A stretch of DNA of 5,985 nucleotides from the IMG/VR virus record IMGVR_UViG_2693429582_000012. One strand, written 5' to 3'. The position numbers and the translations under genes were made by a program. The notes beneath the pieces are model-generated. The model had not been told where the DNA came from, did no database searches, and was given only the letters and a program-made list of their open reading frames with translations. Origin of the DNA: a virus (taxonomy: Duplodnaviria > Heunggongvirae > Uroviricota > Caudoviricetes). How positions within the stretch are numbered: the stretch's first letter is position 1; every line of letters starts with the position of its first letter. Below, in pieces: positions 1 to 5,985 of this stretch.

Positions 1-24
1 AAGACCATGAAGCTTGCTGCTCAT
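1..24 (-). CDS. 5' end of an unidentified leftward ORF (MSSKLHGL...), cut by the window edge
   Basis: ATG at 24..22 on the minus strand with a G5 run 4 nt upstream, 22 nt downstream of the YdaT-like stop. Only 8 codons are visible, so this is weak. Confidence 0.25.
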
Positions 25-46
25 AAAACCCCCGAACACCGTGCTT

Positions 47-472
47 TTAGTGCATCACCACAGCATTCCCTGCCGGGCCGCCGCGATTCATCTGGTCATA
101 CAAAACAACCGCTGACGCAACAAAATCATCGACATCCTTCACCAGCCGATCCCTCCGTTCGACGATCTCACGGTAATATTCAGAACTGTGACTGCGCATA
201 CGGGCCACCAGCAAAGGCGGCATCGCCTTTTCGATCGCCGGTAACAGCGCCTGAATTTTTTCAACCGCATCAGGCGTATCCTTCTCCACCCAGCGGAAAA
301 TTTTCTGGGTATTACGGGCCAGGGCTTCCGGATGGCTGTCGTCGTACAGTTCCGGGAACGTCATCCCAAGTTCGAAATAAGTCCGGGCTATTTCAGCTGC
401 AGGCACTTTCTCACCATCAGGATATGCCCAGGCATTCATCGCCATGCGGATGTGTTCATGTTTGATTTTCAT
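47..472 (-). CDS. ydaT: YdaT-like (cII-like) prophage protein, 141 aa
   Basis: Complete ORF beginning MKIKHEHI and ending VVMH, which I recall as characteristic of E. coli Rac YdaT. GGAG lies 7 nt upstream of the ATG (minus 483..480). Its start overlaps the upstream Cro-like gene by 17 nt, indicating an operon. Family assignment is from memory, not a search. Confidence 0.75.
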   Translation of the reverse strand: MKIKHEHIRMAMNAWAYPDGEKVPAAEIARTYFELGMTFPELYDDSHPEALARNTQKIFRWVEKDTPDAVEKIQALLPAIEKAMPPLLVARMRSHSSEYYREIVERRDRLVKDVDDFVASAVVLYDQMNRGGPAGNAVVMH

Positions 473-731
473 GAATCAACTCCGGTGTATTTTGTGTGTT
501 AGCCTTATCTCCAGCAGGCAACCCGTCGGTTGGATTCGGATATAAATCTGGTCGCAATTCATGAGGAGTCACCCCAGTTGCAATATAAATTTGACGAACC
601 CGCTCCCCTGTCGGCACTCGACCATTGTATTCATTTGCCCATTTGTGTATTTGAGACGGCCAAGCCCCTATTGCACGCCCTAGCGGACGAATACCACCAG
701 CAATCTTTATTGCCTTGTCCAATGCTGTCAT
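456..731 (-). CDS. ydaS: Cro-like HTH DNA-binding protein, YdaS family, 91 aa
   Basis: ORF with GGAGG (minus 740..736) 4 nt upstream of ATG 731..729. The translation has a Cro/YdaS-like helix-turn-helix segment (LGRAIGAWPSQIHKW) and the HELRPDLYP motif I recall from YdaS-family proteins. It is divergent from the repressor gene. Confidence 0.8.
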   Translation of the reverse strand: MTALDKAIKIAGGIRPLGRAIGAWPSQIHKWANEYNGRVPTGERVRQIYIATGVTPHELRPDLYPNPTDGLPAGDKANTQNTPELIHENQT

Positions 732-758
732 ACAACCTCCAATTCAATCAGCCACAAC

Positions 759-787
759 ATTGTTCACTTAAAGAGAACATAAGTCAA
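759..787 (-). promoter_or_regulatory. Predicted leftward sigma70 promoter for the cro-like/ydaT-like operon
   Basis: On the minus strand: -35 TTGACT (787..782), 17-nt spacer, -10 AACAAT (764..759). This gives a transcript start about 20 nt upstream of the GGAGG RBS. Prediction from sequence only. Confidence 0.45.
761..779. promoter_or_regulatory. Putative operator: palindrome TGTTC-N9-GAACA (TGTTCACTTAAAGAGAACA)
   Basis: Perfect 5-bp inverted half-sites separated by 9 bp, overlapping the spacer and -10 of the leftward promoter. A near-identical 19-mer recurs at 1297..1315. Confidence 0.5.
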
Positions 788-799
788 CACTACGAGGAA

Positions 800-827
800 T
801 TGTTAGTGTTCACTGAACGGTTATAAT
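800..827 (+). promoter_or_regulatory. Predicted rightward promoter for the repressor gene (PRM-like), probably giving a leaderless mRNA
   Basis: -35 TTGTTA (800..805), 16-nt spacer, perfect -10 TATAAT (822..827). The repressor ATG at 834 is 7 nt after the -10 and has no Shine-Dalgarno, so transcript start and start codon would coincide. Confidence 0.45.
808..818. promoter_or_regulatory. Putative operator variant: palindrome GTTCA-C-TGAAC
   Basis: Perfect 11-bp palindrome sharing the TGTTCA half-site with the 761..779 and 1297..1315 sites, but with different half-site spacing. It sits in the spacer of the predicted repressor promoter. Confidence 0.35.
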
Positions 828-833
828 TGCTAA

Positions 834-1223
834 ATGGACATGAGAAAAAAGCAATACGACACCCCGCTGGCAGAAAGGTTAGATACGATCTCGCAACAGC
901 ATCATTTAAGCGGTTCAGATTTAGCGCGCATCGCTGGTGTAGGACGCTCATCAGTCAACGCCTGGAAAAAAAGAGGGACAATCAGTAAAGATTCCGCAGC
1001 CAAAATTGCAGAAGCGACAAATGTTTCCCTTTCCTGGCTACTGACAGGAAAAGAAGATACAAACAGAGAGGCGCTTGATGATGATGAGAAAGCCCTGCTT
1101 GATGTTTACAGAAACCTGCCACCTGTAGAGCGTAGAAATATGCTGGCAGCTTTTCAAATGCGCCTTCAAAAACTGACCGAATTTTACTCAGAATACGTTG
1201 ACCCAATAACGCGACAAAAATAA
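834..1223 (+). CDS. Prophage repressor, XRE/CI-type HTH (RacR/DicA-like), 129 aa
   Basis: ORF with an N-terminal HTH (LSGSDLARIAGVGRSSVNAWKKRG). The C-terminal stretch LLDVYRNLPPVERRNMLAAFQMRL resembles, from memory, the C-terminal region of E. coli DicA-type short repressors. It is divergent from the cro-like gene and followed by an intrinsic terminator. An alternative start at ATG 840 is possible. Confidence 0.85.
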   Translation: MDMRKKQYDTPLAERLDTISQQHHLSGSDLARIAGVGRSSVNAWKKRGTISKDSAAKIAEATNVSLSWLLTGKEDTNREALDDDEKALLDVYRNLPPVERRNMLAAFQMRLQKLTEFYSEYVDPITRQK

Positions 1224-1244
1224 TTCTTTATTTTACAAAACAAT

Positions 1245-1267
1245 ACCGCCGGAAGGCGGTTTTTTTT
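1245..1267 (+). terminator. Rho-independent terminator after the repressor gene
   Basis: Stem ACCGCC (1245..1250), loop GGAA, GGCGGT (1255..1260), followed directly by a run of 8 T (1260..1267). Confidence 0.75.
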
Positions 1268-1288
1268 GCCTCTTGCGCATTCACAATG

Positions 1289-1317
1289 TTGACATATGTT
1301 CATCTTAAGAGAACAAT
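1289..1317 (+). promoter_or_regulatory. Predicted rightward early promoter (PL-like) with embedded operator
   Basis: -35 TTGACA (1289..1294), 17-nt spacer, -10 AACAAT (1312..1317). This is the same architecture and nearly the same sequence as the leftward promoter at 759..787. Confidence 0.5.
1297..1315. promoter_or_regulatory. Putative operator: palindrome TGTTC-N9-GAACA (TGTTCATCTTAAGAGAACA)
   Basis: Second copy of the 19-bp palindrome, overlapping the spacer and -10 of the predicted early promoter. Confidence 0.5.
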
Positions 1318-1391
1318 ATATCCCATCAAAGCACAACGGTGCGACAGGTCTTAGTTCCGCCCCCCCGGCGTTAAGGGCAAATGAGGTCAAC

Positions 1392-1544
1392 ATGGATACG
1401 CTCAATCTTGGCAACAACGAATCTCTGGTATGTGGCGTGTTCCCCAACCAGGACGGTACGTTCACCGCGATGACGTATACCAAAAGCAAAACGTTTAAAA
1501 CTGAAGCTGGCGCGCGTCGCTGGTTAGCCAGAAACACTGACTGA
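1392..1544 (+). CDS. Small prophage protein, 50 aa (possibly YdaF/DUF1391-like)
   Basis: GAGG (1383..1386) 5 nt upstream of ATG 1392. The longer ORF from 1296 would start inside the predicted promoter and has no RBS, so the internal start is preferred. The YdaF-like assignment is a tentative recollection. Confidence 0.55.
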   Translation: MDTLNLGNNESLVCGVFPNQDGTFTAMTYTKSKTFKTEAGARRWLARNTD

Positions 1545-1555
1545 TGAGGTTGACG

Positions 1556-2194
1556 ATGGAATTTAAAGATTTACCTCCTTCAATCCAGGAGATTGCAGCA
1601 CACACACTTCGTCATCGTCTGAACGAACTTGAATTGGAATCGGTAACGAAAAAAGACACTGATAATATGGCTCGTAATGTGCGCGATGCGTTTACCGGAT
1701 TGTATTTCTGTGCGTCTATAAATAAACACGACTCAGAGAGTGTGGCAAATAAAATTGCAGAAACGACAGCGCAAAACATCAATACGAAACCAACGGAAGA
1801 AGAAATTGATCAGTTTGCTCATGATGCTGGTTTAAAAAACAAGAAAGAAAAATCGCCATATGCGGGGAACATGTTTGTTTATGACAATCTCATCAGAATT
1901 CGTGGCGAAATTCCGGCGGAATACCTGGCAAGAGTCCATCAGGCATTGCTTAAAAATTTGGAAACAGAATTATTTGATGGCAACACTAACGGTTTCTTCA
2001 TGGTATCAGGCCTTGAGAAAGACTGGGATGCAGAAAAACGCTGGAATGTTGCTACATGGTTATTCAGTAACAGAGCCGCTGCACTGGAAGCTTCGGCATG
2101 TATTTGCGGCCTGTTCTTAACAGACCACAAATATAATCTGGATGTGTACAGTTATATTTACGCTGAACACGGTCCACTCTGGATTGACTGGTAA
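1556..2194 (+). CDS. Hypothetical protein, 212 aa (216 aa if started at ATG 1544); unknown function, AT-rich
   Basis: Long ORF with GAGG (1546..1549) 6 nt upstream of ATG 1556. ATG 1544 overlaps the upstream stop (TGATG) as an alternative start. No recognisable catalytic or nucleotide-binding motif. By eye about 40% GC, lower than its neighbours. Confidence 0.75.
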   Translation: MEFKDLPPSIQEIAAHTLRHRLNELELESVTKKDTDNMARNVRDAFTGLYFCASINKHDSESVANKIAETTAQNINTKPTEEEIDQFAHDAGLKNKKEKSPYAGNMFVYDNLIRIRGEIPAEYLARVHQALLKNLETELFDGNTNGFFMVSGLEKDWDAEKRWNVATWLFSNRAAALEASACICGLFLTDHKYNLDVYSYIYAEHGPLWIDW

Positions 2195-2404
2195 TTATAA
2201 GGAAACACCAGCAGGGCCGCGGCGACCAACAGAACGATTAAAATCAATAATGCCATTATAAAGGACATTATTTAATTTATCGTCGAATGCTGATTCTGTG
2301 AGCCTCAACTCTGAATGAGTTTTTAATAACCCTGATTGCCTGAGTTGATTTACCAGGCATTCAATCTGTTTTTCAATAAGCGGATTTCTTTTTTTGTTTG
2401 GCAT
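2195..2404 (-). CDS. Hypothetical protein, 69 aa, convergent with the 216-aa gene
   Basis: GGAGG (minus 2414..2410) 5 nt upstream of ATG 2404..2402, preferred over the upstream ATG at 2416 which has no RBS. AT-rich, no family recognised. Confidence 0.5.
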   Translation of the reverse strand: MPNKKRNPLIEKQIECLVNQLRQSGLLKTHSELRLTESAFDDKLNNVLYNGIIDFNRSVGRRGPAGVSL

Positions 2405-2755
2405 TTTATCCTCCATTGAGGTTCTGGGTTAAAAATGGAGACCAACACGCTGTCACGTGTGGTCGTGCGCCGGACACGGATAAGAATCCGGTACTGACAG
2501 TTTACTGAAAGGATATTTCCCTGAAAAGTCAGGGCATAACGCGAAAGCGTACGGCGAAGCTCTTTCCCTTAGAAGGCTTGTCGTTAGATTTCTTCGAACG
2601 TGCGCTTCCGGTTGTGGCACTCCGCGAAATGGCGCGGCGGTAAGTATGGCGGGGTTATTCCTTCCCCTTGAGGACACCGGGTTGTCAGGTTGACCATACG
2701 CTTAAGTGACAACCCCGCTGCAACGCCCTCTGTTATCAATTTTCTGGTGACGTTT

Positions 2756-2798
2756 GGCGGTATCAGTTTTACTCCGTGGCTGCTCTGCCGCCCTTTTT
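2756..2798 (+). terminator. Possible intrinsic terminator-like element
   Basis: GGCGG (2756..2760) and CAG (2764..2766) pair with CTG (2785..2787) and CCGCC (2788..2792), with a 3-nt bulge and an 18-nt loop, followed by T5 (2794..2798). The stem is imperfect, so this is weak. Confidence 0.3.
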
Positions 2799-2802
2799 AA
2801 AG

Positions 2803-2950
2803 TGAATTTTGTGATGCGGTGAATGCGGCTAAGCGCACGCGGAACAGTTAAAACCAAAAACAGTGTTATGGGTGGATTCTCTGTATCCGGCGTTAATTGT
2901 TAACTGGTTAACGTCACCTGGAGGCACCAGGTACCGCATCACAAAATTCA
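2803..2950. repeat. 18-bp perfect inverted repeat pair flanking 112 bp
   Basis: 2803..2820 TGAATTTTGTGATGCGGT is the exact reverse complement of 2933..2950 ACCGCATCACAAAATTCA, checked base by base. Confidence 0.85.
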
Positions 2951-2967
2951 TTGTTGAGGACGCGATA

Positions 2968-3156
2968 ATGGAAACGTTATTACCAAACGTTAATACGTCT
3001 GAAGGTTGTTTTGATATTGGTGTTCTGCTCAGTAACCGGGAGTTTACTGAAGATGCCATTAATATGAGAAAATATGAGCCTTATCTGCTCAATGATAATT
3101 CCATACTTTCCCGAATTGCTCTTCTTGAACTTGGTATTTTCGGAGAACGTCAATGA
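2968..3156 (+). CDS. Small hypothetical protein, 62 aa
   Basis: GAGGA (2956..2960) 7 nt upstream of ATG 2968. The longer frame from GTG 2863 has no RBS and would run through the inverted-repeat region. Confidence 0.55.
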   Translation: METLLPNVNTSEGCFDIGVLLSNREFTEDAINMRKYEPYLLNDNSILSRIALLELGIFGERQ

Positions 3157-3344
3157 CTTCAGCATTTGCACTGATGATGACGGTTTTTCTTATAACGGGT
3201 GAATCACAGAATGTGATTACCGGAATTTATGCCAGTAAAGAATCCTGCCTCCAGGCAAGAGACGAGCAAAAAATTTCTGGTGAATGCCTCCCGGTAAAAA
3301 AAAAAGTATCGCTGTACCTGAATAACGAAACACCGGCTGGATAA
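3153..3344 (+). CDS. Small hypothetical protein, 63 aa, with N-terminal hydrophobic segment
   Basis: ATG 3153 overlaps the upstream stop (ATGA), with GGAG (3142..3145) 7 nt upstream. The N-terminus MTSAFALMMTVFLITG is hydrophobic, suggesting a signal or membrane anchor; two Cys residues follow. Confidence 0.55.
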   Translation: MTSAFALMMTVFLITGESQNVITGIYASKESCLQARDEQKISGECLPVKKKVSLYLNNETPAG

Positions 3345-3436
3345 CCCTCCAGCCATATTAACACCATACCAACGGATTAAAAATGCCAGCAATGGCAGGG
3401 ATTTGTTCACCCTTAAATCTGTAATGAGGTTTATCA

Positions 3437-5881
3437 ATGAGCACTGATAAAGAAGAATTTGCGCTATATTGCGAAGCAAAAAATGACAAAGTCAGAAAAC
3501 GTCTGGGAATTAAAGGTGGTTTTTACTGGACTACAGCAAAAAAATTATCTGTTGCCATCTCCCGCTGCATTACCGCAATGGATGACAACGATTATGATGA
3601 AGACGACTTTAAAAAACCCGTTCGCGTCCATTTACCCGTTGTGAATGACCTTCCACCTGAAGGCGTGTTTGATACCGAATTCTGCAACCGATACGAAAAA
3701 GGCGGGGAAGATGGCATTACAATGGTATTTATCGCGCCCTCTCCCTCCGTGCAGGAGAAACCAGCCAGTACTGACAATACCAACGTCAACAGCGAAGACA
3801 TGACGGAGATTGAGGAGAATATGCTCCTGCCGGTTTCTGGTCAGGAGCTGCCCATTCGCTGGCTTGCGCAACACGGCAGCGAAAAACCAGTAACGCACGT
3901 TGCACGGGAAGAACTTCAGGCATTACATATAGCACGGGCGGAAGAACTGCCTGCTGTTACTGCCCTGGCCATTTCTCACAAAACAAAGCTGCTCGACCCG
4001 CTGGAGATTCGCGACCTTCACAAACTGGTACGCGACACAGACAAAGTTTTCCCTAATCCCGTTAATTCCAGTCTGGGGTTAATGACTGCTTTTTTCGAAG
4101 CATACCTGGACGCTGACTATACCGATCGAGGTCTGCTGACAAAAGAGTGGATGAAAGGAAATCGTGTTTTACGCATCAGCCGCACGCCATCCGGCGCTAA
4201 TGCTGGCGGAGGAATTCTTACCGATCGCGGTGAAGGTTTTGTCCACGATAATGCGTCAGTGGAACGTGACGTTGCCGCTGGCGTTCTGGCCCGTTCAATG
4301 GACATCGATATTTACAATCCACATCCGGCACACGCCAAACGCATTGAAGAAATCGTTTCAGAGAATAAGCCGCCCTTTTCTGTTTTTCGTGACAAATTCA
4401 TCGCCATGCCTGGTCACCTGGATTATTCCCGCGCGATAGTGGTTGCGTCCGTGAAAGAAGCACCAATTGGTATCGAGGCTACTCCCCACCGTGTTACCGA
4501 ATATCTGAACAAAGTACTGACCGAAACCGACCATGCCAACCCTGATCCAGAAATCGTGGATATTGCCTGCGGTCGCTCCTCTGCTCCAATGCCGCAGCGT
4601 GTAACAAAAGAAGGAAAACAGGATGATGAAGAAAAACCGCAGCCATCTGGCGCAATGGCAGATGAACAGGCAACGACTGAAGCAGTGGAACCGGATACAA
4701 CTGAACATAATCAGGACACGCAGTCGATGGATGCTCAGCCACAGATAAATTCTGTTGATGCGAAATATCAGAAACTGCGGGCAGAACTCCATGAAGCCCG
4801 GAAAAACATTCCGCCCCAAAATCCTGTCGATGCAGACAAATTACTGGCTGCCTCTCGCGGAGAATTTGTTGAAGGGATTAGCGACCCGAATGATCCGAAA
4901 TGGATTAAGGGGATCCAGACCCGCGATTCTGTGTACCAGAATCAGCCAGAAACGGAACAGAACGACCAGAAAGCGGAACAGAACAGCCCAAATACGCAAC
5001 AAAACGAGCCAGAAACGAAACAACCTGAACCAGTAGTGCAACAGGAACCGGAAAAGATCTGCACCGCCTGCGGTCAGAGGAGTGGCGGCAACTGCCCTGA
5101 TTGTGGCGCGGTGATGGGCGACGCAACATACCAGGAAACATTCGATGACAAGAACCTGGTTGAAGTTCAGGAAGACGATTCGGAGAAAATGGAAGGCGCT
5201 GAACATCCACACAAGGAGAATGCTGGCAGCGCTCAGGACCACGCCAGCGATAGTGAAACTGGCGAGACAGCAGATCCCTTAATTACGGTGAACGGTCATC
5301 GCATTATCACATCCACCCGCAGGTTGTGGCACCATCTGATGATTGACCTTGAAACAATGGGCAAAAATCCTGACGCACCAATAGCCTCAATAGGCGCTGT
5401 ATTTTTCGATCCACAAACCGGAGAGCAGGGGCCTGAATTCAGCAAAATAATTGATATGGGTACATGTGGCGGCACTGTAGACATAAGCACCATCGAATGG
5501 TGGCTTCAACGCTCTGGCGAAGCCCGTGCCGCCATTTTAGCTGATCGAATACCGCTTGATGATGCGCTTTTACAATTACGGGAATTTATAGACGAAAACT
5601 CCGGTGAATTTTTTGTCCAGGTCTGGGGAAATGGAGCCAACTTCGACAACACGATTTTGCGCCGTTCATACGAACGGCAGGGGATCCCCTGCCCGTGGCG
5701 TTGCTACAACGATCGCGATGTACGCACAATCGTTGAGCTGGGGAAAGCCATAGACTTCGATGCCAGAACTGCTATCCCATTCGAAGGTGAGCGCCATAAT
5801 GCACTTGATGACGCCCGTTACCAGGCAAAATACGTTTCAGTTATCTGGCAAAAACTGATCCCGAATCAGGCTGATTTTTAA
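3437..5881 (+). CDS. recE: RecE-like recombination exonuclease, 814 aa: RecE-type N-terminal region fused to a C-terminal DEDDh 3'-5' exonuclease domain
   Basis: GAGG 7 nt upstream of ATG 3437. Long stretches (for example [42 protein letters not shown] and [17 protein letters not shown]) match my recollection of E. coli Rac RecE (exonuclease VIII) N-terminal sequence. The last ~190 aa instead carry DnaQ-like motifs: LMIDLETMG (D637, E639), NFDNTIL (D737), [13 protein letters not shown] (H787, D792). Confidence 0.9.
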
Positions 5882-5985
5882 TGTTCAACCCCGGTCGTTG
5901 CCCACCAGCTATAGTGGCGGCGACCATGATTAGCGAACGACGCTCATGGCAAGACTTATTCTGCTCACTGAGTGGGCAAAAGAGG
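5881..5985 (+). CDS. 5' end of a downstream ORF ([15 protein letters not shown]...), cut by the window edge
   Basis: ATG 5881 overlaps the RecE-like stop (TAATG), and the frame stays open to the end of the window. It has no clear RBS and no resemblance to the RecT or Bet N-termini I remember. Confidence 0.3.
   Translation, partial: MFNPGRCPPAIVAATMISERRSWQDLFCSLSGQKR

Follow-up and report, generated by a model that had tools for sequence, protein, structure and literature searches.

The window analyzed here, a stretch of 5,985 nucleotides (IMG/VR virus record IMGVR_UViG_2693429582_000012), is located in a lambdoid prophage adjoining ompW in Escherichia coli O157:H7. A cII-like and a cro-like gene, ydaT and ydaS, are read leftward from PR. 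The repressor gene is read rightward from PRM and is followed by a terminator, PL, and the early left operon. PR and PRM stand back to back in the short intergenic gap between the divergent ydaS and repressor genes. On the prophage map, replication genes lie past ydaT, and xis-int lies past an exonuclease gene. The features are collected in Table 1.

Table 1. Genes and control elements of the immunity region and its flanks (positions are those of the window)
Feature	Position	Strand	Basis or remark
ydaT-like gene, CII functional analogue	47..472	-	Pfam YdaT_toxin, E 7.8e-10
ydaS, cro-like, first leftward-operon gene	456..731	-	Pfam YdaS_toxin (PF15943/PF06254 pair with YdaT), E 7.1e-10
YdaT operator OM-like inverted repeat	462..479		TTGATT-N6-AATCAA; ydaS/ydaT junction; exact match, 0.06 expected by chance
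Exchangeable immunity cassette	484..1344		ydaS, PR/OR, PRM/ORM, repressor, terminator, PL/OL
PR-like promoter for ydaS-ydaT	759..787	-	TTGACT, 17 nt, AACAAT; promoter scan; invariant in 5 E. coli variants
OR, predicted 19-bp operator	761..779		TGTTCAC-TTAAA-GAGAACA; over PR spacer and first 4 nt of -10
PRM-like promoter of repressor gene	800..827	+	TTGTTA, 16 nt, TATAAT; promoter scan
ORM, predicted weak third operator	807..825		TGTTCAC-TGAAC-GGTTATA, 7-5-7 frame; within PRM spacer and -10
Repressor gene, 129 aa	834..1223	+	HTH domain and C-terminal helical hairpin, without peptidase domain
Intrinsic terminator	1245..1268	+	Terminator scan; hairpin 1245-1260, then T-run; separates repressor gene from PL
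Possible auxiliary half-site	1278..1284		CATTCAC; just upstream of PL -35; tentative, by-eye reading without statistics
PL-like promoter	1289..1317	+	TTGACA, 17 nt, AACAAT; promoter scan; equivalent of dicBp and PL933P
OL, predicted 19-bp operator	1297..1315		TGTTCAT-CTTAA-GAGAACA; over PL spacer and first 4 nt of -10
Conserved 5' leader of predicted PL transcript	1325..1391	+	Two small hairpins
ydfA-like gene (DUF1391), first PL-operon gene	1392..1544	+	Pfam DUF1391, E 3.6e-30
DicF small RNA, PL-operon cargo	2742..2793	+	Rfam RF00039, 75 bits versus gathering score 48
dicB cell-division inhibitor, PL-operon cargo	2968..3156	+	Pfam DicB, E 6.4e-37; RefSeq annotation dicB

The leftward operon begins with ydaS, for which there is a GGAGG Shine-Dalgarno sequence (736-740, minus strand). 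Over ydaT, the DNA shares 93% identity with L002, a locus of the CP-933P (paaR2) type. Downstream of the cro-like gene lies a CII-type activator gene of the YdaT family with a site of its own, and both the motif and the position of this OM-like repeat match the YdaT footprint in CP-933P (PMC9986795). To the right, the predicted promoter and operator at 1289-1317 are followed on the same strand by ydfA, DicF, and dicB. The location of PL matches that of dicBp, upstream of ydfA in the K-12 Qin prophage. As the predicted promoter of ydfA-DicF-dicB, it would correspond to dicBp in Qin and to PL933P in CP-933P.

The profile matches of the putative repressor were to HTH families only, namely, Pfam Phage_CI_repr (PF07022, E 1.8e-12) and HTH_3 (PF01381). 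We found no S24 peptidase or RecA-stimulated autocleavage domain in its 129 residues, and an AlphaFold model (mean pLDDT 80) consists of an HTH domain and a two-helix C terminus. A fold search with this model returned SinR, the 434 repressor, and P22 c2, which are generic Xre/SinR/434/P22 matches, and no specific relative. A PDB sequence search gave weak HTH matches only (186 CI, E 0.004, and the 434 repressor). In BLASTP, the repressor and DicA were 26% identical over 110 residues (E 5e-7), and the alignment takes in the C-terminal segment as well as the HTH. No similarity to PaaR2 was detected, and BLASTP produced no alignment.

A preliminary description of this DNA had proposed that one promoter-operator module is duplicated on the two sides of the repressor gene, and this was borne out. 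The window has two exact copies of TGTTC-N9-GAACA and no third (761-779 and 1297-1315, zero mismatches each), in identical register in both promoters. When up to one mismatch was allowed, 0.30 sites were expected, and 7 of 200 shuffled sequences reached two. The two modules (759-789 and 1287-1317) form a 31-nt inverted repeat that is 84% complementary. Both were among the three promoters returned by our promoter scan, which found 5 promoter-like sites in the region versus 4.7 in shuffled sequence and therefore no excess; their AACAAT -10 elements are weak matches. OR half-sites are invariant in relatives, and the center varies. In the nine loci of this specificity, the same holds for all three sites, with fixed 7-mers and variable 5-nt centers.

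We also searched 18 kb of prophage and flanks (L001) for extra operator copies, allowing two mismatches. There were 10 matches versus 9.4 expected, so there are no credible copies beyond the known sites. Tripartite O1-O3 operators were not found. Each lytic promoter has one full site, PRM has a weak one, and a lone half-site may precede the PL -35. This possible half-site, read by eye, is [AT]TCAC in TGTTCAC-type loci and [AT]TAGC in TGTTAGC-type loci. L028 and L030 are examples of loci with TGTTAGC operators.

The repressor ATG lies 6 nt past the PRM -10, so the repressor mRNA is probably leaderless. A gap of 6 to 7 nt is found in nearly all homologous loci, and the paaR2 mRNA has been reported to be leaderless (PMC8630535). 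PRM also contains the third site, which the preliminary description had presented as a differently spaced palindrome at 808-818. The palindrome, GTTCACTGAAC, is present and is 11 bp long, but its right arm is not conserved. It is not kept in Lelliottia, Salmonella, and two other relatives that share the operator type, whereas TGTTCAC-N5-GGTTATA (807-825) is. Across the nine loci of this operator type, both 7-mers are invariant around the centers TGAAC, TGCGA, TGAGA, TGAGT, and TACGA, and the distance from ORM to OR is constant at 46 bp. The third site is therefore better read, from its sequence, as a weak operator in the 19-bp frame (807-825). If it were instead a separate 11-bp palindrome with its own spacing, it might be bound in another mode or by another protein, and it is a perfect palindrome in all five E. 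coli variants. However, L007 (TGCGA), L032 (TGAGA), L036 (TGAGT), and L037 (TACGA) have lost the right arm, whereas TGTTCAC and GGTTATA stay fixed 46 bp from OR. Moreover, loci of other specificities have, at the equivalent PRM position, a 19-bp site of their respective operator type, such as TGTTAGC-CGGTG-GCTTATA in L018. We consider a separate palindrome unlikely.

To see how operator and repressor vary together, we compared some two dozen loci encoding homologues of the repressor (34 to 81% identity), including those of Lelliottia, Raoultella, Erwinia, Serratia, Chimaeribacter, Cronobacter, Enterobacter, Salmonella, and others. Operators vary together with repressors, each repressor variant having its own palindrome, and most loci carry that palindrome twice, once in the divergent promoter and once in the second promoter, past the terminator. 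An unanchored 19-nt comparison of the upstream and downstream regions was uninformative, because background matches of 13 to 15 out of 19 swamp the signal. We replaced it with a comparison aligned on the -35 element and a permutation test on 19 loci. Cognate PR/PL pairs agree at 13.2 of 23 positions and noncognate pairs at 9.2 of 23, and none of 100,000 permutations reached the observed sum, a result that overstates independence because the loci are phylogenetically related. Six loci (L002, L009, L016, L027, L028, and L033) failed the anchored test, either because the register was shifted or because the PL operator was degenerate. Residue 45, in the recognition helix of the repressor, also tracks the half-site, being K/R versus Y/F/H for CAC versus AGC, and is K in the repressor studied here. 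The stem of the terminator is conserved in relatives, and its loop is variable.

A swap of the whole region points the same way. L002 shares this prophage backbone but is of the paaR2 immunity type, and its homology to the window ends at 483 and restarts at 1345. The second promoter, with OL, is within the swapped cassette. The region is a lambda-style on/off switch in which a short repressor gene lies between two promoters sharing one operator. The joint explanation that we favor, with a probability of roughly 85%, is that a DicA-family repressor acting on the shared operators would silence both early operons in a lambda layout. The preliminary description had likewise predicted that a single repressor shuts off both operons. 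Covariation, the cassette, half-site conservation, and the sister systems argue for one repressor acting through the same operator at both promoters, but "single" appears to be incomplete. The HTH region of YdaS, like the repressor, changes with operator type, so this Cro-like protein probably binds the same operators, and covariation cannot separate the two proteins because both change.

Could YdaS be the only protein that recognizes TGTTC-N9-GAACA, with the 129-residue protein binding another sequence or not being the maintenance repressor? The covariation of its HTH region would fit, as would the repression of PR, PRM, and PL by YdaS in CP-933P (PMC8630535). However, a CI-like protein binds the shared operators in both characterized sister systems (shown by footprinting for PaaR2, and at Oc for DicA), and here it is repressor residue 45 that follows the change from CAC to AGC. 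The homologue DicA also binds TGTTAG-type half-sites, which resemble half-sites in loci of this repressor family. Exclusive recognition by YdaS is therefore very improbable. We give even less credence to the likeness of the two modules being a promoter constraint or a meaningless duplication, with the rightward operon expressed constitutively or by read-through from PRM. The shared -35 and -10 hexamers do account for part of the similarity, and the promoter scan gave no enrichment over shuffled sequence. However, most of the similarity is in the spacer, which changes jointly at both promoters across loci. A terminator that is strong and conserved stands between the repressor gene and PL, and the products of the operon include DicB and DicF, whose derepression is toxic in Qin (PMC10448788).

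Two E. coli systems are closest to this switch. In Qin, dicBp is under 22-fold repression by DicA, whose binding site is the inverted repeat Oc, TTGTTAGTCATAACTAACAA (PMC10448788, PMC3441716). Both regions have a leftward cro-like gene, and a rightward short repressor gene, terminator, promoter, and ydfA ... dicF-dicB-ydfD-ydfE. The two repressors are homologous, both match PF07022 and HTH_3, and both lack an autocleavage domain. DNA identity to Qin is 87% over the leader and ydfA and 93% over the DicF-dicB region. However, there is no DNA homology to Qin across 484-1344, and the specificity is not that of Qin, because the operator is TGTTCAC-N5-GNGAACA here and TGTTAG-N6-CTAACA (Oc) there. 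The Cro-like partner here is of the YdaS family and is followed by YdaT, whereas DicC is of the P22_Cro family. Finally, the repressor promoter has a consensus TATAAT, whereas dicA has been reported to lack a recognizable promoter and to need activation by DicA (PMC3441716).

In CP-933P, PaaR2 and YdaS repress PR933P and PL933P approximately 100-fold, and the two promoters have identical -35 and -10 elements and shared operators (PMC8630535). The prophage backbone on both sides of the cassette is 93 to 98% identical to that of CP-933P. Both systems have YdaS/YdaT partners with a YdaT OM site, a PL past the repressor operon with the hexamers and operators of PR, and an apparently leaderless repressor mRNA. 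They differ in the repressor, which has no detectable similarity to PaaR2, itself without a match to any Pfam family. The toxin-antitoxin genes paaA2-parE2 lie downstream of the repressor gene in CP-933P, and no such genes lie between repressor and PL here. The operators of the two systems are also unrelated. Those of CP-933P are GTTTAGTAA-type repeats, of which each region has three or four, whereas here we predict one strong site per lytic promoter and one weak site. The Rac prophage offers a further likeness, with published descriptions placing the repressor gene racR divergent from a ydaS-ydaT operon that is toxic on derepression (PMC5700373, PMC5700377), the same orientation as here. This immunity region represents a specificity variant of the DicA (Qin) and PaaR2 (CP-933P) switches that had not been studied before.

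The preliminary description had treated the shared direction of the repressor gene and the rightward operon as a departure from lambda. It is not one, because lambda cI is also codirectional with the PL operon. Further likenesses to lambda are the divergent PR and PRM, a PL operon reached past a terminator, one operator type at PR and PL, a CII analogue with its own site, and a probably leaderless repressor mRNA. However, at 129 residues, the repressor here lacks the S24/RecA-cleavable domain, the operators are not tripartite, and the first PL gene is ydfA rather than N. In addition, a 20-bp gap separates OR from the PRM -35, so OR would be too far away for OR2-type activation, unlike in lambda. 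The lambda paradigm gains no new concept from this switch.

From this anatomy we infer the following mechanism. A DicA-family repressor with an Xre/434-type HTH and a C-terminal helical hairpin would be made from a probably leaderless mRNA beginning at the ATG at 834, and its dimers would bind the 19-bp operators TGTTCAY-N5-GNGAACA. OR and OL span the spacer and the first four -10 bases of promoters with consensus -35 elements, so bound repressor would exclude RNA polymerase. Occupancy of OR would silence ydaS-ydaT and the replication genes, and occupancy of OL would silence ydfA-DicF-dicB-ydfD-exonuclease. At 807-825, the left half-site is good, the right half-site is degenerate and merges into TATAAT, and the center is not A/T rich. 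This would be a low-affinity site that serves negative autoregulation, shutoff of repressor synthesis by YdaS, or both. The terminator would stop transcripts from PRM before they run into the dicBF operon, which is toxic. Because there is no autocleavage domain, induction would probably proceed through an antirepressor or by stochastic switching, as in Qin.

Two additions to this scheme are more tentative. If each lytic promoter has a single strong operator, cooperativity and bistability may come from oligomerization through the conserved C-terminal hairpin and an OR-OL loop around the repressor gene. OR and OL are 535 to 539 bp apart (50.95 to 51.33 turns) in 9 of 9 loci of this operator type, a phasing that is not an independent test of looping, because homology links these loci and their genes are of equal length. 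The PL leader, in turn, could be an undescribed cis-acting RNA, for example, a signal for antitermination or processing that acts on the dicBF operon. It is strongly conserved, also in loci with other immunity types, and RNAalifold found compensatory changes in three of its eight pairs. An Rfam search with it matched no family, and by eye it did not resemble HK022 putL (AF069308). The combination of a minimal lambdoid switch with OR-OL looping and a cis-acting leader element is unlikely.

The immunity type is present in 84 of 5,426 complete E. coli genomes, mostly of O157:H7 and other Shiga toxin-producing strains, and FRIK944 and Balcarce_24.2 are among its carriers. Sakai and EDL933 were not named among the best 60 of the 84 matches, so this regulator and its operators have probably never been examined. 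A literature search on regulators of the O157 dicF copies found no work on this immunity type, and in the deposited phage genomes searched, only flanking fragments were matched.

Published accounts of K-12 describe DicF and DicB as altering cell division, metabolism, and phage sensitivity (PMC5069750, PMC6832061), and O157:H7 produces four DicF orthologues under microaerobic conditions (PMC10448788). The switch is predicted to gate both DicF and DicB. DicF also affects virulence gene expression in enterohemorrhagic E. coli. For the wider family of prophage repressors, the operator set TGTTCAY-N5-GNGAACA and the correlation between residue 45 and the half-site provide a testable specificity code.

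A pattern search of the window for TGTTC-N9-GAACA found exactly two copies, both without mismatches. One (OR) lies in PR, the leftward promoter to ydaS, and the other (OL) lies in PL, the rightward promoter after the repressor gene (see table). With one mismatch or fewer allowed, 0.30 matches were expected, and two or more were reached in 7 of 200 shuffled sequences. A repeat finder also returned 759-789 and 1287-1317 as a 31-nt inverted repeat, 84% complementary, spanning both promoter modules, and a consensus promoter scan recovered both promoters. Therefore, the repeated operator noticed in the preliminary description is real. Overall, the scan showed no enrichment relative to shuffled sequence (5 sites versus 4.7), so the argument rests on the shared register of the two modules and on comparative data rather than on the hexamers.

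Features of the window and their coordinates
Feature	Position	Strand	Remarks
YdaT family	47-472	-	
YdaT motif	462-479		TTGATT-N6-AATCAA, exact
YdaS family	456-731	-	Cro-like
PR	787..759	-	TTGACT-17-AACAAT (promoter scan)
OR	761-779		
PRM	800..827	+	TTGTTA-16-TATAAT (promoter scan)
Third operator (predicted)	807-825		
Repressor	834-1223	+	129-aa HTH protein; PF07022 Phage_CI_repr, HTH_3
Terminator	1245-1260	+	then T-run (same scan)
Half-site-like element	1278-1284		5' of PL -35
PL	1289..1317	+	TTGACA-17-AACAAT (promoter scan)
OL	1297-1315		
DUF1391/ydfA	1392-1544	+	
212-aa ORF	1556-2194		
73-aa ORF	2195-2416		opposite strand
DicF RNA	2742-2793	+	Rfam, 75 bits
dicB	2968-3156	+	
DUF1482/ydfD	3153-3344	+	lysis-protein homologue
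Exonuclease	3437-5881	+	814 aa

The window is 99.5% identical to an Escherichia coli O157:H7 lambdoid prophage adjoining ompW, which has replication genes past ydaT and xis-int past the exonuclease gene. Between ydfA and DicF-dicB are a 212-aa ORF without a Pfam match and a 73-aa ORF, where K-12 has ydfB and ydfC. The ydfD gene is intact in the window; the copy in NZ_CP076245 (O157:H7, 99.5% identical; 9153-9343 of L001, the prophage with its flanks) is annotated as frameshifted. The 814-aa protein joins an N-terminal Exonuc_VIII-family segment to a C-terminal Rv2179c-like 3'-5' exoribonuclease domain, and what K-12 retains of its gene is the truncated ydfE.

Three kinds of comparison support placing PL within the switch. 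L002 is a locus of the paaR2-paaA2-parE2 immunity type on the window's own prophage backbone. Homology between the two ends at 483 and restarts at 1345, so the exchangeable immunity cassette (484-1344) contains ydaS, PR/PRM, the repressor gene, the terminator, and PL/OL. L002 has a different repeat (GTTTAGT/TTTAAT-ATTAAA type) at both places, its intergenic region and the promoter preceding ydfA. We also compared loci from many Enterobacterales, with repressor homologues 34 to 81% identical. Nearly every one had the same architecture, and in most a locus-specific palindrome was present at both the divergent promoter and the post-terminator promoter. Examples are TTAGCC-N3-AGCTCAA (L008), TGTTAGC-N5-GCTCACA (L018), TAAACA-N4-TGTTTA (L014), TAGTAAA..TTTACTA (L010), and TTAGC-N5-GGCTCAAT (L034); L035 has TGTTGAT-N5-GTCAACA at PR and GGTTGCC-N5-ATCAACA at PL. 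When 23 nt of spacer plus -10 were anchored on the -35, cognate PR/PL pairs shared 13.2 positions and noncognate pairs shared 9.2. The observed sum was reached by 0 of 100,000 permutations, a test in which the loci are akin to one another and six fail through register shifts or degenerate PL sites. In all nine loci of the window's operator type (five E. coli variants, Lelliottia, Salmonella, and two metagenome or assembly contigs), the three sites each keep their 7-mers and vary in their 5-nt centers. Together, cassette, covariation, and fixed half-sites argue for the earlier proposal that the second promoter is under the same switch as the cro-like promoter.

One Salmonella contig (L033; repressor homologue 64% identical) may have a variant architecture. 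No PL-like promoter was seen within about 260 to 420 nt past its repressor gene, and the next gene begins about 365 nt downstream. It also has an unusually long Cro-like gene (137 aa called; longest ORF, about 150 aa).

The preliminary description predicted a single repressor closing both operons. The operator does covary with the repressor; however, a change in operator type is accompanied by a change in the HTHs of both the repressor and YdaS, so these data cannot tell which protein binds. Probably both do. Repressor residue 45 (966-968) is K/R in TGTTCAC-type loci and Y/F/H in TGTTAGC-type loci, which marks this recognition-helix position as a candidate determinant of specificity. In the structure model (mean pLDDT, 80), five helices make up the HTH domain and a helical hairpin forms the C terminus, with SinR, 434 repressor, and P22 c2 as the closest folds; a domain search found no peptidase domain. 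The ATG at 834 (840 is the RefSeq start in most genomes) lies 6 nt past TATAAT (822-827) without a Shine-Dalgarno sequence, and a 6- to 7-nt gap recurs in nearly all homologous loci. This suggests that the repressor mRNA is probably leaderless, like those of lambda cI and paaR2.

A third, differently spaced palindrome had been described at 808-818. This 11-bp palindrome exists in E. coli, but its right arm is replaced in four non-E. coli loci (center, TGCGA, TGAGA, TGAGT, or TACGA). TGTTCAC and GGTTATA are invariant there in the nine loci, at a constant 46 bp from OR, and other specificities have their own-type 19-bp site at this position of the repressor promoter (e.g., TGTTAGC-CGGTG-GCTTATA in L018). 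Our reading is therefore that the third predicted operator occupies 807-825 and shares the 7-5-7 frame of OR and OL. It has a degenerate right half, fused to TATAAT, and a center that is not rich in A/T. Analogy to lambda OR3, and to YdaS and PaaR2 at PRM933P, suggests that it would be a weak site. A lone half-site-like element just 5' of the PL -35 has equivalents in L018, L028, L030, and L038. By eye, it varies with operator type ([AT]TCAC in TGTTCAC loci, [AT]TAGC in TGTTAGC loci), and it could serve as an auxiliary OL2 half-site.

Loci of different immunity types and with different first genes share a conserved sequence in the first ~60 nt of the PL transcript (CATCAAAGCACAACGGTGCGACAGG ... 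GTTCCGC-N-CCGGCGTTAAGGG). Strong conservation of 1325-1391 extends to the sequence 3' of PL in L007, L008, L009, L027, L028, L030, L034, and L035. The leader folds into two small hairpins with a few compensatory changes. An Rfam search gave no family for it, and no likeness to HK022 putL was seen; it may act as a nut/put-like or processing element.

Lambda has cI-rexA-rexB and the PL-N operon running leftward alike, and its PL lies past the end of the cI operon. The window has this layout, mirrored. Therefore, the codirectionality of repressor gene and rightward operon was wrongly taken as a departure from lambda. The differences are that the repressor is short and noncleavable, the operators are not tripartite, an OR2-type contact with PRM is absent (20 bp separate OR from the PRM -35), and the PL cargo is ydfA-dicF-dicB.

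Related switches are known. In K-12 Qin, repression by DicA is 22-fold at dicBp and extends to dicC, and the region has been described as lambda-like and bistable, with operators at both promoters and Rem as antirepressor (PMC10448788). The DicA target Oc is a 20-nt inverted repeat, TTGTTAGTCATAACTAACAA (PMC3441716). DicA is a distant homologue of the repressor (26% identity; E = 5e-7; C-terminal segment included). Judged by position, PL is the equivalent of dicBp, because dicBp occupies the same place 5' of ydfA and PL precedes ydfA-DicF-dicB. In CP-933P, PaaR2 and YdaS each footprint the paaR2/ydaS intergenic region, and each represses PL933P ~100-fold; PL933P has the -35/-10 of PR933P and common operators, and PaaR2 is made from a leaderless mRNA and assembles into octamers (PMC8630535). 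Sequence similarity between the repressor and PaaR2 was undetectable. The motif footprinted in CP-933P for YdaT, the CII analogue (PMC9986795), has an exact copy spanning the stop of ydaS and the start of ydaT, which implies that the switch also has a PRE-like arm.

Among 5,426 complete E. coli genomes, 84 carry the immunity type; most of these are O157:H7 or other Shiga toxin-producing strains. It was not found in the deposited phage genomes searched, and a literature search found no work on it. Confidence in the predicted mechanism is good, and this immunity type is a new specificity within a well-known kind of switch.

Follow-up and report, generated by a model that had tools for sequence, protein, structure and literature searches.

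A convergent, co-inherited gene pair in the dicBF operon of a lambdoid prophage of EHEC type, a candidate accessory cassette with its own predicted antisense promoter

Results

A gene pair inside the dicBF operon

The DNA analysed here, called the window below, is a stretch of 5985 nt from IMG/VR record IMGVR_UViG_2693429582_000012, and it covers the immunity genes and early-left part of a lambdoid prophage from Escherichia coli of EHEC type. The window is 99.9 % identical to the chromosome of E. coli strain 155. Two convergent genes within it, encoding proteins of 212 and 69 aa (Table 1), form the subject of this report; the segment that they occupy (1556-2404) is 100 % identical in O157:H7 genomes, EDL933 among them.

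Table 1. Features of the window discussed in the text; RefSeq/PGAP annotations of the pair come from a 99.9 %-identical E. coli chromosome
Feature	Position	Strand	Basis or remark
ydaT-like gene	47-472	-	
ydaS/dicC-like gene	456-731	-	
CI/DicA-like repressor gene	834-1223	+	
Bidirectional terminator, 3′ of the DicA-like repressor gene	1245-1260		Prediction
dicBp-like promoter of the early-left (dicBF) operon, TTGACA-17-AACAAT	1289-1317	+	Consensus scan, 10/12 matches; inferred
ydfA-like DUF1391 gene	1392-1544	+	Pfam DUF1391 1.5e-29; PGAP annotation
212-aa gene	1556-2194	+	ORF; RefSeq/PGAP hypothetical protein WP_000394548.1
C-terminal domain of the 212-aa protein, residues 96-212	1841-2191	+	Part always accompanying the small gene
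69-aa gene	2195-2404	-	ORF; RefSeq/PGAP hypothetical protein WP_001133037.1
Run of seven A, codons 4-6 of the small gene	2389-2395	-	Recurrent frameshift site
Predicted 5′ leader of the small gene, ~88 nt	2405-2492	-	Comparison and RNA folding
Shine-Dalgarno GGAGGA of the small gene	2414-2409	-	
Anti-Shine-Dalgarno CUCCAU	2440-2435	-	Pairs with AUGGAG 2416-2411
Leader hairpin 2	2441-2464	-	
Leader hairpin 1	2470-2491	-	
Predicted small-gene promoter	2499-2527	-	-35 TTTTCA 2527-2522, 17-nt spacer, -10 TAAACT 2504-2499
DicF sRNA	2742-2793	+	Rfam RF00039, 75 bits vs gathering score 48
dicB	2968-3156	+	Pfam DicB 2.7e-36; PGAP annotation
ydfD-like DUF1482 gene	3153-3344	+	Pfam DUF1482 1.1e-14; PGAP annotation
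recE-like gene	3437-5881		

The 212-aa gene stands in the order ydfA - 212 aa - DicF - dicB - ydfD - recE-like, so that the pair sits within the dicBF operon, which DicA represses, with ydfA on one side and the DicF sRNA on the other. This operon has already been described for the Qin prophage of E. coli K-12 (PMC5069750, PMC10448788), and the predicted dicBp-like promoter of the window corresponds in position to dicBp of Qin. The ydfA-like gene opens the operon and forms the conserved left flank of the cassette, and dicB and the ydfD-like gene are known toxic products further downstream in the same operon. A reading made from the sequence only had placed the pair between the immunity and recombination modules, which is true, the more exact position being the ydfA to DicF interval of the operon. 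The ‘GC-rich block’ of that reading (2417-2967) is the structured, untranslated DicF precursor, near-identical to K-12 Qin from about position 2460. Operon transcription toward DicF must traverse the small gene in antisense.

Two further features of the window were recorded. Several short hairpins lie on the operon strand of the DicF precursor, for example CCCTGAAAAGTCAGGG at 2520-2535 and ACGCGAAAGCGT at 2540-2551. The 814-aa recE-like protein has an Exonuc_VIII segment at its N-terminus and, at its C-terminus, an Rv2179c-like 3′-5′ exoribonuclease domain (5e-64); no recT-like gene is present within the window.

The stop codons of the two genes abut, as first noticed from the letters alone: TAA at 2192-2194 adjoins TTA at 2195-2197 (reverse complement TAA). 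The absence of a terminator between them was likewise borne out, with no intrinsic terminator predicted on either strand of 1556-2404; across 1200-3000 the only predictions were those at 1245-1260 and DicF's own, at 2776-2791. Transcripts of the two convergent genes must therefore overlap. The larger ORF had been given as 216 aa at 1556-2194, and that length needed correction, since these coordinates encode 212 aa and the 216-aa form arises from an alternative ATG at 1544. The start at 1556 (MEFKDLP) is that of all homologues and of the PHROG profile, and is preceded, 6 nt upstream, by a GAGG Shine-Dalgarno sequence. The ATG at 1544 overlaps the ydfA stop codon (TGATG), so translational coupling would be possible from it.

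Two coding genes of no known family

Both ORFs are genuine coding genes under purifying selection. The dN/dS ratio of the small gene was 0.23-0.29, and in the 212-aa gene it was 0.06-0.18 for the C-terminal half and 0.3-0.65 for the N-terminal half. The pair has a GC content of 0.403 (0.413 for the 212-aa gene and 0.371 for the 69-aa gene), against 0.471 for the whole window. The contrast with the flanks that had been drawn for the pair holds in relation to the repressor gene (0.446), ydfA (0.503), the 2417-2967 block (0.503) and the recE-like gene (0.496), but not in relation to dicB (0.370) and the ydfD-like gene (0.417); as these two are just as AT-rich, low GC is not peculiar to the pair.

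That neither protein carries a motif of a known family was upheld: neither matches Pfam, NCBIfam or PADLOC, and both match only PHROGs that have no assigned function. No toxin, antitoxin or defence family in these three collections was matched by either protein, and searches of the literature by accession or by operon gene names found no study of either. Structure and profile searches, which had been proposed as a check, also returned nothing significant among folds, PDB sequences, Pfam or NCBIfam.

The 212-aa protein matches phrog_2151 over its full length (1.9e-147, residues 5-216 on profile positions 1-212). It is acidic (pI 5.2) and soluble, with a maximum Kyte-Doolittle 19-residue mean of 1.16. 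An exhaustive HMMER search of 1.84 billion representatives divides it into two domains. The N-domain (residues 1 to ~60-90) heads many small early prophage proteins with differing C-termini. The C-domain (~100-200) has almost no relatives, the search finding only P0180, P0191 and some fragments; the C-terminus of P0180 is 39 % identical to the C-domain. The motifs FDGxxNG and W.FS..AA.E are invariant in the C-domain alignment (A8), and no Cys or His is invariant across its three clades.

The AlphaFold2 model (pLDDT 67.8) shows a helical N-domain and a C-domain of beta-beta-alpha-beta-beta-alpha-beta topology. The top Foldseek match of the C-domain in two independent libraries was the Prp/YsxB/TM1457-like small alpha/beta fold, a match that is not significant (E 0.006-0.03, TM-score ~0.4-0.45) and that comes from a model of modest confidence. 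The catalytic His/Cys dyad of the Prp/YsxB cysteine protease is not conserved in the C-domain clades. Among PDB sequence profiles the C-domain had no match and the N-domain matched only Noc (E 0.05), which we treated as chance. An N-like antiterminator was ruled out on inspection of the sequence only, the protein having no arginine-rich motif. As a side observation, two giant proteins, P0173 and P0184 (2862 and 5212 aa), have 9-14 segments matching N-domain profile residues 17-71; one of the two also matches Pfam F_actin_bind, and the N-domain-like repeats may reflect composition.

The 69-aa protein matches phrog_4274 (1.4e-51, residues 5-73 on profile positions 1-69). It is basic (pI 9.7) and soluble, with no transmembrane segment (maximum Kyte-Doolittle 19-residue mean 0.22), and a type I toxin was rejected as its identity because the protein is hydrophilic. 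The motif SGLLKT and a C-terminal RRGPAGVxL tail are kept. AlphaFold2 gave two helices at pLDDT 61.7, too weak for a fold search, and PDB sequence profiles matched only a C-terminal strand and helix of Amidase_3 (E 0.2), treated as chance.

A predicted promoter and structured leader for the small gene

Comparison across lineages strongly supports the small gene being an autonomous unit, with a sigma-70-like promoter of its own and a structured leader predicted to be able to sequester its Shine-Dalgarno sequence. The leader is conserved in E. coli, in Salmonella and in Cox-type elements. At least eight unrelated upstream sequences share one layout, in which 6-7 nt separate a -10-like hexamer from hairpin 1 and a -35-like hexamer lies another 16-18 nt upstream; the transcription start predicted near 2492 comes from comparative inference only. 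RNAalifold recovered hairpin 1 and the anti-Shine-Dalgarno helix, and the U-G pairs of hairpin 1 fit a minus-strand RNA. Hairpin 2 is maintained by different sequence pairs across lineages, with compensatory changes (judged from single folds). The Shine-Dalgarno sequence, the ATG and the anti-Shine-Dalgarno pairing are all conserved, which argues for regulated translation of the small gene.

A second promoter-like match, at 2432-2403, was rejected because its -10 hexamer overlaps the start codon. In L021, L035 and other loci the stem of hairpin 2 (2445-2460) is the same and its loop is reverse-complemented (TGACAG vs CTGTCA), as if inverted. K-12 Qin (L002 3043-3160, minus strand) keeps the promoter-like hexamers and hairpins 1 and 2, and behind these antisense hairpins there is no Shine-Dalgarno sequence, ATG or small ORF; any transcript from this site would be an antisense RNA to ydfC.

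Variable presence and co-inheritance

The pair is variably present, a point that a comparison of the same locus across related prophages had been proposed to check. Counted as present where at least 80 % of its length was covered, it occurs in 568 of 5426 complete E. coli genomes (~10 %, mostly Shiga-toxin producers), against 4757 for the flanking dicF/dicB DNA. It was absent from all deposited phage genomes searched, and neither gene was found in GTDB species-representative genomes. In K-12 Qin the same ydfA to DicF precursor interval, with homologous flanks, holds ydfB and ydfC, which both run with the operon and show no relation to the pair in translation or in DNA alignment. The pair replaces them: homology to K-12 Qin ends at the ydfA stop and returns near 2460. 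ydfB and a ydfC-like gene can also coexist with the pair: depending on the related prophage, the pair directly follows ydfA, ydfA-ydfB, or ydfA-ydfB plus the ydfC-like gene, and the adjoining immunity regions vary as well.

Throughout the E. coli and Salmonella loci examined, the genes lie tail-to-tail with a gap of 0 nt. Two distant clades keep the tail-to-tail arrangement with overlaps of 11 and 53 nt, on elements that carry a P2-type Cox and an integrase. Their C-domains are 27-39 % identical and their small proteins 41-56 % identical to those of the pair. The distant partners are 206-286 aa long, have a different N-terminus and in some cases an HTH_3 insert; the small gene (64-69 aa), convergent and overlapping, shares SGLLKT and an RRGxPAGVxL tail. 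A Salmonella variant has lost the N-domain in frame and kept the start context, the C-domain and the small gene. As the N-domain is swapped or lost while the C-domain and the small gene are retained, these two are the minimal conserved unit.

Both genes were present and convergent in 149 of the 155 loci retrieved from IMG/VR, and the small gene was found alone in none of the 155. The remaining loci lie at contig ends, match the C-domain in part (one locus) or, in three cases (L218, L224 and L228), give a tblastn hit to the C-domain and none to a small gene; these three probably correspond to the small-gene deletion of L073, L112 and L143. Taken across three clades that diverge to ~40 % identity, the comparison strongly supports the C-domain and the small protein having been co-inherited over long divergence.

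Decay of the pair was uneven. The small gene is frameshifted or deleted with its partner kept in ~11 contigs, against two loci with a frameshifted large gene, counts that are not of independent events as contigs may be clonal. In five leader-bearing loci a 1-nt deletion in the run of seven A leaves a 17-aa product, and the partner gene there is intact (212 aa) in four and shortened (187 aa) in one; in eight IMG/VR contigs the small-gene match is limited to residues 4-69. These patterns slightly favour the small protein as a putative dispensable active factor.

The Salmonella element represented by L003 and L010 also carries tandem C4 antisense RNA and isrK repeats beside three Phage_ASH genes (e.g. 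L010 7064-8578), together with a Mu-type repressor, a Ner-like gene and an integrase.

A variable slot that shares one leader

When IMG/VR was scanned with an 18-mer from the leader, 120 stretches were returned. In these, the same leader, Shine-Dalgarno sequence and ATG stand in front of no fewer than 14 unrelated small ORFs (59-100 aa), every one antisense to the early operon. Several of these ORFs run into the 3′ end of a gene for an N-domain protein, and the C-terminus of that protein varies with the ORF type; others have no partner gene. One matches GhoS marginally (21.2 bits vs a cut-off of 21), and the others matched no known family. The comparative data lend good support to the view that the two genes form a genuine cassette inherited as a unit, that the antisense small gene is expressed autonomously, and that the slot is a variable accessory one.

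A second convergent pair bears the same leader: a 112-119-aa N-domain protein is overlapped by a 64-aa ORF (MSEQELKLG..., phrog_4987). In Salmonella this pair lies directly downstream of the first one (L010 4979-5500). In E. coli O104:H4 C227-11 the phrog_4987 ORF (L021 2828-3022) has a truncated pseudogene as its partner.

Discussion

The locus recalls the sieB exclusion gene of lambda, P22 and Rac, which, like the small gene, is antisense and convergent and lies just downstream of the first early-left genes. The suggestion that this position commonly holds accessory cargo thus agrees with known prophages, since sieB occupies the matching antisense, tail-to-tail slot in lambda and Rac. In lambda the stops of N (35037-35438, minus strand) and sieB (34482-35036, plus strand) abut as they do here at 2194/2195. 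In Rac, ydaF (DUF1391) and sieB share 4 nt, and the kilS sRNA and the division inhibitor kilR come next, paralleling DicF and dicB; sieB-ydaF appears among the convergent excludons of K-12 transcriptomes (PMC12288877). The likeness is one of position. Neither protein of the pair has any Pfam match at E <= 0.1, and no DNA similarity was found between the pair and the sieB region of Rac or lambda. SieB is a membrane protein of 162-192 aa (Rac hydropathy peak 2.19), whereas the 69-aa protein is soluble and basic (0.22), and SieB, unlike the small protein, has no co-inherited convergent partner domain.

Two other kinds of system invite comparison. As in convergent excludons, the genes converge with no room for separate terminators; a promoter for each is predicted, from consensus matches for dicBp and from conserved position for the small gene, and mutually exclusive expression is likewise a prediction. 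A trait beyond excludons is that the two proteins look like cognate partners. As in effector-immunity and type II toxin-antitoxin systems, the genes are tightly linked and the small protein is matched to the variable domain of the larger one, one partner being predicted as inducible and the other as apparently constitutive, with complementary charges. Type II toxin-antitoxin genes, however, form a co-directional operon, whereas the pair is convergent in every locus, and it shows neither homology to known toxin, antitoxin or immunity families nor a membrane immunity protein.

We propose, with a probability of about 0.4, that the pair is a convergent, excludon-type cassette whose small basic protein is made in the lysogen and neutralized by its acidic partner upon induction. 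Under this model the pair would occupy the ‘sieB slot’ of a dicBF-type lambdoid prophage as an accessory cassette complete in itself. Of its two proteins only the small basic one would be made in the lysogen, where it may carry the accessory activity, most plausibly the exclusion or abortion of other phages, or another function directed at nucleic acid. Once the operon fires, convergent transcription and sense-antisense RNA pairing would stop synthesis of the small protein, and the acidic C-domain of the 212-aa protein would bind and neutralize the molecules already present, by which the prophage would escape its own factor. The complementary charges (pI 9.7 vs 5.2) count toward the small protein being active and the partner neutralizing, as does the HTH that precedes the C-domain in some partners, an arrangement found in antitoxin-like neutralizers.

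Most of the same facts are also compatible with reversed roles, in which the large protein is the effector and the small one its antidote. The C-domain would then act on the host after induction, and the constitutive 69-aa protein would neutralize leaky expression. We think this unlikely, even if the linkage and co-divergence of the two proteins apply to it equally. A conserved N-domain followed by a polymorphic C-terminus and a matching convergent small gene, with C-termini that vary along with the small ORFs, would suit such a system, and the immunity genes of pore-forming colicins are convergent and constitutive. The operon, moreover, already encodes toxic products, DicB and DicF (PMC5069750). 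However, the small gene is frameshifted or deleted at several loci where the 212-aa gene is intact, an antidote role leaves the several slot ORFs that have no partner unexplained, the HTH before the C-domain is more typical of a neutralizer or regulator, and no toxin family is matched.

It seems improbable that the locus is instead a cis-regulatory device, in which antisense transcription damps read-through to DicF and dicB by transcriptional interference and RNase III cleavage of duplex RNA, and the two proteins are functionally unrelated. The necessary overlap of the transcripts would serve such a device, K-12 Qin keeps the promoter and the first two hairpins with no small ORF, and the equivalent Rac pair is a documented excludon (PMC12288877). 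Against this, purifying selection acts on the protein encoded by the small ORF, which is conserved down to ~42 % identity while synonymous sites are saturated, and the conserved Shine-Dalgarno sequence, ATG and anti-Shine-Dalgarno pairing point to regulated translation.

Abutment alone proves nothing, as lambda N and sieB abut identically and are not partners; a zero spacer offers no neutral recombination point, the linkage could partly reflect that, and phage mosaic junctions usually fall at gene boundaries. Mere adjacency of two unrelated accessory genes is nevertheless improbable too, for the large gene has recombined internally (N-domain alleles, replacement, deletion, HTH insert) while its C-domain and the small gene stay together, and in no retrieved IMG/VR locus does the small gene have another neighbour.

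A broader and more tentative proposal concerns the leader. Together with the conserved antisense promoter, it may mark an unrecognized early-left hotspot in the lambdoid prophages of Escherichia and Salmonella, many EHEC prophages among them, which would hold polymorphic, lysogen-expressed small effectors, several of them with a cognate neutralizing C-domain borne by an early lytic protein; the pair would be the founding member of a new-fold, two-protein exclusion-and-escape (or effector-immunity) family.

The dicBF region is a well-studied toxic prophage locus, present in several copies per EHEC strain. If the proposed reading is true, the genes upstream of DicF would be an exchangeable cassette with an antisense expression platform rather than inert filler, and that platform would add a layer of control over DicF and DicB output. 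The leader would also serve as a compact search marker for dozens of uncharacterized small prophage proteins with possible roles in phage exclusion or host modulation. Small and clonable, the pair is present in roughly a tenth of complete E. coli genomes, so that the proposed switch is directly testable.

A separate observation was made on the other side of ydfA. In some related prophages (L012, L013, L016 and L022) a PaaA2/RelB-ParE toxin-antitoxin pair is inserted upstream of ydfA, after the repressor gene, so that the same operon leader contains another variable slot.

Follow-up and report, generated by a model that had tools for sequence, protein, structure and literature searches.

What fills some 550 bases without genes inside an otherwise tightly packed phage operon, and is it one element or several? 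The window analysed here (the whole stretch of DNA, 5985 bases) represents the dicBF operon from a Qin-like lambdoid prophage of E. coli. The block in question is the long untranslated region of that operon; it yields DicF, a small RNA that inhibits cell division, and as such is already known rather than new. DicF and its precursor have been known since 1989-1990 and were restudied in 2016-2023; DicF is among the first bacterial small RNAs. A preliminary description made from the letters alone had proposed a structured RNA, an interpretation that is supported here, and had not recognised the well-studied locus. The genes of the window are arranged as follows:

456-731, minus strand, and 834-1223, plus strand: divergent Cro/CI-type pair, the dicC-like and dicA-like immunity genes
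1289-1317, plus strand: predicted dicBp-like promoter, a strong promoter-like site
1392-1544, plus strand: ydfA (DUF1391)
1556-2194: gene for 212 aa (phrog_2151), function unassigned
2195-2416, minus strand, convergent: gene for 69/73 aa (phrog_4274), function unassigned
2417-2967: non-coding block
2968-3156, plus strand: dicB coding sequence (Pfam DicB PF05358, E = 6e-37; annotated as dicB by RefSeq in identical genomes)
3153-3344: DUF1482 gene (ydfD)
3437-5881: RecE-like gene, 814 aa

The locus is widespread. A megablast search with positions 2380-3000 matches 4734 of 5426 complete E. coli genomes, with at least 80% query coverage in 3329 of the 5426 and at least 99% identity in 330 records; dicB is annotated adjacent among the matches listed. 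Temperate phages such as Tritos also match, and there the annotation of the same interval is "DicF antisense sRNA", with dicB next to it. Over positions 2464-3000, the window is collinear with the ydfC-dicF-dicB region of K-12 and with phage Tritos, at 94% identity; this collinearity begins only at about 2464. In the cryptic Qin prophage of K-12, a stretch of 340 nt without genes separates ydfC from dicF.

The dicBF operon of K-12 Qin shares with the window the dicC/dicA pair, the promoter, ydfA, an untranslated region with dicF, dicB, ydfD, and a recE-like gene, and also the same terminator and the same long helices. It differs in having ydfB and ydfC where the window has the 212-aa (phrog_2151) and the convergent 69-aa (phrog_4274) genes, so that transcription from dicBp must cross an opposing gene in the window before it reaches dicF. 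No convincing promoter was found for this minus-strand gene (2195-2416). The recE-like gene is intact in the window (814 aa), whereas K-12 carries the IS-disrupted pseudogene ydfE. The 814-aa protein has an N-terminal Exonuc_VIII domain (residues 57-189) and a C-terminal Rv2179c-like 3'-5' exoribonuclease (DEDD) domain (residues 632-804, E = 5e-64); no further nuclease domain was matched in it. At 1245-1260, directly 3' of the dicA-like gene and before the dicBp-like promoter, is a perfect hairpin that resembles a bidirectional terminator (ACCGCCGGAAGGCGGT and then T8).

The block had been described beforehand as non-coding and G+C-rich, and both properties hold, with a G+C content of 0.52-0.55 at 2501-2800 against 0.38-0.44 in the flanks. 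Its 551-nt plus strand folds at -204.6 kcal/mol, compared with -176.5 +/- 7.5 kcal/mol for dinucleotide shuffles (z = -3.75; none of 100 shuffles as good). The minus strand is equally exceptional (z = -4.0), so folding energy alone cannot tell the strand of the RNA. The plus strand is indicated by the match to DicF, by the T-run, and by the many G-U pairs in the conserved helices; such pairs are frequent in helix P1 of the domain that we call module A and would be A-C mismatches on the minus strand.

The preliminary description had also treated the block as a single element. The structured character stands, but the unity does not: a sensitive BLAST search against phages resolves the block into a mosaic of a 47-nt junction and four modules (L, A, DicF, and B), each of which occurs independently in other phages. 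Its features are as follows:

2417-2463: prophage-variant-specific junction between the 69/73-aa gene and the start of homology to K-12 Qin
2464-2616, plus strand: module L, an upstream leader with two small hairpins (2469-2492, 2519-2534) and one long, interrupted hairpin (2535-2616) whose tip varies
2608-2611 (about 2609), plus strand: putative RNase III cut, 5' end of the 190-nt form of DicF, placed from +813 and the predicted start to within +/-3 nt
2611-2724, plus strand: module A, a conserved four-way-junction RNA domain that forms the 5' body (two-thirds) of the 190-nt form
2740/2741, plus strand: probable RNase E site, 5' end of the 53-nt DicF, in the single-stranded A/U-rich sequence AUCAAU/UUUCUGG (cut at the slash), assigned from the K-12 annotation
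2741-2793, plus strand: DicF, with its terminator hairpin at 2756-2792 and a U-tract at 2794-2798 (TTTTT)
2799-2955, plus strand: module B, an STnc100-like structured RNA with an outer 20-bp stem (2801-2820 with 2933-2952)
2825-2829 with 2835-2840, 2889-2898 with 2906-2915, and 2916-2921 with 2927-2932: inner hairpins of module B, which also has a variable insert
2956-2960, plus strand: ribosome-binding site GAGGA of dicB, beginning 4 nt after the outer stem of module B
2453-2677, 2584-2739, and 2702-2857, minus strand: open reading frames of 51-76 aa within the block

The individual structures picked out beforehand are all present and fall into these modules. The hairpin CCCTGA/TCAGGG (2519-2534) belongs to module L, and the hairpin CCGCG/CGCGG (2622-2637) and the 9-bp stem GGGTTGTCA/TGACAACCC (2679-2687 with 2707-2715) belong to module A. 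The terminator-like stem with its T-run (2756-2798) is the terminator of DicF itself, and the inverted repeat given as 2803..2950 is the outer stem of module B, perfect over 18 nt and extended to 20 bp. The junction at 2417-2463 contains no open reading frame, no Rfam match, and no plus-strand promoter.

The covariance-model scan that had been suggested as a check identifies DicF without ambiguity. Rfam family RF00039 matches positions 2742-2793 of the window with 75.0 bits, compared with a gathering threshold of 48, over the full model (1-52 of 52; E = 9.5e-16). The 53-nt dicF annotation of K-12 corresponds to 2741-2793, where 52 of the 53 bases are identical; a comparison that covered the pairing regions 5' and 3' gave as the sole difference an A-to-G exchange at 2779, in the terminator hairpin. 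A terminator scan also found the Rho-independent terminator. The surroundings of the gene are those of a dicBF-type operon, with the DicA/DicC-type immunity region on its upstream side and dicB on its downstream side. Weak Rfam matches elsewhere in the window (mir-43_2 and IS009) were dismissed as chance-level.

The processed forms of DicF are known from K-12. The 5' end of the 53-nt form is generated by RNase E and its 3' end by the terminator, with a published dependence on RNase E (PMC10448788), whereas a 72-nt form has a 3' end that is produced by RNase III from the full-length mRNA. For a 190-nt form, RNase III is required to generate the 5' end, which is located between +813 and +814 of the dicBp transcript; the same study found no internal promoter, and K-12 yields both terminated and read-through transcripts (PMC10448788). 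Secondary sources differ slightly on the RNase III end, and the 5' end of the 190-nt form and the 3' end of the 72-nt form are mutually compatible.

These published sizes can be projected onto the helices of the block. The predicted promoter of K-12 (TTGACC-17-TAATCT) places the start near position 1938 of the K-12 locus (L001), and +813 consequently falls at about 2750 of that locus, which is position 2609 or so of the window. This point lies 185-190 nt before the 3' end of DicF, at the base of the 3' arm of hairpin 2535-2616. Likewise, counting 71 nt from 2741 gives 2812, so that the end of the 72-nt form falls in the middle of the 5' arm of stem 2801-2820/2933-2952; both cut positions were calculated from the lengths of the RNAs and from a predicted start of transcription, and do not represent ends mapped in the sequence of the window. 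Since the published sizes place both cuts inside them, the two longest helices of the block are probable RNase III substrates. We infer that the RNase III cuts published for K-12 map to hairpin 2535-2616, which is likely to be the substrate that gives the 190-nt form its 5' end, and to stem 2801-2820/2933-2952.

The long hairpin of module L is composed, in the minimum-free-energy fold, of the helices CATAAC/GTTGTG, AAGCGTACG/CGTGCGCTT, and CGAAG/CTTCG. It is predicted in 13 of 14 diverged copies that retain this stretch, with a different tip, and the sequence of the tip in the window also differs from that of K-12. The small hairpin at 2519-2534 (UCCCUGAAAAGUCAGGG) pairs as CCCUGA/UCAGGG around an AAAG loop and shows a C-G to U-A exchange in other copies. 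Module L as a whole (2464-2616) recurs in phage PhiR5_2. The same small hairpin contains a nine-base string, CCCUGAAAA, that also occurs in boxB of lambda nutR, with a different pairing register; immediately 5' of module A, some copies have the boxA-like sequence GUGCUCUUC. There is no N gene in the window, and these resemblances to boxB and boxA near module A are probably coincidental.

We consider it highly probable that the block is transcribed rightward, as the untranslated region of dicBF, from a DicA-repressed dicBp and cut into the forms of DicF. A polycistronic RNA would start at the predicted promoter (1289-1317) and then be processed. Cleavage by RNase III at about 2609, in hairpin 2535-2616, together with termination at 2756-2798 would yield the 190-nt form, and cleavage by RNase E at 2740/2741 would release the 53-nt DicF, an Hfq-dependent small RNA that represses ftsZ, xylR, pykA, and manX. 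Polymerases that read through the DicF terminator would continue into dicB. In the read-through RNA, cleavage by RNase III in the 20-bp stem 2801-2820/2933-2952 would produce the 72-nt form and, by the same cut, may leave a dicB mRNA with its 5' end just upstream of the ribosome-binding site. The heavy structure may also protect the untranslated 550 nt against Rho. In this scheme, the present analysis shows that the RNA is DicF, that the block is homologous to the K-12 locus, and that the helices are present and conserved; the dependence on nucleases and the sizes of the RNAs are published results on K-12.

The early-left transcript of phage lambda offers a parallel, with RNase III sites in the hairpin of the N leader and in sib. 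These sites resemble the block in placing a long helix in a lambdoid early-left operon beside the ribosome-binding site of a small gene with a regulatory or toxic role, but are not known to be similar to it in sequence.

Module B, the spacer between dicF and dicB, resembles the STnc100 family (RF02076), a multicopy prophage-borne RNA family related to the PasD small RNAs of pathogenic E. coli prophages. The Rfam model aligns over its full length with 34.0 bits (E = 1e-4), compared with a gathering threshold of 47, and 11 other loci have a sub-threshold match of 28-44 bits in the corresponding place. In an independent consensus fold, computed from 18 diverged spacers, the outer stem reappears together with three inner hairpins; compensatory changes affect 7 of the 44 pairs. 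STnc100 and PasD share this architecture, in which a long-range outer stem surrounds several hairpins, one of them a conserved CCUGGAGGCACCAGG hairpin. Membership in STnc100 was rejected because every copy scores below the gathering threshold, and module B is therefore regarded as a diverged relative. Published copies of STnc100 sit elsewhere in prophages, for example downstream of stx2, whereas module B is a spacer within an operon, ahead of dicB, kil, or tciA.

Indeed, module B (approximately 2799-2955) recurs before kil in Rac-like and Stx phages and before tciA/terB in P1, P7, and D6. In the loci scanned with Rfam, the order is constant: a DicF-like match, a sub-threshold match to STnc100, and a small toxic gene. 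The STnc100-like core (model positions 31-147) lies immediately upstream of tciA/terB in P1 (3842-3961 of locus L004), P7 (2501-2616 of L005), and D6 (1501-1621 of L012), and the same leader-type RNA precedes dicB, kil, tciA/terB, and an open reading frame beginning MLNVAIE in different phages. The product of tciA is annotated, by homology only, as a possible cell-division inhibitor.

Neither a protein-coding nor a DNA-level role accounts well for the block. The minus-strand open reading frames, for which some GenBank phage records call hypothetical proteins, would be the candidates for one or more small proteins, and the preliminary description had already set two of them aside as shadow frames. 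This judgement is borne out: the three are not considered genes because they have no Pfam or PHROG match and are broken by single-base indels between homologues that are 94% identical. RefSeq has no annotation at this place, either in K-12 or in the identical genomes, and the variation tracks base-pairing instead of codon structure. Protein coding was ruled out on the absent family matches and the frame-breaking indels, and its probability is next to negligible. The proposal of "an RNA gene or a recombination or regulatory element" stands in its RNA-gene and regulatory parts, given that Rfam identifies DicF; the recombination element found no support. A perfect inverted repeat of 18-20 bp, in a modular mosaic region that suggests frequent recombination nearby, could act as DNA, be it as a recombination site, a replication origin, or an operator for a binding protein. 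However, G-U pairs and compensatory changes are tolerated in the stems, and these maintain pairing in RNA but not the symmetry of the DNA sequence; in the copies linked to kil, a bulge and an A-to-G change in the 3' arm of the 20-bp stem keep RNA pairing only. Moreover, the published RNA ends map inside these stems. A function of the repeats as DNA is thus very improbable, and compensatory changes, which the preliminary description had named as a further check, are seen in stems across the homologous loci, in keeping with a structured RNA.

The part of the block for which no name exists is module A. No Rfam family matches it at E <= 1 in a scan of the window, and the papers on DicF that were examined contain no account of it. 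Its predicted structure comprises four helices and a pseudoknot:

2611-2617 with 2718-2724: P1, GTTGTGG with CYRCAAC
2622-2626 with 2633-2637: P2, CCGCG with CGCGG
2651-2654 with 2664-2667: P3, variable in sequence (GGGG/CCCC, CTGGG/CCCAG, CAGGTG/CACCTG)
2679-2687 with 2707-2715: P4, GGGTTGTCA with TGACAACCC, closing a near-invariant 19-nt loop
2644-2649 with 2694-2699: predicted pseudoknot, GTATGG with CCATAC in the P4 loop

Other copies exchange both partners: P4 reads GGGTAACCA with TGGTTACCC in Izhakiella, and the pseudoknot reads GCATGG with CCATGC in phage P1. In a model-fitted alignment of 31 distinct copies, which is biased toward the structure by construction, 12 of 31 pairs show two-sided changes, compared with 4.5 +/- 1.4 in shuffles (0 of 500), and 95.6% of the cells are paired, compared with at most 57% when the partners are slid. 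A MAFFT-only alignment of 28 sequences, which does not have this bias, gives 7 pairs with two-sided changes against 2.0 +/- 1.2 in shuffles (again 0 of 500). For P3, the GGGG/CCCC stem was preferred over a pairing of its loop (UCCUU) with a downstream GAGGA, because the latter appears only in a single-sequence fold and is not kept by copies that lack GAGGA. Judged by sequence comparison, module A is a well-supported and widely distributed structured RNA without a family entry.

The RNase III cut placed at about 2609 lies one or two bases 5' of P1, so the published 190-nt RNA would consist of module A followed by DicF. Since GUUGUG (2611-2616) also forms the base of the RNase III hairpin, P1 could, as far as the sequence allows, form only when this hairpin is open or cut.

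Module A extends far beyond the dicBF operon. A scan with an exact pattern of its loop finds at least 120 viral contigs and 21 genome contigs from Escherichia, Shigella, Citrobacter, Trabulsiella, Pseudescherichia, Erwinia, and Izhakiella. Copies that are near-identical to those of E. coli were also encountered in metagenome-assembled genomes labelled Hyphomicrobiales, Bacillota, Veillonella, Collinsella, and 'Proteobacteria' (L139, L148, L149, L152, and L154); these bins of unrelated phyla most likely contain mis-binned contigs of enterobacterial prophages. In a sensitive BLAST search, the module (2611-2732) recurs in phage cdtI, Stx2c phages, Salmonella phage F1055, phage pPE4, P1, and P7.

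What follows module A varies, except that an intrinsic terminator (hairpin and T-run) is located 40-90 nt 3' of it in all 99 distinct copies, among which linker and terminator fall into at least eight sequence classes. In P1 and P7, the module lies just downstream of the C1-controlled Pban and overlaps the interval labelled "dicF-like region" in the P1 record (AF234172, 68791-68892); in P1 it begins some 15-20 nt into the predicted Pban transcript, and the tRNA, tci, and ban genes follow downstream. These copies are 78-83% identical to the window over 2622-2717, are followed by an intrinsic terminator, and, like the window, are associated with an STnc100-like core, in their case ahead of tciA/terB. 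The P1 tail differs from that of the window in lacking the seed and the terminator sequence of DicF, and the Rfam model of DicF does not match it at E <= 0.05 in a scan of these loci. In cdtI, module A is found in the leader behind a PL-like promoter (11 of 12 positions matched) and ahead of the first open reading frame. The cdtI locus (1495-1765 of L006) and others (including L007, L027, and L040) combine module A with a DicF-shaped terminator hairpin and a different single-stranded tail, which the DicF model likewise does not match at E <= 0.05 in that scan; after the tail, a 15-bp inverted repeat, ACAAAACAGAGAAGA/TCTTCTCTGTTTTGT, takes the place of the STnc100-like stem.

Module A is combined with small-RNA tails that are interchangeable, and an STnc100-like spacer, ahead of different division-inhibitor genes, follows further downstream. 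The unit of evolution appears to be a constant structured domain with a variable tail and a terminator, and the existence of at least eight tail classes suggests that there may be a family of uncharacterised DicF-like small RNAs with other targets. That module A constitutes a distinct, unnamed RNA family of Enterobacterales prophages and phage P1 with interchangeable tails, of which DicF is one, always placed before a terminator and possibly with a function of its own, is a tentative proposal that we put at somewhat below even chances. Candidate functions may include the control of read-through into toxic genes, the processing or stability of DicF-like small RNAs, and the binding of a host factor.

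The first of these functions would make module A a cis-acting leader that also decides on termination at the downstream terminator, in the manner of a riboswitch, an attenuator, or the put sites of phage HK022; DicF-type RNAs would then be the terminated product, and expression of dicB, kil, or ban the product of read-through. The succession of a pseudoknotted multi-helix domain and a terminator in 99 of 99 copies, despite at least eight classes of linker and terminator, is consistent with such a leader, as are the early positions of the module in P1 (after Pban) and in cdtI (behind the PL-like promoter), the presence of both terminated and read-through transcripts in K-12 (PMC10448788), and a fold of module A with covariation support. 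However, the covariance model of module A misses putL and putR, taken from the HK022 genome, even at E <= 10 with filters off. Both put and module A are structured RNAs of phage early operons that precede terminators, with no N gene in the stretch examined, but put has approximately 70 nt and two stems, whereas module A has approximately 115 nt, four helices, and a pseudoknot, and there is no detectable homology. The shared strings GCGCGGCGG and CAGG-TGA are suggestive, but homology to put was rejected because the model finds nothing at the put sites.

Nor was a conserved alternative pairing between module A and the terminator found. The sequence GGCGGTA of module A could pair with the CCGCC-type terminators present in most classes but absent from terminators of the P1 type; this pairing was suggested by a single-sequence fold, and covariation is uninformative because the side in module A is invariant. 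No ligand or protein partner is indicated, the domain lies approximately 1.3 kb from the promoter in Qin-type loci, and the same conservation is accounted for by a simple role in processing or stability. Because of the missing match to put and the missing conserved pairing with the terminator, control of termination by module A is a minority hypothesis, which we regard as unlikely; a role in processing or stability, or in the protection of the long untranslated RNA from Rho, is equally compatible with the observations.

Calling a structured RNA from the sequence alone was a true positive on a textbook case, and the analysis adds nothing new on DicF itself. It does sharpen the anatomy of the locus: each of the two published RNase III cuts can be attributed to a particular conserved helix, and the untranslated region of the dicBF operon is seen to consist of portable RNA modules in series. 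Should termination or processing be under the control of module A, this would help to explain how prophages adjust the amounts of their toxic products DicF, DicB, and Kil.

Follow-up and report, generated by a model that had tools for sequence, protein, structure and literature searches.

A predicted five-way RNA junction closed by a long helix fills the dicF-dicB spacer of a Qin/Rac-like prophage

Introduction

The phage lambda N leader, the intercistronic sites of phage T7 and the E. coli metY-nusA region are RNase III operon sites. In sites of this kind, a stem of approximately two helical turns is cut within a polycistronic transcript, and the stability or translation of the downstream message changes as a result. 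The metY-nusA and rpsO-pnp regions also appear on a published list of RNase III substrates, as does the dicA-dicF-dicB intergenic region (review PMC2777011). The enzyme accommodates about 22 bp and makes staggered double cuts that leave 2-nt 3' overhangs, and the two base pairs located between the cuts usually include a G-C pair (PMC6212723).

Two forms of the small RNA DicF have been described for E. coli K-12. According to two papers that cite Faubladier 1990 (PMC5069750, PMC9438474), a 53-nt form results from intrinsic termination, and a 72-nt form is generated from the full-length dicBF mRNA with the participation of RNase III. By these secondary accounts, RNase III processing at dicF-dicB is already known for the K-12 ortholog of the locus considered here, and has been in the literature since 1990. 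A recent study of dicBF discusses only an RNase III site upstream of DicF, and a long ydfABC-dicFB species was not detected in that work (bioRxiv 10.1101/2023.04.14.536235). Because this long species was not detected, read-through transcripts appear to be rare under laboratory conditions.

Several other structured RNAs are known from prophages and phages of this kind. STnc100 and PasD are both prophage small RNAs of the late region, and PasD, which was observed by Hfq RIL-seq and by northern blot, is reported to be related to STnc100 (bioRxiv 10.64898/2026.05.13.724894). The put RNAs of phage HK022 are about 70 nt in length and consist of two stem-loops, and putL lies directly downstream of PL (PMC9378689).

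In this report we examine an RNA element located between dicF and dicB in a 5,985-nt stretch of DNA from a Caudoviricetes virus (IMG/VR record IMGVR_UViG_2693429582_000012). The whole of this stretch is called the window below. An initial annotation of the window had called attention to a pair of perfect inverted repeats and offered three readings for them: an inserted miniature inverted-repeat element (MITE), a pair of binding sites for a regulator, or a long-range RNA helix that gates expression of the genes downstream. To what was already known of this site, we add that the stem closes a conserved and covarying five-way junction. In addition, we report that this module is also located before other kil-type genes, in E. 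coli, Citrobacter and Klebsiella phages, and before tciA, in phages P1, P7 and D6, and that it is a diverged relative of STnc100 that is missed at the Rfam threshold.

Genomic setting of the element

In its entirety, and read on the + strand, the window corresponds to the early-left operon of a Qin/Rac-like lambdoid prophage (Table 1). Its gene order is collinear with that of K-12 Qin, dicA-ydfABC-(dicF)-dicB-ydfD. DicF was recognized by Rfam model RF00039 at 2742-2793; its 75 bits (E = 9.5e-16) exceed the gathering score of 48, and a terminator-like site at 2776-2791, then CCTTTTT, comes directly after it. The 62-aa gene that the initial annotation had left without a name is dicB, and the right repeat does indeed stop 5 nt before its GAGGA, as had been described. 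Next after dicB is a DUF1482/YdfD gene (Pfam), and an 814-aa protein encoded further downstream carries an Exonuc_VIII N-terminal region and an Rv2179c-like exonuclease domain (Pfam). The spacer between dicF and dicB is taken up entirely by the inverted-repeat element.

This arrangement is common in E. coli. When positions 2700-3160 were used as a megablast query, 4645 of 5426 complete E. coli genomes contained the region, and in 3905 of them at least 80% of the query, including the dicF and dicB flanks, was covered. The gene annotated under nearly all of the matches listed was dicB. The K-12 match extends over 2700-3072 with 95.5% identity, and the dicF-dicB spacer of K-12 aligns to that of the window without gaps.

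Table 1. Positions of the element, its predicted helices and neighboring features (window numbering unless MG1655 is named)
Feature	Position	Strand	Details
CI-type repressor	834-1220		
DUF1391/YdfA-like gene	1392-1541		
DicF sRNA, 53-nt form	2741-2793	+	Rfam RF00039
DicF plus intrinsic terminator hairpin and U-tract	2741..2798	+	directly 5' of helix P1
P1 5' arm	2801..2821	+	left repeat 2803-2820 plus A2801, G2802, G2821
Unpaired junction AAU	2822..2824	+	
P2 hairpin GCGGC-UAAGC-GC(A)CGC	2825..2840	+	minimum-free-energy fold
P3 variable arm GGAACAG...CUGU(A)UCC	2841..2888	+	fold
P4 hairpin	2889..2915	+	fold
P5 hairpin ACCUGG-AGGCA-CCAGGU	2916..2932	+	fold
P1 3' arm	2932..2952	+	right repeat 2933-2950 plus U2932, U2951, U2952
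dicB Shine-Dalgarno GAGGA and start codon ATG	2956-2960 and 2968-2970	+	both outside helix P1
dicB, 62 aa	2968-3156	+	Pfam DicB PF05358, 125.5 bits over 2968-3153
P1 arms in MG1655 U00096.3	~1649442-1649462 and ~1649573-1649593		
Rac copy upstream of kilR	MG1655 1418247-1418407	-	

Structure of the element

A repeat search of the window returned the two 18-nt arms with 100% complementarity and 112 nt between them, exactly as first annotated. This is the longest perfect inverted repeat of the window among those with loops of up to 300 nt. In 60 dinucleotide-preserving shuffles of the window, the longest perfect inverted repeats measured 9-13 nt. Read as RNA, and with G.U pairs included, the repeats form a helix (P1) of 21 contiguous pairs. 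The predicted folding energy of the 148-nt unit is -60.8 kcal/mol, compared with a mean of -37.3 for shuffled sequences (z = -6.7), and a value equal to that of the native unit was reached in 0 of 200 shuffles. In the predicted fold, P1 is the closing helix of a five-way RNA junction that occupies the dicF-dicB spacer.

P1 is variable in sequence among copies of the element. In K-12, a C-to-T change on each arm yields two G.U pairs, and the copies in E. albertii and in Rac likewise carry G.U pairs in P1. In the Rac-type copies, found upstream of kilR, P1 comprises 22 pairs, one of them a wobble, and a single bulged base. The Citrobacter copy (L017) retains 21 contiguous pairs even though the outer 12 bp are unrelated in sequence, and the copy of a Klebsiella phage (L129) forms approximately 16 pairs with a different arm sequence.

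Comparison of many copies gives the same picture of retained pairing. In a MAFFT alignment of 13 dicB/kil-type copies (alignment A2), 92.1% of cells pair, compared with 33-42% when the partners are slid by 1-3 columns. Fourteen pairs show changes on both sides, nine of which are among the 21 pairs of P1, and the observed values were reached in 0 of 500 shuffles. In a second alignment, of 27 family members (A3), 30 of 41 pairs show changes on both sides, although this alignment is model-fitted and thus leans toward the structure of the model. Scored with the covariance model built from A2, the window reaches 173 bits on the + strand and 28 bits on the - strand.

As far as the comparison of sequences reaches, we show here that the P1 helix and its junction exist and are selected as + strand RNA. 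The strand can be named because G.U pairs are meaningful only in RNA of the + strand. That pairing is kept while sequence is free, and that the + strand scores higher, argues against both a DNA-binding site and a transposon end.

These data bear directly on the proposal that the repeats are two operator half-sites bound by a prophage regulator, with the 112 bp between them looped out. The proposal draws on the presence of an exact inverted repeat near a gene start in a window that encodes a CI-type repressor. However, the likely operators of this repressor are copies of another palindrome, TGTTCAnnTTAAGAGAACA, found at 761-779 and at 1297-1315. Moreover, homologs that agree in core and gene order differ in arm sequence, the arms tolerate bulges and G.U pairs, and the model score differs strongly by strand. 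We consider paired regulator sites to be very improbable.

Inside P1, the core consists of a short junction sequence and four predicted helical elements. G2821 together with the unpaired AAU completes the motif GGUGAAU, which is kept across the wider family apart from GAUGAAU in one member and GGUAAU in two copies of phage D6. P2 pairs in 100% of cases in both A2 and A3, and three of its five pairs have changed on both sides in the wider family. P3 varies in sequence and length among homologs and is hypervariable in A2, and its pairs are predicted only.

P4 holds the three GTTAA(T/C) motifs that had been read correctly from the sequence (GTTAAT at 2892-2897, and GTTAAC at 2899-2904 and 2907-2912). 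In the predicted fold, two of these motifs are the strands of the stem and the remaining one is the loop. Changes on both sides affect 4 of 10 P4 pairs in A2 and 9 of 10 in A3.

The hairpin at 2916-2932, likewise annotated correctly, is P5. Its stem covaries, with the combinations CCUGG/CCAGG, CCGGG/CCCGG, GGUGG/CCACC and GGGGG/CCCCC represented. The loop AGGCA is kept in the copies examined and is AAGCA in phage P1, although invariance of the loop is partly built in because about half of the loci were retrieved by a pattern containing AGGCA. The copies in phages P1, P7, D6 and Klebsiella phage were found independently of this pattern.

Three familiar types of site were considered for P5 or for the element as a whole and were rejected. 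ARAGORN found no tRNA or tmRNA gene in the window, and the P5 loop has 5 nt where a T-loop would have 7 nt. The boxB elements of lambda and P22 carry a GNRNA pentaloop. In an informal check, AGGCA was unlike such a loop and no N-like gene was evident in the window. A sigma-54 promoter across P5 was dismissed by eye, given that the spacing of the GG and GC elements is off consensus.

Copies and genomic distribution

The element is present in 4642 of 5426 complete E. coli genomes, at 10433 places in total; the median per genome is 2 and the maximum is 9. Every copy whose context was examined lies in a prophage or in a P1-like phage operon, just upstream of a gene. The genes that follow these examined copies are dicB, kilR, tciA or a small open reading frame (ORF), the last of these being 40 aa long in the Klebsiella phage and approximately 64-68 aa in Citrobacter. 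No RNA annotation was present under any of the 40 E. coli element matches listed, and 39 of the 40 lacked any annotated feature.

The surrounding genes also recur. A DUF1482-like gene comes after the small gene in the E. coli dicB loci, in the Klebsiella phage and in Citrobacter, where the assignment is confirmed by Pfam for the window and the Klebsiella phage and was made by eye for Citrobacter. At the Rac locus, ydaE and racC come after kilR. In the E. coli and Citrobacter loci, an exonuclease VIII-like gene lies at a greater distance downstream. In phages P7, D6 and P1, the copy resides in the ban operon after a dicF-like region and tRNA genes, just before tciA/terB. The ban operon of D6 includes two further copies, with three in all within approximately 3 kb.

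Multiple copies per genome, together with perfect 18-bp terminal inverted repeats around a 112-bp core, are what could be expected if a MITE had been inserted upstream of dicB, and the initial annotation had named further copies of the 148-bp unit as a sign of such an element. The examined copies, however, all occupy phage operons before dicB, kilR, tciA or a similar gene, and they are found at few places per genome. The flanks of the window copy (...TTTAAAG before it and TTGTTGA after it) share no direct repeat, which means that a target-site duplication is absent. Among the E. coli, Citrobacter, Klebsiella phage and P7/D6 copies, it is the core that is conserved and the arms that differ, which is the opposite of what is expected for ends recognized by a transposase. 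Both the G.U pairs and the dependence of the model score on strand indicate RNA. A comparison of empty and filled sites in related prophages had also been suggested. No empty site was found among them; the only related observation was a deletion of the left half in one locus (L003). An insertion of this kind is so improbable that it can be neglected.

Processing by RNase III

The reported length of the longer DicF form places its 3' end inside P1. Counted from position 2741, the end of the 72-nt RNA maps to about position 2812 (2741 + 72 - 1 = 2812), 19 nt past 2793. The position is central in the 5' arm, with 12 pairs toward the base of P1 and 9 toward its top. The 72-nt figure comes from secondary citations, with a precision (gel or S1 mapping) of a few nucleotides. 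Even if the terminated form ends within the U-tract, the end of the longer form stays inside the 5' arm.

Other features of P1 and of its K-12 ortholog agree with this placement. At 21 pairs, P1 is within the approximately 20-22 bp, or two helical turns, that are characteristic of RNase III substrates. For a cut after 2812, a position placed only to within a few nucleotides, the pairs G2811-C2942 and U2812-A2941 would agree with the rule that a G-C pair is usually included between the cuts. A comparison of coverage between an rnc deletion strain and the wild type lists a site at 1649470, in dicF-dicB, that is marked as known and has 26 reads versus 0 (Gordon 2017 Table S1). This site equals window position 2829 and lies inside the element; its read count is 26 and its positional resolution is low. 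A kilR-sieB site from the same work (1418510) is located approximately 100 nt upstream of the Rac copy and provides no support for cleavage of that copy.

Taken together, we propose that P1 is the stem at which RNase III processes read-through dicBF transcripts and that it separates DicF from the dicB message. We put the probability of this reading at about 0.8, with the RNase III data coming from the K-12 ortholog rather than from the organism of the window. P1 would form only in those transcripts that read through the DicF terminator, and the helix of about two turns would then be a substrate for the RNase III of the host. A cut of the 5' arm near 2812 would generate the 72-nt isoform of DicF. 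The partner cut would be expected at approximately 2942/2943 in the 3' arm, as calculated from the 2-nt 3'-overhang rule (PMC6212723). The expected products of such a double cut are a structured core of about 130 nt and a dicB-ydfD-recE-like message whose short 5'-monophosphate leader begins approximately 25 nt before the dicB AUG.

Proposed in this way, the helix would part a small RNA from the mRNA for a toxic division inhibitor, and would probably determine what becomes of that mRNA. Both DicF and DicB are toxic inhibitors of cell division, and one prophage operon produces them both. The helix is positioned where the small RNA and the toxin message part, and its function therefore bears on the balance between these outputs.

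One observation stands against cleavage by RNase III as the full account of the element. Relatives of the core in STnc100, P7 and D6 have a P1 of only 6-10 bp. These relatives cannot be RNase III substrates in the same way, and thus the core must have another function.

Translation of dicB

Could the helix instead gate translation of dicB by hiding and exposing its ribosome-binding site, perhaps in response to temperature or a ligand? The 3' arm of P1 is close to the Shine-Dalgarno sequence, given the 5-nt distance from the right repeat, and in one minimum-free-energy fold CCUU at 2792-2795 pairs with the GAGG of the Shine-Dalgarno sequence and thereby extends P1. In addition, both dicB and kilR are toxic and call for tight control.

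The predicted accessibilities do not favor such a gate. The probability of being unpaired is 0.15-0.17 for the Shine-Dalgarno sequence, 0.42-0.43 for the AUG and 0.37 for the whole ribosome-binding window, and these values are equal in read-through, longer and cleaved transcripts. Predicted accessibility is the same with P1, without P1 and after the cut because the partner of the Shine-Dalgarno sequence in these predictions is coding sequence downstream of it and not P1. The distance between P1 and the Shine-Dalgarno sequence also varies, from 5 nt in the window to approximately 17-25 nt in Citrobacter and the Klebsiella phage, and in P7 about 38 nt separate P1 from the start codon.

Since predicted accessibility is independent of P1, a direct translational gate is unlikely. 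The proposal of a long-range RNA helix holds with regard to its kind, as indicated by covariation and the predicted fold; gating through the ribosome-binding site is improbable. On these predictions, an effect through mRNA stability, or a plain separation of small RNA and mRNA, is more plausible than control of ribosome access.

Kinship with STnc100

The core of the element resembles a known family of small RNAs. Rfam model RF02076 (STnc100) matches the window at 2791-3000 with a score of 34.0 bits (E = 1e-4), which is below the gathering score of 47, and the alignment spans model positions 1-206 with the same architecture. Three dicB/kil-type loci (L017, L018 and L031) gave no STnc100 match at the gathering threshold, whereas 11 enterobacterial loci pass it. 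A covariance model built without any STnc100 sequences (R1) finds all 11 of these Rfam-positive loci at E <= 2e-6.

The motifs GGUGAAU and CACCnGGAGGCACCnGG-CACC are common to the window and the 11 STnc100 loci, with GAUGAAU and CAUC in one of them. A genome-wide search with the pattern CACCNGGAGGCACCNGG, which proved too short, returned 120 loci. Most of them matched by chance in GC-rich genomes, and the useful ones were limited to 13 from enterobacteria. Family members are found at gene boundaries, often adjacent to tRNAs, DicF-like RNAs or terminators.

This kinship invites a tentative alternative, to which we assign well under even odds, wherein P1 mainly closes an RNA domain of the STnc100/PasD type. 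The function of the domain would then be what matters, and RNase III would be incidental or would serve to release it. Such a domain might function as a trans-acting small RNA bound by Hfq or, in cis, as a leader to which a protein or ligand binds.

The shared architecture and the recovery of every Rfam-positive STnc100 locus by a model derived from dicB/kilR-type copies alone speak for the alternative. So do the conservation of the GGUGAAU junction and the AGGCA loop while the stems covary, the presence of a terminator rather than a gene after some relatives (L031, L035, L050 and L112), and the reported status of PasD and STnc100 as prophage small RNAs (bioRxiv 10.64898/2026.05.13.724894). 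The alternative nevertheless leaves unexplained why a P1 of approximately 21 bp is found in three lineages with unrelated arms, and only before kil-type genes. The window copy lacks its own terminator, and prediction of promoter-like sites gave none on the + strand. A function for the domain is also compatible with the RNase III explanation and does not exclude it.

It is conceivable, albeit doubtful on present evidence, that the core belongs to a family of RNA modules that is widespread in lambdoid and P1-like phage operons and for the most part lacks annotation, and that these modules have a function of their own. Such a family would take in STnc100 and, by reported kinship, PasD, which is linked to the element solely through its published relationship to STnc100. 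The function of the family would reside in the GGUGAAU junction and in the AGGCA loop with its embedded GGAGG, and in the dicB/kilR lineage a longer P1 would have coupled this function to RNase III.

Because the window copy lacks a terminator and is followed by the dicB ribosome-binding site, it could become a discrete RNA only by processing. The excised core of about 130 nt might thus act as a third trans-acting regulator of the dicBF operon. Alternatively, the core may be a punctuation element that binds a protein or the ribosome and sets the expression of a toxic gene. The long P1 looks like a specialization of an older, widespread module. Neither the kinship of the core with STnc100 nor this specialization is documented in the literature searched, and the identity of the repeat is unaffected by either.

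Comparison with known systems

The put RNAs of HK022 resemble the element in that they are cis-acting structured RNAs in the early operon of a lambdoid phage, here one without an obvious N gene. By description, the two differ in size, topology and position: the window element is approximately 150 nt long, forms a five-way junction and is located after the DicF terminator. Since put RNAs must precede the terminators that they override, this position is unfitting for a put-like antiterminator, and we rejected this candidate.

STnc100 is much closer in structure. Both RNAs have a closing helix with inner GGUG/CACC pairs, a GAAU junction, a P2 hairpin and a long-range or hairpin arm. Both also place a CCnGG-AGGCA-CCnGG hairpin directly before the 3' strand of the closing helix, and their covariance models detect each other in both directions. 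They differ in that P2 is GCGGCUAAGCGCACGC in the window and CCCCCnnnGCGGnGGGG in STnc100, and in that the window P1 has 21 bp where STnc100 has 6-10 bp. Moreover, the window copy is in an early-left operon directly before a coding gene and lacks its own terminator, whereas STnc100 and PasD are located in the late region near Q, stx and lysis genes, often with a terminator after them.

The dicBF site of K-12 Qin is the orthologous locus, with the same gene order and with the helix kept, and the 3' end reported secondhand for the 72-nt DicF falls inside the 5' arm. The K-12 helix has two wobble pairs, compared with the perfect 18-bp core of the window. As in the lambda N leader, the T7 sites and metY-nusA, a stem of about two turns would split a stable RNA or upstream cistron from a downstream message, but at the dicF-dicB boundary P1 closes a large conserved multi-helix junction instead of a simple hairpin.

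Conservation of the P5 loop among copies of the element

The loop of the P5 hairpin and its closing pairs (2922-2926 in the window) read GGAGGCACC in every copy of the element examined across the family, with GGAAGCACC in phage P1, although this apparent constancy must be read in light of the fact that approximately half of the loci were found with a pattern that included the motif itself. Embedded in the motif is a perfect Shine-Dalgarno-like GGAGG, which is followed by no conserved start codon.

One operon of phage D6 holds the module in three copies, all inside about 3 kb and with tRNA genes in between. Their P5 stems differ (GGGGG/CCCCC, CCUGG/CCAGG, and GGUGG/CCACC), and the AGGCA loop is common to all three. 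Phage P1 keeps a single copy with the loop AAGCA, adjoining the minus-strand genes upl and plp; in phage P7, the same position is without these two genes.

Coordinates of additional features in the window and of module copies in phages
Feature	Location	Description	Basis
Near-palindrome TGTTCACTTAAAGAGAACA	window 761-779	one of two copies, either side of CI-type repressor gene	repeat search
Near-palindrome TGTTCATCTTAAGAGAACA	window 1297-1315	one of two copies, either side of CI-type repressor gene	repeat search
814-aa 'recE-like' protein	window 3437-5881	Exonuc_VIII N-terminal region, residues 57-189	domain match
814-aa 'recE-like' protein	window 3437-5881	Rv2179c-like 3'-5' exoribonuclease/DEDD domain, C-terminal, residues 632-804	domain match
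Module copies, phage D6 (L126)	878-986; 2482-2637; 3674-3795
Module copy, phage P1 (L125)	2499-2622

Predicted structures flanking the element

The Shine-Dalgarno sequence of dicB is predicted to be mostly paired (window 2956-3030; unpaired probability of about 0.16), and its partner lies inside the dicB coding region. As judged by predicted accessibility, this pairing is independent of the upstream helix, and it may in its own right hold back translation of this toxin gene.

On the 5' side of DicF, a long imperfect hairpin is predicted at 2535-2620 of the window, with roughly GCGAAAGCGUACGGCGAAGC... pairing with ...UUCGAACGUGCGCUUCCGGUUGUG. The fold of the whole region from 2430 to 2745 is no better than those of shuffled sequences (z = -1.5). 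A 190-nt DicF precursor with an RNase III-dependent 5' end has been described in K-12 (bioRxiv 10.1101/2023.04.14.536235). Because this end would map to approximately 2604-2609, on the 3' strand of the predicted hairpin, DicF may have an RNase III stem on either side.

Other genes of the operon

The near-palindromes beside the repressor gene probably serve the divergent promoter and the early-left promoter as operators. A 73-aa ORF (2195-2416, minus strand) sits within the early-left operon on the opposite strand, and Pfam returned no match for it or for a 212-aa ORF (1556-2191, plus strand).

Natural variants and DicF-like neighbors

In E. coli WL164 (locus L003, about 2950-3090), the element has lost its left half, and with it the 5' arm, to a truncated ATP-binding-protein pseudogene that stands in its place; the right half is retained together with kilR. 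This natural variant could serve as an arm-deletion allele.

The 'dicF-like region' annotated in the ban operon of phage P1 is one DicF-like neighbor. Another is found in the Rac-like locus L002, where a DicF-like terminator hairpin (GGCGGCAUCAG...CUGAUGUCCGCC, then UUUUU; about 2975-3017) lies immediately 5' of the element. This placement before a kilR-type element parallels that of DicF before the dicB-type element in the window. The 5' 'seed' part differs from that of DicF.

Follow-up and report, generated by a model that had tools for sequence, protein, structure and literature searches.

Canonical RecE (exodeoxyribonuclease VIII) is a PD-(D/E)XK nuclease of lambda-Exo-like fold that acts in the 5'-3' direction, and in Escherichia coli K-12 its gene in the Rac prophage is followed by recT-ralR-rcbA-xisR-intR. 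The function of the N-terminal region of RecE has long been unsettled (PMC11611040). In O157 Sakai, 'Exo VIII-type' proteins are encoded by prophages Sp4, Sp6, Sp9-12 and Sp14; passages of PMC2669165 class these systems as RecE-like and score them as defective in 6 of the 7 prophages, and the same passages make no mention of a different nuclease domain.

A second group of described nucleases has the DEDDh type of active site. T4 DexA (exonuclease A) digests DNA from 3' to 5', as does EcD, a homologue from E. coli ('HREX', Kang et al. 2025); EcD degrades 5hmC T4 DNA and protects cells, and Escherichia is the source of 38% of bacterial DexA homologues (PMC12153337). In lambdoid phages, according to the main-text sections of a 2025 Genome Res paper that deal with this subject, DnaQ-type nuclease genes adjoin int sporadically and are explicitly not counted as recombination proteins, and 3'-5' exonucleases generally hinder homologous recombination rather than help it (PMC12315714). 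These sections also discuss 3'-to-5' nucleases near recombination genes, and they describe a class of lambdoid phages that is Chi-rich, has no Rec module and depends on RecBCD.

We analysed a stretch of 5,985 nucleotides of viral DNA (the window; IMGVR_UViG_2693429582_000012). It derives from a Qin/Sp9-like lambdoid prophage of the Sakai Sp type, integrated at ompW. The features used below are as follows (all on the + strand).

2742-2793, +: DicF sRNA, in the early-left operon upstream of the fusion gene
2968-3156, +: dicB, in the early-left operon
3153-3344, +: ydfD-like DUF1482 gene, in the early-left operon
3437-5881, +: RecE-N/DEDDh fusion exonuclease, complete ORF of 814 aa, stop codon TAA at 5879-5881
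3437-4816, +: type-A (Rac RecE-like) N-terminal module, aa 1-460 (PF06630, NF007259, BLASTP)
4829-5287, +: acidic, Q/E/P-rich linker, aa 465-617, beginning at a 23-residue motif
4944-5023, +: tandem repeat in the linker, unit 21 nt (7 aa), 3.8 copies
5060-5104, +: zinc-ribbon-like CxxC-x7-CxxC cluster, C542, C545, C553 and C556 (weak Pfam DZR match)
5283-5288, +: RecE/DEDDh breakpoint, aa 616-618, where DNA and protein similarity to RecE stops
5288-5878, +: DEDDh (DnaQ-like) 3'-5' exonuclease module, aa 618-814 (PF16473)
5345-5347, 5351-5353, 5645-5647, 5795-5797 and 5810-5812, +: DEDDh catalytic codons D637, E639, D737, H787 and D792
5881-5985, +: start of an unannotated 46-codon ORF, whose ATG overlaps the stop codon of the fusion gene (TAATG)
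5946-5985, +: start of the excisionase gene (82 aa, PF07825), the true downstream gene

The ORF at 3437-5881 codes for a phage protein of two modules, intact and kept under selection. It corresponds to WP_000102133.1, a RefSeq 'exonuclease' in an O157:H7 record, with 99.5% identity. A sequence-only reading had proposed that residues 1 to about 620 resemble RecE, and this was borne out when the alignment was run: aa 58-617 are collinear with the non-catalytic region of K-12 RecE (aa 50-592) and 75% identical to it (BLASTP). PF06630 (Exonuc_VIII) matched aa 57-189 (nt 3605-4003, 3.7e-33), and aa 1-617 aligned to positions 1-603 of the 877-position RecE equivalog of NCBIfam (NF007259) with a score of 1084.5 bits, below the equivalog cutoff of 1269. 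The cysteine cluster noticed in the same reading is indeed shared with K-12 RecE, in which all four cysteines are kept.

The end of the similarity could be located precisely. Similarity to Rac recE at the DNA level covers 3775-5283 (83%) and ends abruptly at 5283, which at the protein level is the start of the RecE nuclease domain; beyond the breakpoint, the DEDDh side opens with VNGH. The position of the breakpoint is identical in all E. coli copies examined. The linker is common to canonical RecE and to both N-terminal types of the fusion, namely type A, found in the window, and type B, an unrelated-looking module found in Tritos, L006, L007 and K-12 ydfE. The 21-nt tandem repeat in the linker explains a 14-aa insertion relative to K-12 RecE. 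A structure model of aa 1-460 had a pLDDT of 28 and a pTM of 0.18, the input homologues being near-identical ones only (95-99%); the proteins found in a homologue search with the full-length fusion were all 93-96% identical to it.

The C-terminal portion matched PF16473 (DexA/Rv2179c-like) over the full length of the profile (aa 632-804, nt 5330-5848, profile positions 1-177 of 177; 5e-64), with a score of 215.7 bits against a gathering cutoff of 27. No PD-(D/E)XK match, and no PF12684, was found in the Pfam scan of the fusion protein, whereas the K-12 RecE control gave PF12684 at aa 615-850 (4.1e-28). In an alignment of 44 homologues, D637, E639 and D737 were invariant and H787 and D792 were at least 90% conserved; the five residues, which had been listed correctly from the sequence, align with D7, E9, D119, H186 and D191 of DexA.

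Structure prediction pointed the same way. The AF2 model of aa 610-814 (pLDDT 83, pTM 0.80) had as its top Foldseek match in the PDB T4 DexA (8KEL; 1.9e-10, TM 0.71), itself a member of PF16473, followed by RNase T, Cas2-DnaQ, Orn and REXO2; the matches to DexA, RNase T, Cas2-DnaQ and Orn all had a probability of 1.00. A PD-(D/E)XK fold was not among the 50 Foldseek matches listed, and a PDB profile search gave DexA as the sole match (6.5e-16). The profile matches and the model confirmed aa 618-814 as a full-length DEDDh exonuclease domain of the DexA/Rv2179c family with a predicted DnaQ-like fold. On the three points most critical to the sequence-only reading, then, the C-terminal domain did not align to the PD-(D/E)XK fold, the DEDD residues were conserved among homologues, and the N-terminal similarity to RecE held.

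The protein thus resembles K-12 Rac RecE in its PF06630 region, its acidic linker, its CxxC-x7-CxxC cluster and its position in a lambdoid early-left operon, but it lacks the nuclease domain of RecE. A 3'-5' polarity, opposite to that of RecE, is a reasonable expectation for the DEDDh fold, and this polarity is established for T4 DexA. The fusion protein would be a metal-dependent 3'-5' exonuclease acting on the 3' ends of DNA.

The closest solved structure, that of DexA (PDB 8KEL/8KEN), belongs to the same family and has identical DEDDh catalytic residues, but its sequence identity to the domain is about 20-28% and its extra loops are missing here. EcD (HAK9828821.1) was represented by a proxy, an EcD-like 189-aa protein that matches the forward primer of EcD and has the residues described in the paper, with a C-terminus different from that of EcD; the reverse primer had no match in viral contigs. 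The DEDDh domain is about 40% identical to this protein. DexA and EcD stand alone, whereas the domain here is joined to about 617 aa of RecE-type sequence. The 38% share of DexA homologues ascribed to Escherichia (PMC12153337) must include these prophage genes.

This kinship raises the question of whether the protein is an anti-phage nuclease of the HREX type, which would degrade selectively the hydroxymethylcytosine DNA of T-even phages and protect the lysogen (superinfection exclusion). Membership in the Pfam family of DexA, the identity to the EcD-like protein, the action of EcD on 5hmC T4 DNA and its protection of cells, and the large Escherichia share of the homologues all speak for it, as does the fact that defence is a frequent role of prophage genes. 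However, the positions to which 5hmC recognition has been ascribed carry other residues: in alignments that are tentative at 28-40% identity, DexA W152 corresponds to Y757 and DexA D169 to K770/A771, whereas the EcD-like protein has W132 and E145 at these positions. DexA D90, which forms the tetramer, is kept as D709 and is A78 in EcD, with the same reservation about low-identity alignment. Moreover, the protein is a large fusion rather than a standalone protein of about 190 aa; its gene comes last in the early-left operon, which is repressed, and adjoins xis-int, a position where expression in a lysogen is not expected; and the sole match among the PADLOC defence models was a generic CRISPR-associated DEDDh (1.8e-6). 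We consider the anti-phage role improbable.

The same family match bears on whether the substrate might be RNA. PF16473 is annotated as a 3'-5' exoribonuclease family and named for Rv2179c, RNase T, Orn and REXO2 are among the fold matches, and the fusion gene is co-transcribed with the DicF sRNA; like Rv2179c and the oligoribonucleases of this fold, for which such activity is reported, the enzyme could trim or degrade the 3' ends of oligoribonucleotides, of sRNAs such as DicF, or of host or phage transcripts. But the closest solved and characterised relatives, DexA and EcD, are DNases, standalone homologues lie in DNA recombination modules, the domain is fused to the N-terminal part of a DNA exonuclease, and RNase T itself also takes DNA as a substrate. 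An RNA-directed exonuclease is therefore still less probable than an anti-phage one, and the activity we favour is that on DNA 3' ends.

The closer relatives of the DEDDh module are nucleases of lambdoid phages. It is homologous to gp34 of LLS (54.6% identity) and to Exo of mEp235 (epsilon34/mEp235 type; 58% identity), which are encoded by standalone genes for 182-190 aa, whereas here the homologous sequence makes up the C-terminal domain of a protein of 814 aa. LLS gp34 is a DnaQ-like exonuclease whose gene fills the equivalent slot, immediately before xis-int, of a Chi-rich phage that lacks a Rec module. In mEp235 the homologue is flanked by SSB and Abc2, with Erf adjacent. Contrary to what had been supposed, there is precedent for a 3'-5' nuclease close to recombination genes: standalone relatives occur inside Erf-SSB-Abc2 modules, and nucleases of this polarity in such surroundings are discussed in the main text of PMC12315714. 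That text describes DnaQ-type nuclease genes found sporadically in close proximity to int, and the fusion fits this class. A RecE-N/DEDDh fusion is not mentioned in the two relevant main-text sections of PMC12315714.

The fusion gene is the final gene of the dicF-dicB-ydfD early-left operon and lies directly upstream of xis-int, whereas Rac recE is followed by recT. Beyond the window, the excisionase gene is followed by a gene for a lambda-type integrase and then by the ompW attachment site. The upstream gene order matches that of K-12 Qin, in which ydfE fills the slot of the fusion gene. The sequence-only reading had placed a partner gene at 5881 that is not a recognisable RecT. The second half of this statement stands, as no RecT or other single-strand annealing protein (SSAP) was found; the first half does not. 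Since the 46-codon ORF is unannotated, has no Pfam match and overlaps the excisionase gene in another frame, it is probably not a gene, and the next gene is that for excisionase, from about 5946.

In the Pfam scan, no SSAP was found in any early-left ORF of this locus; the two early-left ORFs without a Pfam match (216 and 73 aa) hit only PHROGs of unknown function. We compared seven contexts of the fusion, the window and six other copies, at three different att sites. In all of them xis and int were directly downstream and dicB or kil was upstream, with DUF1482 in 6 of the 7, and no SSAP was found in the early-left operon of any. The gene order gives no support to the idea of a nuclease partnering an annealing protein. 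The locus has no SAP, SSB or anti-RecBCD gene, and the fusion gene abuts xis-int, which places it outside what the main text of PMC12315714 calls a Rec module. A scan of 2400-5985 for promoters and terminators gave nothing above background pointing to separate expression of the DEDDh domain.

Taking these results together, we think it quite probable that the protein is a RecE-N/DEDDh fusion, that it has the predicted activity and that it is not half of a RecET pair, all three at once. The fusion protein would be made in lytic growth, together with the rest of the early-left operon, and would not do the work of a RecET-type resection-and-annealing pair. Its most likely job may be to trim 3' tails or ends, either on phage DNA or on competing DNA. 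The phage itself may belong to the Chi-rich class without a Rec module, relying on host RecBCD and RecA. As a specific cellular role, 3'-end trimming in a Chi-rich phage is possible but on balance doubtful; even so, the fusion is a candidate factor for lambdoid phages that are Chi-rich, Rec-module-less and RecBCD-dependent.

The window contains 3 Chi sites, all on one strand, against 0.15 expected. Tritos and LLS show the same pattern, and no Chi site occurs in mEp235 and Rac, the loci that have a Rec module. This agrees with the Chi-rich class described in PMC12315714. The link between Chi and RecBCD draws on these few loci and on a generalisation made in the main text of PMC12315714.

The exchange of nucleases also offers a handle on the function of the RecE N-terminal region. 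Since the region persists alongside two unrelated nucleases, and in the absence of RecT, its role is not specific to RecT or to 5'-3' resection. It may serve as a nuclease-independent platform for targeting or interaction. In a stronger version, the region of about 600 aa would be indifferent to the nuclease that it carries and would bring either one to a common target, DNA ends or a host partner, the DEDDh form giving phages a second strategy that needs no annealing protein; for example, blunting or trimming of 3' tails could let host RecBCD load and act at the abundant Chi sites of the phage. We regard this stronger version as unlikely, more so than the trimming role itself.

Genuine as it is, the domain swap is very frequent in E. 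coli and has already been catalogued. Among 5426 complete E. coli genomes, a probe for the fusion junction was covered in 3010 (~55%), whereas the RecE nuclease domain of the Rac type was found in 1730; the DEDDh fusion is the commoner 'RecE-like' form in this species. It is also present in phage genome records (e.g. Tritos, HannyBb and mEp460), and Enterobacter has an intact fusion ORF of 826 aa composed of the same two modules (34% and 58% identity) with a different linker. The rarity implied by the sequence-only reading is not borne out by these counts, and the product is already annotated by PGAP (as 'exonuclease' or as '3'-5' exonuclease'), with entries in Pfam and PHROGs as well. The fusion is nevertheless often labelled 'exodeoxyribonuclease VIII' or defective RecET, and both labels would predict the wrong chemistry and polarity; recognising the nuclease swap would correct such annotations. 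Recombineering is affected too: RecE homologues chosen by name or by N-terminal similarity may not resect 5'-3'.

These data also bear on whether the fusion is a functionless relic, formed when illegitimate recombination removed the RecE nuclease domain and recT and joined what was left, by chance in frame, to the exonuclease gene next to it. The region shows extensive mosaicism, many truncated or internally deleted derivatives exist, and passages of PMC2669165 score most of the Sakai systems as defective. Yet the ORF is intact in 7 of the 7 copies examined, although the DEDDh-domain proteins diverge by up to ~35%. The dN/dS ratio is 0.19-0.26 for the DEDDh module (at dS 0.43-1.2) and 0.3-0.5 for the linker, which shows purifying selection, and all catalytic residues are conserved. 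The junction has been kept in more than half of the complete E. coli genomes, the same pair of modules recurs in Enterobacter, and the fusion occurs in sequenced phage genomes. The data on selection and conservation already disfavour the relic, which we consider very improbable.

Many copies of the fusion sit in defective prophages, and some are decayed. P0077 and P0100 are internally deleted derivatives, and a Klebsiella allele is interrupted by TAG. Three cases looked at first like separation of the two modules into different genes. Standalone 183-aa proteins of E. coli (P0086) proved to be an artefact of runs of N in scaffolds, which break the fusion ORF; a '239-aa' protein of Enterobacter was a partial gene call within the intact ORF; and the 423-aa and 239-aa pair in Klebsiella has a single in-frame TAG between its members and is most simply a nonsense allele. 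As an artefact, a partial call and a nonsense allele, none of them counts for functional coupling of the modules.

The fusion also explains the K-12 pseudogene ydfE (b1577), an IS2-truncated remnant without a nuclease domain. Its slot is identical (dicF-dicB-ydfD-ydfE-int in Qin), but it carries the type-B N-terminal module where the fusion in the window carries type A, and the first 256 aa of YdfE share 99% identity with the N-terminus of type-B fusions like that of Tritos.

The fusion ORF proved to be as the sequence-only reading had claimed, in position, strand and length:

3437..5881, + strand: RecE-N/DEDDh fusion ORF, 814 aa

Its RecE-like N-terminal region held up in alignment. By BLASTP against K-12 RecE (sequence taken from NC_000913.3), aa 58-617 of the window protein were 75% identical to RecE 50-592, and no significant similarity was detected past aa 617. 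The CxxC-x7-CxxC cluster (C542, C545, C553, C556) is present and lies inside the aligned stretch. PF06630 (Exonuc_VIII, Pfam) matched aa 57-189 (3.7e-33). Positions 1-603 of the 877-position NCBIfam RecE equivalog corresponded to aa 1-617, with a score (1084.5 bits) that did not reach the cutoff, 1269. The DNA was 83% identical to Rac recE over window positions 3775-5283, where the similarity stopped abruptly; in genomes with canonical recE, a junction-spanning probe matched only up to position 5283. Because Pfam places the PD-(D/E)XK domain of K-12 RecE at aa 615-850, the break lies just upstream of the catalytic core. The linker contains a 21-nt tandem repeat (3.8 copies, 4944-5023, + strand) encoding QNxPETx-type heptads and corresponding to the 14-aa insertion relative to K-12 RecE; around it the coding strand is A-rich, and AT skew reaches 0.38.

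On the other side of the junction, the whole PF16473 profile (Rv2179c-like 3'-5' exoribonuclease; positions 1-177 of 177) aligned with aa 632-804 at E 5e-64, scoring 215.7 bits where the threshold is 27. The catalytic residues had been named correctly: D637, E639 and D737 were invariant in a 44-sequence alignment, H787 and D792 were at least 90% conserved, and the five align with D7, E9, D119, H186 and D191 of T4 DexA, which PF16473 also matches (2.4e-22). In a profile search of PDB sequences, DexA was the sole match (6.5e-16). An AlphaFold2 model of aa 610-814 (mean pLDDT 83, pTM 0.80) showed a DnaQ fold, for which Foldseek gave DexA (8KEL/8KEN) as the top PDB match (E 1.9e-10, TM 0.71), with RNase T, a Cas2-DnaQ domain, Orn and REXO2 ranked after it; the 50 matches listed included no PD-(D/E)XK structure. 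With this fold, conserved DEDD residues and N-terminal similarity to RecE, none of the three findings that would speak against the earlier reading was obtained. These results established that the window protein is an intact RecE-N/DEDDh chimera with complete active-site residues and a DnaQ fold. The domain swap is real, and its reading at the residue level was accurate.

T4 DexA degrades DNA in the 3'-5' direction (PMC12153337) and takes part in the breakdown of host DNA and in intron homing. The fusion would likewise be a 3'-5' exonuclease, predicted to act at the 3' ends of DNA in the lytic phase; that its substrate is RNA, as the Pfam family name might suggest, we consider improbable.

The window is 99.5% identical to an E. 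coli O157:H7 prophage integrated beside ompW, where the genes run in the order cI-like repressor, DUF1391, unknown ORFs, DicF, dicB, ydfD-like DUF1482, fusion, excisionase, integrase (lambda-type) and ompW. The other features in the window are:

47-731, - strand: YdaS/YdaT-like pair, divergent
834-1223, + strand: cI-like repressor, 129 aa, HTH domain present
1544-2194, + strand: 216-aa ORF, PHROG of unknown function only
2195-2416, - strand: 73-aa ORF, PHROG of unknown function only
2742-2793, + strand: DicF sRNA (Rfam RF00039, 75 bits)
2968-3156, + strand: dicB, downstream of DicF
3153-3344, + strand: ydfD-like DUF1482 ORF, 63 aa, intact
5946 (start), + strand: excisionase (PF07825), the true next gene after the fusion

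In the 99.5%-identical O157:H7 Balcarce_24.2 record, whose length differs from that of the window by one base, the DUF1482 ORF carries a frameshift annotation. The cI-like repressor has no peptidase domain beside its HTH domain; it resembles the peptidase-less repressors that PMC2669165 describes for Sakai Sp4, Sp6, Sp9 and Sp10; mitomycin C did not induce Sp6, Sp9 or Sp10.

The fusion had been considered an unexpected partner of an annealing protein, with a likely partner gene beginning at 5881. The ATG at 5881 overlaps the fusion stop (TAATG), but the ORF that starts there has only 46 codons, is unannotated and gave no Pfam match; the next gene is indeed not RecT-like, but it is the excisionase and starts at 5946. 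No annealing-protein domain was found in any early-left operon ORF of the window, and the 216-aa and 73-aa ORFs had no Pfam match and matched only phrog_2151 and phrog_4274, neither of them SSAP-like. We examined six further fusion copies, from phage Tritos and five other E. coli genomes (attachment sites ompW, potC and tRNA-Ser). All six had xis and int directly 3' of the fusion and dicB or kil upstream (DUF1482 in 5/6), and none had an SSAP gene. Whereas Rac has the order recE-recT-ralR-rcbA-xisR-intR, xis-int directly follows the fusion. In these lambdoid (pro)phages without an annealing protein, the fusion takes the final slot of the early-left operon, ahead of xis-int, so it is not the nuclease member of a RecET-like pair.

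According to PMC12315714, DnaQ-like 3'-5' nucleases can form part of lambdoid Rec modules (e.g. in epsilon34), int-proximal DnaQ-type nucleases (noted in 2025) also occur, and a large lambdoid class has no Rec module, many Chi sites and growth aided by RecBCD. The fusion lies in the int-proximal class as described there. Chi sites (GCTGGTGG) occur in the window at 205-212, 694-701 and 5902-5909, all in one orientation on the - strand (3 observed versus 0.15 expected from shuffles, 6 kb). The same one-strand pattern was seen in Tritos (3) and LLS (4); mEp235 and Rac, both Rec-module loci, had no Chi site. This pattern fits the class lacking a Rec module. The mEp235 locus reads Erf-SSB-DEDDh exo-Abc2, and in LLS a PF16473 protein, gp34, stands alone directly before xis-int; these loci and the Chi data agree with that paper. 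In these Chi-rich phages the enzyme might, we tentatively suggest, prepare DNA ends for RecBCD/RecA of the host.

EcD, an E. coli DexA homologue, degrades 5hmC-modified T4 DNA and protects cells (Kang et al., PMC12153337), and the fusion could be a defence nuclease of this type (HREX). EcD starts with MIDTET, by its cloning primers. An EcD-like 189-aa protein in viral contigs, about 40% identical to the window DEDDh domain, carries A78, W132 and E145 as described for EcD (PMC12153337), but at these positions D709, Y757 and K770/A771 stand in the window protein, so that, in alignments of low identity, the proposed 5hmC-recognition signature is absent. With the specificity residues missing and the gene in a repressed operon, a defence role is unlikely.

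An intact ORF of 812-824 aa was present in 7/7 fusion copies, and dN/dS was calculated by the Nei-Gojobori method in three segments.

dN/dS of fusion segments
N-terminal module, aa 113-400: 0.16-0.43 (alignable pairs only)
Linker, aa 401-617: 0.3-0.5
DEDDh module, aa 618-814: 0.19-0.26 (pairs with dS 0.43-1.2)

The intact fusion is clearly under purifying selection. That it is a functionless relic is contradicted by these values and by the conservation data, and is very improbable.

A 501-nt probe centred on the junction was covered at least 80% in 3010 of 5426 complete E. coli genomes, at up to 8 places per genome; Rac-type recE nuclease-domain DNA was present in 1730. The architecture is thus commoner than canonical RecE, and, being extremely common, ordinary in that sense. 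It is catalogued in RefSeq, Pfam and PHROGs (2082 and 20376) under broadly correct generic names; PGAP uses 'exonuclease', '3'-5' exonuclease' and '3'-5' exoribonuclease domain-containing protein'. Other sources use 'exodeoxyribonuclease VIII', and Asadulghani et al. (PMC2669165) describe seven Sakai prophages with an 'Exo VIII-type' system 'intact only in Sp10', a scoring by which fusion-type genes are read as defective RecET. Such mislabelling is frequent. In the literature searched, no paper states that a DEDDh domain replaces the RecE nuclease in such proteins or tests one; the fusion is an undescribed but catalogued variant.

Two N-termini not alignable to each other were found: type A (Rac-like; the window and three E. 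coli loci, L008-L010) and type B (E. coli loci L006 and L007, and Tritos), the latter only 27-28% identical to RecE of Gifsy-1, Gifsy-2 and HK225 across some 200 aa. Both share the region corresponding to window-protein aa ~465-814, and the position of the junction does not vary among the E. coli copies examined. The fusion constrains the function of the RecE N-terminus, which may be a platform independent of the nuclease attached. Of 59 diverse representatives of RecE-N-like proteins, each 600 aa or longer, 17 carried PF12684 (PD-(D/E)XK), 10 PF16473 and 3 a RecT domain. The last three (within the set P0241-P0389), with RecT in the same polypeptide, could be RecE-RecT fusions or frameshift read-throughs.

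The K-12 Qin operon reads dicF-dicB-ydfD-ydfE-IS2-intQ, and the window is its intact counterpart. YdfE aa 1-256 is 99% identical to a type-B fusion; this match and the operon slot identify ydfE as a truncated remnant of the fusion gene family, so that the fusion architecture explains ydfE. The E. coli proteins P0077 and P0100 have internal deletions and have lost the D-x-E motif; in these and P0087, a type-B N-terminus (YdfE-like, PF27430) is joined directly to a DEDDh part without D-x-E. These three represent ongoing decay of the locus in some lineages. In Klebsiella grimontii (L016 3672-5720, likewise L017), a RecE-N ORF of 423 aa, ending inside a conserved motif, and a DEDDh ORF of 239 aa share one reading frame, with a single TAG and 54 nt between them; in these two samples the TAG marks either a nonsense allele or a gene that is truly split. 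In Enterobacter hormaechei the fusion is intact, at 826 aa (34% identity in the N-terminal module, 58% in the DEDDh module); its linker differs from that of the window protein and lacks a zinc ribbon. The two modules are thus paired outside E. coli as well.
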